From assembly GCA_041690595.1 (NCBI GenBank), contig JAWLHB010000033.1:1-64000 (forward strand): 64,000 nucleotides of DNA. The letters are read 5' to 3'. A program made the translations under genes and the position numbers. Each line of letters begins with the position of its first letter. The stretch's first letter is position 1. The notes below the pieces were generated by a model. That model did no database searches. It was not told the DNA's origin and saw only the letters and a list, made by a program, of their open reading frames with translations. Of this stretch, positions 1 to 64,000 are shown one piece after another. This stretch comes from Lentisphaeria bacterium. Its GTDB lineage: Bacteria; Verrucomicrobiota; Lentisphaeria; JABSQK01; JAWLHB01.

Positions 1-176
1 TTTGCAACCAAAACTGGCCATTGCGAAGAAATAATTCTTTGCAATGGACAACTTCGCCTCAATCAGGGCGCGAAGAATCCTGATTCGTCAGCGCTGGCGC
101 ATTATACCCGCATCTGATCCAGATTAGCCGGTCGTGCGGCAGCCGCTGATGGATTCATCTCTGGCGCCACATGCCT

Positions 177-221
177 AAAGAAAAAGCCCTATGATGACGG
201 GATGGGTCATGTCGGGCTCTT
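177..221 (-). terminator. Putative intrinsic terminator downstream of the tRNA
   Basis: Minus strand reads AGCCCGACATGAC-CCATCCC-GTCATCATAGGGCT-TTTTCTTT: an imperfect GC stem followed by a U tract, about 12 nt past the tRNA CCA. Confidence 0.55.
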
Positions 222-232
222 GGAGGATGAAA

Positions 233-309
233 TGGTAGCGGGTCAGGGATTCGAACCCCGGACACGTGGATTATGATTCCACTGCTCTAACCAACTGAGC
301 TAACCCGCC
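233..309 (-). tRNA. tRNA with CAT anticodon (elongator tRNA-Met most likely; Ile2 not excluded)
   Basis: Reverse complement GGCGGGTTAGCTCAGTTGGTTAGAGCAGTGGAATCATAATCCACGTGTCCGGGGTTCGAATCCCTGACCCGCTACCA folds as a cloverleaf with GTTCGAA T-loop and encoded CCA. No GGG/CCC anticodon stem, so not an initiator. Confidence 0.95.
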
Positions 310-328
310 ACCGAAATCGAACTGGGCA

Positions 329-358
329 CTACTAGATGCTTTCGGAGGCAATTGTCAA
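329..358 (-). promoter_or_regulatory. Possible sigma-70 promoter for the tRNA
   Basis: Perfect TTGACA (353-358), 18-nt spacer, weak -10 TAGTAG. Confidence 0.4.
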
Positions 359-392
359 CCGGTAAAACGGCAAAAAAAGACGATTCCGCTTC

Positions 393-671
393 CTATGCAT
401 GCTGGGAGTGATGACGCAGCTTAAGCTCATTACGAATGGTGAGGTAGCGGTCATGGTCTTCAGTGCTCAAGTAATTGAGGAGCTTGCGACGCCGATTCAC
501 CATCGCGACCAGGCCACGAGTGGAATGGACATCCTTGGGATGCGTCTTCAGGTGCTCCGTCATGTGCTTGATGCGTTCGGTGAGGACAGCAATCTGTACC
601 TCGGGGGAGCCGGTATCGCCTTCTTTGATGGCGAACTTCTCCATAATCTGTGCTTTGGTCTGTTTATCCAT
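393..671 (-). CDS. rpsO: 30S ribosomal protein S15
   Basis: [27 protein letters not shown] and RRKLLNYL motifs. Confidence 0.97.
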
Positions 672-793
672 ACCGGTTCATGTGGTTGGGTTGTAGAAAA
701 GGTCGGCGGTCAGGAATACCGGGCGAATGCAAATCGGGAAAGATGCATACCTTAGCTCGCTCCGCGGGCTTTGCAAGGCATTTACCCCACTTT

Positions 794-1825
794 TCATGAA
801 ATCGTCTGGGGCTCCTGATGGGAGAGCTCCACCAGTCGCTGGAGCGCGGCGGCTGCCTTGCCAGCGCCAACGGAGTCGCGGGCCAGCTCCATACCGTCGG
901 AAAAGTCGGCCGCCATTCCGGAGATGTAGATGACCGCGGCGGCATTCAGCACGGCGACATCGCTGCATGCCCCGGGCTTTCCGCTCAGGATATCGCGAAT
1001 GATAAGCGCGTTGGTGGCGGCATCCCCCCCCGTCAGGTCGTCGAAATGGCAGTAATCGCCGATGTAAGGCCGAGGATCGAAGGTCGTGGTGACGATACTG
1101 CCGTCGCGCAGCTCACTGATCTGCGAATTGGTAACGCCCGTGATCTCGTCCGAACCGTCATTCCCATGCACCACCATCGCCCGCTCCGTGCCAAGTTCGT
1201 GCAGCACCTGGCAGAAGATAGGCGTCAATTCCTTGTTGAAGACGCCGATGAGCTGCGCCGTGGCTCCGGCGGGGTTGGTCAGCGGGCCAAGCATGTTGAA
1301 GATGGTCCGGACCCCCAGTTCGCGGCGCGGGCCGGCCGCATGTTTCATGGCGGCATGCAGGGTCGGGGCGAATAGGAAGCCAAGGCCCCCCTCGCGGACG
1401 CACCGTCCGACGCAATTGGGACTGGCAGCCGTGTTGACGCCAAGTTCATCGAGCACATCGGCGCTGCCGCACTTGCTGGAGACGGAGCGGCTGCCGTGCT
1501 TGGCGATCTTGACCCCCGCGCCGGCGGCAATGATGGCGGCGGTGGTGGAGATATTGAAGGTGTGGCGTCCATCCCCCCCAGTGCCACAGGTATCGACGAT
1601 CGGGGGTGGCCCGGCATCGATGCGGGTGGCATGGCGGCGCATGGCGGCGGCGGCGGCGGTGATCTCGATCACGGACTCGCCTTTGATGCGAAGGGCAATG
1701 AGAAAGGCGCCGATCTGAGCTGGGGTCACCTGCCCCGTCATGATGGCGTCCATCACCTCAGTCATTTCGTTCATCTGGAGCTGGCAACCAGTCGTCACCT
1801 TCTCCAGGTAATGGCTCATCTGCAT
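794..1825 (-). CDS. trpD: Anthranilate phosphoribosyltransferase
   Basis: DTCGTGGDG, FNIST, KHGSRSVSSKCGSAD and RTIFNMLGPLTNP motifs. Confidence 0.97.
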   Translation of the reverse strand: MQMSHYLEKVTTGCQLQMNEMTEVMDAIMTGQVTPAQIGAFLIALRIKGESVIEITAAAAAMRRHATRIDAGPPPIVDTCGTGGDGRHTFNISTTAAIIAAGAGVKIAKHGSRSVSSKCGSADVLDELGVNTAASPNCVGRCVREGGLGFLFAPTLHAAMKHAAGPRRELGVRTIFNMLGPLTNPAGATAQLIGVFNKELTPIFCQVLHELGTERAMVVHGNDGSDEITGVTNSQISELRDGSIVTTTFDPRPYIGDYCHFDDLTGGDAATNALIIRDILSGKPGACSDVAVLNAAAVIYISGMAADFSDGMELARDSVGAGKAAAALQRLVELSHQEPQTIS

Positions 1826-3152
1826 CGGTTTTGGACTCCGGGGTGGTCGCGTGTTGGGCTTGGGGTGAGACTGGAAGAATGACTTCGTTGATCAGCTCGC
1901 CGGTGTCGTCCACGGGTACGCCTTTCTCGAATTTCTTCAAGACTTCCTGGCCATCACCCAAGGTAACGAGAAAGATACCGCTGTAGGGCTTGTCGTCAAT
2001 ATACGTACCCTGGCTGATCTGATCGCCGCGCAGATTGAAGCGACTCTCGAAGCCTTGCCGTCTGCCATGCACAAGGTTGATCAGCCACGCCAACTGGCCG
2101 TTTTCGTGGTACTCGATATAGGAACCGTGAAGATGGTTGTTGAGCCAGGTCATCCGCTTCCACGGCTGTTCATTGATATGAAACCATTCTTCGGGGCCAT
2201 TCTTGACTCCGTTGACAAAGGTCATGCGGCGCCGGATGTAATCCTTGGCATAGTACTCCATGACCACCCCGGTGACTGGCTTCCCCTCTTCCGTCAGCAC
2301 CCCGTCAACCAGCTTGCCCTCCTGATAATTGTCGACCCACATCTGTCCTGGTTGAAAGCCGAGGCTGCGAAAGGTGCCGCTCCACCGCTCTCCACGGCGA
2401 TAGATGCCGCTGTTGATCTCCTGGCCGTTTCCATCCATTTCCAGGTAGAGGCCATTGAGGACTCCTTCCTTCCAGGTGCAACTGAGGAGCAGCTTGCCCT
2501 CGGGGCTCCAGCGTTTCTGCTGGCCATTCTTGATGCCATCCACATAGGAGATCAAGGCCTTGGGCTCACCATTGGGATAGAACGTCTCGGCGGTGCCGTG
2601 GAGGACATCCAACTTCCAGTTGAGCTTGGCCTTGATCTTGTCGTTTGGATAGTAGAGAGTCTGGGGACCATTCTTGCGATCGTCCTGCCAGGTCGTTTCC
2701 GCCCGCAGCAGCCCCGTTTCGTCCCAGGCTTTGGCGACACCGTTCTTCTTGTCGTGTTCGTAGACGACCAGATGGCTCCTACGGCCCGATTCGCTGAACC
2801 AGGTCCACGGTCCATGGCGTTTGTCCTCGTGAAAAAAACCCGTCTGTCGAGTCTTGCCGCTCACATACCAAGCCTCGAATTGACCGTGCTTCTTGCCGTG
2901 CTGGTAAACCGTCAGGGTCCGGTTGTGCTGCCCCTGCATGTTGTAGAGCGTAACATCCGGACCATGTTTGACAAACCTCTCGTTGGCCGCGGGATACGCC
3001 ACATAGACGCGACTGAGGCGCCGGGTTCCGGGAAAATACTCCCCCCGCTTCTTCAGGTTGGCTGGAGTTTCACCGGAATTGCCGAAGGCCATGATGCGCG
3101 CAGGCGAGCCCAGCATGAGCAGGATAGACAGGATGCGAAGCCAACGGATCAT
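1758..3152 (-). CDS. Secreted MORN-variant (YwqK-like) repeat protein
   Basis: Signal peptide MIRWLRILSILLML, many repeats of the type GxxHGxxxxWYxxG. Start chosen at the ATGA overlap with the trpF stop. Confidence 0.85.
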   Translation of the reverse strand: MIRWLRILSILLMLGSPARIMAFGNSGETPANLKKRGEYFPGTRRLSRVYVAYPAANERFVKHGPDVTLYNMQGQHNRTLTVYQHGKKHGQFEAWYVSGKTRQTGFFHEDKRHGPWTWFSESGRRSHLVVYEHDKKNGVAKAWDETGLLRAETTWQDDRKNGPQTLYYPNDKIKAKLNWKLDVLHGTAETFYPNGEPKALISYVDGIKNGQQKRWSPEGKLLLSCTWKEGVLNGLYLEMDGNGQEINSGIYRRGERWSGTFRSLGFQPGQMWVDNYQEGKLVDGVLTEEGKPVTGVVMEYYAKDYIRRRMTFVNGVKNGPEEWFHINEQPWKRMTWLNNHLHGSYIEYHENGQLAWLINLVHGRRQGFESRFNLRGDQISQGTYIDDKPYSGIFLVTLGDGQEVLKKFEKGVPVDDTGELINEVILPVSPQAQHATTPESKTDADEPLPGEGDDWLPAPDERND

Positions 3153-3784
3153 CCTCGCCCCCCCACTGAAGCGGCGCGGGCAGCAGCCACAAAAGCATGG
3201 ACGCGGCCGTGGTCTTTGCGCCCTTTTGACTGCTCCACGCCGGATGATACATCGACTCCCCAAGGCACCACCTGCGTAATGGCCGCCGCAACGTTATCGG
3301 GGGTGAGGCCACCGGCAAGGATCAGCCGGCACCGCCGTGCCGCTTCAGCCGCCAGAGACCAGTCGCCGGTCAGGCCACTGCCACCATGTTCCGGTGTCGG
3401 GGTATCGGCAAGCACCGGCCAGGATGAAAACTCGCCGAGCCGTTCCAGATCCGCCGGCGTCCGAAAGGCGAGCGCCTTGACGGTCCGCAGCGGGGCCAGG
3501 CCGCGCAGATAAGCGGCGGACTCGCTGCCGTGGCATTGCACTCGCTTGAGGCCGGCGTGGGCCGCGATCTCGCGAACGCGGTCAAGATCTTCATTCACGA
3601 AAACACCCACACTCTCTGTCTCCGCTGGCAGCTTGCCAATGATCTCTTTCGCCTGGTCGGGTGTCAGATACCGGGCGCTGCGTGCATAGAAGATGAAGCC
3701 CAGCCAGCTTGCACCTGCGTCGAGTGCACAACGCGCATCGACCAGATTCGTGAGCCCACAGATTTTCACGATTACTTTGCTCAT
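3149..3784 (-). CDS. trpF: Phosphoribosylanthranilate isomerase
   Basis: VKICGLT, GFIFY, GGSG, ILAGGLTPDNV and GVDVSSGVE motifs. Confidence 0.96.
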   Translation of the reverse strand: MSKVIVKICGLTNLVDARCALDAGASWLGFIFYARSARYLTPDQAKEIIGKLPAETESVGVFVNEDLDRVREIAAHAGLKRVQCHGSESAAYLRGLAPLRTVKALAFRTPADLERLGEFSSWPVLADTPTPEHGGSGLTGDWSLAAEAARRCRLILAGGLTPDNVAAAITQVVPWGVDVSSGVEQSKGRKDHGRVHAFVAAARAASVGGRG

Positions 3785-3931
3785 TGAATACGCTCATGTA
3801 GGCCATACAATGGTACCGCGCCGGCCAGCTGTCAATGGAAAGCGTGGCGGTTGGCGGGGCCGCCGTCTGCGACTCGGAACTTGCGGACATGGGCGTCAGC
3901 GCCTATTGTGAAAGCAGCAGAGGAGCTTTAC

Positions 3932-4195
3932 ATGTTCACCGAATTGCTTCAGCAACTCGTCATCATCGATACGGACAGCAATTTTGCCTATGTAGGCGAA
4001 CTGGTGGAGACGAGCGACCACTTTGTGCGGCTCCGCGGGGTATCCATCTACGATCGGCACGAAGCGCGGATCTCACTGGACAAGTTCGTTGTCGAGTGCG
4101 CCACGTACGGGGCCCCGGCGGCTCGCGAGGAGATCCTGGTTCTTCTGCCGCGTGTCGTCGCCGTTTCCCGCCTTAGCGACGTCATTCTGCCCTGA
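3932..4195 (+). CDS. Small hypothetical protein, Sm/LSm-like beta-barrel pattern
   Basis: AGGAG RBS before ATG 3932; VIIDTDSNFAYVGELVETSDHFVRL and ILVLLPRVVAVSRL resemble Sm1/Sm2 strands. Confidence 0.65.
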   Translation: MFTELLQQLVIIDTDSNFAYVGELVETSDHFVRLRGVSIYDRHEARISLDKFVVECATYGAPAAREEILVLLPRVVAVSRLSDVILP

Positions 4196-4206
4196 AAGTG
4201 CAGCCG

Positions 4207-5250
4207 TCAGATCTTCGTGTTCATTCTGAAAATGCGCCGATTGGCCTTGACGGTTCGCTCGAGATTGCGGGGAGTGATCAGCAGGTAGCGATTGTCGAAC
4301 GCGTACTTCGTCTCATCATCACCCCCCTTCACAAAGGTCTGCTTCGGCAGGACACACGCGTGCAGCCCTTCCGCCTTGATGGCAAAGCCCAGGTTATAAA
4401 CAGTGGTGACCGCGGCGACAACAACCAGCTGCTTCGCCGTAGCCCGCTCGAAGACGCGACTTTCGTGATAGTTCGCCGGCAGGTCCACAAATGAGACGAC
4501 CACGCGGATGTCACTGCCCGCCGACTGCACCCACTCGTCAAGCTGGGAATTGGACATGGTAAGCAGTTCCACGGTCTCATCCACGAGGTCCGGTCTTGTC
4601 GGCGCCGGCACGTGCAGGTTCTTGATGACCGAGACATCGAGTTTGCCGCCAGTGCCGCTCGACAACCCCTGCTTGACGGCGGAAATATACTCCTCATTCT
4701 GATCCGCCTGCCCGAAGATAAGCAGTGCCTTCGTTCCGGGATTGATGGAACCGGCAATCTCCTGACCGAGCATGATGGCGACCTCGCGGCGCCACTGCAC
4801 CGCATCCCGGCGAATCTCCTGGTGCAACGCCGTGCCCGCCGGATCCGAGAAGAAAATGGAGCCACAGATGAATACCAGCACGATGCTGGCCGCAAAAATC
4901 GTGGCGGCACGGTTGGCCAGATAAATGTCCAGCTTGGGCAATTGCCCCCGCAAGAGCATGCGGCGCATGTGCGGATTCTGCAAGCCACGGCTCTTCACAT
5001 GGCAGGTGAACATCAGGACTATGGCCGCGATTATGAGCAAGTACCACATGGCAGGACCCGCGGGTCGGTTGGGTTCATCGTCACCGTAGATGTCATCGGG
5101 AGAGCTGGACGCCGGAACGGCTCCCCACACTGGTAGCTTCGCCTCGCTTCGATTGCAAGCGTGAATCATGCTTTTTGCCCTCATCAGGGCACCCGCATTC
5201 GCCTCCGCCGTCGACTGATTCGCGGCGTCGGAGTTGACGGACGCATCCAC
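4207..5250 (-). CDS. Hypothetical membrane protein (2 TM plus alpha/beta C-terminal domain)
   Basis: 347-aa ORF with two hydrophobic segments; start uncertain. Confidence 0.7.
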   Translation of the reverse strand: MDASVNSDAANQSTAEANAGALMRAKSMIHACNRSEAKLPVWGAVPASSSPDDIYGDDEPNRPAGPAMWYLLIIAAIVLMFTCHVKSRGLQNPHMRRMLLRGQLPKLDIYLANRAATIFAASIVLVFICGSIFFSDPAGTALHQEIRRDAVQWRREVAIMLGQEIAGSINPGTKALLIFGQADQNEEYISAVKQGLSSGTGGKLDVSVIKNLHVPAPTRPDLVDETVELLTMSNSQLDEWVQSAGSDIRVVVSFVDLPANYHESRVFERATAKQLVVVAAVTTVYNLGFAIKAEGLHACVLPKQTFVKGGDDETKYAFDNRYLLITPRNLERTVKANRRIFRMNTKI

Positions 5251-5334
5251 GGCGGTACATTATCGCGAGGCTTGGGAGCTGTAAATACCGGCATTCCGCC
5301 GGCCCGGCAGACATGAGCTTGGAGGGATTCAGCC

Positions 5335-6069
5335 ATGACGATGACGGCGACAAACAACGCGGTCAGAGCGCGCCCATTCACCTTGATCGAGATGATCGTG
5401 GTGATGGTCCTGATGCTTGTTCTGATGGGATTGAGCGTGGGAACATATCGCATAATCAGCCGAGGCAATCAGGTCAGCAACACCGCCCGCGAAGTCGGCA
5501 GCGTTCTCCGACTCGCCCGCCATGCGGCTGTAACCAAGCGTGAATATGTAGCTTGCCTCTTTCCGGGCAGCGAGTTGAACAGCCTGTCGCCCAATCTGCG
5601 CTACAATTGCTACCGCCTGGCGGCAGTCAAGGCCGTTGGCGCTTCCAGTTTTGAGTTCATTCGCTGGTTGGACGAGGACAGCTGGCACTTTTCGCCCAGC
5701 TCCGTCGCCATCATGGAGGTGGATGACGACCCGGGCATCTTCGACGGTACGCTCAATTCATATGAGCCTATTCCCGAGGACGACAACTCGACGCTCGTCC
5801 GCGATGTGGATCTGACCTCGCTTGGGGGCGGGGGCTCCGTCGCCAACATGCGCGCCGTCGTCTTCTCCCCCAACGGCCGCCTCGAGGGGGACTCGCAATT
5901 CATCACCATCGGCCGCGCCAACTTCAGCAGCAGCAGTACCTGGGAGATCGAGCCGAGAGACAACCTGACGGTGAACCGCAGCACGCCGGACCAAATGACG
6001 ATCGACATACATCGCTACACTGGCCGCATCTCTTATGTCGAGGTCTCCAACTATCCCCTCCCGAATTGA
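5335..6069 (+). CDS. Prepilin-type N-terminal domain protein, FimT/GspH-like (Verru_Chthon cassette D-like)
   Basis: RARP|FTLIEMIVVMVLM, then LRLARHAAV and VVFSPNG; GGAGG RBS. Confidence 0.85.
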   Translation: MTMTATNNAVRARPFTLIEMIVVMVLMLVLMGLSVGTYRIISRGNQVSNTAREVGSVLRLARHAAVTKREYVACLFPGSELNSLSPNLRYNCYRLAAVKAVGASSFEFIRWLDEDSWHFSPSSVAIMEVDDDPGIFDGTLNSYEPIPEDDNSTLVRDVDLTSLGGGGSVANMRAVVFSPNGRLEGDSQFITIGRANFSSSSTWEIEPRDNLTVNRSTPDQMTIDIHRYTGRISYVEVSNYPLPN

Positions 6070-6181
6070 TACCATGGTGTATCATTGTGATGCCGCAGCC
6101 AGATCACTCAAGCCAACGAAATCGGGAACAAACGGCGCCGATCCTGCGGAAATCGTTCACTTTTGAAGCTATCTCACTGCT

Positions 6182-6197
6182 TGGCACGATAGATGCT
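6182..6197 (+). promoter_or_regulatory. Sigma-54 (-24/-12) promoter
   Basis: TGGCACGATAGATGCT matches TGGCACG-N4-TTGC(A/T) with one mismatch and correct GG-N10-GC spacing, 100 bp upstream of a pilin-like gene. Confidence 0.7.
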
Positions 6198-6296
6198 TGA
6201 AAGGCAGTCGGCAGATGAATAAGCTGCTTTTGGTCTCGCCTTTAGAAATCAATCAGAGAGTCACCATCCACACCCAATCAATCAGGAGCCGTGACG

Positions 6297-8282
6297 ATGA
6301 AAACAAACACAATCCGCCCCCCCACCAGCTGTCATCCCTTCAACATGATCGAGGTGATACTTGCCCTCGTCATCGTCTTGCTTGGCGTCATTAGCCTGAT
6401 GGCGTTATTTCCCATCGGCCACAATGCGACGCAGGATGCCATTGGCCGCAATGCCGCGGCCGACGCCGGCAACCAGTTCCTCGGTTATTTCAGCTCAAAG
6501 GTGAAGGAACGTTGGGCGTTGGCCAACACCCTGCCCATCAGCAAGGCAGGCCCCGAAGAGGCAAACCTCGTCTGGCAAAGTGCCGATGCCAACCAGATCT
6601 TCACCGGCGTCAAGGGCCTCGCATTGTTCTACAATGATGAAGACAACGACGGCAAGTTCGATTATACCATCACCGCAACGGATCTCTCACGCGACGAAAG
6701 CGGTATTTTCATGCTGCAGCAGCGCACCGCACAGAATCTTGACGACTTCAGCGCCATTCTCCGCGTCTGGAAAACCCCCTCCCAATACAATGCGTTGTCG
6801 GGGGCAGTGACCAGCAGCGAGGCGATTCCCCTCAGCTCCGGCCTCACCCTCAATGTTGAGGTGAGTTGGCCCGCGCACTTGGCCTATGACAAACGCCAGA
6901 AAGAAGTCTACCAGATGGATGTCTTTCGGCCGATCGTCAACGATGTGGACGATGTGAAAGGAGCCTTCCGCATTACTCAGCCCGGCAAGCTCCGCGTCAC
7001 CTATCATGGTTCAGACGCCGGCTGGGTATCGGAGTTGTGGATGATCACCGATCCAGACAAACCCGAAGAGGCCACCCAGATCTTCGACAGCAATCAGACC
7101 ACGGACCAGAACACCGTCATCGAGGAAGACTACAACGGTCAGGACATAAATTTCTACTCCCTGACGCACAGCCCCACCTACGGTGTCTACAAGCACTATG
7201 CCTGGGCCCCCGCCCCACCCGACTGCACCTGCGTATGCCGTCATTTTGCCGGTGAATTGAATATCAATCCAAACAACAGCACAGCGAACGAGTTCCGCAT
7301 GCGCTTTCCGGCACAGGCTCAGGATCCTGACGTGGCAGGCGACGAATTCCTCGCAAGGGGTGAAATCACCCGCGATGATTTGCACAACAATCCCGCCCAT
7401 GATTCCAATGGCGTTGTCTACCATGGTCCCGTGAACTTCATCCATGTGAAGCCCAAGGGCAATGGCAATCAGAACACCTTCCTCGTCGACGGCGGCGTCT
7501 ATCCGCTGGAGAACAAGAACACCTATACCTTCCAGCCACAGGAGTTGGACGGCATTATGGTGAAGCTGTACAACGACAAGGTCAAGAATGGCAAGTGCAT
7601 GGGCCATTGGTGGATCGCCGTCGATTCCGACTGCGGCCAGGTGCTGCAGGAAGCCCAGACGCATGACCTGCGCTGCCCCAAGCATCCCAACAACATCGGG
7701 ACCACAGCCAATACCGGCAACCTTCCGTACTACGACAACTACCTCGGCCTCACCAATGACCAGGCCAATTTCAATGGCGCGTATGACCAGGTGAGCGGCC
7801 GCGGCTACGCGGTCGTGATCGAGCAGGAACCGGCGCAGAAGTGGCTGATCAAATTCGAAGACCAGCCAGGAAAGACCACCGACTGGGACTACAACGACAT
7901 CGTTATCACCGTCGAGCTTTTCCCCGATTCCGGTATCACCCATGAACTGGGCGATGCCTCGGTCGAAGGCAACCTCCTCCTCGATCCCAACAACAGCGAC
8001 GATTGGCGCGTTTCCGTGATCAAGGCCGATGGCACCTTCCTCACCGATGCATCGCTGCGCGACGGTGCCGGTGGTTACTCCGGCAAGGCAGTCGCCATCT
8101 GGATGCAGCCTCGCGGCGCGGGTACGCAGTCCCTGATCGTCAACGGCGAGACCATTACCGTGAACAACGATTCGTTGATCTCCATCATGTCCACCGATCT
8201 CGATGTCAATGTGCATTCTCTCGCCAGCTCGTGGAAGGCGAATATCACTGCAGCGAATGCCTACTTCACCGTCATGGAGTGA
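6297..8282 (+). CDS. PilV/GspI-like pseudopilin (Verru_Chthon B-like) with a large C-terminal extension (DUF4114-like motif and a duplicated domain)
   Basis: HP|FNMIEVILALVIVLLGVISLMALFPIG, VEVSWP and FEDQPGKTTDWDYNDIVITV motifs; AGGAG RBS. Confidence 0.8.
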   Translation: MKTNTIRPPTSCHPFNMIEVILALVIVLLGVISLMALFPIGHNATQDAIGRNAAADAGNQFLGYFSSKVKERWALANTLPISKAGPEEANLVWQSADANQIFTGVKGLALFYNDEDNDGKFDYTITATDLSRDESGIFMLQQRTAQNLDDFSAILRVWKTPSQYNALSGAVTSSEAIPLSSGLTLNVEVSWPAHLAYDKRQKEVYQMDVFRPIVNDVDDVKGAFRITQPGKLRVTYHGSDAGWVSELWMITDPDKPEEATQIFDSNQTTDQNTVIEEDYNGQDINFYSLTHSPTYGVYKHYAWAPAPPDCTCVCRHFAGELNINPNNSTANEFRMRFPAQAQDPDVAGDEFLARGEITRDDLHNNPAHDSNGVVYHGPVNFIHVKPKGNGNQNTFLVDGGVYPLENKNTYTFQPQELDGIMVKLYNDKVKNGKCMGHWWIAVDSDCGQVLQEAQTHDLRCPKHPNNIGTTANTGNLPYYDNYLGLTNDQANFNGAYDQVSGRGYAVVIEQEPAQKWLIKFEDQPGKTTDWDYNDIVITVELFPDSGITHELGDASVEGNLLLDPNNSDDWRVSVIKADGTFLTDASLRDGAGGYSGKAVAIWMQPRGAGTQSLIVNGETITVNNDSLISIMSTDLDVNVHSLASSWKANITAANAYFTVME

Positions 8283-8366
8283 GTGACTGACCGAAGCGCA
8301 CTTTGAAAACTGAACAACTTCGCATGGGCAGATCACATCAGGTGGTCTGCCCTGCGGCATTTCGCC

Positions 8367-9071
8367 ATGCATAGTCAAAAATTCCAGAGCCATCGCTCGC
8401 CCTTCACCTTGATCGAGATCATGGTCGCCATGCTTATCCTGAGCATCCTCTTGTTGTTGCTCATGCGTATTCTCGTGACCAGCCAATCCATCTGGCTACG
8501 CAATACTACCGATGCGCAGGTATTCGAGAACGCCTGGGTCGCCCTCGACGTCATCGAGCGGGACGTGCGAAGCATGGTCGCCTCATCCCTCCCCAAACGA
8601 GAGATCGGCTTTTATCTTGCCGAGAACGACATCACCGACGAGGCAAAATCATTGTCGGCATGCATCGTCTCCGCGATTGAGCCGCCGATCAAGGCGAACT
8701 CCCAGCTTTGCGAGATCTCGTATTTCTTTCATAAGGATCCCAAGGCGCCAAGCACCCGTCATCGGCTGATGCGACAGATCATAACCGACGACAACGCCAA
8801 TTGGAACTTCTTTGGCGCTCCCGCGGACTGGTACCTTAACGGTGCCTCGTCAGAACTCCTGGTCAGCGGCGTTGATGATTTCAGGATACTTTTCTACGAT
8901 GCGCTTGGCAATATTATTCCTTACGACACCGAGGAGTTTTCCCTTCCAAGCCGGGTAGAGATATTTCTGCTCTTGTTTGACGAAGCTGCCATTGATCTGC
9001 CGCCGGAGAAGCGTCAGGAGACGTTCCGGGGATTCACCCGTGTGATAGATCTGAAGGATGTCGACCATTAG
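8367..9071 (+). CDS. PilW/GspJ-like pseudopilin (Verru_Chthon C-like)
   Basis: RSP|FTLIEIMVAMLILSILL, ALDVIERDV, EISYF and LPSRVEIFL motifs. Confidence 0.85.
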   Translation: MHSQKFQSHRSPFTLIEIMVAMLILSILLLLLMRILVTSQSIWLRNTTDAQVFENAWVALDVIERDVRSMVASSLPKREIGFYLAENDITDEAKSLSACIVSAIEPPIKANSQLCEISYFFHKDPKAPSTRHRLMRQIITDDNANWNFFGAPADWYLNGASSELLVSGVDDFRILFYDALGNIIPYDTEEFSLPSRVEIFLLLFDEAAIDLPPEKRQETFRGFTRVIDLKDVDH

Positions 9072-9080
9072 GGGGTCATC

Positions 9081-11507
9081 ATGAAAGCACAAAGGGACTT
9101 GACCGTGCGCGGGCGCCAGCGGGAAAAGGGGGTCGCCATCATTCTCAGCCTGGGGGTCCTGGCGCTGATGATCATCTACACCTTCTCTTTTGCCATGGCG
9201 GCCTTGAACAACCAGCGCTTCGCTAAGCTCAATCGCTCCCTCACGGAAGTGCGCACCATCTGCGAGGCCAAACTCAATCTGATCAAGAGCCGTATGGCTG
9301 TGGATTTTCGAAATACCACCAGCGAGGCGGTCTACTATCCCGGTACCGATATAACCCTGATGGCCAAGGGAAGCGGAACTGCCTGGAGTGATTTCTACTT
9401 CGCCGGCAGTACTGCCAATACCGCCATGACCGATGGATTGGCGAGTGTGATTGCCGATGATATCGACGGCTTGTCCGTGGTTCCCGATACCCTGCCTTCC
9501 AACTATGCGCTCTCCTGGATCCCCATCATCGAATCGCGCATCATGGACAGCAACCCCGTCAATGTGCTCATCGGCCGCTACGCCTATCTCCTGATCGACG
9601 AGAGCGGCAAGCTCGATCCCAATGTGATCGTCGATTCAAATGTGAGCACTGGCGTCGCCATTGCCGAGGGCAGCGAGCCCTTGCGAGGATACTTCGTCAG
9701 CGAATTGAACGCCACAACCGCCGGCGTCAGCCCCACGTTGGCAGCCAGACTGGCGAACAAACCGGACAATGCCGAGTGGTTTTCCCACCTCCACATCAAA
9801 CGCGTCCTGGGCATCAGCAGTCAGGCTGACATCACTACCTTGCGCAAAGTCCTCTTCCCCCATTCAATGACCGACATCATTGAGCCACTACCCCAAAACG
9901 CCTTCCTGCTCAGCGACCTGCCCGACACCACCGTCGACGCGGTGGTCAGCGGCATACCATGGCTCAAGAACTGGAACATGGCCGGCAACTTCTCCACGAT
10001 CGAGGCGCGGGCGAAAAATCTCGCCGCCAATCTGATTGACTATACCGATGCGGATGGCAATGCCACTCGCGACAACGACTCCAACCCCACCTACTGGGGC
10101 ACGGAGAAGGTCCCCTATCTCTCGCGCGTCGCCTTCCGCCTGCAGAACAAGTCCTATCTGACTTCCGGCAACAGCCGCACCCAGCCCGTCCTGCGGATCT
10201 CCTGCCGCCCTGAGCTGACCAATGGCTTCGGCGATCTGAGCGACAAGTACACCAACTGCTACGTGAACGTCCAAGTCCGCGTGACCGCCAAGAACACCGA
10301 TGGTGCCGAAACATCGAGGCTCCTCACCTTCGAGTTCAACCCGATGATCGCGTCCTTTACCTCGAGCGGCTACTACCCGGGGCCTGTTGCTTTCAGCGCC
10401 CCGCAATCGAGCAATCTTGTCCTTGTCAATCAACCAGGAATGTTCGCCCTTTCCAACATCAAGCTGATAGTCGAGCGCATGGTCGTGAAATCGGCGGACG
10501 GCACCGAATGGTGGGATTTCGGTCGTACAAACTACAATGAAGAGCTGGAACTGCCGGAGATCGACGATTTCGCTTATGTGGGGTTTGAGGCCTTGAACCC
10601 AGTCGCTAACCTCCATGCCGATGAGTGGAAGCCAATTGGCCCCTACGGCTATGACCCGCTGACGGTCGGGGCATCCCTCGGGCAATGGTGGATCGATCAC
10701 CCCATCCATATTCGCAACGCTCTCATGCGCCATGAGGTCGAAGTGGGCGAGATCCTGCGCATGGAACCATTCACCGAAGAAAATGCAGAGGACGGCTATC
10801 GCACCTTCAACCTGATCGACTACAAGTATGACGAGTATCCTGACGTGCCGGGCCTCTATTCCGATGCCTCCGACAGTATCGTCTACGATCTGGATGACGA
10901 CCCGGAAGAAAACGAACTGAACGGCGGAGATCGCAATATCCTGGACATGGTAAAGGTGGATCCTGCCAGCGGCACCATGCGGCAAGTCCGAGGCCGGGTC
11001 AACATCAATACTCCGCATAAACCCGTGCTCCAGGCCCTCTTCAAGCGCGTAACCGACCGCCGCTACACTGGCGGCGCCGCGATCGATCCGGCCAAGATCG
11101 ACGCCTTCATCGACAAACTGATGATTGCTACGGGCACCAACCCCGTCCCCATCGGCCTCTATTCCAATTATCGGAATCCTCCCTTGTATGGATGTTTGTT
11201 TACGGATGAAATTGCCGACGGCCTCACCGAAAGCGAGCGCGAATACTTGCTGGTGTTGACCCAGCAGCTTATCTCCGGCGAACACAACTTCTTCACCCTC
11301 TACGTGATTGCCCAGCAGATCGACGATCGCGGCAAACCGGGCACCGACAGCGAGGAGATCAACATCGACGGCCAGTGGTGTCAATATGGCCGTTATGATC
11401 TGGGAGCAGACCGCATCGTCAGCGAGCAGAAGATCAAGGCTATCCTCTATCGCAACGCCTTCACCAATGAAATTACCGTACTGCGCCGACAGTACCTCTC
11501 GGAATGA
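9081..11507 (+). CDS. PilX/GspK-like large pseudopilin (Verru_Chthon A-like)
   Basis: EKG|VAIILSLGVLALM, GRYAYLLIDESGKLDPN, LIDYTDAD, GRVNINT and FTLYVIAQ motifs. Confidence 0.85.
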   Translation: MKAQRDLTVRGRQREKGVAIILSLGVLALMIIYTFSFAMAALNNQRFAKLNRSLTEVRTICEAKLNLIKSRMAVDFRNTTSEAVYYPGTDITLMAKGSGTAWSDFYFAGSTANTAMTDGLASVIADDIDGLSVVPDTLPSNYALSWIPIIESRIMDSNPVNVLIGRYAYLLIDESGKLDPNVIVDSNVSTGVAIAEGSEPLRGYFVSELNATTAGVSPTLAARLANKPDNAEWFSHLHIKRVLGISSQADITTLRKVLFPHSMTDIIEPLPQNAFLLSDLPDTTVDAVVSGIPWLKNWNMAGNFSTIEARAKNLAANLIDYTDADGNATRDNDSNPTYWGTEKVPYLSRVAFRLQNKSYLTSGNSRTQPVLRISCRPELTNGFGDLSDKYTNCYVNVQVRVTAKNTDGAETSRLLTFEFNPMIASFTSSGYYPGPVAFSAPQSSNLVLVNQPGMFALSNIKLIVERMVVKSADGTEWWDFGRTNYNEELELPEIDDFAYVGFEALNPVANLHADEWKPIGPYGYDPLTVGASLGQWWIDHPIHIRNALMRHEVEVGEILRMEPFTEENAEDGYRTFNLIDYKYDEYPDVPGLYSDASDSIVYDLDDDPEENELNGGDRNILDMVKVDPASGTMRQVRGRVNINTPHKPVLQALFKRVTDRRYTGGAAIDPAKIDAFIDKLMIATGTNPVPIGLYSNYRNPPLYGCLFTDEIADGLTESEREYLLVLTQQLISGEHNFFTLYVIAQQIDDRGKPGTDSEEINIDGQWCQYGRYDLGADRIVSEQKIKAILYRNAFTNEITVLRRQYLSE

Positions 11508-12052
11508 ACCCAACGATGAAAAACAGACTCTTTACATGGCTCCCGCTGAGTGCCGCCCTGATTGCCATGGCGCTCCATGCTTCAGGTGCCGAGAAGAATC
11601 CATGGATCTCAGACGAGCAGCGGGCCAAGCTGATCTCCGCAGCCCTCCTGTTCGCGGACAAGGTTATCGAAGACGCTCAGAAGGAGTTGCAGCGCCTCGA
11701 CCAGAGTCGCCGCCCCAAGCCCGGCGATGATATCGTGCGCAGGAAGGCCGAGATGGTCATGGCGTACAGCAAGCACTTCAAAGAGAAACACCGGCTGCGC
11801 GGCGAATTGGATGCCATGATGACGCTCATGCAGCAGGAGATTCGCCAGGCCAACGAAGACGAAGTCCTGCAGCTTCAACAGCTCGACCGCGACTATTGGC
11901 AGGCATCGGATGGCATGCGCACCCTGGCAAGGGACTATCAGGCGCAGTTTCGCCAACCCTTGCCCGACCCTCTCACCAGAACTATCATGCACTTTTTCCC
12001 CATCGACCCGACAAAAGCGCGAGACGCCAACGACGCCAACGACGCCAATTAG
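11504..12052 (+). CDS. Hypothetical secreted helical protein
   Basis: Signal peptide; ATGA overlap with the upstream gene. Confidence 0.7.
   Translation: MNPTMKNRLFTWLPLSAALIAMALHASGAEKNPWISDEQRAKLISAALLFADKVIEDAQKELQRLDQSRRPKPGDDIVRRKAEMVMAYSKHFKEKHRLRGELDAMMTLMQQEIRQANEDEVLQLQQLDRDYWQASDGMRTLARDYQAQFRQPLPDPLTRTIMHFFPIDPTKARDANDANDAN
12023..12049 (+). repeat. 9-bp tandem repeat (GACGCCAAY)x3 encoding DANDANDAN just before the stop
   Basis: gacgccaac gacgccaac gacgccaat tag. Confidence 0.85.
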
Positions 12053-12076
12053 CATATCCACCTGGAGGAACTGCAG

Positions 12077-12586
12077 ATGCCAAGAAGAATGAAATACGTG
12101 TTGACCATGGCCGCGACGCTGATGGCCGCCACCGGCATGGTCACGGGCCAGGAAGCGACGACCGCTCCCGTCAAAGAGGAAGCCGTGAACAATGTCGCCG
12201 CCGCCCCGCGTGCCTATGGCGACTACATCGAGCCGGATACCACAGTGCAGATCCTGCCGGAGCAGCTTCAGGTCCAGGAAGAGAAAGAAGGCGATGTCGT
12301 GGTTCGGCGTTTTACCTACTATGTGGATCAACATGGCCAGGAACTGAAGCACGGTACCTACGAGGAGTTCTACCACGACGGCACGCCGCAGCGCACCGTC
12401 ACGTATGAACACGGCAAGCCGCACGGGGTCGAAACCTGGTACTACAGCGACGGCTCTCGGTGGAAGGTGCTCAACAGCAAGCGCGGCGTCCTGGATGGCA
12501 CCTGCAAGGAGTACAGCCGCACCGGCGCCATTCGCGAACAGCGCCAGTACAAGGATGGCACCCTCATTCGCACGCGCAAACGCTGA
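12077..12586 (+). CDS. Secreted MORN-variant (YwqK-like) repeat protein
   Basis: GGAGG RBS, signal peptide, KHGTYEEFYHDG, GKPHGVETWYYSDG and GVLDGTCKEYSRTG repeats. Confidence 0.85.
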   Translation: MPRRMKYVLTMAATLMAATGMVTGQEATTAPVKEEAVNNVAAAPRAYGDYIEPDTTVQILPEQLQVQEEKEGDVVVRRFTYYVDQHGQELKHGTYEEFYHDGTPQRTVTYEHGKPHGVETWYYSDGSRWKVLNSKRGVLDGTCKEYSRTGAIREQRQYKDGTLIRTRKR

Positions 12587-12605
12587 AGCACCTCGCGGCC
12601 TCCAC

Positions 12606-13604
12606 TCAATCCTCCCCCCCTTCCCGCAGCAGCCCCGCTTCCAGGAAGTAGCGGCGCGCCCCGTCGTGCAACGGCGCCGAGAGCGCGTCGAGCATGTTCT
12701 CACGGGTCAGCTGCCCGTAGGCCTGATGCAACTTCTTGAAGGTGGCAAGATTCTCGAACACTTCCTTCGTGATGGCGTGGACAATCGCCTCCGGAACATG
12801 GGAGGATGTCATGAGCGTGGCTTTCACGCCGATGGTCGGCACCTCCGCGTCGTTGGCGGACTTCGGATAGAGCGACAGCGGAATATGGGCTCTCGTCATA
12901 TAGGGGGCGGCATCGAGTATAGCGTCGATCTCGGGCCCCTCGATCGGAATGAAGCGGATCCCGCGTGTGCCCGCGGTGGCTTCGAGGAGCGCGCCGCTGG
13001 GATGCGCGACCGTGAAGAAGAACGCGTCGATGCGGCCATCCTGAAGCAGGCTGGGCCCCTCCTTGGCACTGACCCGTTCCACGGACAGATCCTTCTCGGC
13101 ATCGATACCCACCGCGGCGAGCACCATGAGAGCGTTCTGCAACGTGCCGGAACCGGGGCTGTCGAGGTTGACCCGTTTGCCGCGCAAGTCGCGCAGCGTG
13201 CGGATCCCGCTATCTTCCGCCGCCACCAGCGTCACCAGCTCCGGATGGATGGAAAAGACGGCTCGAAGTGAATCCTGCGGCCCCTGCCCTTCCCACGGTC
13301 CCTCACCTCTGGCAGCCTGATACTGCAGATCGGACTGAACAATGCCGAACTCCATGTCTCCGGCAAGAATGGCGTTGACGTTGAAGACCGAGCCGCCAGT
13401 GCTTTCAAAAGAAGCCTGCACCTTGTACTCGTCTCCCTTCGCGTTGACCATCCTTGCGATCGCTTCCCCCGTGGGATAGTACACCCCTGTCTGGGAACCC
13501 GTGCCGATTGTCACATACGTCACCTCACCGCGCCCGCAACCGAAGAAGATCAAGGGCAATACGATGGCGACGAGCAGGCACGGAATAACATGGCGGCTGA
13601 GCAT
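12606..13604 (-). CDS. TAXI family TRAP solute-binding lipoprotein
   Basis: Lipobox-like FFGC; IGTGSQTGVYYPTG, STGGSVFNV, GIVQSD and PLHDGARRYF motifs. Confidence 0.92.
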   Translation of the reverse strand: MLSRHVIPCLLVAIVLPLIFFGCGRGEVTYVTIGTGSQTGVYYPTGEAIARMVNAKGDEYKVQASFESTGGSVFNVNAILAGDMEFGIVQSDLQYQAARGEGPWEGQGPQDSLRAVFSIHPELVTLVAAEDSGIRTLRDLRGKRVNLDSPGSGTLQNALMVLAAVGIDAEKDLSVERVSAKEGPSLLQDGRIDAFFFTVAHPSGALLEATAGTRGIRFIPIEGPEIDAILDAAPYMTRAHIPLSLYPKSANDAEVPTIGVKATLMTSSHVPEAIVHAITKEVFENLATFKKLHQAYGQLTRENMLDALSAPLHDGARRYFLEAGLLREGGED

Positions 13605-13648
13605 GATTCAGACTCCTGTAATAGTGAACCTCAGCCGCCGCACTCTTT

Positions 13649-14539
13649 TCAGCGCGGCGACGGAAGGTATTTATCGATCAGCAACGCCAGGCGCGCGCGT
13701 GTTTCTGCCGGCATCGCGGCAGGATCGGTTATGACGGCAAACTGAAGCGTCGAACCGCAGCCGCACTCCAGAGGTCGGGCAGCCAGACGCGGCACCGCTC
13801 GACGGATGATCCGGCACGCGAGCTGCGCGTTGCGCTGCAACGTCTTGATGATCATCTCCACCGAGACGCTCTCATGCGTCTGGTGCCAGCAATCGAAGTC
13901 GGTGACCATGGCGAGCGGCTGATAGCAAATCTCGGCTTCACGTGCCAGCTTGGCCTCCGCCAGATTGGTCATCCCGATCACGTCCATGCCCCAACTGCGA
14001 TAGAGCCTGGACTCGGCAAGCGTCGAAAAGGCCGGGCCTTCCATGTTAACGTACGTCCCGGCGCGGTGCAAACTGACCTCGTACGGATTCTCCGCCGCAA
14101 GTTCTTCCTCGATGATCTCTCCAAGAGCCTCACTTAGATGGGTGCAGGTCGGGTGAGCAAAGGGAATATGCGCCACGATCCCATCACCGAAGAACGTATG
14201 CTGTTCGCTCACCTTGGTGCGATCGACAAACTGGTCAACCAGAACCAGATCACCAGGCGGCATCTCTTCGCGAAAGCTGCCCACGGCCGTTATGCTGAGG
14301 ATCTGCTGGACGCCAAGCTGCTTCATCGCATGAATGTTGGCGCGATGATTGAGTTCACCCGGCAGGATGCGATGGCCGCGCCCGTGTCGCGGCAGGAAGT
14401 AGACTTCCCTGCCGTCGATGGTCCCGTGGACAAACGTATCGCTGGGTGAGCCAAAAGGGGTCTCCACCTCGATCTTGCGGAGGATGTCAACGCCGTCGAT
14501 GTCGTAAAGCCCGCTGCCGCCAATAATGCCTGTTATCAC
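13649..14539 (-). CDS. mtnP: S-methyl-5'-thioadenosine phosphorylase
   Basis: GIIGGSGLY, LPRHGRGH, MEGPAFST, GMTNLAEAKLAREAE and TDFDCW motifs; GTG start after AAGGAG. Confidence 0.93.
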   Translation of the reverse strand: MITGIIGGSGLYDIDGVDILRKIEVETPFGSPSDTFVHGTIDGREVYFLPRHGRGHRILPGELNHRANIHAMKQLGVQQILSITAVGSFREEMPPGDLVLVDQFVDRTKVSEQHTFFGDGIVAHIPFAHPTCTHLSEALGEIIEEELAAENPYEVSLHRAGTYVNMEGPAFSTLAESRLYRSWGMDVIGMTNLAEAKLAREAEICYQPLAMVTDFDCWHQTHESVSVEMIIKTLQRNAQLACRIIRRAVPRLAARPLECGCGSTLQFAVITDPAAMPAETRARLALLIDKYLPSPR

Positions 14540-14614
14540 GCCGATCTCCTTGATCGAAAATAGTGTCGTGGTTCTGACAGATACTGGCCACCTCCTCACC
14601 GCGGACGCAGGCGA

Positions 14615-14788
14615 TCAGTCCAACGACGAATCGGCCTCGTCGACCAGCATCACCGGTATTCCCTCGCGAATCGGATAGATTCGTTCACAGAGGGGGCAGC
14701 GCAGCGCCTGCCTGTCCTCCGTCACCTCTACCCCCGGATGAGAATCGCAGGCCGGGCAGGCGAGCAGCCGCAGAAGCTCATCAGCCAA
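14615..14788 (-). CDS. Trm112 family (YcaR-like) protein
   Basis: LLRLLACPAC and LRCPLCERIYPIREGIPVMLVDEA motifs; TTG start inferred. Confidence 0.9.
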   Translation of the reverse strand: MADELLRLLACPACDSHPGVEVTEDRQALRCPLCERIYPIREGIPVMLVDEADSSLD

Positions 14789-14795
14789 AGGTGAA

Positions 14796-15704
14796 TCAGA
14801 AGAGGTCCTGGTTGCCAAGGCGACCTCCCGAGCCAGTGGTGGTGGCTGGCTTACTGGCTGCATTCTCCGCATTCATGGAGTTCAGCTCGGCCTCGAATTC
14901 TGGCGGGAACTGGTTGGCCTGCTTCTCCATTTCGGTTCGCCTGGAGATTTCCTCCCGCGTCAGCCACACATCGTTATGCAGCCGATAGCCCGCGTTGAAA
15001 TATTTCTGGGCACGCAGGAGAGGACGAAGGCGCGACTCCACTTCAGCCCGCTTCGCCGCAAGCTCCTGCTCATACCACTCTTTGACCGGCATCCAGCGAC
15101 CAAGATTAAGAAGATACCCGGATCGTGTGAGCGCATCGCGCAGGAGAGTGTTCTCGTTTCGACGGATAAAGCTCTGCCGCTTCTCCTCCAACTCCGCCAG
15201 CTTTTCCCTGACGTACGTGGTGGCTGTGGCATCGGCCCGCACCGGATCGAAGCGCACCAGCGTTTCTGGAGCCATGTCTTCGAAACGCAGCCGCTGGAGG
15301 TCGACAAGGACGCTGTACTTGTCACGGTCGCGCAGCCTTCCCGAGAAGGTGTCGCCATTCTTCATGTGGACCGTGATGGCGTCGCCCATGCGGTATTGGG
15401 CATACTTCTCTTTCGCTTCCGCAATGAATTCATTGGTGAGGCTGGGAGGATACTCCTCCATCGCCGCTGCGATCACTTCCTCCCGAATCTGCCGTTCAAC
15501 GCTTTCCAGATCCACCGCCGGCGCCTCTATTGGCTCGTCGTAGCCAAGAAAATCCCTGCGGAACATGTCCGCATCGATCAGGTATTCCGCGGTCGCCTTC
15601 AGCTCGACGGCGATCTCACTCTCGAGGCGTTCCTCTTCTTCGGGCGATATGGCCGAGGAGTTGAAACAGCAAACCAGAAGGGTGCCCATGGCCCCCGCGC
15701 GCAT
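14796..15704 (-). CDS. Hypothetical protein, probably exported
   Basis: Long ORF with a hydrophobic N-terminus; shares a domain with the 20906-22870 protein; start uncertain. Confidence 0.7.
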   Translation of the reverse strand: MRAGAMGTLLVCCFNSSAISPEEEERLESEIAVELKATAEYLIDADMFRRDFLGYDEPIEAPAVDLESVERQIREEVIAAAMEEYPPSLTNEFIAEAKEKYAQYRMGDAITVHMKNGDTFSGRLRDRDKYSVLVDLQRLRFEDMAPETLVRFDPVRADATATTYVREKLAELEEKRQSFIRRNENTLLRDALTRSGYLLNLGRWMPVKEWYEQELAAKRAEVESRLRPLLRAQKYFNAGYRLHNDVWLTREEISRRTEMEKQANQFPPEFEAELNSMNAENAASKPATTTGSGGRLGNQDLF

Positions 15705-15973
15705 TCTATTCCACAGTTGTCGTGTCACTGAATCACCCGTATTCCGGCTGGTGTTGTCTTCCCCCAGGGAGGCACACTGCACTCGCACGTGAAATATATA
15801 TGCTTCCCTCTGGCATGCAAGAAATAACTACCGATTTTATCCATGGGGGGGCGCGGCAGCTCACTACCTGGCCCTGCTTGCGTTGCAATCGGCTCGTCCT
15901 CCACGTATGGTTCTCACTGATCGTCATGGCGGCTGCCTGTCAGCCTTACGGAAACACCTTGTGGAGGAAGATC

Positions 15974-17080
15974 ATGGCATATCTGGATCGGCGCGACTTT
16001 CTCAAAGGAGCTGCCACCACCGCGGCAGCCGCCGGCATCACCTGCCTGGCCGGATGTGGCCGTGAAGCGGGCACCGGCCCCTATATCAACACCAACCAGA
16101 CCTTCAAATACCGGATGGTGACCACCTGGCCGCCCGACTTTCCCGTCATCGGGGAAGGCGCCACCCGCCTCGCTGAACGCCTGGCCGCGATGTCGAACGG
16201 ACGCCTTCAGATCAAGGTGTATGGAGCCGGCGAAAAGGTGGTGGCGGCCCAGGCCTTCGATGAAGTCTCCATGGGCAATGTGGAGATGGCACACAGCGCG
16301 GGCTACTACTGGTCCGGCAAAGCGGCCGCCGCACAGTTTTTCGCGGCGGTACCCTTCGGGATGACCGCGCAGCAGATGAATGCCTGGATCTACCATGGCG
16401 GCGGCCAGGAGCTGTGGGACAAGGTATACGCGCCACACGATCTGATCGCCATGCCCGTGGGCAACACCGGCGTGCAGATGGGCGGCTGGTTCAACCGCGA
16501 GATCAACTCCGTTGCCGATTTTCGCGGTCTCATCATGCGCATGCCCGGCCTCGGCGGAAAGGTGCTGGACATGGCGGGCGTCACCGTAAGCCTCCCCCCT
16601 CCGACCGAACTCTACAGCAGCCTGAGCACCGGGGTCATTGACGCCACCGAGTGGGTGGGCCCCTACCATGATTACAAGATGGGCCTCCACAAGATCGCCA
16701 AATTCTACTATTACCCCGGATGGCACGAGCCGGGAACCACCATGGAACTCATGTTCAATCGCCACGCTTGGGAGAAGCTCCCGGGCGACCTCCAGGCCAT
16801 GGTCCGCGCCGCCGCCGCCCAGGGCAATATGGATGTCCTGGCAGAGCTTGAGGCCAAGAACTTCATGTACCTTCGCAAGCTCGTGGACGAGCACAAGGTG
16901 CAGTTGCGACGCTTTCCAGATGATGTCCTCAGGCAACTGCGCAAGAACACCGGCGAAGTCCTGGCTGACCTCACCTCAAAAGATCCACTTTCATCGGAAG
17001 TCTACGCCTCCTTCAGCGATTTCCAGCGTCAGGTGAGCAGCTGGGCGGAAGTGGCGGAAAAGGCCTACTTCTCCTCCTGA
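15974..17080 (+). CDS. dctP: TRAP substrate-binding protein, TakP-like, with Tat lipoprotein signal
   Basis: DRRDFLK Tat motif, LAGC lipobox, GNTGVQMGGWFNREI, MRMPGLGG, DATEWVGP and YYYPGWHEPG motifs. Confidence 0.93.
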   Translation: MAYLDRRDFLKGAATTAAAAGITCLAGCGREAGTGPYINTNQTFKYRMVTTWPPDFPVIGEGATRLAERLAAMSNGRLQIKVYGAGEKVVAAQAFDEVSMGNVEMAHSAGYYWSGKAAAAQFFAAVPFGMTAQQMNAWIYHGGGQELWDKVYAPHDLIAMPVGNTGVQMGGWFNREINSVADFRGLIMRMPGLGGKVLDMAGVTVSLPPPTELYSSLSTGVIDATEWVGPYHDYKMGLHKIAKFYYYPGWHEPGTTMELMFNRHAWEKLPGDLQAMVRAAAAQGNMDVLAELEAKNFMYLRKLVDEHKVQLRRFPDDVLRQLRKNTGEVLADLTSKDPLSSEVYASFSDFQRQVSSWAEVAEKAYFSS

Positions 17081-18430
17081 TCAGGGCGCGCCGGCAGCAG
17101 CCGCGGCAATCTGCCGGGGAAACCACATGGCGATATCCGGCCAGATGATCACCGCCGCCAGCACCACGAGCTGAATGATGATGAAGGGAAGAATGCCGCG
17201 GTAGAGATCGGTCGTGCGCACCTCGGGCGGCGCTACCCCCTTCAGATAGAAGAGCGAAAAGCCGAAGGGGGGCGTCAGGAACGACGTCTGCAGATTCAGC
17301 GCGATGACCACCCCCAGCCAGACGAAGAGCAGCTCGCTTGCTCCACCTCCATAGGCCTTTTCGAAAAGCGGTGCCACCACCGGCACGATGATGAAGGTAA
17401 TCTCGATGAAATCGATGAAGAAGCCGGCAATGAAGATGACGAGCATCGCCATCAGCAGAAATCCCGTCGGGCCAAGATCGAAATGCGTGATGATCCCGGC
17501 CAGATAGTCGTCCCCATTCAGTTCGCTGAAGACGAGCGAGAAGGCTCCGGCCCCGATGAGAATGATAAAGACCATCGTGGTGAGATGCGTCGTCTGCCGC
17601 ATGACCGCCCGCAAGGTGGCAAGGTTGAGGCGGCGATGCAGCACCGTGAGTAGAGTCGCCCCGCACGCGCCGACACCGGCTGCTTCAGTTGGGGTTGCGA
17701 CACCCGCAAAGATGCTGCCGAGCACCGTCACGATCAGCAGCAGCGGTGGCACAAAGGTGCGGCACACCTGCTTCACCAGAACTTTCCCGCGAAAGACTTC
17801 GCGCATCTCCCGCGGCATGCTGGGCGCGGCCTTTGGCCGGATGACGGCTACGATGACAATCCAAAGCAGATACAGGGCGACGAGGAGCAGACCGGGAACC
17901 GTCGCCGCCATGAACATGGCACCCGGATCCACATCAAGGACGCTGGCAAGAAGGATGAGCACGATGCTGGGAGGAATCACCTGCCCCAGCGTCCCGGAGG
18001 CGGCGATGGTCCCGCAGGCAAGCCGCACATCGTAGCCTCGCTTCAACATGGTAGGCAGGCTCAGCAGTCCCATCGTCACCACCGTGGCGCCAACGATGCC
18101 GGTGGAGGCAGCAAGCAGCGCACCCACCACCACCACCGAAATCGCCATGCCCCCGCGCAGGCGGCCGAAGAGCAACGCCATCGTCTCCAGCAACTCCTCG
18201 GCCAGACCGGACTTCTCCAACATGACCCCCATATAGACAAAGAGGGGAACGGCCAAGAGGATGTAGTTCTCCATGATCCCCCACGTGCGGCTCGGCATCG
18301 ACGCGAGCGCGCCCAGCCCATAGTCCGTGAAGAAACTGAATACCATGGCCACCCCGCCAAGCGTGAAGGCAACCGGAAAGCCGACAAGCAGGAGGACGAA
18401 GAGAGCGAGAAACATCGTCATCGCTATCAT
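17081..18430 (-). CDS. dctM: TRAP transporter large permease
   Basis: LLAVPLFVYMG, ASTGIVGA, GTLGQVIPPS, ATPTEAA and TSFLTPPFG motifs. Confidence 0.95.
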   Translation of the reverse strand: MIAMTMFLALFVLLLVGFPVAFTLGGVAMVFSFFTDYGLGALASMPSRTWGIMENYILLAVPLFVYMGVMLEKSGLAEELLETMALLFGRLRGGMAISVVVVGALLAASTGIVGATVVTMGLLSLPTMLKRGYDVRLACGTIAASGTLGQVIPPSIVLILLASVLDVDPGAMFMAATVPGLLLVALYLLWIVIVAVIRPKAAPSMPREMREVFRGKVLVKQVCRTFVPPLLLIVTVLGSIFAGVATPTEAAGVGACGATLLTVLHRRLNLATLRAVMRQTTHLTTMVFIILIGAGAFSLVFSELNGDDYLAGIITHFDLGPTGFLLMAMLVIFIAGFFIDFIEITFIIVPVVAPLFEKAYGGGASELLFVWLGVVIALNLQTSFLTPPFGFSLFYLKGVAPPEVRTTDLYRGILPFIIIQLVVLAAVIIWPDIAMWFPRQIAAAAAGAP

Positions 18431-19047
18431 GGTACACGCTCCTCGATCACGGCATCCGGCGGTGGCCTCGGCGGCGGATCACCAAGCAGGGTGAGGATGG
18501 CAGCCGCGACACTCGCGGTGCCTTGGATGAAAAGGAGCAGGAACCCCAGCGGGATGGCGGCCTTGAGCAGGCCACGTCCGGGCAAGCCACCCGGGTTGGA
18601 TGAGCGCTCCCCCAACCAGGAACCGGTGTCGAGCGAGAAGGCCCGCAAGGCAAAAGGTGTAGCGAACCAGATGACCAGCATGGCGAAGGGAAGCAGAAAG
18701 AGAAGCGTGCCCACCAGGTCGATCCAGGCACGCTTGCGGATCGAGAGCCGCGCATAGAGAATATCCACCCGCACATGGCGATCATGCCAAAGCGTATAGC
18801 CCGCGCCCAGCAGAAAGATGATCGAGAAGAGGTGCCACTGCACCTCCTGCACCGCTACCTGAGGGGCCGAAAAGTAGCTCGGTATGCCCAGATGCCCGAA
18901 CACGTACCGCACAAGAACGAGGTAACAGACCGCGACAACCAGCATTGTCGTCAGCCACGAAACCGCTCGCCCGACCCATTCGTTGAGCCCGCCCGACAGG
19001 CGCACCCAGAAACGCAGAAAGCACCTGAGTTTGGTCATCCGCTCCAC
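18427..19047 (-). CDS. dctQ: TRAP transporter small permease
   Basis: Four TM segments; QEVQWHLFS, HVRVDILY and ERSSNPGGLP motifs. Confidence 0.93.
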   Translation of the reverse strand: MERMTKLRCFLRFWVRLSGGLNEWVGRAVSWLTTMLVVAVCYLVLVRYVFGHLGIPSYFSAPQVAVQEVQWHLFSIIFLLGAGYTLWHDRHVRVDILYARLSIRKRAWIDLVGTLLFLLPFAMLVIWFATPFALRAFSLDTGSWLGERSSNPGGLPGRGLLKAAIPLGFLLLFIQGTASVAAAILTLLGDPPPRPPPDAVIEERVP

Positions 19048-19146
19048 TTCGCCCTTTAAGTAGCTGAAAGATCGCCTAATATATGCAGATCGACCGGCGA
19101 TGCCACTGCTGCCGGAAACCTACCTGTCACCAACGACGTTACTCCT

Positions 19147-20892
19147 ATGCCCACCGGCGATTCCCCCATCATCCATCTCGATTTTCACTCCCCGCAAGGG
19201 AACAGGCGCGAACGCTGCATCGGCGACTTCGAGCAGCTCATCGTTGCCGGCGATCTGAGTGAGGTGGTACCGGCGCTGAAGCAGGTCGATGCCGCCCTCG
19301 CCGCGGGGCGGGAGGTGATCGGCTGGCTGAGCTACGAGGCTGCTCCCGCATTCGATCCGGCCATGCGTACCCGCCCCCACGATCCCCACCTCCCACTCGT
19401 ATGGTTTGCGGTCGGGGGCCGCGAAATGCCGCGCCAACCCGCATCCGGCACCTGCCACTTCGGCGGCTGGACGGCCGCCGTCGCCATGGAACACTACGCC
19501 AAAGCGTTCGCCAGGATACAGAACCATATTGCCGACGGCGATACCTACCAGATCAACTACACCTTTCCCCTGCACAGCACCTTTCAAGGTGATGTCGCCG
19601 CCCTTTACGCGCAGCTTCGCCAAGCACAGGCAGCCGCATACTGCGCATGGATTCATACTGCCGAATGGGATATTCTCTCCGCGTCACCGGAACTCTTCTT
19701 TGCCGTCCAGGGAAGCCGCATCGTCACCCGCCCCATGAAAGGAACCCGCCCAAGGGGGCGAACCTCGGCGGAAGACGCGACGCTGGCGGCGGAGCTGGCA
19801 GGCGACCCGAAGGACCGTGCCGAGAACGTCATGATCGTCGACCTGCTCCGCAACGATCTGGGACGTATCGCGCGCATGGGCAGCGTCCGGCCGACCACCC
19901 TCTTCGCCGTCGAGAAGTACCCCACCGTCTGGCAAATGACCTCGACGGTGGAAGCGGAGCTCCCCCACGGATTGCCCCTCAGCTCCCTGTGGCAGGGCCT
20001 CTTTCCCTGTGGTTCCATTACTGGCGCGCCGAAGGTCAAGACCATGGAGATCATTGCCCGCGAGGAACCGGCCGCACGGGGTGTCTACTGCGGCTGCATC
20101 GGCTATGCGCGCCCAGGCGAGGCGATCTTCAACGTCGCGATCCGGACCCTGACCATTCGAGACGGCCAGGCCCGCTATCCCGTCGGCAGCGGCCTGGTGG
20201 CGGATTCGAAATGCGAAGCCGAATATGCCGAGTGCCTGGCAAAAGCGCGCGTTCTCGAACGAGCAGGCGTCCCCCCCTTCGAGCTGTTGGAAACCCTCGC
20301 CTGGCATCCACAACAGGGATATCTCCTGCTGGAGCGGCACCTGCGGCGGCTTCTGGATTCGTCGGACTACTTTCTCGTGCCGGCGCGACGCCCGCAACTC
20401 GAGCTGGCGCTGGAAGAGGCCGTCGCGGGCGCAGTGGAGGCGAGGCGAGTACGCCTGCTGGTATCGACGAGCGGCAACCCGCGCACCGAGAGCGCGCCAC
20501 TTGGCCGGAACCCGGTACGGCGCGTGGCGCTGGCGCGCACCCCTGTCGATGAACGCGATCCATTTCTCTACCACAAAACCACCCATCGCGAAGTCTACCG
20601 ACAGGCGCGCGAAGAAATGCCGGCCGCGGCCGACGATATTCTTCTCTTCAATAACAGGGGAGAACTCACCGAGAGCACCATTGCCAACCTGGCGCTGTGG
20701 CTGGATGGGAAGTGGCGCACGCCCCCCGTCTGCTGCGGACTTCTCGCCGGCACCATGCGAGCGGAGCTGGTCGAACGCGGGGAGTGGATCGAAGCGATTA
20801 TCCACCGCGAGCAGCTGACTCCTGCCTCACGGCTGCGGCTCTGCAACTCGGTGCGCGGCCTCTTCGACGTCGACTACCTCTCAGCCCACTGA
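19147..20892 (+). CDS. pabB: Aminodeoxychorismate synthase component I fused to a class IV aminotransferase/ADC lyase domain
   Basis: GDTYQINYT, SASPELFF, PMKGT, AENVMIVDLLRND and FPCGSITGAPK; C-terminal HKTTHR, ELTESTIANL and GLLAGTMR. Confidence 0.93.
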   Translation: MPTGDSPIIHLDFHSPQGNRRERCIGDFEQLIVAGDLSEVVPALKQVDAALAAGREVIGWLSYEAAPAFDPAMRTRPHDPHLPLVWFAVGGREMPRQPASGTCHFGGWTAAVAMEHYAKAFARIQNHIADGDTYQINYTFPLHSTFQGDVAALYAQLRQAQAAAYCAWIHTAEWDILSASPELFFAVQGSRIVTRPMKGTRPRGRTSAEDATLAAELAGDPKDRAENVMIVDLLRNDLGRIARMGSVRPTTLFAVEKYPTVWQMTSTVEAELPHGLPLSSLWQGLFPCGSITGAPKVKTMEIIAREEPAARGVYCGCIGYARPGEAIFNVAIRTLTIRDGQARYPVGSGLVADSKCEAEYAECLAKARVLERAGVPPFELLETLAWHPQQGYLLLERHLRRLLDSSDYFLVPARRPQLELALEEAVAGAVEARRVRLLVSTSGNPRTESAPLGRNPVRRVALARTPVDERDPFLYHKTTHREVYRQAREEMPAAADDILLFNNRGELTESTIANLALWLDGKWRTPPVCCGLLAGTMRAELVERGEWIEAIIHREQLTPASRLRLCNSVRGLFDVDYLSAH

Positions 20893-20905
20893 AGCCATCC
20901 GTCGC

Positions 20906-22870
20906 TCAGGGCTTGGTCTCTACCTTGATGTCCGCAATGCCGTTGATGAGCATCTCGGCATCAACCGGAATGACGCCGATCAGTTCCCCGAACCACGTGG
21001 CATCGAGAATATACGTGTTAGTGTCCGGAACCTGCCGATCCGTCTGCTTCTCGACAAGGGTCACTGTCGCTTCCAGCCGTAGCGGGTCTATACCGGATGA
21101 ATGTTCCCCCCGCAGCATGTACTGGAAGAGGTAGATCGGCTCCTTGCTGGGAAGGAAGCCCTTGATGATCCGATAGTTCAACTGGAAGATATGATACTCC
21201 CTCTCATCCCGGCGAATGTTCACGTCGCTGATTGAGCGCTGCCACTCCGTAAGCTTCTCGACCTTGATCTGCTGATCCTTGTCCGTGGTGATGGTGCTGG
21301 GGAAAGAAACGTCATCATACATGTACTCCGTGGACGGATTGCGGATGGTATCTCTGGAGCTGTTCTGCCGAGCCTGCATGGGCGTCATCCAGACGTAATT
21401 TTCGTCAATGCGCTGAAGACGCTGCTGCAATTGGGCGATCCGTTCTTCCTCGGCGCGGCGTTCCGCCTCCCTGGCCTCATTCGCCGCCTCGTTGGCCTCG
21501 CGATTCACCCGCGCATCGATCCGGATCTTGTTCACATGCTCAGCTACCTTCTTCTGGTATTCATAAGCATTCGCCGCGGAGCGTACGTAGGTGTCGGCGA
21601 TATCCCGCGTGTAATCGAAGATTCGATTCTCACCGGAAACCAGCGCCAGAGTCACTGAGAAATTGCTGACCCGATGTGGGTCGGAAGCAAGTGTGCCCTC
21701 ACCTTCGCAGCGAGGACACGGAAGAGTCGAGCCCGGCAAGGCGCGGCCAGGCATGACCTCGCCCGCAGTGGGAAGAGCAGCCTCGTCAACCGGCGCGGTT
21801 CCCCCTTCTGCAGCGGCGCCTTCACCTTCTCCGGCGGGCGCTGTTTCTCCCTCCGCGGGGCTCCCTGTTCCGGCGGCCGCGGCCGCGGCTGCCGCTGCCG
21901 ACTCCAGGCCCGGGTGCACTTTTCCGCTGCCGAAGCATTCCGGACAAATACTGCGCTGGCTGGTGGATGCCCGCGGACCACGTCCGCTCTCCGCATCCGG
22001 CCGCAACATCCACTGCCCCACATCCTTCTTCAGGATTGACAAGGTCAGCGATTCATTCAACGTCGTCGCATAGTCAGCGCCACCCAGATCATCCTTGAAA
22101 ACCCAGAAGACATCCTCGTTCCACAGGGGCGCGGGAATAATGGTGCCGAAATCCCGCGGCAGATTCGTCCACAGCGGTTTGTTCTTCAAGTAAGCCGTGG
22201 CAATGAACCCCTGTTCCGTACGATTGATGATCTTGATCTGGATCAGCGGGTTCAACTCCGACATCAGCACTTCCAGCTCTACGCGCATGTGCCCAAGCTC
22301 CGGCTTCTCCCAGAAATAACCATTGACGGCGATCATGCGTTCCCGCCATTCACTCGTGTAGCCCAGTCTCTGCAACTCGCCATTGAGCTTGACATTCGCC
22401 ATGCGCTCCTGCATTTCACGCAGTTGATGCCGTCGCTTGGCGATCAGATCCTTCAACGGTGTCTGATCCTGGCGAGCTCCCCATTTCAACCGCTCGCGGT
22501 CCAAGGGATGAATATCGTTCCATGGCACCTTCTGGTCGCCGATTCGAGCGTAGGCGGGCATCGACGCAATGTTCAGTTCACGAAAGTTGCCTTTGACCTC
22601 GACGTACCGGTTCGGGCCGCGCAGGCTCAGGATCGTCACACGGCTGTTCAACTGATACGGCTGGGCAAGAAGATCCAGATCGCGCTTCTCCTGGGCGAAT
22701 TCCGCCTCGATGGCGGCACGCACTTCTACCTTGATCTCCTCCAACTGCTCTTGGTATCGCTCGACGGAGAGGCGCTCCTCGGTCGTATTCATCTGGGCGC
22801 GCAGGGCGGGAATGTAGCTCAAGACCAGCGCCAGGAGGCAGAGCAACAATCGTGTGGTAGAAGCTGGCAT
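20906..22870 (-). CDS. Hypothetical secreted multidomain protein with a split CxxCxGxG zinc finger
   Basis: Signal peptide; CPECFGSG and CPRCEGEG; coiled-coil segment. Confidence 0.8.
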   Translation of the reverse strand: MPASTTRLLLCLLALVLSYIPALRAQMNTTEERLSVERYQEQLEEIKVEVRAAIEAEFAQEKRDLDLLAQPYQLNSRVTILSLRGPNRYVEVKGNFRELNIASMPAYARIGDQKVPWNDIHPLDRERLKWGARQDQTPLKDLIAKRRHQLREMQERMANVKLNGELQRLGYTSEWRERMIAVNGYFWEKPELGHMRVELEVLMSELNPLIQIKIINRTEQGFIATAYLKNKPLWTNLPRDFGTIIPAPLWNEDVFWVFKDDLGGADYATTLNESLTLSILKKDVGQWMLRPDAESGRGPRASTSQRSICPECFGSGKVHPGLESAAAAAAAAAGTGSPAEGETAPAGEGEGAAAEGGTAPVDEAALPTAGEVMPGRALPGSTLPCPRCEGEGTLASDPHRVSNFSVTLALVSGENRIFDYTRDIADTYVRSAANAYEYQKKVAEHVNKIRIDARVNREANEAANEAREAERRAEEERIAQLQQRLQRIDENYVWMTPMQARQNSSRDTIRNPSTEYMYDDVSFPSTITTDKDQQIKVEKLTEWQRSISDVNIRRDEREYHIFQLNYRIIKGFLPSKEPIYLFQYMLRGEHSSGIDPLRLEATVTLVEKQTDRQVPDTNTYILDATWFGELIGVIPVDAEMLINGIADIKVETKP

Positions 22871-23007
22871 GGTGGTTCCCCTTCGCTTAGCAAAAATGGT
22901 GCCGAATGTATGCATGTAGGTACCTTATGGGTCAAGCTCAATACAGTTGGCCCAGCTTATAATAGCGGCTGAGGCCGCCCTGGTCAACTCCTGAGCGTGC
23001 TTTCCAC

Positions 23008-24342
23008 TCATGGAAGATCGGCAAATCCGCTCTCCTCTGTCCTGACCGTTTCAAGCTCTTCTTCGAGTTCCGCATGAAATTTAGACGCCGTCGTGCGAAG
23101 AATATTCATCAGAAAGATCTCATGGCCCTCTGGCTCCGTCGGCACTTGCTGAGTCTGGCGGATGGCCAGATAGTTCAAAAACCCATGACGGTGACGTGGA
23201 CTCATGGCGTGACGAAAAAACCACCAGGCCTGCGCGTAGGCCAGCCCTACGCTACCGCTCGAACTCTCTGCCTCCTCAACGCGCGACAGGGCCAGAAGCT
23301 CCTGCCAGGGAACGAGCTCGCCATCACGAAGCGCCTGCTGAAGCAGTCCTATCCTCGCAATGTCCAGCGCTCCGGGCGTCGGCGTTTCAAAATACTGCGC
23401 CAGCCCTTCTTCCAGCCAGAAAGGGACCCGTTGCTCATCGTCGAGAATGTTCAGGACCAGAGAGAGAAGATGAGCGCCTTCATGACGGACCGCACGACTG
23501 TCCACCTGCCCGGAACGGGCTTCATCTCCTCTGGTCGGAGAGAGGTGTGGATTTCTATCCCTGAGAAAAAGGTAGAGCTGCCGGCCATTGCGCCGGAAAA
23601 AGCCGATCGAATTCACCAACTCCACGCTGTCCCCCGATCGGGCCGCTTCCACGTAACTGTGGTGGTCCGCGGCCAGCCACACATGCACATGTTCGGCCAA
23701 CTCGGTATCTGCCATGAGCGGCCGGAAGGTACGCACCATCTGATCCTGCAGAAGGCTCAGCGTGAGATAGACCTCATGAACCGTCGCAAAATCCCCAGCG
23801 CTGACAAACACATACGGTGCCAGAAAATAGGGGTTGCCCAGTTCTTCGTGGTCAAGAAGGAATCGCCAGTCACGCGGCGCCAGCGGCTCTTCCGAAATAC
23901 CAAGCTCCGCTTGGCGTCTGAGATCCGATGGGACCAGACGGTGTTGCTTGAAAGCACGACCATCGAACTCATTCACAAGATAGAAAGGCAGCCCGTCCGG
24001 ACCACGATGCTCGCTCAGCTTCCCGTAAACGATCGCCCCATCGCTACGCACCACCACATGCGATGGAACGATCCGCGCCATGCGTCTCTGAATCCCCTCG
24101 GCGCGCTTCGCCTCGGCATCGGTCAGGGGACGATCCCGATACTGATCCGACACCTTCCGATGCTGCATCCACAACGCGGGGCCGATAAAGCGCGCCGCCC
24201 TTTCAACTGGCGTATCCGCCACCCAACCATAAACGGGAGGCTGTTCATTCTGTACCGCATAGACCGTATAGAGGCCAAGAATGAGCACGAGGAGCACCAG
24301 ATTCCCCAGTTGCAGGATCAGACGCCACCGTTTCTTCTTCAT
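23008..24342 (-). CDS. DUF1570/peptidase MA-like zinc-binding protein, membrane-anchored
   Basis: RHEGAH, PFWLEEGLAQYFE and AYAQAW motifs; N-terminal TM segment. Confidence 0.8.
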   Translation of the reverse strand: MKKKRWRLILQLGNLVLLVLILGLYTVYAVQNEQPPVYGWVADTPVERAARFIGPALWMQHRKVSDQYRDRPLTDAEAKRAEGIQRRMARIVPSHVVVRSDGAIVYGKLSEHRGPDGLPFYLVNEFDGRAFKQHRLVPSDLRRQAELGISEEPLAPRDWRFLLDHEELGNPYFLAPYVFVSAGDFATVHEVYLTLSLLQDQMVRTFRPLMADTELAEHVHVWLAADHHSYVEAARSGDSVELVNSIGFFRRNGRQLYLFLRDRNPHLSPTRGDEARSGQVDSRAVRHEGAHLLSLVLNILDDEQRVPFWLEEGLAQYFETPTPGALDIARIGLLQQALRDGELVPWQELLALSRVEEAESSSGSVGLAYAQAWWFFRHAMSPRHRHGFLNYLAIRQTQQVPTEPEGHEIFLMNILRTTASKFHAELEEELETVRTEESGFADLP

Positions 24343-24486
24343 CTTCGCCTCAGATTTGCGGTGCTGCCAAGGCACAGCACACGGTGGAGAGCTGCCTCAA
24401 AGGATTTGAGATTGTCCACCCGGGGTGTAATGTAGCAGCTTTTGCCGATCCCTTCAATCTCATCCACCTTTCGAGGTTTCCTGCCC

Positions 24487-26238
24487 ATGCGACTCCAGTG
24501 CATTCACGATCTCACGGAATGGCTGCAGAGCACCCGCGGTGTTGCCGGCCTGGTCATCCAGCCCGAGTTGTGCCCAGCGGATATGACCGGCGACATCACC
24601 ATCAATTGCTTCCGCATGATCCGTGAACTGAAGGGCAATCCGCTCCAACTCGCCCAACAGGTGACCGACTTCCTCGCCAAGCATCCCGATGTCGAGCAGG
24701 TTGAGAGCGTCAAGGCCTTTGTCAATCTGACCGTCAGGAAAGAAGCATTGTTCCGAGATACGATCGCTGACGAAACGGCCCTGCTGGACTCCCCCCGCCT
24801 GCCGGAGGAACTGCGCCGACGCTATCTCGTCGAGTATTCCGCCCCCAATACCAACAAGCCCATGCACCTCGGTCACGTTCGCAACAATACCCTCGGCCAG
24901 GCAAACTGCGGCATCCTTTCCGCCGTCGGCCATGATGTCGTTCAGGCAAACCTGGTCAATGATCGCGGCGTGCATATCTGCAAATCCATGGTCGCCTACC
25001 AGCTCTTCGGCAACGGCATCACCCCAGAAGCCGCCAACATGAAAGGTGATCGCCTCGTTGGCGACTTCTATGTCAAGTACGCTACCGAAGAAAAGCGCCA
25101 GCAGGAAGCCGGAGAAGTCGACGCCCAAGGCACCACCATGATCGAAACCCAGGCTCAGGCGATGCTCCTCGCATGGGAGGCCGGCGATCTCCGCATCCGC
25201 GCTCTCTGGCAGAAGATGAACGGCTGGGTGCTCGAAGGTTTTGCCAGAACCTACGCCCGCATGGGCATCTCATTCCGACAAACCTATTTCGAGAGCGAAA
25301 CCTTCCGCATGGGCAAGGACAGCATTCGCCTTGGACTCGAAAAGGGCGTCTTCTACCGCCGCGACGACGGCGCTATCGAGATCGACCTCACCAGCCGCAA
25401 GCTCGACAAGAAAGTCGTCCTGCGCCCCGACGGTACCTCCGTCTATGTGACCCAGGACATCGGCACCACCCTCATGAAACGCGAGGATTTCCGCCCGGAG
25501 GTCATGGTCTGGATCGTCGGCGACGAACAGATCTACCATTTCAAGGTCCTCTTCGCCATCCTCGAGGAGATGGGCTACCCGTGGGCCGCCGAATGTCGTC
25601 ACCTCGCCTACGGCATGGTCAATCTCCCCACCGGCCGCATGAAGTCGCGCGAAGGTACCGTCGTCGATGCCGACGATCTCTTCGATGAACTGGCGCGTCT
25701 CGCCCGCATCGCCACCATGGAACGATGGGCCGACAATCCCCCCGCGGATATCGACCAGCGTGCCGAGGCGATCGGCCTTGGCGCCATCAAGTTCATGCTC
25801 CTCAAGGTCAGTCCACGCACCACCATGATCTTCGATCCCGAAGCCTCCATCAAGTTTGAAGGCGACACGGGCCCCTACGTCCTCTACGCCTATGCACGCA
25901 CCGCTTCCGTCCTCCGCAAGGCTGAAGACACCCAGATCGCCGAGGCGGACATTGACTGGTCGCTGCTGGGCGAGCCCGAAGAGCGCGCCCTCGCCCTCCG
26001 TCTCGCGCTCTACGGTCAGGCCATGCAGCAGGCTGCCGCCGATCTGGATCCCAGCAAGCTGGCGGACTACCTCCTCCAACTGGCGAAGGAGTTCAGCCGC
26101 TTCTGGAAGGAACAGAGCGTATTGCAGGCATCCTCCCCCGCGCTCATCCGCACCCGCCTGGCCCTCTGCGCCCGCGTCCGTATCGTCCTGCGCGCCGGAC
26201 TCAAAGCCCTCGCCATAGAACCACTCGAAGCGATGTAA
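24487..26238 (+). CDS. argS: Arginine--tRNA ligase
   Basis: EYSAPNTNKPMHLGHVRN (HIGH-type), MKSREG, GDTGPYVLY and C-terminal anticodon-binding domain ending LEAM. Confidence 0.96.
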   Translation: MRLQCIHDLTEWLQSTRGVAGLVIQPELCPADMTGDITINCFRMIRELKGNPLQLAQQVTDFLAKHPDVEQVESVKAFVNLTVRKEALFRDTIADETALLDSPRLPEELRRRYLVEYSAPNTNKPMHLGHVRNNTLGQANCGILSAVGHDVVQANLVNDRGVHICKSMVAYQLFGNGITPEAANMKGDRLVGDFYVKYATEEKRQQEAGEVDAQGTTMIETQAQAMLLAWEAGDLRIRALWQKMNGWVLEGFARTYARMGISFRQTYFESETFRMGKDSIRLGLEKGVFYRRDDGAIEIDLTSRKLDKKVVLRPDGTSVYVTQDIGTTLMKREDFRPEVMVWIVGDEQIYHFKVLFAILEEMGYPWAAECRHLAYGMVNLPTGRMKSREGTVVDADDLFDELARLARIATMERWADNPPADIDQRAEAIGLGAIKFMLLKVSPRTTMIFDPEASIKFEGDTGPYVLYAYARTASVLRKAEDTQIAEADIDWSLLGEPEERALALRLALYGQAMQQAAADLDPSKLADYLLQLAKEFSRFWKEQSVLQASSPALIRTRLALCARVRIVLRAGLKALAIEPLEAM

Positions 26239-26388
26239 CCTACCTGGCGCCCGGGCTTGGAGTCATTTCTTCAGGCGCATCTGATGCCATTCTTAACACG
26301 CCCCCTCAGACCCGCCAGACCTTGTCCGAGCTGTCTCCGCGTTCCCGCGTCCCCCCCGGGCAGCCGCGCTCCCCCTCCGCCGCTCGTT

Positions 26389-26422
26389 CTTTGCGATCTT
26401 TGCGATCTTTGTGGTTTATCCT
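26389..26422. repeat. 9-bp-period intergenic repeat (same family as the 47.7-49.6 kb repeats)
   Basis: CTTTGCGAT CTTTGCGAT CTTTGTGGT TTATCCT. Confidence 0.8.
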
Positions 26423-26430
26423 CCTGCCGA

Positions 26431-29400
26431 TTAGCTCAGCGCGGGATCGGACGGAGGCTCATCCGCCCGCCCCAAGAGGCGGCGGAGACCGATCTGCGCA
26501 TCCTGAACAAGGCTGAAGAGAGCCGGCACAAGGAAGAGGGTGAAGAGCGTGGAGACCGCCAGCCCGCCGATGACAATCGCACCCAGCCCCCGATACAGCT
26601 CTGTGCCCGAACCTTGTCCGATGGCAAGCGGAAGCATGCCGAGCACCGTCGTAGTCACGCTCATGCAGATGGGGCGGAGGCGAGTATCGCAGGAGGCGAT
26701 CAGCGCGCTGTCCATGTCCATTCCTTCACCGCGGAAGTTGAGTGCCTGGTGCACGATCAGAATCGCGTTGTTGACGACGATACCCGACAGGATGATCAAC
26801 CCCAGCATCGCGATCACGTCGAAGCCCACGAGTCCATCGCGCAGGTGGTGAGCGATCGTGATACCCAGAAACGCCCCTGACATCGCCATCGGGATCGTCA
26901 CCAGAATGATGGTCGGATAGATCCATGAGCGGAAGAGCGCCACCATCAGCAGATAGACAATCAGGATCGCCAGGACGAAGCTGTCCGTCATCGCGGCCAG
27001 CGTCGAGTTCAGCTTATCCGCCGTACCCGCCAGACGAACGAAGTAGCTCTGCGGCAGCGACCGGCGCGTCGGCATCAGGATGTTCTGCTCCACGACGTCG
27101 ATCACCTCCTGTAGCGAGGCCTGCGGCGTGAGATTGACCGTCAGTGTAATCGAACGCTCCTTCTCCACATGGTTGATCGCCGTCGGACCCGTTGTGGTCG
27201 TGATGTCGACCACGGTGCTCAGATTGACGATGCTGCCAGTCGGGGTATAAATGGTCACATCTCGAAGATCCTGACGGCTCTCGATGATCCCCTCTTTCGC
27301 GTAAAGCGTAAGGTCGATCTGATCCCCATCCTGATTGTAAAGCCCGACTACCTTGCCCGCCACGAGCCCTTCGACAATGTCCGCCACATCATTCACCCGC
27401 AGTCCCACCTGCGCCGTCCGCTCACGATTCAGTGTCACCTGCACCTCCGGACTCCCCTCGTTGTAGCTGCTGCGAACAAACTGGACTCCCTCCGTCGCAA
27501 AAAGCTGCCCCTGCATCCGCTGAGCCGTCTCCTGCAGGACCTCCAGCGACGGTCCGATGATATCGATCTCGATCTGCTTCCCCGGATCCTGGAAGATGCT
27601 CGCCTGTACCGGAAAGAGCGACTTGAAACCGTGGATCGACTGGGAGCGCCCGAAGAGCTCTCCCAGGAACGCCTGCATTTCCGGTTCGCTCGAGTACTCC
27701 TGGTTGACAATGATGCCGACCGCATTGAAGCGGGTGCCGAACACCGCAAAGATACGGTTCACCCGCGGATCCGCGAGGAGTTGCTGCTCCAGTGGCGCTA
27801 TCGACTCGATGCTCTTGTCCAGATTGCTCCCGACAAGAGGATCCGCAAAAACGAGAATCAGGTTGCGGTTACCCGACGGCAGGTACTCCGCCGGAGGAAG
27901 CAGACGCAGGCTGAAAAAGAAGAGCGCTACCACGGCAACAACAATCGCCAGCTTCACCACGATCCGCAGCACGGAACGGCCGATCATCCAGTGGATGACG
28001 CCACGATACGCCCAGCCCACCCCCGTGCCCACCCACTTGAAGGTGATGATGTTCGCCACCCGGCGGGCATGGCGCCAGCGAGAACTCCGCCACTCCTCCT
28101 CGCTCTTCGGCGGACGGCTGAGGCGGGCCGCCATCATCGGGATCACCGTGACGGCCGCTGTCAGCGAAAGCGATATCGCCAGACAGATGGCAATCGCGAT
28201 GTCCTTGAAAAGCTGGCCCGCTTCTTCCTGAATGAAGATGACCGGCAGAAAGACCGCCAGCGTGGTTAGCGTACTGATCAGGATCGCCCCCCACACCTCG
28301 TGCGTCGCCAGACGAGCCGCGTGCATTCCCCGCTTCCCCATCTCCAGATGACGGTAAATGTTCTCGATCACCACAATAGAGTTGTCGACGATCATCCCCG
28401 AACTGAACGCCAGACCCGCGAGGCTGATGATGTTGAGGCTACGCCCGAAGAACTTCATGAAGATGAAGACCGTGATGATGCAGATCGGGATCGTGGTCGC
28501 CACCACCAGCAGCGCCCGCCCCGAACGCAGAAAAACCAGCAGCACCAGACACGCCAGCATCGCCCCCAACCCAAGGTTCCTCCAGGCCAGCGTGATCGAC
28601 TCGTTGATGTAGTCTTCATCCGTGTAGGCGATATCGAGTTGCAGGTCGATTCCCTTCTGCGCAAACTCCGTGTTGATAACCGCAAGGCGACCCTTGATGT
28701 CCCGCGAAAGCTGCACCACATTCGCCCCTGTCTTCCGCAGGATCCCCATCACCACCGTCGGCTCGCCATTGTTGTGCACCGTCGAAAGCCGCTTCTTGAA
28801 GCCGGGCACCACCGTCGCCACTTCCTTCAGATAGACGGAGCCCTGCTCACTCCGCTTCACGATCAGCTCCAGCACCTGCTCAGGCGAGTTGAACTGGCCA
28901 ACCGTACGAAGCGTATACCGCCGCTTGCCTTCATCGAAGAAGCCACCGCGAACGTTCATGTTCTCGTTACGCAGCGCACCAACGAACTCACCCACCGTCA
29001 CCTTGCGCGCCACCAGCGCGTCCGGATCGATGCGGATCTGTATCTCCTGCTCTTCACCACCGAATACCCAGATATCACCCACACCCGAAACGCGCCGAAG
29101 CTGCGGTTCGACGATATCCTCCACAAGCTGGAACATCTCGTTCGGAGTACGCGTCCGCGAATTGGTGACCAGCCACATCGCCGGCTCCGAACTCTCGGAG
29201 GTCACCGAGTTGGGCACCGCCTCGTCCGCCTCTTCAGGAAAACCTTCCACCTGATTGAGCTTGCTGATGACGTCGATCATGGCCGTGTCCTTGTCCACGC
29301 CCCAGTCGAACTCCAGCGTCACCTGGCTGCTACCGTCCATCGACACACTGGTAACCCGGTTGATCCCCTCCACCCCGTCCATCTCCTCTTCGATTCGACG

Positions 29401-29592
29401 GGTGATCTGGTCCTCGATCTCGTAGGGAGACGCCCCACGATAGTTCGTGCTGATCTGAATCTCCGGCTTGTCCAGCGACGGCTTCAATTGAACTGGGATC
29501 GAATCCAGCGCCAGGTAGCCGAAGATCGCACACAGCAGCATGATCACGATCACCGTATGGGGACGCCCGACGGCGCCGTCGATGATAGTCAT
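26431..29592 (-). CDS. RND efflux permease, AcrB/AcrD/AcrF family
   Basis: 1053 aa; GMIVDNSIVVIENI, GIVVNNAIL and RLRPICMS motifs. Confidence 0.95.
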   Translation of the reverse strand: MTIIDGAVGRPHTVIVIMLLCAIFGYLALDSIPVQLKPSLDKPEIQISTNYRGASPYEIEDQITRRIEEEMDGVEGINRVTSVSMDGSSQVTLEFDWGVDKDTAMIDVISKLNQVEGFPEEADEAVPNSVTSESSEPAMWLVTNSRTRTPNEMFQLVEDIVEPQLRRVSGVGDIWVFGGEEQEIQIRIDPDALVARKVTVGEFVGALRNENMNVRGGFFDEGKRRYTLRTVGQFNSPEQVLELIVKRSEQGSVYLKEVATVVPGFKKRLSTVHNNGEPTVVMGILRKTGANVVQLSRDIKGRLAVINTEFAQKGIDLQLDIAYTDEDYINESITLAWRNLGLGAMLACLVLLVFLRSGRALLVVATTIPICIITVFIFMKFFGRSLNIISLAGLAFSSGMIVDNSIVVIENIYRHLEMGKRGMHAARLATHEVWGAILISTLTTLAVFLPVIFIQEEAGQLFKDIAIAICLAISLSLTAAVTVIPMMAARLSRPPKSEEEWRSSRWRHARRVANIITFKWVGTGVGWAYRGVIHWMIGRSVLRIVVKLAIVVAVVALFFFSLRLLPPAEYLPSGNRNLILVFADPLVGSNLDKSIESIAPLEQQLLADPRVNRIFAVFGTRFNAVGIIVNQEYSSEPEMQAFLGELFGRSQSIHGFKSLFPVQASIFQDPGKQIEIDIIGPSLEVLQETAQRMQGQLFATEGVQFVRSSYNEGSPEVQVTLNRERTAQVGLRVNDVADIVEGLVAGKVVGLYNQDGDQIDLTLYAKEGIIESRQDLRDVTIYTPTGSIVNLSTVVDITTTTGPTAINHVEKERSITLTVNLTPQASLQEVIDVVEQNILMPTRRSLPQSYFVRLAGTADKLNSTLAAMTDSFVLAILIVYLLMVALFRSWIYPTIILVTIPMAMSGAFLGITIAHHLRDGLVGFDVIAMLGLIILSGIVVNNAILIVHQALNFRGEGMDMDSALIASCDTRLRPICMSVTTTVLGMLPLAIGQGSGTELYRGLGAIVIGGLAVSTLFTLFLVPALFSLVQDAQIGLRRLLGRADEPPSDPALS

Positions 29593-29594
29593 GG

Positions 29595-30893
29595 TCAGTG
29601 CGCCCCCGGCTCGTCGGCGGCGGGCGGTCCGCCCGGTCCCCCTTCACCCGCCGGGCTGATCTTCGCCCCCGGGTAGAGTACTTCATTGCCGGTGGTGACG
29701 ATGCGCGTACCCGGCTCCAGCGGCGGATCCACGATCTCTACACGGTCACCGCTCGACAGCCCAATCGTCACCAGATGTTGCGTCACCGTGTTGTCATCGT
29801 TCACCACGAAGAGCAACCGCTCCTGATTCTTCAGCGTCAACGCATCGTCCGGCACCAGAATCGCGTTTTCGCGGCTCACCACCGGTAGCCGCGCCCGCAC
29901 GAACATCCCGCTCGCCAGAAGCTTGTCACCCACCATGATCCGGCTCCGTAACTGAAAATTCCGCGACTGCCGATCCGCCAGTGGTATGAAGGTGATCACT
30001 TCCGCATCGAAAGACTGCCCGGGATACGCATCGATCGTCAGCTGGAACGTGCGCCCAGGCTGCAGGTACTGGATGAAACGGTCGGGCACCTCCAGAACCG
30101 CCTCGATCTCGGTCCGCGGCGCAATCTGCATCACATTGCTCCCCGACTCCAGATAGTTGCCCACATCGGTGAAAAGCTCGAGCACCACCCCATCGTAGGG
30201 GGCGACCACCTGCGTCTTGGCAATATCGTGCTGCACGGCATCGACCCGCGCCTGCTGCACCGCAACATCCGCCTCGGCGATCAGTATCTCTTCCCGCCGA
30301 GGACCACTTACCGCTTCATCGAGGCTCGCCTTGGCCGCAAGAAGCTGCGCCTCCGCCTGCTCCGCCGTAGCCCGCGCGCGAGTGAGTTCCGCCTCCGTCT
30401 GCACATCCTGCTTGAAGAGATTCTCCGTGCGCGTCAGATCATCCCTGGCCTCCCGAAGGTTGGCTTCGGCTTCCTGCACCACCGCCCTCAGGCGGGCCAC
30501 CCTCTCCGGCCGCGTGCCTGCCTTCATCTCCTCCAGCACACGCTGGGCGCGCAGCAGGGAAGCCTCTTCCAGTTGGAGACGTACCCGATAGTCACTGTCG
30601 TCGATTTTTACCAGAATTTCCCCTTCGTCGAAAGCATCCCCCTCGCGTACGTTGAGCATCTGCGCCAGCCCGCTCGCTTCACTGCGCACCAGTGTATGCC
30701 GGGAAAAGCGCGTCGCCCCCACCAGCGCCGCCATCTCGGTAATCGTTCCCCGCTCTACTTCACCAAGTAGGACCGGAACGCTTTGCTCTCCCATCGGCGG
30801 GCCTCCCCCTTGCGGCTCCTCTTCCTTCCCACAACTGATGAGAAGCAACGCGGCAACGACGGTAACGGCAAATATCCAAGGCTTCACGTTCAC
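29595..30893 (-). CDS. RND periplasmic adaptor (membrane fusion protein), lipoprotein
   Basis: LISC lipobox, long helical hairpin, APYDGVV and GMFVRA motifs. Confidence 0.93.
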   Translation of the reverse strand: MNVKPWIFAVTVVAALLLISCGKEEEPQGGGPPMGEQSVPVLLGEVERGTITEMAALVGATRFSRHTLVRSEASGLAQMLNVREGDAFDEGEILVKIDDSDYRVRLQLEEASLLRAQRVLEEMKAGTRPERVARLRAVVQEAEANLREARDDLTRTENLFKQDVQTEAELTRARATAEQAEAQLLAAKASLDEAVSGPRREEILIAEADVAVQQARVDAVQHDIAKTQVVAPYDGVVLELFTDVGNYLESGSNVMQIAPRTEIEAVLEVPDRFIQYLQPGRTFQLTIDAYPGQSFDAEVITFIPLADRQSRNFQLRSRIMVGDKLLASGMFVRARLPVVSRENAILVPDDALTLKNQERLLFVVNDDNTVTQHLVTIGLSSGDRVEIVDPPLEPGTRIVTTGNEVLYPGAKISPAGEGGPGGPPAADEPGAH

Positions 30894-31124
30894 TCTCCAG
30901 GTAAGGCCGAAAACGAGAACGTCGCCATGGTGGCGACGTTGTCTGGCGGGAAAATAGGAAAGGAAACTCTACCTGAACGCCCCAGGAAAAGCAAGGGGCA
31001 AGCCACACAAAAATCGCCGCAGCTACCGCCGAACTCCTGCGACGAACTTGATTCGTCTCTCCTGCGATTTAGAGTGACAGCTTTGCCATCTCCGAAAATC
31101 GGCCACGTGAAAGGGGAACTGATC

Positions 31125-32066
31125 TTGGATCCGGTACGTCGTCGCGCTCACCTGCTGGCGTTGATCACTGCTATCTTCTGGAGCTTCGCCTTCGTCTCCA
31201 TTCGACAGGTCATGGAGCAATTCGAAAGCGCGGGTACCGCAACCTGGAACTCCGTGATGGCCATGTTCCTCGTGCGCGTGACGGTCAGCGGCATCCTCTT
31301 CACCCCACTCCTCTGGCACCAGCGCGCTATAGTGCGGCACCTCGGCCGACGCGAGTGGCTCCTCGTGGTGGGCGTGGCCGCATTCGGAAGCTTCGGCTAT
31401 CATCTCCCCCTCAACTATGGCGCCATGACCCTCCAGTCGGGCACCGTCGGACTGATGACCGCCATGAGTCCGATCTTCTCCGCCATGCTCGCCTTCCTCC
31501 TCCTGCGCGAGCGCATGGGCCCCGGACGGATAGCGGGCGTCATGCTCGGCGTGGCGGGAGTGGCACTCTGCCTGCGCGCCCAGGGTGTGCTGGCCTGGAG
31601 CGGAGACGGCATGGACTGGCAGGGGCTCCTCGCCCCAGGAGCGATGCTGATTGCCTCCATGAGCGGCGCTGCCTTCGCCATCGTCGGACGATCCCTGGGA
31701 CGGCGCGTTCCCAAGGCGGTAACACTCGGACTCGGACTCTCCCTCGCCACGATCCTGGCGCTCCCCATGTGGTCCGCGGAGGTCCTGCGCGCCCTCGCGG
31801 TGCTCGACGGTCTCGGCTGGCTGGCGATGCTCTACCTCGCCGTCATCTGCCTCTGGCTGGCGTACTGGCTATGGTACCAGGCCCTCTCCGCTCTGGACAC
31901 CGTCGAAGTCACCATCTACCTCAACCTCACCACCGTCCTGGCCATCTTGTGGGGATTCCTCCTCTACAACGAACGGGTGACCCTGGTCTACCTCTGGGGT
32001 GCCGCCTGCGTCATCTCCGCCGTCATCCTCGTCAATCGACGCCCAGCCACCCCGCTTCCGCGCTGA
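31125..32066 (+). CDS. DMT/EamA family transporter
   Basis: About 10 TM segments; FWSFAFV, LLRERMG and LYNERVT motifs; start uncertain. Confidence 0.9.
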   Translation: MDPVRRRAHLLALITAIFWSFAFVSIRQVMEQFESAGTATWNSVMAMFLVRVTVSGILFTPLLWHQRAIVRHLGRREWLLVVGVAAFGSFGYHLPLNYGAMTLQSGTVGLMTAMSPIFSAMLAFLLLRERMGPGRIAGVMLGVAGVALCLRAQGVLAWSGDGMDWQGLLAPGAMLIASMSGAAFAIVGRSLGRRVPKAVTLGLGLSLATILALPMWSAEVLRALAVLDGLGWLAMLYLAVICLWLAYWLWYQALSALDTVEVTIYLNLTTVLAILWGFLLYNERVTLVYLWGAACVISAVILVNRRPATPLPR

Positions 32067-32079
32067 CAAAGCATCCTCG

Positions 32080-33009
32080 TCAGAGCCGCTCCATACGGCC
32101 GGTCCGAGTATTCACTACCGGCATCCCGGCGATGGCACGCCGGCGATCATCCCCGCTGAGGAAGGAAAGCTTGCCCTCCCGATCACGCGACTCGCGCGAT
32201 TTCGAGCTGACAAAACCCTCCGCGACGCTCCGCGGCGTCAGCCCCCCCAACCTGTCCCGGCGCACGAAAAACGCATTGTTTCCCGCGCTGGTGCAACCGA
32301 CAAACGCATACCCCTTCTCCTCCGCCAGATCGCACAACGCCATCAGAGACGCCCCGAAATACAGATTCGTAAAGTGCTTGTCCGTCCGCCTGAACGCCGC
32401 ATCATACGGCACCGTCCATGGCTGATCCGCTCCGAAAAGACTGTTGTACTCGACGATGACTACAATCGGATCCACCACCTCGATCGCCTTCCACACCCAG
32501 TAGTCATTGCCGTCGATGTCGATGTGCAGCAGACCGATCTCCCCGGCAAAATGGTTCTGGCTGATAAGCTCATTGATGTTCTCCGCCGTGACAAATGCCG
32601 GCACCGCCGTCAGCTCGTACCGCCAGTACAGCTCCTCCCCCTTGATGGCGGCAATGTTCAGCGGATTGCCATCCATGATCAGCCCACTCCAGTTCCTCGA
32701 CATCAGCAGATAACGCGTATTCGCCTCACTGTAATTCTCCACGCCGAACTCGATGAAGCTCTCCGTCGTGATCTCCAGGTAATCTACCAGAAAGCTGATG
32801 ATGCCATCATCCCCCCATTGCGAGAAGACACTGAACTCTGCCGCCTGAAGGTTATGGCGAATCTGCTCCGCCTGCGCCATATTCATCCCGTGGAGAATGC
32901 CGGCCGAGATGATGGCCGACCGTTCCATGCTCCGCACCAGCGGACGGACCCGAACTCTGGGAAGCAACATTCGCCTCAGCGAACCGACCGGTTTTTGTAG
33001 GAGCTGCAT
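32080..33009 (-). CDS. Conserved hypothetical protein, FkbM-like methyltransferase fold
   Basis: FSQWGDDGII, FIEFGVENYSEANT, LLHIDIDGNDYWVW, VIVEYN, GASL and GNNAFFV motifs. Confidence 0.75.
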   Translation of the reverse strand: MQLLQKPVGSLRRMLLPRVRVRPLVRSMERSAIISAGILHGMNMAQAEQIRHNLQAAEFSVFSQWGDDGIISFLVDYLEITTESFIEFGVENYSEANTRYLLMSRNWSGLIMDGNPLNIAAIKGEELYWRYELTAVPAFVTAENINELISQNHFAGEIGLLHIDIDGNDYWVWKAIEVVDPIVVIVEYNSLFGADQPWTVPYDAAFRRTDKHFTNLYFGASLMALCDLAEEKGYAFVGCTSAGNNAFFVRRDRLGGLTPRSVAEGFVSSKSRESRDREGKLSFLSGDDRRRAIAGMPVVNTRTGRMERL

Positions 33010-33104
33010 AATATCCATAGACCACATATCTTGAGGTTCTATACACATCCAAGCCCCCATTCCACAATACCCCCAACACAAATCCATCTGCAAATGCTTT
33101 ACGA

Positions 33105-33680
33105 CTACACCCTCAACGACCCGCGAAACGCCCGGGCGCCGTAGTAGGATTGCGCTCCATTGTGGTAGATGAAAACCCGACCGAACCTGCGATCGCCAAA
33201 CAACGCACCGCCAAGCTCGCGGATGGCGGCAGGCGTCCTCACCCAGCTCGACGTCTTCGTGTCGAAGTCCCCCAGCTTCTGAAACTCCCCATACTCCTCT
33301 TCCGTCAGGATTGTAATTCCCATGGCGGATGCCATATCGACAGCGCTGTTCTCCGGCTTATGCGCTTTCCGAGAATCCAGCGCTTCACGGTCATAGCAGA
33401 CACTCCTCCGGCCACTGGGACTCTCCGCCGAACAATCCATGAAGATGTAGTCGCCCGAATCCGCGTCGCGACCGACCACATCGGGTTCGCCACCCGTTCT
33501 CTCCATTTCATGGAGCGACCACAGCTTCTCCGGACTTCCTTCCAGCCGGCCTTTCAGCTCCGCCCAGTCAACGTCACCATGTCGGCTCATGTTCGCATCG
33601 AAGCGGGCTTTCAGCGTACTAAACAGCTCCTCGCGTTGCTCGGGCGACAACGCATCTCTCGATTCCGCACCTTTCTTCAT
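33105..33680 (-). CDS. DUF4256 domain protein
   Basis: EMERTGGEPDVV, DCSAESPSGRRSVCYD, FDTKTSSW and HNGAQSYYGARAFRG motifs. Confidence 0.9.
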   Translation of the reverse strand: MKKGAESRDALSPEQREELFSTLKARFDANMSRHGDVDWAELKGRLEGSPEKLWSLHEMERTGGEPDVVGRDADSGDYIFMDCSAESPSGRRSVCYDREALDSRKAHKPENSAVDMASAMGITILTEEEYGEFQKLGDFDTKTSSWVRTPAAIRELGGALFGDRRFGRVFIYHNGAQSYYGARAFRGSLRV

Positions 33681-33696
33681 CGTCCAATCCTCTCAT

Positions 33697-35025
33697 TCAA
33701 GGCGAAATTGCAGGTTCGGCATCCACGATGAAACCATGCGCGAAGCCACGATAAGCAACAGTGATGGTCGGCGCGTAAAGCGGCCCGACCCTGGAGCCGT
33801 CAGGATGAATCCACTCCCAGGGAGCGCCACGATTCGCCGCATCCAGACCGTCGAACCCATTGTAACGGCGCATGTGCTCGACGAATACCCGCGCCGTCGC
33901 GCTGGCCAGGGTCGGCTCCGTGATCGCCACACCGCGCAGAAACCAACCGGTGAACATGCCCCAGTACCCGCCATTCTGGTAGGTGTCCTTCTCCATGGGC
34001 GTATCCTGCCAGTACTCCCCTTGACGCAAATGCCTGACGTGTCCCTGATAGGTGACATGCCCCTGGGTGGGGACGCAATCCAGTTCCGGCGCCGCTGTCG
34101 CCGCGGCGAGCGCACGGGAAGCCTGCCTGGCATGCTCGCGATCCAGGATGCCCAATGCCAGCGCGAACGACGTGCCGCGTACACAAGCCTGCCTCCCGAT
34201 ACCCGAGGCAGACAGCAGCCACCCTTCCTCGGCAGCGGCGGCATGCCAGAGCTTGCCCGGCAAGTTCGCCGCGATCCGCTCGGCAACCCGCCGATAGTCG
34301 CTGCTCCTCTCCTCCTGCCCCATCGCGGACAAGATGCAGGCAAGCCGCATGGCCGCCCGCCAGCGCAGGATCGAGCCATCCAGCAGGTACCCCGTCTTCA
34401 CGATGGCATCGGAAAACGCAACCGCCCGGGTCTCCGGGCGCGTAAAGGCCAGCTCCGTTTCCGCATCATGTTCGGGAGATCTGAACGCATGTTCGAGGCG
34501 CTCCAGCAGCCGTACCCCTGCGACCGCCTTCTCGAACAACCCCGTGTCGCCTCTCTGCCGGTACCAGTGATAAGCCAACTCGACAAACATGTAGCATGCA
34601 TCCTGCGCCGCCCGCATGCCGTATCGGCCGCTGCCCTGATCGTCCCCGGCGCTGTAGGTGCCCGGAAAAAAGACCGCCCCCCCGTCCTCGCACAACACAT
34701 GATCCGCAATCGCCCACGCCGAGACCTCCAGCCCATGCTGCAGACGACGGACCTCCGATCCATTCTGCGTCTGAGCAAGGATCTCGATCATGGGCTCGAT
34801 CTCCGTCTCGCCAAGCAGTCCGCTGGCCGCAACCCAGACCGCATCTCGAGTCCAGAACGCCGGGTACTGGCGGCTCCCGCTCGCCAGGTAGGCAGGAAAG
34901 TCATTCCCCCCAATCCGCACCGTTGTCCGGCACGCCGCGATCACCTTCCGCGTCAACTCGCGAAGAAACCCGAGATCCCCCTCATCGACCAGCGGCATCT
35001 CCCGATCATTTGTGCTCATGCTCAT
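33697..35025 (-). CDS. Six-hairpin (alpha/alpha)6 glycoside hydrolase-like protein
   Basis: YPAFWTRD, YQNGGYW and GAPWEW motifs. Confidence 0.75.
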   Translation of the reverse strand: MSMSTNDREMPLVDEGDLGFLRELTRKVIAACRTTVRIGGNDFPAYLASGSRQYPAFWTRDAVWVAASGLLGETEIEPMIEILAQTQNGSEVRRLQHGLEVSAWAIADHVLCEDGGAVFFPGTYSAGDDQGSGRYGMRAAQDACYMFVELAYHWYRQRGDTGLFEKAVAGVRLLERLEHAFRSPEHDAETELAFTRPETRAVAFSDAIVKTGYLLDGSILRWRAAMRLACILSAMGQEERSSDYRRVAERIAANLPGKLWHAAAAEEGWLLSASGIGRQACVRGTSFALALGILDREHARQASRALAAATAAPELDCVPTQGHVTYQGHVRHLRQGEYWQDTPMEKDTYQNGGYWGMFTGWFLRGVAITEPTLASATARVFVEHMRRYNGFDGLDAANRGAPWEWIHPDGSRVGPLYAPTITVAYRGFAHGFIVDAEPAISP

Positions 35026-35028
35026 TGA

Positions 35029-35289
35029 TTACTTCAGGTCGTCTGGGCTGTAGGGGAGGACAAGAGAGATTTTCACTTTCTGGGCGTCTGTCAGGTCACT
35101 CGCGTCGATAGTGCCCCAGAGAAGTCCCTGTTTCTCCTTCTCCCGCATATTGTCAAACTTTCGCGAGACGACAACCACATGGATGTTGTCGCCAATGCCA
35201 TCTGAGACATCAACCGTCTCGCCGAATTCCTTGAATTGGCCTCGCAAGACGTCGTGTATCCTTCTTTTCAATTCTGGGTCAGCAGGCAT
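35029..35289 (-). CDS. Small BolA-like-fold protein
   Basis: AGGAGA RBS; NIHVVVVSRKFDNM resembles the BolA H-x-x-V-V-S-x-x-F segment. Confidence 0.65.
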   Translation of the reverse strand: MPADPELKRRIHDVLRGQFKEFGETVDVSDGIGDNIHVVVVSRKFDNMREKEKQGLLWGTIDASDLTDAQKVKISLVLPYSPDDLK

Positions 35290-35413
35290 GGTAGTCTCCT
35301 CTGTTTCCTGCAAATGAAGAAAGCCTGAATTTCGCAGCTGTCAAGTAACTTGAGACAAGGGCCTCTGTCCACGCGGCTTGTACGAACGGTGGTACCGGCA
35401 GTAGATTCAGCGC

Positions 35414-36799
35414 ATGCCAGACACACCTGCCCAGGAAAAACCGGAACGAGAGGTCCTGCTCACCGGCGCCACCGGATACGTTGGCGGTCAGCTGCTCGAT
35501 GCCCTGCTTGCACGCGGCGTGCGCGTCCGATGCATGGTTCGCCGCGAGGCGGAGCTGGATCCACGCTGCACCCTTGTTCACGGCGATGTCCTCCGGCCGG
35601 AGACCCTGGGGCCGGCGCTTCACGCCATCGACACCGCCTACTATATGGTTCATGCCATGGGTGGCGACGGCGACTTCGAAGCGCGCGACCGCGAAGCCGC
35701 CACCGCCTTCGCACAAGCCGCCGCCGAACAGCGGGTGAGGCGCATCATCTACCTCGGCGGTCTGGGCGATGACAGCGATTCGCTCTCCACGCACCTGCGC
35801 AGCCGTCACGAGGTGGGGCGATTGCTGGCAGCCTCCGGGGTGGAGACCATCGAACTCCGCGCGGGCGTCGTCATCGGCGGCGGAAGCCTCTCCTTCGAGA
35901 TGATCCGCGCCCTGGCCGAACGGCTGCCGATGATGATCATGCCCCGTTGGGTGCGGACGGAGACGCAACCGATTGGCATCTCCGACCTCCTCGACTATCT
36001 CTGCGACGCCGCCGATCTTCCCCCCGCAAAGAGCCGCATCATCGAAATCGGTGGTGCGGATACGACGTCTTACGAAGGATTGATCCGCGAGTACATCGCC
36101 CAGCGCGGCCTCAAGCGCTGGCTGCTGCCAGTGCCGATTCTCTCCCCGTACTTATCGGGCTTGTGGCTGGGACTGGTAACACCGTTGCAGGCAAGAGTCG
36201 GCCGAGCGCTCGTCTCCAGCCTGCGAAACACCACTGTCGTGCGCGACCCCGCCGCCCGAACGCTCTTCGCGGTGCAGCCACGTGGTTACGCGGCGGCGAT
36301 TGCCGAGGCGCTTCGCTCCGACATCGGGCCGCCGAACACCCGCGTCTTCGTGCGGCGCACACTCATCGACGCACCGGCCAGTCAGCTCTTTGCCTGGCAT
36401 GAGCGGGCCGACGCCCTGCAGCGGACAATCCCACCCTGGGAGAAGTTCCGGATCCTGCGGGCAACCGGTCGGATCACCCCCGGCAATCGCGTCGAGATCC
36501 AACTGCGCCTGGGGCCCATCCCGCTGCATTGGGAGGCGGAGCACACGGATTACGAACACGGTCATCAGTTTGCCGACGTGCAGCTTCGTGGCCCCTTTGT
36601 CTACTGGAAGCACTGGCACCGTGCCATTCCCCAAGGTGACATGCAGTCCATACTCGAAGACCGGGTTCACTATGCCTTGCCCCTCGGCTCCCTGGGCGCA
36701 TGGCTGGCCGGACGCTTTGTCGAGCGCCGGCTTGCACGCACCTTCGAATATCGCCACGCCGTGACCAAACGCGATGTCGAGGCGGAATCGCCAAGCTGA
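35414..36799 (+). CDS. YbjT-like NAD(P)-binding oxidoreductase fused to an SRPBCC domain
   Basis: TGATGYVG, AYYMVHAM, HLRSRHEVG, GSLSFEMIR and TQPI; C-terminal FADVQLRGPFVYWKHWH and DRVHYALP. Confidence 0.85.
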   Translation: MPDTPAQEKPEREVLLTGATGYVGGQLLDALLARGVRVRCMVRREAELDPRCTLVHGDVLRPETLGPALHAIDTAYYMVHAMGGDGDFEARDREAATAFAQAAAEQRVRRIIYLGGLGDDSDSLSTHLRSRHEVGRLLAASGVETIELRAGVVIGGGSLSFEMIRALAERLPMMIMPRWVRTETQPIGISDLLDYLCDAADLPPAKSRIIEIGGADTTSYEGLIREYIAQRGLKRWLLPVPILSPYLSGLWLGLVTPLQARVGRALVSSLRNTTVVRDPAARTLFAVQPRGYAAAIAEALRSDIGPPNTRVFVRRTLIDAPASQLFAWHERADALQRTIPPWEKFRILRATGRITPGNRVEIQLRLGPIPLHWEAEHTDYEHGHQFADVQLRGPFVYWKHWHRAIPQGDMQSILEDRVHYALPLGSLGAWLAGRFVERRLARTFEYRHAVTKRDVEAESPS

Positions 36800-37041
36800 A
36801 TTCCCGACAGGGAGCCCACGCCGCCCCCATCCGCCATCGCCAGGAAGAATAATGGCGACTGCGCCGACATCCTCTTTCAGCCTCAAAAAGGGCGAAGTGG
36901 AAGACATTTGTTGCACTCCGTCATCTCCATCTTTTAGAGTAGCTTTGTACTTCGAATGGATCGTCCGAAACACGGATCAGGGCGAGGTTGACCACTTGCG
37001 GAAGCGCAACGGCGACCCCCCATCAGCAAAGCGAGGGATGG

Positions 37042-37896
37042 ATGAGCGACGCGAGTTCTCAGCAAGAAATGGTGATCAAGCCCAAACACGGGCTCATCGC
37101 CGTCGATTTTCGTGAGCTATGGCAATATCGCGAGCTCTTCTTCTTTCTCGCGTGGCGCGATATAGCCGTACGTTACAAGCAGACCCTCATCGGCATCTTC
37201 TGGGCTGCCTTGCAGCCCCTGATGACGATGGTCATCTTCACGGTCATCTTCAACAAGCTGGCCGGGCTCAAGGCCGCGGGCGATACCCCCTATGCGGTCA
37301 TGACCTTCGCCGCCCTGCTGCCATGGCAGTTCTTCGCCAATGCCATGAGTCAAAGCAGCAACTCGCTGGTCAATTCCGCCAACATGCTCCGCAAGGTCTA
37401 CTTTCCGCGGCTGATCATGCCCAGCAGCGCGGTGATCAGCGGCGCCGTCGACTTCCTCATCGCCGCGCTGATCCTGATGGCGATGATGCTCTACTACGGC
37501 GTGGGCGTCCAACTCCACATCCTGCTCCTGCCGCTCTTCTTTCTGATGGCGGTCGGCTGCGCCTTCGGCATCGGCCTCTGGTTCAGCGCCCTCAATGTGA
37601 AGTATCGCGATGTGAAGCACGTCATCCCCTTCATTCAGCGCATGGGCATGTACGTCTGCCCCATCGGCTTCATGAGCTCCGTGGTGCGGGACAACCTCTC
37701 GACACCCGTCTACTTCCTTTATAACCTCAATCCCATGGTCGGGGTGATCGACGGCTTTCGCTGGGCAATCCTGGGGCCCGCCTACGAGCCATACTGGCCC
37801 GGATTCTGGGCCAGCGCCGCCATCGTCGTCCTGCTGATCGTCTCCGGCGCCTACTTCTTCCGTTCGGTCGAGCGCACCTTCGCCGATATCGTCTGA
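37042..37896 (+). CDS. wzm: Polysaccharide ABC exporter permease
   Basis: ELWQYRELFFFLAWRDIAVRYKQT, KVYFPR, LNVKYRDV, LNPM and ERTFADIV motifs. Confidence 0.93.
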   Translation: MSDASSQQEMVIKPKHGLIAVDFRELWQYRELFFFLAWRDIAVRYKQTLIGIFWAALQPLMTMVIFTVIFNKLAGLKAAGDTPYAVMTFAALLPWQFFANAMSQSSNSLVNSANMLRKVYFPRLIMPSSAVISGAVDFLIAALILMAMMLYYGVGVQLHILLLPLFFLMAVGCAFGIGLWFSALNVKYRDVKHVIPFIQRMGMYVCPIGFMSSVVRDNLSTPVYFLYNLNPMVGVIDGFRWAILGPAYEPYWPGFWASAAIVVLLIVSGAYFFRSVERTFADIV

Positions 37897-37927
37897 CCTG
37901 CCACTCCTGCAAGCGAGGATTACAAAT

Positions 37928-38797
37928 ATGAATGCGCAAGCGCTGGCTGTCGAACATGCGGTGGAGGTTCATCCTTTCGACTCCGACAAACTCTCCTACT
38001 ACCGCACCAGCCACCATTTCGAAGCCTACGCCGAGATCGAATCGGTCGCCGACTACGAGCAATGCGTGCAGTGGGCGGCCTCCCATGGGCGCGACCTCTA
38101 CCTCTTGGGGAATGGCTCGAACACCCTCTTCGTCCGTGAACAGGTGCACAGCCTCATCGTCAAGAACGCCCTGCCGCGCGACATCGAACCCCTGCCCGAC
38201 CACCGCCTGCGTGTCTCCTCCTCCGTCCCCCTCAACCGCGTGCTCCAGCACTGCTGGAAAGAGCGCCTCAACTCCTTCTACTACCTCTCTTCCGTGCCCG
38301 GCAACGTCGGCGGTGCTCTCGCCATGAACGCCGGCCGTGGGCGAGACCACAACATGACCATCTACGACTTCGTCGAATCCGTCACCTGGTGGCAGGACGG
38401 CGAACTGGTCACCCGAGAGGCCGGCGAAATAGAACGCGGCTACCGCCATACCCCCTTCACGGGCATGGACCCGCGGCTGATCGTCAGTGCCGTGCTCAAA
38501 TTTACGCCAGGCAACTTCACCGGCTCCCCCATCAAGGAACGAGCCCAATGGACCCATATTCACCAGGACAATACCAAGCCCAACTGCGGCTCGGTCTTCA
38601 AGGAAGCCGACTTTTCCATCCTGAAACGCCTGCGCGGCCTGCATATCGGCGGCGCACGCTACTCCAGCGAAACGATCAACTGGATCAACAACGAGGCCGG
38701 CGGCAGCAGGTCCATCGTCATGCTGATTCGCCTGGCCCAAAGCCTCCATGTCGTCATGGGCAAGAAGGCCGTCCCTGAAGTGATCATGGTACGATGA
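37928..38797 (+). CDS. MurB-like FAD-dependent reductase (paralog inside a glycan locus)
   Basis: LLGNGSN, VPGNVGGALAMNAG, GYRHT, NCGSVFK and C-terminal PEV motifs. Confidence 0.8.
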   Translation: MNAQALAVEHAVEVHPFDSDKLSYYRTSHHFEAYAEIESVADYEQCVQWAASHGRDLYLLGNGSNTLFVREQVHSLIVKNALPRDIEPLPDHRLRVSSSVPLNRVLQHCWKERLNSFYYLSSVPGNVGGALAMNAGRGRDHNMTIYDFVESVTWWQDGELVTREAGEIERGYRHTPFTGMDPRLIVSAVLKFTPGNFTGSPIKERAQWTHIHQDNTKPNCGSVFKEADFSILKRLRGLHIGGARYSSETINWINNEAGGSRSIVMLIRLAQSLHVVMGKKAVPEVIMVR

Positions 38798-38822
38798 AAC
38801 GTCTGACCACGGAACTATCCGC

Positions 38823-40043
38823 ATGAACCTCGCCATTCTTACCTTGCATTACGGATACAACGAAGGCGCCATGCTGCAGGCCTGGTGCCTGGCACGGAGC
38901 CTGAGCAACGCCATGCCCGAACATGCCCTGCAAGCCGAGCTTTTCGACCATCGCTATCCGCACAAACAGAGAATGTACGGCAAGCCTACTACCGCTCGCA
39001 AGCAGGCCATGACCTTCTTCCTCGAACGACAGCTGCCGCTCAGCACCGAACACATCTGCGATGATAGCCACATCGAGTCCTTTCGACGGCTCGACGCCAG
39101 GTACCAGGGCATTGTCGTCGGCAGCGATGAAGTCTGGAGAGTCGATTACTCCCGCGCCTGGCTCGGCTTGATGGTCCGCCAGGAAGGCAAATGGACACCC
39201 GCCTTCCCCAATCTCTATTGGCCCGACAGCACCATTTCCGCACCCAAGGCCTCCTATGCCGCTGCCAATGGCGACCTCTGCGACTACACGACCATCCCCA
39301 AGCACGACCGCCGGCGCATGCACCGCATCCTCAGCGACTTCGTCTATCTCGGCGTACGCGACCACAAGACCCTTGCCTACCTCGAATGGCTCGGCAAAGA
39401 CCTCGCCGAACGCGCCGAAATCACCCCCGACCCCACCTTCTCTCACGACGTCATCGGCGATGTCGATCGGCAACAGTTGCGCCGGCGTCTCGAACGCGCC
39501 GGCATGGACTATTCCCGGCCTCGTCTCGGCCTGGTGATGTGGGAGGATGTGCCCGAGGTCGACGAGGCTATCGCCCAGTTGCAGGCACAGGAATACCAGG
39601 TCGTCGTCCTCAACGGCCATCATCCGCGCGCCGACATCTCCCTGAGCGACCTCGACCTGAGCCCCCCCGAGTGGGCAGCCACCTTCGGCGAGTTCAATCT
39701 CTGCTTCTCCCAGCGCATGCACGGCTGCATCTTCTCCCTCCTCAACAACACCCCCCTCGTCGGCATCGAAGTGCACCAGAATCCCCTCGGACATCCCACC
39801 AAGATGCGCGACCTGCTCCAGCAGATGCAACTCCTCGACTTCTACCATGATTGCTCCGCGACCAATCCAATCACCCTCGCCGAACGCAGCGAACGCGCCC
39901 GCACCGCCTGGCCGGAAGACGCCGTCAGAGACCGCTGCACGCTCATGCGACAGCGCTCCACCGACGCCATTCGCCGCATCGTCGACCTCACGGCCGCCGC
40001 GGCTCCCCCGGAACTCCTCCTCGATCATCGGCAGTTGACGTGA
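38823..40043 (+). CDS. Polysaccharide pyruvyl transferase family protein
   Basis: YNEGAMLQAWCL, VVGSDEVW, ASYAA, LGVRD, PDPTF and RMHGCIFS motifs. Confidence 0.88.
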   Translation: MNLAILTLHYGYNEGAMLQAWCLARSLSNAMPEHALQAELFDHRYPHKQRMYGKPTTARKQAMTFFLERQLPLSTEHICDDSHIESFRRLDARYQGIVVGSDEVWRVDYSRAWLGLMVRQEGKWTPAFPNLYWPDSTISAPKASYAAANGDLCDYTTIPKHDRRRMHRILSDFVYLGVRDHKTLAYLEWLGKDLAERAEITPDPTFSHDVIGDVDRQQLRRRLERAGMDYSRPRLGLVMWEDVPEVDEAIAQLQAQEYQVVVLNGHHPRADISLSDLDLSPPEWAATFGEFNLCFSQRMHGCIFSLLNNTPLVGIEVHQNPLGHPTKMRDLLQQMQLLDFYHDCSATNPITLAERSERARTAWPEDAVRDRCTLMRQRSTDAIRRIVDLTAAAAPPELLLDHRQLT

Positions 40044-42235
40044 AACCTCCAGCCACACAACCTCAGCCTATGCCCTCTACGGCCACTCACGAATCGTCCC
40101 CCTTGGTGACTGTCGTTATCCCCACCCACAATCGGGAAGATCTGATTGTGCCCACCATCGACAGCGTTCGCCGGCAGACCCTTCAGCAGTGGGAGTGCAT
40201 TGTCGTGGACGATGGCTCCACGGACCACACCCGCGAGGTGGTGGAGGCCATCTGCCGGGCGGAACCCCGCCTGCGCTACGTCTGGCAGGAGAACTCCTCG
40301 GCAGCCAATGCCCGCAACCACGGGCTGCGCCTGGCCAACGGCAGGTATATCGTCTTCCTCGACTCCGATGACCTCTTCACTCCCGATCGCCTCGAATGGC
40401 AGGCGGCCGCCCTCGAGGCCGATCCCGGGGCTGTCATCGCTTACGGTGATACCTGGAAGTTCTACCACGACAAACCGCATGACGGCTTCCTTTACCTGGA
40501 TGGAACCACCTCCATGCCTCAGGGTGACGCCTTCGAGGCGCTCATCAGCAACTCCAGCATGTATTCGCCTCTCATCCGCACCGCCGCCATCCGCGAGGCC
40601 GGCGGATTCGATGTCGAGATCGCCTCCGCGGAAGACTGGGACATGTGGCTCACCCTTGCCAGAAAAGGGCGCGTCATCTACGAACCCCGCGTGGCCCTGC
40701 ACTACCGGATCCACAGCGGCAACAAGTCCGCCAACACCCTGCGCAACTACCGCTGCGCCAGCTACGTCGTCAAGAAGCACCTGAAGGACTTGCCCGACAA
40801 GCAGCGGCGGCGCCTCCGCCGACAGGCCCGCGACTACTTCCAGAAAGGCTATACCTATCGCCTCTTCGACCTCAGCCGCGACAGCATCCGCCAGGGACGG
40901 CTCCTCATCGCCGCGCGGGCAGCCGGCACCGCCATCTTCCTCAATCCTGGCACCTGCATGCGCACCCTGGCACTGCAATGGCCGCGCCGCCTCGTCGCCA
41001 AAATCCTCTCCTGGCCGCTCACCCTCATCAATCGCCTGGTCTCTTCCCCCCGCGGCATCCTGCGTCTTACCCACCGTCCCCCCGCCGATACCAGGTCCAG
41101 GCCCTCACCCCTCCCTCCACTCAACGACGTGGCCAGAATCCTCATCATCAGGCAGGACGAAATCGGCGATGTCGTGATGACCTCCGCGCTCCTGCGTGAG
41201 CTGCGGCGGAACGCCCCGGCTGCCGAGATCACCATGGTGGCCAATCCCGTCGCCGCCGCGCTCCTCGAGGCCTGCCCATATATCGATCGCGTCCTGCCAC
41301 TCAAGTGGAACGAGCGCGGCAGAATCGGCCCCATTCGCCGGTGGAGACAGGCACGAGACTTCGCCCGCGAGCACCTGCAGCCACGCGACTTCGACTTGGC
41401 TATTATTCCCCGCTACGACTGTGACGACTACTTTTCCACCGCCCTCGCCTGCCTCAGTGGCGCCACCCATCGCCTCGCCTACAGCGAAGCCGTCACGCCG
41501 CGCAAGCAACGGCGCAACCGCGACTACGATCTCCTCCTCACCCATGCCATGGTCACCTCCAGCGCCCATGATGTCGAGCACAATCTCAACCTCCTGCGGC
41601 AACTGGGCGGACAAGTTCACAACGACCGCCTCGAATTGTGGACCACCGAGGCAGACCAGGCCTTCGCCGCCAATCTCCTCTCCGACCTGGGCATAGACAA
41701 CGATAGCCCCCTCGTCGTCATAGCTCCAGGCGCCGGCGCCGCCAAACGCCAGTGGCCCATCGAACAACTGGCCGAAGTCGCCGCCTGGCTCATGCACGAC
41801 CAGAATGCTCAGGTGATCATCATCGGCGGTCCCGACGAACGCCACCTCGGCCGCGAACTGCGCCGCCAGGCCGGCAATGGCATCATCGATCTGGTCGGTC
41901 ACTGCTCCCTCCGCCAGACCGCCGCCCTCCTGCGTCATTGCAACCTCTATGTTGGCAACGATTCGGGCCCCATGCACATGGCGGTGGCCGCGGGGCTTCC
42001 AATCGTCGAAATCTCCTGCCATCCCGAAGCCGCTTCCCTCCAGCATCCCAATTCCCCCAGTCGCTTCGGTCCATGGCAGGTGCCATGCACGATCCTTCGC
42101 CCACCCGCACCGTTGGCGCCCTGCACCGATGGCTGCGAGGCCGACCGGCCCCACTGCATTCGCCAGATCACGCCCGACCAAGTCAAGCAAGCGGCCCAGG
42201 CTTTCCTGCCGGCGCCGGTTACTCTCCACCGATAA
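40040..42235 (+). CDS. GT2-GT9 (heptosyltransferase-like) fusion glycosyltransferase
   Basis: N-terminal VVIPTHN, VVDDGSTD, FLDSDD and EDWD; C-terminal DEIGDVV, APGAGAAKRQWP and VGNDSGPMHMA. GTGA overlap start. Confidence 0.9.
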   Translation: MKPPATQPQPMPSTATHESSPLVTVVIPTHNREDLIVPTIDSVRRQTLQQWECIVVDDGSTDHTREVVEAICRAEPRLRYVWQENSSAANARNHGLRLANGRYIVFLDSDDLFTPDRLEWQAAALEADPGAVIAYGDTWKFYHDKPHDGFLYLDGTTSMPQGDAFEALISNSSMYSPLIRTAAIREAGGFDVEIASAEDWDMWLTLARKGRVIYEPRVALHYRIHSGNKSANTLRNYRCASYVVKKHLKDLPDKQRRRLRRQARDYFQKGYTYRLFDLSRDSIRQGRLLIAARAAGTAIFLNPGTCMRTLALQWPRRLVAKILSWPLTLINRLVSSPRGILRLTHRPPADTRSRPSPLPPLNDVARILIIRQDEIGDVVMTSALLRELRRNAPAAEITMVANPVAAALLEACPYIDRVLPLKWNERGRIGPIRRWRQARDFAREHLQPRDFDLAIIPRYDCDDYFSTALACLSGATHRLAYSEAVTPRKQRRNRDYDLLLTHAMVTSSAHDVEHNLNLLRQLGGQVHNDRLELWTTEADQAFAANLLSDLGIDNDSPLVVIAPGAGAAKRQWPIEQLAEVAAWLMHDQNAQVIIIGGPDERHLGRELRRQAGNGIIDLVGHCSLRQTAALLRHCNLYVGNDSGPMHMAVAAGLPIVEISCHPEAASLQHPNSPSRFGPWQVPCTILRPPAPLAPCTDGCEADRPHCIRQITPDQVKQAAQAFLPAPVTLHR

Positions 42236-42249
42236 GGAAATCCATCACC

Positions 42250-43374
42250 ATGACCACTGCCACCTCAGCTCCTTCCCGTAGCACCATCGAGCGATACCTG
42301 CGCAAAGAAGCCGACATGCACCTCATGATAGCCAGAATCGCCGGTGAGCGCATCGAACAGGCTGCCGGCGCCATGGCCGACTGCATCATGCAGGGCGGAC
42401 GCATCCTCTTTGTCGCCTTTGGGGACAATCGCGCCGACGTGCGCATCATGGCCAATGTCCTCGCCGAGCGCTTTGCCTGCCGCGAACATCCGCTCCCCGC
42501 CATCGCCGTCGACCCCAGCATCTTCGGCTCCGCCAGTCAGGACCGCGACAGCGACGAAGTCATCGCCACCCAACTCACCGCCCTTGCCGAACCGGGAGAC
42601 CTCGTTGTCGCACTGGCCCGCGACGATGCAAACCGCCATCGCCATGTCGTCGCCGCCGCCCATGACGCCAGACTGCCCATCATTGCCATCGTCGGCAGTG
42701 ACGACAAGGCCCTCATCGACAGTGCCACCATCGCCATCGTCGCCCCCACCTCCGATCCCCGGCGGCTCCGCGAATGCCAGGTCACCATCGGCAACCTCCT
42801 CTGTGACCTTATCGAAGAGAAGTGCCCCGCCCGCTCCCGTGACCAGACCTACCTCACGACGCCGCAACTCTCCGCAAGCAACGGCGCGAACAAGGTCTGC
42901 GACTGGGATACGCTCCTCCCCGACCGCGAAGCATGGCGCCACGCCGGCAAATCCGTCGTCTGGACCAATGGCTGCTTCGACCTCATGCACATCGGCCACG
43001 TCAAGAGCCTCCAGGCCGCCCGCGCTTACGGCGATGTTCTCGTGGTTGGCGTCAACAGCGACGACACCATTCGCCAGCTCAAGGGGCCCGAACGCCCCAT
43101 CATTCCCGCCCATGAGCGGGTGCAGGTCCTCGCCGCCCTCGAATGCGTCGATCGCGTCGTGATCTTTCACGAGATGACTCCCGAGGATTCCCTGCGGCGG
43201 CTCCAGCCCGACGTTCACTGCAAGGGCGAGGACTATGCCCCGCCGCACGGCAAACCCATCCCCGAGGCCGAACTCGTCCACTCCTATGGTGGCCAGGTCA
43301 AATTCATCCCACTCTATCCCTCCGTCTCCACCAGCGATCTCATCGAGCGCGTCCTCAAACGCCGGGCGCTCTGA
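42250..43374 (+). CDS. Degenerate GmhA-like SIS domain fused to an HldC/RfaE-II heptose-1-phosphate adenylyltransferase
   Basis: C-terminal TNGCFDLMHIGH, VGVNSD, KGPERP, KGEDY and STSDLI; N-terminal SIS-like domain (PAIA, PGDLVVAL, LLCDLIE). Confidence 0.85.
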   Translation: MTTATSAPSRSTIERYLRKEADMHLMIARIAGERIEQAAGAMADCIMQGGRILFVAFGDNRADVRIMANVLAERFACREHPLPAIAVDPSIFGSASQDRDSDEVIATQLTALAEPGDLVVALARDDANRHRHVVAAAHDARLPIIAIVGSDDKALIDSATIAIVAPTSDPRRLRECQVTIGNLLCDLIEEKCPARSRDQTYLTTPQLSASNGANKVCDWDTLLPDREAWRHAGKSVVWTNGCFDLMHIGHVKSLQAARAYGDVLVVGVNSDDTIRQLKGPERPIIPAHERVQVLAALECVDRVVIFHEMTPEDSLRRLQPDVHCKGEDYAPPHGKPIPEAELVHSYGGQVKFIPLYPSVSTSDLIERVLKRRAL

Positions 43375-43412
43375 ACCTTGACCATCATCCCCAACCACAT
43401 ACCTGCCAACAC

Positions 43413-44762
43413 ATGAAGAAATCCATTGTCATCTCCGTCGACGATCTGGGCAAGCGCTACGAGCTCGGCTCCACCTTCTCCCATCACGATACTCTGCGCG
43501 ACCAGCTCGTCTCCCGGATCCGTGGACTCCTCCCTGGCGCCCGGAACACCAATGGCAAAGCCAACCTCAAGAACAAACTCGAGGACAAGGATGGATTGCG
43601 CCTTGACGATGACGACAACGGCGAATTCTGGGCCGCCCGCAACATCTCCTTCGATGTCGAACAGGGCGAAGTGGTCGGTATCATCGGCCGCAACGGCGCC
43701 GGCAAGAGCACCCTGCTCAAACTGCTCAGCCGCATCACCGAACCCACCACCGGCGAGATCCGCCTCCGCGGCAGAGTCGCCAGCCTCCTCGAAGTCGGCA
43801 CCGGCTTCCACCCCGAACTCACCGGAAGAGAGAACATCTTCCTCAATGGCGCCATCCTCGGCATGAGCAGACAGGAGATCATCCGCAAATTCGACGAGAT
43901 CGTCGACTTCTCCGGCGTCTCCAAGTTCATCGACACCCCCGTCAAGCGCTACTCCAGCGGCATGTACGTTCGTCTCGCCTTTGCCGTCGCCGCCCATCTC
44001 GAACCCGAGATCCTCGTCGTCGACGAAGTCCTCGCCGTCGGCGATGCCGGATTCCAGCAGAAATGTCTCGCCAAGATGGACGACGTCGCCAACCAGGGAC
44101 GCACCGTCCTCTTCGTCAGCCACAACATGGCCGCCATCCGCAACCTCTGCAGCCGCGGCATCTGCCTCGACAAGGGACAGGTCGTCGCCGACACCGACGT
44201 CAACTCCGCCATCGAGACCTTCATGAGCACCATGGCGGGCGATGCCCAGACCAGCCTCCGCAACCGCACCGACCGCAAGGGCAAAGGCGAAGTCCGCTTC
44301 ACCCAGATCCGCTACGAGACCGACAATGGCCGCCCCATCGACTATGGCACCTCCGGCCAGCCCCTCATCATCGCCTTCGACTACGAGTCCAGCCTCAGCC
44401 ACCTCAAGAACGTCCGGCTGAGCCTGACCGTCAACAACCACATGGGCGAACTCTATTTTCCCTGCGTCAGCTCCGTCTCCGAATCCGGCATGCTCAACGC
44501 CCCCCCCAACGGCACCTTCCGCTGCCGCATCGACAATCTCCCTCTCTCCGGTGGCCGCTATCTCCTCAATGTCTTCCTCGAAGTGAACAAAGAGGTGCAG
44601 GACCACGTGCTGGCCGCCGCGGTCCTCCCCGTGCAGGATGGCGACTTCTTCGGCACCGGCAAGATCTACAGCCCCGGCTGGCAGGGCCGTGGCGTACTTG
44701 TCCCTTACCGTTGGCACGTTGGCGAGCCACGTGCGCTTGCCCGAACCAGCAGCTTCGAATGA
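43413..44762 (+). CDS. wzt: Polysaccharide ABC exporter ATPase with a Wzt C-terminal domain
   Basis: GRNGAGKST, YSSGMYVRLAF, VDEVLAVGD and FVSHN motifs; C-terminal beta-sandwich. Confidence 0.94.
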   Translation: MKKSIVISVDDLGKRYELGSTFSHHDTLRDQLVSRIRGLLPGARNTNGKANLKNKLEDKDGLRLDDDDNGEFWAARNISFDVEQGEVVGIIGRNGAGKSTLLKLLSRITEPTTGEIRLRGRVASLLEVGTGFHPELTGRENIFLNGAILGMSRQEIIRKFDEIVDFSGVSKFIDTPVKRYSSGMYVRLAFAVAAHLEPEILVVDEVLAVGDAGFQQKCLAKMDDVANQGRTVLFVSHNMAAIRNLCSRGICLDKGQVVADTDVNSAIETFMSTMAGDAQTSLRNRTDRKGKGEVRFTQIRYETDNGRPIDYGTSGQPLIIAFDYESSLSHLKNVRLSLTVNNHMGELYFPCVSSVSESGMLNAPPNGTFRCRIDNLPLSGGRYLLNVFLEVNKEVQDHVLAAAVLPVQDGDFFGTGKIYSPGWQGRGVLVPYRWHVGEPRALARTSSFE

Positions 44763-44777
44763 ACCCGAGGATCCATC

Positions 44778-45794
44778 ATGAATGATATCATATATACCCC
44801 CGAGATTCTCCGCCAGCTACCCGCACCGCCCGCCGACGCTACCGGATGGCCATGGACATGCAAGCAACAGCTCAGTCAAGAGCATGACGACCATGAACCT
44901 GAAAAGTGGCCCCGCCTGACCGTCGTCACCCCCAGCTACAACCAGGGCCAGTTCCTCGAACAGACCATCCGCTCCGTCCTTCTCCAGGAGTATCCCAATC
45001 TCCACTACGTCATCATCGACGGCGGCAGCGACGATGATTCCGTCGAGGTCATCAGAAAATACGAACCCTGGATCGACTACTGGGTCTCCGAACGCGATCG
45101 CGGGCAATCCCATGCCATCAACAAAGGCTTCGACCTGGCCGAGGGCGAGATCCTCTGCTGGCTCAACAGCGATGACCTTTTCCTGCCCGGCACACTCCGA
45201 CGCGTCGCACGATGCTTCATGCGCAGCGGCTGCGACATCCTCAGCGGCCATACCCTCGAAGTCGGCCACCATGCCCAGACGCTCTTTGAGGCTCAGCCAT
45301 GCACCGTCGACAGACTGCTCGACAAAATGCGCATCTGTTCCGCCCAGCAGTCCACCTTCTGGACCCGCCAGGTCTGGGAAGAATGCGGCCCCCTCACCGA
45401 AGATCTCCATTACGCCATGGACTTCGACCTCTGGCTGCGCATGGCCGCCGCCAACTTCGAATGGCGTCTCATCGACGAGACCATCGCCATCTTCCGCCGC
45501 CACGAACAGCAGAAAACCGTCACCTCCTATCAGAGCCGCATCGAAGCCCACGAGATCGTCCTCCGCTTCGCCAGATCCCGCTTCTACCAGCCCGAACGCC
45601 ACCACGATTCCGTCCATCGCGCCCTCTGGGTCGAAGGATGGCTCGAATACGCGCACGCCCAGCACTATACCGCCAGCAAGAAGCTTCCCTACTGGCTCCA
45701 TTGGGCTACGCTTCCCTTCCGCAATTGGCGATGCCTCTGGGCTCCCCGCTACTACCCGCGCGTCGTTCGCCGCCTCGCCGGGGACCTGCGATAG
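44778..45794 (+). CDS. Family 2 glycosyltransferase
   Basis: GWPW, VVTPSYNQGQF, IDGGSDD, GQSHAINKG, WLNSDD and MDFDLWLR motifs. Confidence 0.92.
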   Translation: MNDIIYTPEILRQLPAPPADATGWPWTCKQQLSQEHDDHEPEKWPRLTVVTPSYNQGQFLEQTIRSVLLQEYPNLHYVIIDGGSDDDSVEVIRKYEPWIDYWVSERDRGQSHAINKGFDLAEGEILCWLNSDDLFLPGTLRRVARCFMRSGCDILSGHTLEVGHHAQTLFEAQPCTVDRLLDKMRICSAQQSTFWTRQVWEECGPLTEDLHYAMDFDLWLRMAAANFEWRLIDETIAIFRRHEQQKTVTSYQSRIEAHEIVLRFARSRFYQPERHHDSVHRALWVEGWLEYAHAQHYTASKKLPYWLHWATLPFRNWRCLWAPRYYPRVVRRLAGDLR

Positions 45795-45800
45795 ACACGC

Positions 45801-47246
45801 TCAACCCTTGATGCACCCAAGCGGCCGGAGCTGCGCGACCTTGCGCGAGATCCCGGCTCCCTCGCAGGTGTCCACCACTTCCGTGACATCCTTGTAAGCC
45901 TCGGAGATCTCTTCGTGCATCGTACGGGAGCTGCTCGCGCGTACCACGATGCCGCGGCGCGCCAGCTCCTGCTGGATCTCTCGCCCCTGGCTCGACTTCT
46001 TCGCCTGAGTTCGGCTCATCGCGCGTCCCGCGCCATGGCACGTGGAACCGAAAGTATTCCGCATGGCCCCTTCGGCCCCCGTCAGGACGTACGAATAGCG
46101 CCCCATGTCCCCCGGGATGAGCACCGGCTGCCCCACTTGGCGATACCGCTCCGGCACATCCGCGTGCCCCGGACCGAAAGCCCGCGTCGCCCCCTTCCGG
46201 TGGACGCAGAGTTCCCGCTCCTTCCCATCGACAACATGCCGCTCCATCTTGGCAATGTTATGCGCAACCTCGTACACCGTGCGCAACGCTACGGTGCGCC
46301 GATCGATCCCAAGGGCGTCCACGAAAGCCTGCCGCGTCCATTCCGCAATCACCTGCCGATTCGCAAACGCGTAGTTGATGCCACAGTTCATCGCGCCAAA
46401 GTAGTGCTCACCCTCCGGCGAGGCTATCGGCGCGCAGCAGAGCTGACGATCCGGCAGCTCGATCCCGTACTTCCGGCAGGCGCGATTCATCGTCGCAATC
46501 GAGTCATCGCAGATCTGGTAACCGAAGCCCCGCGATCCGCAGTGGATGATTGCCGTCACCTGCCCGATCGCCAGCCCGAAGGCCGCGGCGGCTTCATCGT
46601 CATAGATCTCGTGCACATAACCGACCTCCAGAAAATGATTCCCCGAGCCCAGGGTTCCCATCTGGAACTGGCCGCGCTCAAAAGCCTTCGCACTCACCGC
46701 CCCCGGTTCCGCCCCACCGACGCAGCCCCCCTCCTCGATGAAACCCAACTCCTCCTCATCGCCATAGCCATTGGCGATGGCCCACCCGGCGCCGCCATGC
46801 ACGATCTCACGCTGTTGCCGGCCATCCAGCGTCAGCCGCCCCTTCACCCCCACCCCCGTCGGCACACGCTCAAAAAGCGTATCCACCAGCCGCGACAGCC
46901 GCGGCCGCACCTCGTCCACGCTCAAACCCGATGCCATCAGGCGAACGCCGCAGTTGATGTCATAACCCACGCCTCCCGGCGAAACCACCCCGGTCGCCGG
47001 ATCGAAAGCCGCCACCCCGCCAATTGAAAAACCATAGCCCCAGTGGCAGTCAGGCATCGCCAGAGACGCTTTCACAATGCCCGGAAGGTGCGCCACATTC
47101 ATCACCTGCTGTGGCGCATTGTCGGAGCGGATCGCCTCCATCATCTCCGCCGTCGCATAGATGCGTCCGGGCACCTGCATACCCCCTTCGCGGGGTATTT
47201 CCCACATGAACTCGGTCTTTTGCTGCAGCTTGATCCGTTCTGCCAT
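45801..47246 (-). CDS. rtcB: RNA 3'-phosphate/5'-OH ligase
   Basis: MPDCHWGYGF, GYDINCG, GTLGSGNHF, HCGSRG, HNIAK, HRKGAT, PGDMG, CHGAGR and EAYKD motifs. Confidence 0.96.
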   Translation of the reverse strand: MAERIKLQQKTEFMWEIPREGGMQVPGRIYATAEMMEAIRSDNAPQQVMNVAHLPGIVKASLAMPDCHWGYGFSIGGVAAFDPATGVVSPGGVGYDINCGVRLMASGLSVDEVRPRLSRLVDTLFERVPTGVGVKGRLTLDGRQQREIVHGGAGWAIANGYGDEEELGFIEEGGCVGGAEPGAVSAKAFERGQFQMGTLGSGNHFLEVGYVHEIYDDEAAAAFGLAIGQVTAIIHCGSRGFGYQICDDSIATMNRACRKYGIELPDRQLCCAPIASPEGEHYFGAMNCGINYAFANRQVIAEWTRQAFVDALGIDRRTVALRTVYEVAHNIAKMERHVVDGKERELCVHRKGATRAFGPGHADVPERYRQVGQPVLIPGDMGRYSYVLTGAEGAMRNTFGSTCHGAGRAMSRTQAKKSSQGREIQQELARRGIVVRASSSRTMHEEISEAYKDVTEVVDTCEGAGISRKVAQLRPLGCIKG

Positions 47247-47274
47247 GGTCGGGCGGGGGTAGAGGTTACTGCGC

Positions 47275-47691
47275 CTACAGATCGAAGATCACCTGGGCAC
47301 GCCAGCCGCTGGGAAGATGCTCCACCTTCAGCTCATGCCAGGTGACCGCCTTTACTTCAGTATAGATCATGTGACGCTCGAAATCGATCTTTTCGCCATG
47401 CACCATCGCCTTCACCCTCGTCGGCGAGCATTCCGAGAAGCTATAACTCACGTACAGTTCTTCACGAACAATGGAGCGATAGTTCAACTCGCTCAGCCAG
47501 CCGTGCACAAGCTCCTCCACCCCTCCCGCCGTCAGCTCCAGCGGTGCACTCTCCTTGGGCAGAACCTCCCCCATCTCCGCAATGATGGAAAACATCCCCG
47601 CGGCCGCATTCGCCAGCAGCTCCCCCAGCGTCTGCCCATAGGCGATGATCCCCACATCCGCCGTATGCTCCATGATCTCGAAAGTCATCAT
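47275..47691 (-). CDS. Archease
   Basis: EHTADVG at the N-terminus, EVKAVTWH, and C-terminal VIFDL. Confidence 0.93.
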   Translation of the reverse strand: MMTFEIMEHTADVGIIAYGQTLGELLANAAAGMFSIIAEMGEVLPKESAPLELTAGGVEELVHGWLSELNYRSIVREELYVSYSFSECSPTRVKAMVHGEKIDFERHMIYTEVKAVTWHELKVEHLPSGWRAQVIFDL

Positions 47692-47754
47692 CCCCAAACC
47701 TATCCCTCTTCTCCCCTCCATTCAAACCTCCGCCACGCCAGCCACACCAGTTCT

Positions 47755-48119
47755 GCCACAGAGATCTCAGAGCTCCCAGAGGAAAAGACTACAACTATAA
47801 GGCGTTCTCGCGCACCTTGGGCACGCCAAACGCCACTCGCCGAAGTGCACCGGCGTTGGCCGTTGCCACTCCCCGACGCCTGGCCCACATCATTATCCCT
47901 TCACGGTCATGTCTCCGTCCTTCCTGCCCCCCCCGTGCGGCGAGTCTTTGCGCTCCCTGCGCTCTTTGTGGTCAATTCCCTGAGCTGCTTGCGAATGTTC
48001 TAACCGAATCTTGGCGCTCTCTGCGCTCTTTGCGGTTAATCCTCTCAGCTGCTTTTCATAAGCTGCCGACCACCACACCGCCACATCTCCGTGTCTCCGT
48101 GCCTCCGTGGTTCATACCC
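47755..48119. repeat. Cluster of four 8/9-bp-period repeat units, one inverted
   Basis: 47755 GCCACAGAG ATCTCAGAG CTCCCAGAG (inverted); 47946 CTTTGCGCT CCCTGCGCT CTTTGTGGT CAATTCCC; 48010 CTTGGCGCT CTCTGCGCT CTTTGCGGT TAATCCT; 48087 CTCCGTGT CTCCGTGC CTCCGTGG TTCATACCC. Confidence 0.8.
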
Positions 48120-48142
48120 TTCTATCCCTCCCTCGACTCACG

Positions 48143-48607
48143 CTACGGTGCCTCTGTGGAAGCTGGTTTCTCCTTCAAGCTGTCCAAGTACCTCTGTTCC
48201 ATTTTTCGAACGTACTCAACATTATACCAGACGATAATCCTGTTTTCCGGCTCGAACCAATACTCCAAACCACCTTTCATGTCACATAGGACTTGCAGCA
48301 AATGTTCCACTGAAGTGGGCCCATGCACCAGAAAGAACTCATACTCTCCCTCCCAACCTTTTATTGGCAAGAGAGCTGCATCTGGCGCTACATAGATCTT
48401 GATATTGGCTTCTGGATAGACCTTGTTAAAACACTCCTGCATAGCCGCTAGCTTAACTGCGAGTGGCTCAGTTGGAGTCGTTTCCCAAAATGCGATCCGA
48501 CAATACGCCATTAAATGCGTAGACAATCCAAAATCCTTAAGCTCCTCCGCATGGCAACTGAACATAAGATTAATGAGTAAAGCCGGTAAAAGGAAAAAAC
48601 TTCTCAT
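48143..48607 (-). CDS. Hypothetical secreted protein, possible STN/secretin-N0-like domain
   Basis: AAGGAG RBS, signal peptide, SVEHLLQVLCDMKGGLEYWFEPENRIIV; lower GC. Confidence 0.7.
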   Translation of the reverse strand: MRSFFLLPALLINLMFSCHAEELKDFGLSTHLMAYCRIAFWETTPTEPLAVKLAAMQECFNKVYPEANIKIYVAPDAALLPIKGWEGEYEFFLVHGPTSVEHLLQVLCDMKGGLEYWFEPENRIIVWYNVEYVRKMEQRYLDSLKEKPASTEAP

Positions 48608-48721
48608 GAAAGCTCCTTGTATGTGAAGGTACCCTTACCAGATTCTTGGTTCATAGGTATTTTCGCCCTTTGTCAAGCAAGTAGTCGGTAAAGGGCTAAG
48701 AGCTTGTACCTCACATCCCTC

Positions 48722-48761
48722 GCCAACCTTTATGCCCTTCAAGCTCTTCATGGTCCATCCC
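48722..48761. repeat. About 40-bp direct repeat, copy 1
   Basis: GCCAACCTTTATGCCCTTCAAGCTCTTCATGGTCCATCCC; 3 mismatches and 1 gap versus 49591-49631. Confidence 0.85.
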
Positions 48762-48802
48762 TATGCCCCCCAACCGTCGCAGGGCAAGCCAAGCTCTTGC
48801 AG

Positions 48803-49405
48803 TCACCTGTCCCTGAGACGCCTGACTGCCGGAATCTCGGCGACGCCTTCTTCCTCTATTGCGTTCATGACCAATTCCGCCAACCCCGCACTCGACGCGT
48901 TGGAAATGTGCCCTGCGCCCTTGTAGGACTTCGGATCCTCCTCCGGTAGCAGACCAAAGACGCAGTAATCGAGCTCGCGTTCCATGCTCAAACCAAAGAC
49001 GTACGTCTCGTCATCTGAGGAGACAACGGCTTTCACCATAAAATGCACATTAAAATGCTCAACTCCGTGCAGATAATGGTCCCAAGATTGCGTCGATTGC
49101 AGCTCGACCACAAAATCCGTTATCCGCTCTCTGTCAGTGACAACAATCTCTTTCCCTATCGTGAACACATCGTCCCGCCCATAGAAGATCGGTCCCAAAC
49201 GAACTTGGTCGATCGTCTCAGCGTCGACAGCCAGCCACTCGTCATGTATGGCTTTTTTCCTTTGCGACGAAATGCATCCTTCCCATCCTGCAAAGACGAT
49301 ATGCGCCAGCATGGCGAGGAAAACCAACACGAAGATGACAACGACGGTGCGTCTCGACCTGCCTGTCCCTGGAATGGAAGTTTTGCTGGTGCTGCTGCGC
49401 ATCAT
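48803..49405 (-). CDS. Hypothetical single-TM protein
   Basis: RRTVVVIFVLVFLAMLAHIVF anchor; start moved downstream of the predicted promoter. Confidence 0.7.
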   Translation of the reverse strand: MMRSSTSKTSIPGTGRSRRTVVVIFVLVFLAMLAHIVFAGWEGCISSQRKKAIHDEWLAVDAETIDQVRLGPIFYGRDDVFTIGKEIVVTDRERITDFVVELQSTQSWDHYLHGVEHFNVHFMVKAVVSSDDETYVFGLSMERELDYCVFGLLPEEDPKSYKGAGHISNASSAGLAELVMNAIEEEGVAEIPAVRRLRDR

Positions 49406-49469
49406 ATTCTCGCTGCCAGGTGTTGACGCTTCACTCCCGCTGCTCTTTGGATGTTCGGCTATGGCAGGC

Positions 49470-49499
49470 AATATGCCCATCCCTTCCGCTCTTTGTCAA
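49470..49499 (-). promoter_or_regulatory. Sigma-70-like promoter
   Basis: TTGACA-N18-CATATT on the minus strand; a near-identical TGCTTGACAAAGRGCGRAA motif also lies at 48661-48679. Confidence 0.6.
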
Positions 49500-49590
49500 G
49501 CATTCGAAACCATGGATCCTTGGATCGCCATCATCTTCCTCCAGCAGGCCACTGAAAACAACCCGCAGCCGCGATGCGGAACTGGCCCCG

Positions 49591-49631
49591 GCCAACCTTC
49601 ATGCCCTTCCTGCTCTTCATGGTCCAATCCC
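49591..49631. repeat. About 40-bp direct repeat, copy 2
   Basis: GCCAACCTTCATGCCCTTCCTGCTCTTCATGGTCCAATCCC. Confidence 0.85.
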
Positions 49632-49695
49632 GCCGCTCCTCCGCCTCTTCGCCTCCACACCTCAGGTGGCATGACCAGAATCGTTCAATATGCAC

Positions 49696-50406
49696 TCAGT
49701 CGAGGAAGACATCATCAGAAGGTGCTTGAGAGGCATGAGTATTCTTGAGTACCAATTGAGAAAAAAGATGAACCGGTAATATCTCGATCCTACCATCCAA
49801 GTATATAGAAGTAATCCAGTCTCTATTCAAAATTGAATACAGAAGCGGATCATCATATTTGAAGTCCTGCATCTTCCTCCTGTAATTGTATATGAATGGA
49901 AAGGCTCTGCTTGCTAAATAATCGTGCGATACATTTCTATCTATATTGTCATAAGAGAATATTCTTCCTGACAGAGGAATGCTTTGGTCCACGGCTAGAG
50001 TATATATTGACGGCGGCAGATATCCACCATAGGAATCACTGTAGGTATAAATTGCATTGTGAAGCAAAATGAATGTGCCTCTCTCCCTGAATAGAAGTTT
50101 TAAGTCTTGCCTCACAATATAGGATGGCACTAGTATAATTACGCACGCACAAGATGCTATCATATAGTTTGCTCTCTCATGTTTCCTTGCTATCAACAAA
50201 TGGCATAAAGAAACGAACATTATACTCAATGCAACTAGCGGTGCAACAAAGGCCACTGCTCCTGGTGGATAGCTTCTGTGAGTCAATATTGTTGTTCTCC
50301 ACCCAGTATAGGTCCAGATGAACCACAGAAGATTGAGGCAGGATACAACCATTAAGATTCCGCCATCGCTCCTGATGTATCGTAGGCTATTCTTTAAGAA
50401 GTACAT
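49696..50406 (-). CDS. AT-rich 3-TM protein with a degenerate DUF1559/H-X9-DG-like C-terminal domain
   Basis: LHNAIYTYSDSYGGYLPPS and SIYLDGRIE resemble PVC pilin-like bodies. Confidence 0.6.
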   Translation of the reverse strand: MYFLKNSLRYIRSDGGILMVVSCLNLLWFIWTYTGWRTTILTHRSYPPGAVAFVAPLVALSIMFVSLCHLLIARKHERANYMIASCACVIILVPSYIVRQDLKLLFRERGTFILLHNAIYTYSDSYGGYLPPSIYTLAVDQSIPLSGRIFSYDNIDRNVSHDYLASRAFPFIYNYRRKMQDFKYDDPLLYSILNRDWITSIYLDGRIEILPVHLFSQLVLKNTHASQAPSDDVFLD

Positions 50407-51394
50407 CTGCACTTCTCTCATGGTTTGAAATGGAAACATGATAGAGGTAGATATCTTCCAATTCTATTGACGTTTCGATTCCATGATTTACGCCGGGTTT
50501 CAGTGGTAATAGGCTTCTATCCGCCGTCTCCTTCGCGATTTCGTCCCGCCATTGTAAACATGCAGCTACGGAACCAATGCTATCAGAGGCCAATCTCACC
50601 ATGAATCTTTTCCACGTGTAGCTAATGAGATTCTTGTGGACAAAACCTGGATATACGGAATAGCCTTCGGTATCGAGTACGTGCCCGATACGTCGCAACT
50701 TTTTTTGTTCAGCATACAATCGAATGGGACCAGCCGGAAGTTTTTCTTCAATGTCATCCAGAAACGAGCTGCAGAAAGGCCTGCTGAAGGCACGCATACA
50801 TCCCCTGATGGATTGCACCATTGATCTGGTGACGCGGTATCGACCTGCTATCCATATGAAGTCGAAGGAATCTTGAGGACAACGTTCAATGTCCGGTCGA
50901 TGGTACTGCGACCACATCAGTTTGTTGGCAACGACGTGATCATCAAACCGCCACAGTTTTTCAGACAGTGAGTCCGGATTCATCCCGGATGACGCAAGAG
51001 CCTGCACCACAGAATCATGCCGAAATATCAGCGGCATAAGTTCCCTGAGAAGAAGCGTCTCTCGATGAACCTGATGACTGGCGGATTCAAGTACTCTGCG
51101 AGCAATGCCATCGTACGCGATCTCATCCATCCAATCCAATTCTTTCACTGAACGGCTGCGGTTGAGCAGTGTGTGCTTGCAGTGTGATCTGATGCTTAGC
51201 GGAATACGTTGATTGGAACTCTCTGGCCATAGGGGCCAAGGCTCAAAAACGAGATCAGCAGGGTCGTGCGAATTGATCAGACGCGCAAGAGTGGAGCAGG
51301 ATAACCACGCGAGATAGCACAACGGATGAATGGTGCCACGATTATACCAAATCGCGAACTCTCTAAAGGGATACAGGCTATCTAACAGCTCCAT
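50387..51394 (-). CDS. Hypothetical protein (lower GC, no recognisable motif)
   Basis: 335-aa ORF in a region where the other frames are frequently closed. Confidence 0.6.
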   Translation of the reverse strand: MELLDSLYPFREFAIWYNRGTIHPLCYLAWLSCSTLARLINSHDPADLVFEPWPLWPESSNQRIPLSIRSHCKHTLLNRSRSVKELDWMDEIAYDGIARRVLESASHQVHRETLLLRELMPLIFRHDSVVQALASSGMNPDSLSEKLWRFDDHVVANKLMWSQYHRPDIERCPQDSFDFIWIAGRYRVTRSMVQSIRGCMRAFSRPFCSSFLDDIEEKLPAGPIRLYAEQKKLRRIGHVLDTEGYSVYPGFVHKNLISYTWKRFMVRLASDSIGSVAACLQWRDEIAKETADRSLLPLKPGVNHGIETSIELEDIYLYHVSISNHERSADVLLKE

Positions 51395-51766
51395 TAGTGC
51401 TGATCTTTACCGTTCGGCATTTTCAGAATTCTCTTTCACGGTTTTCTTGACGCTCCCGATGAACATTGTCCACAGTACTCGTGGTGACGCGGCCCTCGTG
51501 GTCGCTCCAGATGCCGTCCGTAGCCCACCGCGTAGCGCAGCCGAAGTAGTCGAACTCGGGATTCTCCCGGTAGTCGGTGTGGATGCCACTGGAGAGGTAC
51601 CATTGGCAGAGCGTAGCGCACGAGAAAGGGGATTGCAAGTGCCACAGAGTGTGGATTTAAGAAGATGAGATCCTCTTGATGCGGATATGCTTGCTTTTGC
51701 TGACCGTTAAGCTATCTTCACTGTAGTCGAATGTCCATCATCCGAAATGACCAAACGAGGCCTGAC

Positions 51767-52216
51767 ATGTACAGGCGAGAACTGTTGATGATGCTCGCCC
51801 TCATCCTGGTGGCGACAGCCTGGGGGCAGGAGAGTGGTAATCTGTGGGAACGGCTCTCCAATCGAGAAAGGCGCCCCGACATCGTGAAGGAGAGCGAGCG
51901 ACCGAGGGAGGATCCTGGTGCCATCCCGGTACGTGTCCTCCCCACGCTTTCCGATGAACAGCTGCGGCAGCAGCGGCTGGAAGCCGTGAAGAACGGCTAC
52001 GCCGAAGCTCAGAAGCTCCCTCCATACCTCGATCGCGAACGGGTGCGGGTAATCCGACAGGGTTCCCTCACCGACGAGCGCCGCGCCGCGGTCCACTACC
52101 GCTACGACGCCGATGGCGATGGCGAGCTCGATGAGGTTGAAAGAGCGGTTGCCCGAAAGGCCGCCCACGAGCGGCTGCTCGACTTCATCAAGGAATCGAA
52201 AAACGCCGGGCAGTGA
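51767..52216 (+). CDS. Secreted protein with a single EF-hand-like loop
   Basis: Signal peptide ending ATAWG; DADGDGELDEVE loop. Confidence 0.7.
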   Translation: MYRRELLMMLALILVATAWGQESGNLWERLSNRERRPDIVKESERPREDPGAIPVRVLPTLSDEQLRQQRLEAVKNGYAEAQKLPPYLDRERVRVIRQGSLTDERRAAVHYRYDADGDGELDEVERAVARKAAHERLLDFIKESKNAGQ

Positions 52217-52290
52217 AGAGCGCTTGCGCCACGCTGCTCCAACGCGCATAGTACCTGCTTCTCCTTCACCCCCAGCAGGCGCGTTCCTTC

Positions 52291-54132
52291 ATGTTCCGAA
52301 AACCTGCCAGCGCACAAGACCGGGATGATGAGCGGAAGCGGAAGCCCCGGGGATTGCCGCCCAACGTGATGCTCGCGGTTGGCTTCCTCGCCGCCATCTC
52401 GCTTATCGGGGGTCAGGGCTTCGGCATCAGTCGCTGGTTTGCCATCCTCCTCATGGTCGTGGATGTCGCGGCTGCCGGATGCTTTATTGCGGACCTTGCC
52501 CTCCTCCTGCGGCGCGCTCGCGATCAAGATCTGCTCCTGCGATCACGCTGGTACGAGTACGCCCTGATTATTCTCTTCGGCGTGGGCCTGCTGATGCTCG
52601 CAATCCTCTTTCTGCTGGGCATTCTGGAGGCCATGGCGGAATGGACGATGCTCGACTCACCCGGCATCTTCTTCCTGATCCTCATCCGCCTCTTTGTCCT
52701 CCTCAACATCGCCATTCGGCTCCTCCGATCACAGGCTCGCCTCCTGGCGCTGGGCTTTCGCGCGGAGTACATGCTCATGGGCTCGTTTGCCCTGCTCGTC
52801 CTGGTGGGATGGGCTCTCCTCATGCTGCCCCGCGCCAACGCCCCGGGCATCGCCCCCATTCCCGCCATCGACGCTCTCTTTACCGCCACCAGCGCCGTTT
52901 GCGTCACCGGACTCACCGTTCGCGACACCGGCATCGCCTTCAGCGGCTTCGGCCAGACCATCATCGCCCTCCTCTTCCAGGTCGGCGGCATGGGCATCAT
53001 CACCTTCGTCGCCCTCGTCAGCCTGCTCTCCGGCAAGGCGCTCTCCGTTCCCCAGATGGTTACCTTGCGCGAGATCGTCAACGCCCATACCATTTCCGAA
53101 GTGAAGCGCTACATACTCGGTATCGTCCTGATCACCCTCGGCATCGAACTCATTGGCGCGCTCCTGCTCTACGCCAGCCTGCCCGACAGCCTGGGCACCG
53201 GCCTTCTTCGCGCCAAATGGGCCATCTTCCACGCCATCTCCGCCTTCTGCAATGCAGGCTTTGGCCTGCATGCGGACAGCCTCTCCGGCTACGTCGGCAA
53301 CTGGGGGATCAATCTCACCGCCATGGGACTTATCGTCATCGGCGGTCTTGGCTTCCCCGTCCTCCTTGACATCCTCGCTTTGCGCATCTCCACCTTTTCC
53401 GCCTACCGCCGCTGGCGCTTCTTCCGCCATCGCACCGACGCCCCGATCCGCCGAAGCCGCCTCTCTCTCCAGACCAGGATCACCCTTGCCATGACCGCTG
53501 TCCTGATCCTTGTCGGCACCGCCGGAATATGGGCTCTCGAGGCCCGCCACCTCCTCGCCCCCTTCTCCGTGCCGGTTCAGGGCCTCGCCGCCATGTTCCA
53601 GGCCATCACCCCGCGTACCGCCGGCTTCAACACCCTCGACATCAGCCAGATGCGCACCGCGACGCAACTATGGACCATGGCACTCATGGTCATCGGCGCC
53701 GGTCCCGTCTCCACCGGCGGCGGCATCAAGACAGTTGCCTTCGGCGTTCTCCTCCTCACCCTCCGCACCTTTCTCACGGGCCGGAAAGAGGTCGAAGCCT
53801 TCGGGCGTGCCATCCCCCCCCGCGTCGTCCACGCCGCCGTCGGCGTCTTCATCATCTACATTCTCGTCGCCGGCATTACCTTGTTCTTCCTCACCATTAC
53901 CGATCCCCAGATGGCCTTGCGCGATCAGCTATTCGAGACGATCAGCGCCCTAAGCACGGTCGGTCTCTCGACGGGTATCACGCAACATTTCAGTGATGGC
54001 GGCAAACTTCTCCTGTGCGCGGCCATGTTCATCGGTCGGATCGGGCCGCTTACACTTGCCATGTCGGTTATCCGCTCCGCCAGAAGCAGTCAGCACTATC
54101 GTTTTCCAGAAGAAGAGGTCGTCGTCAGTTGA
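52291..54132 (+). CDS. TrkH/KtrB potassium uptake permease with an extra N-terminal 4-TM domain
   Basis: SAVCVTGL, SAFCNAGF, RTAGFN, STGGGIK, SALSTVGLS and MFIGRIG motifs. Confidence 0.92.
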   Translation: MFRKPASAQDRDDERKRKPRGLPPNVMLAVGFLAAISLIGGQGFGISRWFAILLMVVDVAAAGCFIADLALLLRRARDQDLLLRSRWYEYALIILFGVGLLMLAILFLLGILEAMAEWTMLDSPGIFFLILIRLFVLLNIAIRLLRSQARLLALGFRAEYMLMGSFALLVLVGWALLMLPRANAPGIAPIPAIDALFTATSAVCVTGLTVRDTGIAFSGFGQTIIALLFQVGGMGIITFVALVSLLSGKALSVPQMVTLREIVNAHTISEVKRYILGIVLITLGIELIGALLLYASLPDSLGTGLLRAKWAIFHAISAFCNAGFGLHADSLSGYVGNWGINLTAMGLIVIGGLGFPVLLDILALRISTFSAYRRWRFFRHRTDAPIRRSRLSLQTRITLAMTAVLILVGTAGIWALEARHLLAPFSVPVQGLAAMFQAITPRTAGFNTLDISQMRTATQLWTMALMVIGAGPVSTGGGIKTVAFGVLLLTLRTFLTGRKEVEAFGRAIPPRVVHAAVGVFIIYILVAGITLFFLTITDPQMALRDQLFETISALSTVGLSTGITQHFSDGGKLLLCAAMFIGRIGPLTLAMSVIRSARSSQHYRFPEEEVVVS

Positions 54133-54182
54133 GGCAACCGCGGTCGCCATCAACGGTACAGACATAAAAGGATGCGCAAGCC

Positions 54183-54857
54183 ATGAAAGTTGTCGTAGTC
54201 GGTTTGGGAGAGTTCGGGCGCACCGCCGCGGTCACCCTCAGTCAGAGCGGCGCTGACGTCATCGCCATCGACACGGATATGCGTCTGGTCGACAAAATAA
54301 AGGATGATGTCTCGCTGGCCGTTGCCCTCGATGCCACGCAGGAGGAATCTCTCAAACAGCATGGCATCGCCGATGCCGATGTCTTCCTCTCCACCATCGG
54401 TCGGAACTTCGAGGCGCAGGTCCTCGTCGTCCTCTTTGCCAAAAAGCTGGGCATTCCCCGAGTCATTGCGCGTGCCACCACCCCCGACCACGCCAGAATC
54501 CTCGAAGCCATCGGCGTCGATCAGGTCGTGCGGCCAGAGGAAGAAGCCGCCCGACTTGTTGTCCAGCGCCTCATGATCCCCAATATCAGCCGCTACTTCG
54601 AACTCGCCGACTACTTCAGCATCGTCGAAATCGAAGCACCTCAGCCGCTTATCGGCAAGACGCTCCGTGAAGCCGACCTGCGCCGAAAGTACCGGATCAA
54701 CCTTGTCGCCATCAAGCGGGTTACCGGCAGCGGTGATGACAAACGCGCCATCTTCAATCCAGTTCCAGAAGCTGACGAACGAATCCAGAAAGGAGACGTT
54801 CTGGCCCTCGTCGGCAGTGACCTCGATCTCGCCGGCTTCATGTCGAGGCTTGATTGA
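54183..54857 (+). CDS. TrkA/KtrA RCK potassium uptake regulatory subunit
   Basis: VVGLGEFG Rossmann motif, VVRPE, and TrkA-C domain. Confidence 0.92.
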   Translation: MKVVVVGLGEFGRTAAVTLSQSGADVIAIDTDMRLVDKIKDDVSLAVALDATQEESLKQHGIADADVFLSTIGRNFEAQVLVVLFAKKLGIPRVIARATTPDHARILEAIGVDQVVRPEEEAARLVVQRLMIPNISRYFELADYFSIVEIEAPQPLIGKTLREADLRRKYRINLVAIKRVTGSGDDKRAIFNPVPEADERIQKGDVLALVGSDLDLAGFMSRLD

Positions 54858-54988
54858 CTCCCTCAGGAGAACTTCACCGAGATGCATGAATCCTCGCTGC
54901 AAGTACTGTTTAAAAACGTGTTGCGGGCATGAGAATTGCGTGCTACGTTACGCTGTTATAAAGCGCGTAATTGGCAGGAAACGGGGAT

Positions 54989-56143
54989 ATGCCAATGTCA
55001 TCCATGCGGTCGGATCATGAAGGCTGTGGAGATCCTGTGTCCACTAGTTCTTCACACCTCATTCTCAACAGCGTCGGCGCTGAGACTCTCCACGACATCG
55101 TCTCCGAGCACCTCCAGCTTCTCGAAACCAGCGCCGCCGTCTATGAGAGAAACGGCGACTATGCGGACGAGATCCTCACCTCCGGCTGGTGTCGTACCAT
55201 GTCGGCCGCCTCCCGCAAGTTGTGCAACACCGATGATGACCGCGTCGCCGCCTCGTGCGGCAAATGGCATTGCCATCACTCCTGCTGGAATGATACCGCC
55301 TCGCGCGCCATTGCCGAGGAACGCCCCGTCGACCTTCCCTGCGCCGGCGGCCTGCGGCTCCTCGCCGTCCCCATCGTTGCCAGCGGCAAGGTCGTCGGCG
55401 CCATCAGCGCCGGTTACGGCAATCCCCCGCTCGATACCGACTCTCTGACGGCTCTCGCCCGGAAGTTCGAAGTCAACGTCGAGGACCTCACCATACAAGC
55501 CCGCGGCTATGTCCCCCGCCCCCCCGAAATCGTTGAACTCGCCAAGAAGCGCCTCGTCATCGCCGCCAGGCTGATCGGCGAGATGGTCAGCCGGGCTCAG
55601 ATCGAACGCCAGTACCACATGCTCTTTCACAGCATGCTCGACGGCTTCGCCCTGCACGAGGTCATCCTCGATGAGAACGACACCGTGGCAGACTACCGTT
55701 TCCTCGACGTCAATCCTGCCTTCGAGAAGCTTACCGGCCTCACTGCCAGGCAGCTCATCGGAAAAACCGTTCTGGAAGTCCTGCCACGCACCGAAAGCTA
55801 CTGGCTGGAGACCTACGGGCAGGTCGCCTTAACTGGCGTCCCCATTCACTTCGAACAATACTCCGCGGAGATCGGCCGCCATTTCCTGGTCTCCGCCTTC
55901 CGCCCACGCGAGGGGCAGTTCGCCTGCATCTTCCATGATCTAAGCGACCGCAAGCTGGCGGAAACCAAGCTCAAGGAACAGGTCAACGAACTCACGCGCT
56001 GGCATGACGTCACCCTCGGCCGCGAGATGCGCGTCATCGAGTTGAAGCATGAAGTCAACCAACTGCTGGCTGCCGCCAGCGCCCCGCCACGCTACCACAT
56101 GGTTGCCGAGACGGATTCCTTGCGGAGCATACCCGATGAGTGA
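54989..56143 (+). CDS. PocR-like ligand-binding plus PAS domain protein with no output domain
   Basis: AVYERNGDY...SGWC...CAGGL...VPI...YG; PAS DYRFLDVNPAFEKLTG; C-terminal GREMRVIELKHEVN helix. Confidence 0.85.
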   Translation: MPMSSMRSDHEGCGDPVSTSSSHLILNSVGAETLHDIVSEHLQLLETSAAVYERNGDYADEILTSGWCRTMSAASRKLCNTDDDRVAASCGKWHCHHSCWNDTASRAIAEERPVDLPCAGGLRLLAVPIVASGKVVGAISAGYGNPPLDTDSLTALARKFEVNVEDLTIQARGYVPRPPEIVELAKKRLVIAARLIGEMVSRAQIERQYHMLFHSMLDGFALHEVILDENDTVADYRFLDVNPAFEKLTGLTARQLIGKTVLEVLPRTESYWLETYGQVALTGVPIHFEQYSAEIGRHFLVSAFRPREGQFACIFHDLSDRKLAETKLKEQVNELTRWHDVTLGREMRVIELKHEVNQLLAAASAPPRYHMVAETDSLRSIPDE

Positions 56144-59100
56144 AGCCATCCTGCCGCTCATTCACAATGCCGCGCTCCTCCTCGCCATCGTCCTTCTTTA
56201 CACCCTCGTGCGACAGCGGCGGCGCTACGGGCTGAGCCGCGTCAGCAAGTGGCTGAGCGGCTCTCTCCTCGGCGCCATCCTCGGCGGCATCGGCATCGCC
56301 GTCATGATGTCGTCGTGGGTCTATCGCGAAGGCATCATCTTCGATACCCGCTCCGTCCTGCTCTGCATTTCAGGCCTCTTTTTCGGCACCATTCCCACCT
56401 TGATCGCCATGCTCATGACCGCCGCCTATCGTCTCTACCTCGGCGGCTCCGCCGCGATCATGGGCATCAGCGTCATCGTCGCCTCGGGTATGCTGGGCAT
56501 CGCGTGGCGCCGCCAGCTACACCTGCGCCGCCGCGCTCTGAAGGAACTGCGCTGGCACCAACTCTACGCGCTGGGCCTGGTCGTTCACCTTGTCATGCTT
56601 GCCCTCACCTTCACCCTGTCATTCGATACGGTGCTGCCGCTGCTTGCCGTCCTTGCCGGACCGGTCATGATCGTCTATCCGGTTGCCACCGCGGCATTGG
56701 GTCTGCTTCTCGTCAACAGCCTCCGCCGCGAGCATGACAGCCAGGAGCTGCGCCGGTCGCGGCGAGAAATCGAAGCCACTCTCTATGGGATCGGCGACGG
56801 CGTGATCGCCGCCGATGCCCAGGGCAAACTCGTCCGCATGAACCCAGTTGCCTCCCAGTTGACGGGCTGGACTGAAGTCGAGGCACGCGGCAAGCCGCTG
56901 CCGGAGGTCTTCCAGATCGTCAACGAAGTGACCGGTCTGGAGGTGGAGAATCCCACCTGCCGTGTCCTCAAGGAAGGACACGTGGTCGGCCTCGCCAATC
57001 ACACCTGCCTTATCGCCAAAGACGGCACCTCCCGGCCCATCGCCGATAGCGGCGCCCCCATCCATGGCGACAACGGCGAGATCGTCGGCGCCGTCCTCGT
57101 CTTCCGCGACCAGAGCCATGAGCGCGAAAAGCATGCCCAGTTGGAGATCAGCGAGAGCCGCTTCCGCGCCCTCTTCGAGCAAGCCGCTGCCGGCGTCGCA
57201 CAGATGGATACGACCACCGGCAGGTTCGTCAAGGTCAACCGCCGCTATGCTGAGATCCTCGGGTACACCACCGAGGAACTCCTCCAGCTCTCCCTCCGCG
57301 ACATTGTTCATGAGCAGGATCTTCACGAAACGCTTGCCTATCTGGAAGGACTTCTCAAGGGGCAACTGCCCGAACTACGCCGCCAGATCCGCTATCGGCA
57401 CAAGGAGGGTCATACCATTTGGATCTCTCTTGCCGCCGCGCCGATCTCCGTGAGCGGTGAGACGGCCATCCATCACGTTGCCGTCGTTCAGGATATCACC
57501 CGACGCATGCTCCTCGAGGAGCGGCGCGAACTCTCCATGCGGATCATCACCACCCTCAACAGCGGCAAAGACCTGACCGTCCAGATCGACCAGGTCCTGA
57601 CCATGCTCAAGCAGGGCCTCAACGCCGAGGCCGCGGCGATTCGACTCCAGAGCTATGATGGCCAATCATCCTTTAACGCCGCGAGTTGCGAACCGGACGA
57701 TGACGGCATGGCCCACAGCCTCTGCCATGGTTTCGGCGACAGAATCGAAGGCACCGTAACCCCCGACGATGCTCCCCTGCCCTGTATTTGCGCACACATC
57801 CTCCACGGCAAGATCGATCCATCCGTGCCAGGCTTCGCCCCTGACGGCACCTTCTGCACCGGTGACAGCAGCCACTGCCTCACCACCTTGCCCGCGACTC
57901 CACATCGGCTCCTCACCCCCAGAAACTGCCTGCGCGCCGGCTATCAATCCCTGGCCATTGTCCCGCTTCATGTCGGCGAGGAAACCATCGGCCTCCTCCA
58001 ACTCGGCTCCCGCCGCCTCAACGCTTTTGACAGAGAGGTGGTCGAATACCTCGAAAGCATCGGCGCCAGCATCGCCATCGCTCTCGATCGCCGCCGCTCG
58101 GAAAGCCGCGCGCTCGCCGCCCAGGCCGAAACACAGCGACTGCTCCTGAACGCAGAAAAGTCGCGACTCGCCCTGCTCAGCATCATGGAAGATCAGAAGC
58201 GATCCGAAGACGAGCGGGAAACCCTGCGCCAGCAGCTATTCCAAGCCCAGAAGATCGAATCCATCGGCCGCCTCGCCGGTGGAGTCGCGCATGACTTCAA
58301 CAACATGCTCAATGTGATTCTCGGCCGCGCTCAGATCGCCGCCATGAAGATCCCAAGCAATTCCCAGGCCTTCGCCGATCTCCAGGAAATCGAGCAGGCC
58401 GCAAGGCGATCCGCCGAACTTACCCGCCAGCTCCTCGCGTTTGCCAGAAAGGAAGCCATTCGCCCAAAACGTCTCGACCTCAACGAGGTCATCGCCGGCA
58501 CCCTCAAGATGCTCCAGCGACTCCTCGGCGAGGGCATTTGCCTGGAATGGCGACCAGGCAGCAATCTGTGGCCCGTTTGCATGGATCCCGCTCAGGTGGA
58601 CCAAATCCTGGCCAACCTCACCGTCAATGCGCGCGACGCCATGAACGGCATCGGATCGATCCATATTTCCACCGCCAACACCGTCCTGACGGAAAGTACG
58701 GTCATGGAGGGGGAAACGGTACCCCCGGGTGACTATGTGAAGATCACCGTCACCGACACGGGATGCGGCATGAGCAAAGAAGTCATGGAGCAGCTCTTCG
58801 AGCCCTTCTTCACGACGAAGGAGATTGGCCGCGGAACCGGCCTCGGCCTCGCCACCATCTACGGCGCGGTGCGTCAGAACAACGGCGCCATCCAGGTACA
58901 CAGCAAAACCGGAGAGGGCGCCACCTTCCGCATGTTCCTGCCCAGGGCCCACGGAGCTGTCGACAGCGACCGCCCCAGTAGCGACCGCCACAATGCCCGC
59001 GGCGCCGAGACCATTCTTCTGGTCGAAGACGAACCTGCCATCCTTCACCTCACCAGCGAAACCCTCGCCATCCATGGGTACCGCGTTCTGCCCGCCTCCA

Positions 59101-59387
59101 CCGCGGAGGAAGCCATGCGCATCGCCCACGAGCATCCAGAACCCATCCACCTCCTCTTCACCGACGTCGTCATGCCGCACATGAACGGCAAGGAGCTCGC
59201 CGAGCATGTCGCCCGACTGCGACCAGAGATCAAGATCCTCTACAGCTCCGGCTATACCGCCGACATCGTAGCCAGCCATGGCATCATCGAAAGCGGCATT
59301 CACTTCATCCAAAAGCCCTATCCCGTTCAAGAGATCGTCAAGCGCGTCCGCGAAGTCCTCGATACCCTGATGCCTGCCGCCGATTGA
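56136..59387 (+). CDS. Hybrid sensor histidine kinase (5TM-5TMR_LYT-like, PAS, PAS, GAF, HisKA, HATPase, REC)
   Basis: [59 protein letters not shown] and SGY...KP motifs. Confidence 0.94.
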
Positions 59388-59511
59388 GGTGGAGGTGAAG
59401 CCATGCTATAGTTCCTCTCTCACAGACCAGGAGGAACCACCCATAGCTGCATTCCATTCACGCCGCCTGGCCCCCCCCACCGATCGCGACAGCGGACGCT
59501 GGCACGAAGAG

Positions 59512-62397
<2,886 letters not shown>

Positions 62398-62407
62398 AGG
62401 TGCCAGC

Positions 62408-64000
62408 ATGACCGCTCCTGCCCCCCTGCGTGTGGACATTCCCAAGGTCAGAGATCCCTTTGTCAATACCCCGCTGCTCCCCCTCGGCCCCGATTCCAAA
62501 GGTGTCGATCAGTTCTGGATCTCCACCTGGAACGCTGTCGACGGCACCACCGCGGTCCGCATCGGGACCGACGGCGATTACCGGCTCTACCACTTCACCC
62601 AACCACTCTATTGCGGCTTCTACAGCTGCGCCCCCGAGAGCCAGCGAAGCCTCTGGCTCTGCAACTGGCTGGATGGCGTCGTTCATCTCGACCTCGACAG
62701 TGGCGACTATGAAAGCTATCCCACCGGCGCCGAGCGGGCTCTGGTCTTTGCCGGCATGGTCCTCGATCCCCCCACCGGCAGACTCTTCGCGCTGGCAAAC
62801 GTCATGGGACATGGTCGCGCCGGCGGATGCGTAACCGCCTTCACCTTCGATACCCATACACGGCAGACCATCCAGTTGCACCGCGACTTCGCCCGCGATG
62901 TCTACATGCGCGCCAGCTTCCCCAATGGCGACGGCACCTGGACCCTACTTCTCAACATCCCCGGTCTGAGCCTGCTGCGTTGGGATCCCGTCGCCGACAC
63001 CCTCACCGTCCGCCGCCTGCGCGACCACATGCCCCATGCCGTGCATCATGACTACAGCCGCATCCTGCAGGACGACCGCTTTCGACTCTATATGCCGCAC
63101 GAAGGTTGGTTCGATCCAGCCGAACAGACGCTTACCCCACTCAGCACCCCCCTTCACCGGGAGGCAAGCTGGCTCGGCATCCGCGACGGCAACATGATCG
63201 GCGTACGGGCCAACCGACACGACCTCGCGCTCATCGCCAGAGATCTCCAGACTGGCCACGAGCGTCACCTCGCCGTCATCGACAATGCCACCCCCCACTG
63301 CGTCAGCCTCACCAGCGGCAACCAGGCCATCTGCGTCAACGTCTACGGATTCATGTCCCTCCATGACCTCGACGACGGCCACCTGATATGCTCTCGCCGT
63401 CTCCCGGTCGACGCCGTGCAGCACCCCGACTGCCTCCGCCGCATCGACAGCCGGCGCCTCCTTGGCACCCCCTTCATCACCCAGCGCTTCTGGGAAATCG
63501 ACCTCGAATCCGGCCGTGGCTACGACTGCGGAAGAGCCGCACCTGGATGGGGAGAGATCCTCCAGACCTGGCGCATCGGCGGCAGGATCTATATGGCCGA
63601 GTATGGCGGTGGACGCCTGGTCGAGTACGATCCTGCCGAGCATTCGCACTTCCCCGAAAATCCGCGCATCGTGGCCGAACCCACCCACGCCATGCGCCCC
63701 ATTGCCGCCGCAGATGACGGCCGGGTGCTCTGGTATGCCTGCAGTTCTCCCTATGGCACCCTCGGCTCGACCGTCGCACGGTATGACACCCAGACCGGCG
63801 CCGCACACCACCTCGTCAATCCCCTGCCCGAACACAAGATCTGCGCGCTCTGGTACGACGCCGATCGTGATCTGCTGGTCGCCTCCACCTCCATTTCCAG
63901 CGACTGCGACAGTGCCCCTCCTACCGCCGATCGCGCCTGCTGCGCACTCCTCGATCCCGCTACGCTGGAGGTCGTCGAACAGATTCCCGCCGCCGAAGGC
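62408..64000 (+). CDS. Partial beta-propeller-like hypothetical protein (runs off the window; absent from the ORF track)
   Basis: Read as open from ATG 62408: MTAPAPLRVDIPKVRDPF...LLRWDP...RLVEYDP...PENPR...YGTLGSTVARYD...; typical C-ending codons. Confidence 0.8.
   Translation, partial: MTAPAPLRVDIPKVRDPFVNTPLLPLGPDSKGVDQFWISTWNAVDGTTAVRIGTDGDYRLYHFTQPLYCGFYSCAPESQRSLWLCNWLDGVVHLDLDSGDYESYPTGAERALVFAGMVLDPPTGRLFALANVMGHGRAGGCVTAFTFDTHTRQTIQLHRDFARDVYMRASFPNGDGTWTLLLNIPGLSLLRWDPVADTLTVRRLRDHMPHAVHHDYSRILQDDRFRLYMPHEGWFDPAEQTLTPLSTPLHREASWLGIRDGNMIGVRANRHDLALIARDLQTGHERHLAVIDNATPHCVSLTSGNQAICVNVYGFMSLHDLDDGHLICSRRLPVDAVQHPDCLRRIDSRRLLGTPFITQRFWEIDLESGRGYDCGRAAPGWGEILQTWRIGGRIYMAEYGGGRLVEYDPAEHSHFPENPRIVAEPTHAMRPIAAADDGRVLWYACSSPYGTLGSTVARYDTQTGAAHHLVNPLPEHKICALWYDADRDLLVASTSISSDCDSAPPTADRACCALLDPATLEVVEQIPAAEG

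Follow-up and report, generated by a model that had tools for sequence, protein, structure and literature searches.

The window, by which we mean the whole 64,000-nucleotide stretch of Lentisphaeria DNA analyzed here, contains an operon of seven genes on the + strand (37042-45794) that begins with wzm and ends with a GT2 glycosyltransferase gene. Start codons were inferred from sequence, and the Pfam/TIGR family scan was performed on selected ORFs within positions 25-52 kb of the window. The genes are as follows.

37042..37896, + strand: wzm, permease of an ABC-2 polysaccharide exporter (PF01061, E 1.8e-14; start codon inferred)
37928..38797, + strand: MurB-like FAD reductase, 289 aa, from a separate family of paralogs; a predicted enolpyruvyl-ether reductase
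38823..40043, + strand: PF04230 pyruvyltransferase, 406 aa, whose subfamily also occurs in lactyl-ether loci; a predicted enolpyruvyl transferase
40040..42235, + strand: GT2-GT9 fusion glycosyltransferase (PF00535, PF01075; its inferred GTG start overlaps the transferase stop)
42250..43374, + strand: fusion of a SIS (GmhA-like) domain with a cytidylyltransferase (RfaE domain II-like; PF13580, PF01467)
43413..44762, + strand: wzt, ABC ATPase with a Wzt_C domain (PF00005; PF14524, E 1.6e-10)
44778..45794, + strand: GT2 glycosyltransferase, the last gene of the operon (PF00535, E 3.3e-25)

The MurB-like and pyruvyltransferase genes are separated by 25 bp, in agreement with a preliminary description of this DNA that placed a MurB paralog beside a pyruvyltransferase at these positions. 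That description also assigned the pair to a Wzm/Wzt locus, which holds insofar as wzm lies directly upstream of the MurB-like gene and wzt belongs to the same operon, but wzt, which starts at 43413, is not adjacent to the pair, as the GT2-GT9 and SIS-cytidylyltransferase fusions intervene. The wzm copy at 37042-37896 was the only one found in the genome by phmmer, and the C-terminal carbohydrate-binding module is present in the wzt product (PF14524, 41.6 bits; cut-off 30.4). The SIS-cytidylyltransferase fusion, which scored 172.5 bits against TIGR02199 (cut-off 181.5), likely supplies a nucleotide sugar of the heptose type. Following the terminal GT2 gene is rtcB on the opposite strand. The GC content of the gene pair (0.61-0.62) is the same as that of the genome (0.615), which is 8.1 Mb in size and 97% complete.

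The MurB-like protein matched FAD_binding_4 (PF01565, E 6.7e-11) and missed the MurB_C cut-off (17.3 vs 27 bits) as well as that of TIGR00179 (87.7 vs 144.5 bits). A PDB sequence search with the paralog returned MurB structures only, representing 12 distinct sequences, and the top Foldseek matches to its AF2 model, which was built from a 29-row alignment (pLDDT 91), were all MurB, with a TM of 0.84 to 3TX1 and 4PYT. The model gives the paralog the three-domain FAD fold of MurB (EC 1.3.1.98, TIGR00179, type IIa; 1HSK and the Listeria structure 3TX1). As previously described, the FAD motifs (GxGSN and PG..GG..MNAG) and the catalytic Arg, Ser and Glu that it has in common with MurB are retained: in alignment with S. 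aureus MurB (1HSK), R173 of GYR corresponds to R188 and S222 of GSVFK corresponds to S238, while E284 of PEV aligns with the C-terminal catalytic EPEV Glu of E. coli MurB, which we take to be Glu 325. The reported replacement of KHANF by ETINW was also borne out, as the latter aligns with KHAGF of the S. aureus enzyme.

To place these residues in a family context, 120 close homologs were compared with 143 distant MurB-family control sequences. Neither R173 nor E284 varies in either group (120/120 and all 143), and position 222 is Ser in 106 and Thr in 14 of the close homologs and Ser or Cys in the controls. The KHANF His, found in 143/143 controls, is Thr in 114/120 close homologs (T249 in the window paralog), and position 209, the equivalent of S. 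aureus R225, is Arg in 140/143 controls vs Ser, Ala, Val or Thr in the paralogs (T209 in the window). R205, four residues before position 209, is invariant in the paralogs only and not in the controls. Relative to MurB, KHANF has become KTxNW, the motif of the paralog family from which the window E248 is a 1-in-120 variant, NAGA has become NAGRG, and RRxxQP has become RxxW...QD. In S. aureus MurB, H271 and R225 presumably have roles in substrate and flavin binding, and because the KHANF His and the R225-type Arg are both lost, the chemistry of the paralog may differ from that of canonical MurB.

Phylogenetic analysis of 28 selected rows with IQ-TREE placed 15 paralog rows on one side and 13 canonical rows on the other side of a split with 100/100 support, and the host's own murB grouped with the canonical rows. 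In a larger set analyzed with FastTree, 55 paralog tips formed a group with no control inside it (support 0.93). The host murB, on contig C10, is the one other MurB in the genome (MurB_C, 81.3 bits; motif RHANII), lies outside any dcw cluster, and is itself just under the TIGR00179 cut-off (137.7 vs 144.5 bits). This canonical copy, the separate housekeeping murB for which the preliminary description proposed a search, excludes the paralog from being the only murB of the genome. An origin of the paralog as a recent copy of the host murB was likewise excluded by their 26% identity over 148 residues and their location on opposite sides of the 100/100 split. A second MurB-family gene was also present in 5/5 paralog-carrying relatives checked. 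One MurA scored over the cut-off in the window genome (contig C15), and no second MurA that could feed the paralog was found in 3/3 genomes, each of which has one MurA over the cut-off. Altogether, the sequence comparisons place the paralog in a family apart from the peptidoglycan MurB enzymes, one that is predicted to work in a MurB-like manner and has a PF04230 protein as its partner rather than MurA.

Among 2,039 candidates, 1,201 homologs of the paralog were found at E <= 0.001, and, of the best 120, which have 46-54% identity, those with a named source are cyanobacterial. Loci were collected from GTDB (80; 13 close and 67 distant), from metagenomes (80; 4 close and 76 distant) and from the genus Nostoc, which carries the paralog in 35/127 genomes and contributed 30 loci. 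Removal of 4 duplicates left 43 close loci, which are mostly from Nostoc and hence not independent, along with 143 distant controls. A PF04230-type gene was found within 600 bp of the paralog in 42/43 close loci vs 0/143 control loci, the latter of which were scanned with our own transferase profile, which may overlook remote PF04230 members, and not with the Pfam model; 92/143 of them are flanked by 1.2 kb or more of sequence on each side. At the sole miss the contig stops 2 bp past the paralog gene, and at one of the 42 positive loci the transferase gene is cut short by the end of the contig. The Pfam model confirmed PF04230 in 12/12 full-length GTDB neighbors. These results, which bear out the suggested co-occurrence of this clade with pyruvyltransferases, show that the pairing is far above chance.

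Both gene orders occur within the pair, which is also present in Planctomycetota and Peregrinibacteriota (GTDB loci), in a Wzy locus of Cetobacterium, and in the haloarchaeon Natrinema pellirubrum, where it lies beside aglF, aglM and a flippase gene. Haloarchaea are not known to possess peptidoglycan. Unlike MurB, the paralog is patchily distributed, both in the genus Nostoc, as noted above, and around the window genome, where a family-level match was found in 0/40 relatives (best E 1e-24), which fits a horizontal acquisition by the window lineage. Profile searches also identified three fusion proteins, in which the paralog is joined to a PF04230 domain (P0238), to an FrhB-like reductase (P0228), or to PurN (P0150). 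In view of the PurN fusion, not every member of the family need serve a glycan.

The window transferase scored 69.3 bits against PF04230 (cut-off 25.3) and 22.9 bits against the CsaB family (cut-off 213). For comparison, we used four E. coli serogroups, of which O69 and O146 are identified as lactyl serogroups and O149 and O156 as 4,6-pyruvate ketal serogroups in the accessible part of an O-antigen review (PMC7685785). According to RefSeq annotation, the O69 cluster contains a transferase gene and a gene for an FrhB-like protein, the O146 cluster contains a transferase gene and a nitroreductase gene, and no oxidoreductase partner is present in the O149 and O156 clusters, such that a flavin oxidoreductase gene occurs only in the two lactyl clusters of these four. 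The O146 cluster is also carried by the laboratory strain ATCC 8739. A further cluster from E. coli, its serogroup not stated, also contains an FrhB-like gene and a transferase gene. A profile built from 13 paralog-adjacent transferases gave 211 bits with O146, 193 with the further FrhB-like cluster and 179 with O69, vs 0 with O149, 1.9 with O156, 5.4 with WcaK and 3.3 with the host's other PF04230 gene. In the reverse direction, a profile of the O69 and O146 enzymes gave 106-175 bits with 12 paralog-adjacent transferases and 25.8 bits (E 6e-9) with the window transferase, which scored at most 6.1 bits with the ketal profile, in a contrast of 2 lactyl vs 3 ketal reference enzymes. Lactyl-type transferases, including the window enzyme, have the motifs N.GA.LQ (N-terminal) and GSD[QE][VI]W in common. 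In the transferase tree, the window enzyme is a long branch with at most 25% identity that joins no clade with support, and the O149 enzyme, a ketal type, is located inside the open part of the tree. A PDB sequence search with a Nostoc transferase from the lactyl-type subfamily detected no relative, and a single-sequence AF2 model of the window transferase (pLDDT 34) was left out of the analysis. Assignment of the window transferase to the O69/O146 lactyl subfamily, and not to the ketal type, is supported by these profile comparisons, whose reference sets are small.

The window pair resembles the modules for glycolactilic acids in O-antigens (O69 and O146; O124 with wfeP; Shigella boydii 17) in that it shares the transferase subfamily with O69 and O146 and, like these, includes a single flavin oxidoreductase gene within a cluster for a surface glycan. 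It differs in that the reductases of O69 and O146 are FrhB-like and nitroreductase proteins, respectively, whereas that of the window has a predicted MurB fold unrelated to either, and in that the window exporter is Wzm/Wzt and not Wzx/Wzy. A MurB-like gene in the enterobacterial lactyl loci was rejected for O69 by profile search, as the paralog profile detected the housekeeping murB only in one O69 genome and in K-12, and for O146 by annotation; no blastn match to the Cetobacterium pair was found among 5,426 E. coli genomes. This reductase comparison covers O69 and O146, and one of O124, O58, O150 and S. boydii 17 may already use a MurB-like gene. The Klebsiella capsule types K22, K37 and K66 are lactylated. 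Klebsiella cps loci contain two nitroreductase genes and one F420-hydrogenase gene, and K8, K22, K37 and K66 have a pyruvyltransferase with no ketal, as far as the accessible text of that survey reports (Pan 2015, PMC4616057). Ketal-forming enzymes such as CsaB, WcaK, Pvg1p and WbbZ, as described in the available portions of their sources, have the PF04230 family and, by prediction, the PEP donor and glycan or lipid-linked acceptors in common with the window enzyme, but the similarity of the window transferase to WcaK, O149 and O156 is at noise level, and the O149 and O156 loci are without a reductase gene.

Taken together, we consider it likely that the pair works in a known kind of lactyl-ether pathway, with the paralog as a third type of reductase, that of MurB. 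In the predicted sequence of reactions, which is modeled on MurA/MurB chemistry, the PF04230 enzyme would attach PEP through its C2 to a single hydroxyl of the sugar, and elimination of phosphate would leave an enol ether, rather than ring closure to a ketal on a second hydroxyl. NADPH would then reduce the FAD of the paralog, FADH2 would deliver a hydride, and S222 would donate the proton, yielding a lactyl (1-carboxyethyl) ether. In type IIa MurB a Ser is the proton donor, and the Arg and Glu contacts are likewise described in the accessible part of the source (PMC3689657). The product would be an acid-stable lactyl ether on the glycan of the wzm-wzt operon, and the pair would constitute a portable two-gene module. 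Enolpyruvyl transfer followed by reduction, as first proposed in the preliminary description, appears well supported by the separate murB, the co-occurrence data, the P0238 fusion and the lactyl subfamily of the transferase. By analogy, we infer the preference for enol over ketal transfer, the NADPH/FAD reduction, the stereochemistry and the acceptor; an (R) configuration, which muramic and nosturonic acid also have, would be expected. Neither the paralog loci nor the window genome yielded a homolog of the FrhB-like or nitroreductase proteins of O69 and O146, so the paralog alone would fill the reductase slot. To judge from the title of a 2017 study by Knirel, O69 reportedly has the (R) and O146 the (S) configuration, and the reductase family may thus set the R or S configuration of the lactyl group.

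With respect to the acceptor, we slightly favor a glycan that is lipid-linked or still growing over a UDP-sugar. In the O164 antigen, a frameshift in the pyruvyltransferase gene wfeP results in Glc in place of glucolactilic acid, and the same review, in its accessible part, also speaks of UDP-GlcLA (PMC7685785). Characterized PF04230 enzymes are described in the available text as acting on lipid-linked or terminal glycan acceptors (PMC10629545, PMC10435577). Modification after glycosyl transfer is favored because of these acceptors and the plain Glc found in O164.

Because the paralog retains the fold and catalytic triad of MurB, it might instead be a second MurB that acts on the MurA product, either as a back-up for peptidoglycan synthesis or to provide muramic acid for a polysaccharide, with an ordinary ketal pyruvyltransferase as its neighbor. 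Every characterized PF04230 enzyme forms a ketal and none is described as forming an enol ether, within the accessible portions of the sources (PMC6801904, PMC10629545, PMC10435577), and in two Nostoc-genus genomes (G007 and G125) the single murA and the paralog share a strand and lie ~9 kb apart. However, murA and murB of the window genome are on other contigs, the pair is found in a haloarchaeon, the adjacency of 42/43 vs 0/143 concerns PF04230, the window transferase is unlike the ketal references, and the substrate-pocket His is gone from the paralog, all of which make this explanation highly improbable. We also considered that the pair acts on a pyruvate-derived group but that the flavoprotein is not an enol-ether reducer, and that it instead oxidizes or epimerizes a lactyl group or exchanges electrons with an FrhB-like partner. 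The family-wide loss of the KHANF His and the R225 equivalent is consistent with such a role, and the FrhB-like fusion P0228 would be odd if the two reductases were mere alternatives. Nevertheless, the paralog retains the Arg, Ser and Glu that serve the reductive half-reaction, and the paralog loci and the window genome are without the FrhB-like or nitroreductase homologs mentioned above, and we regard this explanation as improbable.

A further proposal, compatible with the predicted lactyl-ether pathway, concerns the role of the product. The preliminary description suggested that the lactyl group is a cap read by Wzt, i.e., that it terminates the chain and is needed by the Wzt C-terminal module for export. 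Such a role would correspond to CBM-dependent ABC export with a terminal cap (E. coli O9a type), in which Wzt also has a C-terminal carbohydrate-binding module. The Wzt_C domain in the window agrees with this idea, as does the finding that no kinase or methyltransferase terminator was present among the seven operon genes, and capping by the WbbZ pyruvate ketal stops O1 polymerization, with pyruvate termination suggested for other bacteria, in the accessible text of the source (PMC10629545). For an O9a-type system, however, the cap enzyme would be expected to be genetically tied to this exporter type, whereas our examination of 13 wide genome loci revealed 8 with a flippase of Wzx type, 1 with Wzm/Wzt, 1 with an ABC exporter of another type, and 3 with no exporter. 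Moreover, Natrinema has a flippase, Cetobacterium has Wzy, O69 and O146 are Wzx/Wzy loci, and the K. pneumoniae O1 precedent is without cap-export coupling according to the same partial source (PMC10629545). These observations show that the module is independent of exporter type and run counter to the proposed cap, which we consider unlikely.

The idea of a lactyl-ether pathway is less new than the preliminary description implied, because pyruvyltransferase-dependent glycolactilic acids have already been described in Shigella and E. coli. A pyruvyltransferase-dependent glycolactilic acid is reportedly the subject of a 2006 paper by Senchenkova, to go by its title. Their occurrence in O-antigens is covered in the accessible part of a review (Liu 2020, PMC7685785), lactyl-ether sugars beyond peptidoglycan are described in O-antigens, capsules and slimes in the available text of sources that include PMC7685785 and PMC12679510, and a 234-Da sugar of Campylobacter tracks pyruvyltransferase genes in the portion of the literature available. 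No enzyme demonstrated to make non-peptidoglycan lactyl-ether sugars was found in the accessible literature, and no MurB-like reductase assigned to a lactyl-ether pathway was found in the open-access literature, a scope outside of which key subscription papers fall. The module would offer a two-protein test of enol-ether formation by a PF04230 enzyme. The sequence signatures described above now appear to tell lactyl loci from ketal loci, and many proteins labeled as UDP-N-acetylmuramate dehydrogenase or FAD-binding protein probably do not act in peptidoglycan synthesis.

The module also provides candidate genes for the synthesis of nosturonic acid (3-O-[(R)-1-carboxyethyl]-D-glucuronic acid), which is present in the exopolysaccharide of Nostoc commune and for which an influence on the rheology and water flux of Nostoc colonies has been proposed, according to the accessible parts of the sources. 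No gene assignment for this sugar was found in the open-access literature. Its (R) lactyl ether has the configuration that would be expected of MurB-type reduction, and its link to the pair is one of species-level co-occurrence. The ~9 kb distance between murA and the paralog in G007 and G125 counts against the link; the pair is nonetheless the leading, as yet unproven, candidate. More tentatively, and with somewhat less than even confidence in the whole, we envision a MurA-independent subfamily of PF04230 enolpyruvyl transferases whose products are finished, and fixed as R or S, by MurB-like, FrhB-like or nitroreductase enzymes. In this combined picture the MurB type would have spread horizontally from cyanobacteria to haloarchaea and would make the nosturonic acid of N. 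commune, lactyl glycans would be predictable from genomes, and the lactyl group in the window might be a new chain cap. Proteins annotated from N. commune fall in the paralog family, and G007 and G125 encode a protein identical to the N. commune paralog next to a transferase. G007 has one MurA, a canonical MurB elsewhere, and 2 PF04230 genes, of which the paralog-adjacent one is the only lactyl-type gene and the other is ketal-like.

In the operon that holds the transferase-reductase pair, a GT2-GT9 fusion gene adjoins a gene (window 42250-43374) that joins a SIS/GmhA-like domain, degenerate in appearance, to an RfaE domain II-like nucleotidyltransferase. These neighbouring fusion genes suggest that the Wzm/Wzt-exported glycan contains a heptose-like sugar. 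Separate homologs, nearer to the canonical form, were found on contigs C9 and C51 of this genome. Located 4 kb before the operon and transcribed in the other direction is a possible FkbM-like methyltransferase gene (weak match), whose product could modify a surface glycan. A low-GC stretch was also observed downstream of an rtcB/archease-like pair (labels assigned by eye).

32080-33093, - strand: FkbM-like methyltransferase, weak PF05050 match (E 0.007)
48000-52000: low-GC (0.49) stretch, several short ORFs of unknown function

The housekeeping murB of the window genome (G000) is not part of a dcw cluster; its neighbors are a lipoate-ligase-like gene on one side and a PQQ-repeat-like gene on the other (both labeled by eye), and it forms a long branch in the tree. 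In two Nostoc-genus genomes (G007 and G125), the MurB-like paralog is encoded ~9 kb downstream of murA, and canonical murB is located elsewhere, away from the murA/paralog region.

G000:C10:69231-70322: housekeeping murB
G007:C1:1126026-1127276, same strand as paralog: single murA
G125:C95:5004-6254, same strand as paralog: single murA

The pair was also observed in other lineages. In a haloarchaeal plasmid cluster (L086:6764-13386) it occurs with aglF, aglM and a flippase gene, which predicts a lactylated archaeal glycan. In a Candidatus Peribacteraceae (CPR) genome (L017:6940-8840), an acyltransferase fragment adjoins the pair, and no exporter gene was found near it.

Finally, within the paralog family, P0228 (674 aa) joins the MurB-like paralog to a ferredoxin-FrhB-like domain, placing two candidate enol-ether reductases (FrhB-like and MurB-like) in a single chain. 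NAGSGP and CGSLC motifs mark a sub-branch (P0149, P0150 and P0152) whose role may differ from that of the remaining family; one member, P0150, is joined to a PurN-like formyltransferase.

Follow-up and report, generated by a model that had tools for sequence, protein, structure and literature searches.

A low-GC array of four genes with GxxExxY-type repeats, a promoter-like module and Rhs-gene scraps beside archease and rtcB in a Lentisphaeria bacterium

The island and its four genes

The window analyzed in this study is the whole stretch of 64,000 nucleotides from contig C33 of a Lentisphaeria bacterium. It contains an island of four ORFs, A to D, which are low in GC and co-directional on the minus strand and whose spacers carry repeated sequence. 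The features of the island and its flanks are as follows.

45801..47721, minus strand: archease and rtcB, flanking core genes (PF01951, PF01139)
47803..47902, no strand assigned: dispersed intergenic repeat, unrelated to the arms, for which BLAST gave up to 90 overlapping hits genome-wide
47945..48115, minus strand: three arms of common genome-wide subtypes; the composite is also found at C6, C22, C39 and C85
48143..48607, minus strand: ORF D, 154 aa, with a probable signal peptide
48661..48679, minus strand: P', limited to the -35 half of module P and lacking CATATT at the matching distance
48722..48761, minus strand: GxxExxY-type arm of the junction subtype, right direct repeat, a triple-word unit
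48803..49402, minus strand: ORF C, 199 aa (frame 48803-49480, likely start 49402), with an N-terminal membrane anchor and a small alpha/beta domain
49390..49476, minus strand: Rhs-gene scrap 2, an in-frame fusion with ORF C that contributes the -10 box and the leader of P
49470..49502, minus strand: promoter-like module P, TTGACA-N18-CATATT, with five homologous copies, each before a low-GC gene
49591..49631, minus strand: GxxExxY-type arm of the junction subtype, left direct repeat; its word variant also stands beside a GxxExxY gene in G007
49696..50439, minus strand: ORF B, 247 aa, or 236 aa if translation begins at 50406, with three predicted membrane segments
50387..51394, minus strand: ORF A, 335 aa, without a hydrophobic segment or an assigned family
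51502..51595, minus strand: Rhs-gene scrap 1, preceding ORF A; in frame and 79% identical at the DNA level with the Rhs gene at C79:9397-9493
51610..51638, minus strand: sigma70-like promoter candidate TTGCAA-17-TACGCT, read from the sequence, ahead of scrap 1 and ORF A

The GC content of the island interval was 0.491, and an equally low value was obtained in 8 of 7809 genome windows of the same size, including those that overlap the island. The values for A, B, C and D were 0.48, 0.40, 0.53 and 0.45, respectively, against a genome mean of 0.615, and the four co-oriented low-GC ORFs described in the first-pass annotation were thus borne out. ORF A overlaps the longest frame of ORF B without any repeat between them, and the order that follows is B, arm, P, scrap, C, arm, P', D. 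The first-pass annotation also placed a repeat after each gene. This is true of B, C and D and not of A, and the arm after D is of the 8-bp subtype, unlike those after B and C. The upstream neighbours of the array are a small orphan gene and trkH. On the other side, the dispersed repeat at 47803..47902 shares its spacer with GxxExxY-type arms.

None of the four ORFs gave an above-cut-off match in Pfam, NCBIfam, PHROGs or PADLOC. Among other genomes of the phylum, matches to ORF A and to ORF B were found in 0 of 300 each, and matches to ORF C in 0 of 400. The ESM Atlas gave nothing above 0.78 for ORF A, pieces of which are present in the public runs X3, X4 and X5. A similarity search with ORF B returned only ORF B itself; the stretch after its membrane segments looks pilin-like, without a database match. 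ORF B weakly resembles the gene behind P at C46 (pairwise E 0.005). The top fold match of the ORF C model (pLDDT 60) was the putative lipoprotein 4r7r (Z 8.0, rmsd 3.6, 116 aligned). ORF D gave STN-domain-like clusters with a score of 0.89, which serve as a lead only, and its model (pLDDT 57) had no clear fold match (top Z 5.2).

Within the genome, ORF C has paralogues at C46 (74%) and C18 (73%) with dN/dS of 0.27-0.35, and ORF D has one at C12 (78%; dN/dS 0.31), which lies in a six-gene low-GC array. That is, the orphan status of the genes stands with respect to other lineages, but it does not stand within the genome for C and D. The dS values of the paralogues (0.3-0.44) show that they are old, and therefore the shuffling events need not be ongoing.

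The repeat arms

The periodic units in the spacers are members of a repeat family that numbers about 217 copies in the genome and flanks GxxExxY (PF13366) genes here and in relatives. Each arm consists of three words at an 8-10 bp period after an ACC start. Five units of the island (49596-49627, 48727-48758, 48086-48115, 48009-48040 and 47945-47976) scored above the maximum of the reversed genome, and the last two were absent from the earlier annotation. Subtype labels from this scoring are loose, since its E9 and T9 matrices drifted towards commoner subtypes. To our knowledge, GxxExxY genes form a widespread, uncharacterised family. The sole GxxExxY gene found in this genome, C37:77213-77563, is flanked by arms and lies on another contig than the island, so that the co-occurring nuclease gene anticipated earlier does exist, with the same repeats beside it. 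At least two triple-word arms were present near 10 of the 12 fetched GxxExxY loci, compared with 0 of 150 random windows. The genome also contains four matches to PF01797 (RAYT, Y1 transposase), none near the arms listed.

The direct repeat of about 40 bp was confirmed as near-identical: 48722-48761 and 49591-49631 share 90% identity (88% over 41 nt in a second alignment). The junction subtype to which they belong was found twice at C33, at C46, at C9 and weakly at C3, and it connects three unrelated upstream genes with five downstream low-GC genes. The five arms of the island share one strand and so lack the inverted-pair form, which 52 of the 217 arms take genome-wide (pairs within less than 200 bp).

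The arms lie on the coding strand 24-65 bp downstream of the stops of B, C and D, a position that would suit regulatory elements, such as operators, terminators or RNA-processing signals, retained after the genes. The stretch 48000-48142 also has a more stable fold than every one of its 200 shuffles (z -3.35). However, the spacers after B and C fold at chance level (z -0.08 and -0.86), arms occur in all orientations relative to genes, and an Rfam search gave 0 matches. We therefore regard a regulatory function as very improbable.

Co-oriented low-GC genes with repeated spacers could likewise represent a CALIN, an integrase-less integron cassette array with degenerate attC sites. Against this, exact RYYYAAC or GTTRRRY boxes numbered 0 in all three spacers. 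The same z values speak against a long hairpin after B or C, and the stretch after D folds as several short stems, not as a long hairpin. In this 97% complete genome, the seven tyrosine-recombinase matches included 0 over the TIGR02249 cut-off and none on C33. The statement of the first-pass annotation that the spacers are not attC sites and that no integrase is in view is supported, and the CALIN explanation, already largely refuted, retains hardly any probability.

As to the distribution of the repeat, 63 of the 82 spacers with arms are bordered by ordinary-GC genes alone, without a clear orientation rule. Low-GC genes had a repeat no farther than 150 bp from their stop in 14 of 225 cases, 8.7 times more often than other stops (42 of 5548), counts that rest on our own gene caller outside the window. 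One explanation is passive pile-up, in which arms of a selfish GxxExxY element settle in any neutral spacer, also in those of low-GC islands, and the direct repeats around C stem from a single duplication and deletion, without repeated shuffling. The predominance of ordinary spacers and the loose orientation agree with this, as do the second dispersed repeat in the same spacer and the 211 of 225 low-GC genes that have no arm after the stop. On the other hand, the junction subtype occurs almost exclusively at low-GC junctions and links different gene pairs at four loci, and module P accompanies the junction arm at three loci and occurs without it at two. We consider passive pile-up rather unlikely, while it is the strongest of the alternatives to the explanation that we favour below.

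The promoter-like module and the Rhs scraps

The 19-bp TTGACAAAG motif is located at 48661-48679 and 49484-49502. These two matches at three or fewer mismatches compare with 0.07 expected, and the motif occurred twice in 0 of 100 shuffles; a shared motif ahead of two genes, as first described, is therefore real. Its TTGACA is the -35 box of module P. All five copies of P stand ahead of a low-GC gene, compared with 118 of 2698 as the base rate. The promoter motif is shared because of Rhs debris, which the first-pass annotation overlooked.

The island holds two Rhs scraps and no Rhs ORF. Scrap 2 shows 85% identity between 49390-49451 and C14:162354-162414, and the alignment reaches the -10 box. 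At the junction of Rhs and C, the letters AGCA are common to both sides and the frame is kept. Public contigs from three of four runs (two studies) depart from the window exactly at 49390 into Rhs sequence.

As for the -35 half of P, the upstream 27 nt compared with Rhs in a fixed register were identical at 11-15 of 27 positions. TTG ACA codons were present at the corresponding place in one of nine Rhs homologues, and, among 866 other positions in that ORF, 14 matched the consensus equally well. From this comparison, an Rhs origin of the -35 half has modest support.

Rhs pieces with a same-strand neighbour were followed by a gene below 0.54 GC in 14 of 22 cases, or in 11 of 19 when the island and C46 were excluded. 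Nine genes from Rhs loci were tested, and these included two SUKH proteins and one LRR protein; SUKH and LRR are immunity families listed in PMC3482391. Rhs pieces lay close to only 13 of 138 low-GC islands, and arms to only 15. A T6SS sheath gene was not found in the 97% complete genome, and comEC is present.

Permuted copies, proposed assembly of the island and comparison with known systems

ORF C is arranged as arm, promoter, C, arm at C33, whereas at C46 the arrangement is C, arm, promoter, other gene (C'-arm-P-scrap-X), and the permutation is centred on the repeat. The two homology tracks to C46 (49653-49390 and 48900-48712) both span its single arm at 7905-7936. The other two copies of C have a different promoter, and an Rhs scrap was not detected upstream of them; the paralogue of ORF D has neither an arm nor a detected Rhs piece. 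Of 14 sister-locus proteins, 12 had no Pfam match over the cut-off, and the two matches were not immunity families.

No same-family genome was found among 40 relatives, and archease-rtcB stands in a different context in G010, a relative too distant to inform. A metagenome scan with archease gave no confirmed relative among 77 candidates. The P pattern gave 0 matches in metagenome contigs and 0 in genome contigs, collections which may lack near relatives. Five public runs, with no RNA run among those listed, contain small shares of matching sequence. None of their contigs extends across the island, so that the absence of an arm-to-arm excision joint from them is uninformative. Two weak observations from single contigs are a joint in X3 that connects the flank of P' with the leader of P, and an arm with its linker behind another upstream sequence in X5.

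The shuffling proposed in the first-pass annotation is partly supported, in that genes, repeat and promoter are found elsewhere in other combinations with a breakpoint at the repeat. The proposal that the repeat serves as the dedicated cassette boundary of a system parked at archease-rtcB was not supported, in view of the 63 of 82 ordinary spacers, the 14 of 225 low-GC genes with a repeat and the GxxExxY gene on another contig.

We think that the array is likely not an integron but a recombination-built set of genes of the toxin-immunity type. The fuller explanation that we favour, which we give about an even chance of being right, is that the island is polyimmunity-like and derives from relics of Rhs loci through host recombination crossing over at the arms. 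P may be an active promoter born within an Rhs gene, and deletions would have taken the rest of each Rhs gene, leaving P ahead of the downstream genes. The unit of arm, P, Rhs scrap and C may have been closed via microhomology of 4-6 bp. It would then have entered the C33 site by a crossover within the arm, either as a circle or by tandem duplication followed by exchange, and such a crossover would leave direct repeats around C. Genes A to D would be immunity-type cargo. The permuted order at C46, the Rhs/C junction at 49390, the junction subtype with its changing partners, the position of P before low-GC genes, the low-GC genes after Rhs pieces, the SUKH and LRR proteins and comEC count in favour of this explanation. 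Against it, no known immunity family matched A to D and none of them was found adjoining an intact toxin. The sister-locus proteins, the other copies of C and D, the small number of low-GC islands near Rhs pieces or arms, the modest support for an Rhs origin of the -35 half, the absence of a T6SS sheath gene and the age of the paralogues also count against it. We infer the immunity role, the promoter activity of P and any action of the nuclease.

Such an action is central to another explanation, in which cuts or nicks made at the arms by the GxxExxY nuclease cause arm-bounded gene cassettes to be excised and inserted, P being their portable promoter. GxxExxY and its arms would then be an integrase-free cassette system that builds immunity-gene arrays without a recombinase and carries a promoter from Rhs codons along. 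The direct repeats around C with the permuted copy elsewhere, the enrichment of arms after low-GC stops, the junction word variant flanking a GxxExxY gene in G007, and the ratio of one GxxExxY gene to about 217 arms, as with RAYT and REPINs, are consistent with it. However, the nuclease gene is on another contig and is surrounded by inverted arm pairs, in contrast to the single, degenerate arms of the junctions. In addition, the Rhs/C junction lies away from any arm, most arms are unconnected with cargo, and the GxxExxY protein has no known activity. We consider both this mechanism and the cassette system built on it improbable.

With recombination at the arms as our preferred explanation, the island offers a concrete, testable consequence of GxxExxY repeats, namely possible joints where accessory genes swap partners. 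It also presents a promoter-like module that is reused before five unrelated genes and takes its -10 box, and perhaps its -35 box as well, from Rhs codons. This reuse is a possible route to the expression of orphan genes after loss of the toxin gene.

A literature search covering main texts found no paper on GxxExxY repeats, and arrays jointed by repeats like the C33 island were not found. Polyimmunity loci and orphan Rhs-CT/immunity modules (PMC3482391, PMC5361080) resemble the island in their low-GC genes, which stand in tandem and co-oriented with no intact toxin among them, their Rhs debris and their apparent assembly by recombination. The island differs in that it has no recognised immunity family, lies away from any intact Rhs locus, and is jointed by GxxExxY arms of a dispersed family and by a promoter module that is used repeatedly.

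The rAID-1 arrays of Bacteroidales (bioRxiv 10.1101/471110) share low-GC co-directional genes, repetitive intergenic sequences and an integron-like look. In contrast, the island has no 5' XerD-like recombinase (no match to the TIGR02249 query on C33), its repeats are a genome-wide family, and its cassettes have their own promoter modules. In Salmonella, internal rhs promoters (PMC7043789) have boxes within the Rhs coding sequence and express downstream genes, which the putative promoter P resembles. Unlike these, P lies mid-shell and not just before the toxin tip, its Rhs gene is lost, and this candidate promoter is found at five unlinked sites before unrelated genes.

Neisseria dRS3/NIME arrays and minimal mobile elements (PMC3898611) likewise involve a dispersed repeat tied to a mobile-element enzyme, with proposed crossover points beside variable surface-protein genes. 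The arm is unrelated in sequence and is a non-palindromic triple-word unit, and the enzyme linked to it belongs to the PD-(D/E)XK family. Finally, REP/REPIN sequences with RAYT (PMC3116915, PMC3337134) also combine one enzyme gene with hundreds of intergenic repeats, some of which form inverted doublets, as do 52 of the 217 GxxExxY arms. The difference is that the flanked gene here is GxxExxY, not a HUH transposase, and that the arm is a periodic word array.

Layout of the low-GC island

In this genome of 8.1 Mb and 61.5% GC, four ORFs (A to D) are bounded by a small orphan and trkH on one side and by archease-rtcB on the other. The features of this island are as follows. An arm is a triple-word periodic repeat unit of the family that flanks GxxExxY (PF13366) genes.

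50387-51394, minus strand: ORF A, 335 aa
49696-50439, minus strand: ORF B, 247 aa
48803-49402, minus strand: ORF C, 199 aa counted from the likely start
48143-48607, minus strand: ORF D, 154 aa
49591-49631 and 48722-48761: junction arms
49470-49502: promoter-like module P
48661-48679: P', before ORF D, the -35 half and nothing more of P
51502-51595 and 49390-49476: Rhs scraps (remnants of Rhs genes) before A and before C

The GC content of the island is 0.491, and an equally low value was found in 8 of 7809 genome windows of the same size. The first-pass annotation had read the island as an integron-like cassette array. The 40-bp direct repeat and the 19-bp TTGACAAAG motif that it described were confirmed at their positions, and the periodic unit that it placed after each gene follows three of the four ORFs, with none after ORF A. 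As it had also noted, the spacers are not attC sites and no integrase is in view. The integron features looked for are indeed absent, with no integrase match over cut-off in the genome, no attC core box in the three spacers and no long hairpin after B or C.

ORF C has paralogues on contigs C46 and C18, and ORF D has one on C12. Since the dN/dS values of the paralogues are 0.27-0.35, we regard C and D as real genes. Nearby, a divergent orphan of 161 aa (51731-52216) looks secreted and had no match in Pfam or NCBIfam; it carries an acidic motif that we take to be EF-hand-like. A second dispersed intergenic repeat, whose copies frequently stand in tandem arrays, lies at 47803-47902 and has up to 90 overlapping BLAST matches across the genome.

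The promoter-like module and its relation to Rhs

The 19-bp common motif proved to be the -35 half of TTGACA-N18-CATATT. At spacings of 16-19 bp this frame occurs at seven genome sites, of which five (C33, the contig of the window, C46, C6, C20 and C3) are homologous, all with 18 bp. A genome scan with a matrix trained on the five gave no sixth copy above control. A low-GC gene follows all five copies, which are not independent of one another, against a base rate of 118/2698.

From the -10 box onward, P aligns with an Rhs fragment on C14 (PF05593), and the -10 box itself corresponds to codons for His-Ile in the Rhs shell. In Rhs homologues the place of the -35 box is taken, in frame, by Leu-Thr/Ala/Pro, with TTG ACA present in 1/9, and the 27 nt upstream of the -10 box show a fixed-register identity to Rhs of 11-15/27. 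Because the consensus is matched equally well at 14/866 other positions, the sequence only suggests an Rhs origin for the -35 half. The second Rhs scrap, upstream of ORF A, is of the C79 Rhs type. At C14:162380-162450 the Rhs fragment contains about 20 codons, inserted in frame, that are missing from most homologues, and the P leader carries the same insertion. In Salmonella, promoters inside rhs genes have been described (PMC7043789).

Arms and the permuted order around ORF C

The gene order at C46 is C'-arm-P-Rhs scrap-gene X, and that in the window is B-arm-P-Rhs scrap-C-arm-P'-D. Two tracks of homology connect them, one over 49653-49390 and the other from C to 48712, and each covers the single C46 arm. 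Of the two island arms, the left one is similar to the C46 arm in the 3' part, and the right one shares the first 12 bases with it and then diverges, which is the pattern expected from a crossover near the beginning of the arm. At the Rhs/C junction (49390) the letters AGCA are in common and the frame is kept. Contigs from three of four public runs (two studies) track the window up to exactly 49390 and then continue as Rhs.

Most likely, Rhs loci decay through deletion, leaving promoter-like scrap ahead of downstream genes. Such scrap-plus-gene units would then move and recombine via short common sequences, the dispersed arms being the commonest of these. If such a unit was closed at the microhomology between Rhs and C and crossed over at an arm, the result would be exactly arm-P-scrap-C-arm; tandem duplication and subsequent exchange would lead to the same order. 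The genome has comEC.

Among 217 arms, the two island arms, the C46 arm and one C9 arm are mutual best matches, with one tie that involves two other arms, and a model built from these four found a further weak copy at C3 (E 0.014). These five are preceded by three unrelated gene types and followed by five different low-GC genes; the gene after the C9 arm and that behind P at C20 are paralogues. Another cassette-like array, at C9:99946-101626, runs from an arm through a low-GC membrane gene, a junction arm, a TTGACA site and a low-GC gene to an arm hairpin. A different promoter-like module (TTGACA-17) precedes both other ORF C copies (C46:8660-8709 and C18:97880-97928). The ORF D paralogue lies in a six-gene low-GC array (C12:159584-164277) with a tandemly duplicated gene, each duplicate being followed by a 57-bp spacer repeat.

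A pattern generalised from the island units gave 115 genome matches against 0 in 3 Mb of order-4 Markov sequence. The 217 non-overlapping arms were obtained with position matrices whose thresholds lie just above the best reversed-genome score, so that this control is empty by construction. The sole PF13366 gene found in the genome (C37:77213-77563) has arms on both sides. At this locus (C37:76130-77700) the arms form hairpin pairs on both sides, with seven tandem arm-bearing units of ~108 bp upstream and more tandem hairpins at the contig end. PF13366 is present in 9/15 genomes of the order. At least two triple-word arms within ~350 bp were seen in 10 of the 12 GxxExxY loci fetched out of 21 PF13366 matches, versus 0/150 random windows, and the junction-arm word variant of the island also flanks a GxxExxY gene in a relative's genome. 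Our search of the literature on GxxExxY and PF13366 found no paper on such repeats. Any part played by the GxxExxY protein in recombination of the island is hypothetical. A single arm of this type also lies between two convergent ordinary genes at 26388-26419 of the window.

The arms are mostly not cassette boundaries. With genes from our own caller and low GC defined as <0.54, a low-GC gene is touched by 19/82 arm-bearing spacers versus 223/2686 arm-free spacers (odds ratio 3.3; five short calls overlapping arms were removed, and 13 arms inside called genes and those at contig ends excluded). An arm lies within 150 bp past the stop of 14/225 low-GC genes versus 42/5548 others (odds ratio 8.7). 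The enrichment is an upper bound, because among the low-GC calls adjacent to arms some appear to be spurious. A scatter of arms after ordinary genes, which the first-pass annotation had set against its own reading, was thus half borne out: most arms do follow ordinary genes, yet the excess at low-GC genes is real.

Cargo, immunity and known systems

Rhs genes and pieces are numerous in the genome. Of the 22 Rhs pieces that have a neighbour on the same strand, 14 are followed by a low-GC gene, two of these calls being doubtful. Genes of intact Rhs loci include those for SUKH, LRR, pentapeptide and DUF4265 proteins, with a Pfam match in 6/9 tested. One classical locus (C5:275000-288000) has four core matches and varied tips, with SUKH, LRR and pentapeptide genes behind. 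Paralogous low-GC membrane genes (C13:137401-137988 and C14:161404-161961) follow fragments of two different Rhs types.

ORFs A-D gave no match over cut-off in Pfam, NCBIfam, PHROGs or PADLOC. Searches of 300 other phylum genomes each for A and B, and of 400 for C, found none of the three; for D, the only other match in the one protein database searched was its own paralogue. Membrane segments are predicted in B and C, and the low-confidence predicted structure of C resembles that of a clostridial putative lipoprotein. An immunity role for A-D is therefore guilt by association. Against it, no Rhs scrap was detected at the other copies of C or the paralogue of D, only 13/138 low-GC islands are close to Rhs pieces, and a search of the genome for a T6SS sheath gene was negative.

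The island works like the polyimmunity or rAID-type arrays (PMC3482391, 10.1101/471110, PMC5361080) and the Neisseria repeat arrays (PMC3898611). Since it is without the recombinase that rAID has, without attC sites like those of integrons and without any recognised immunity family, we placed it in none of these classes.
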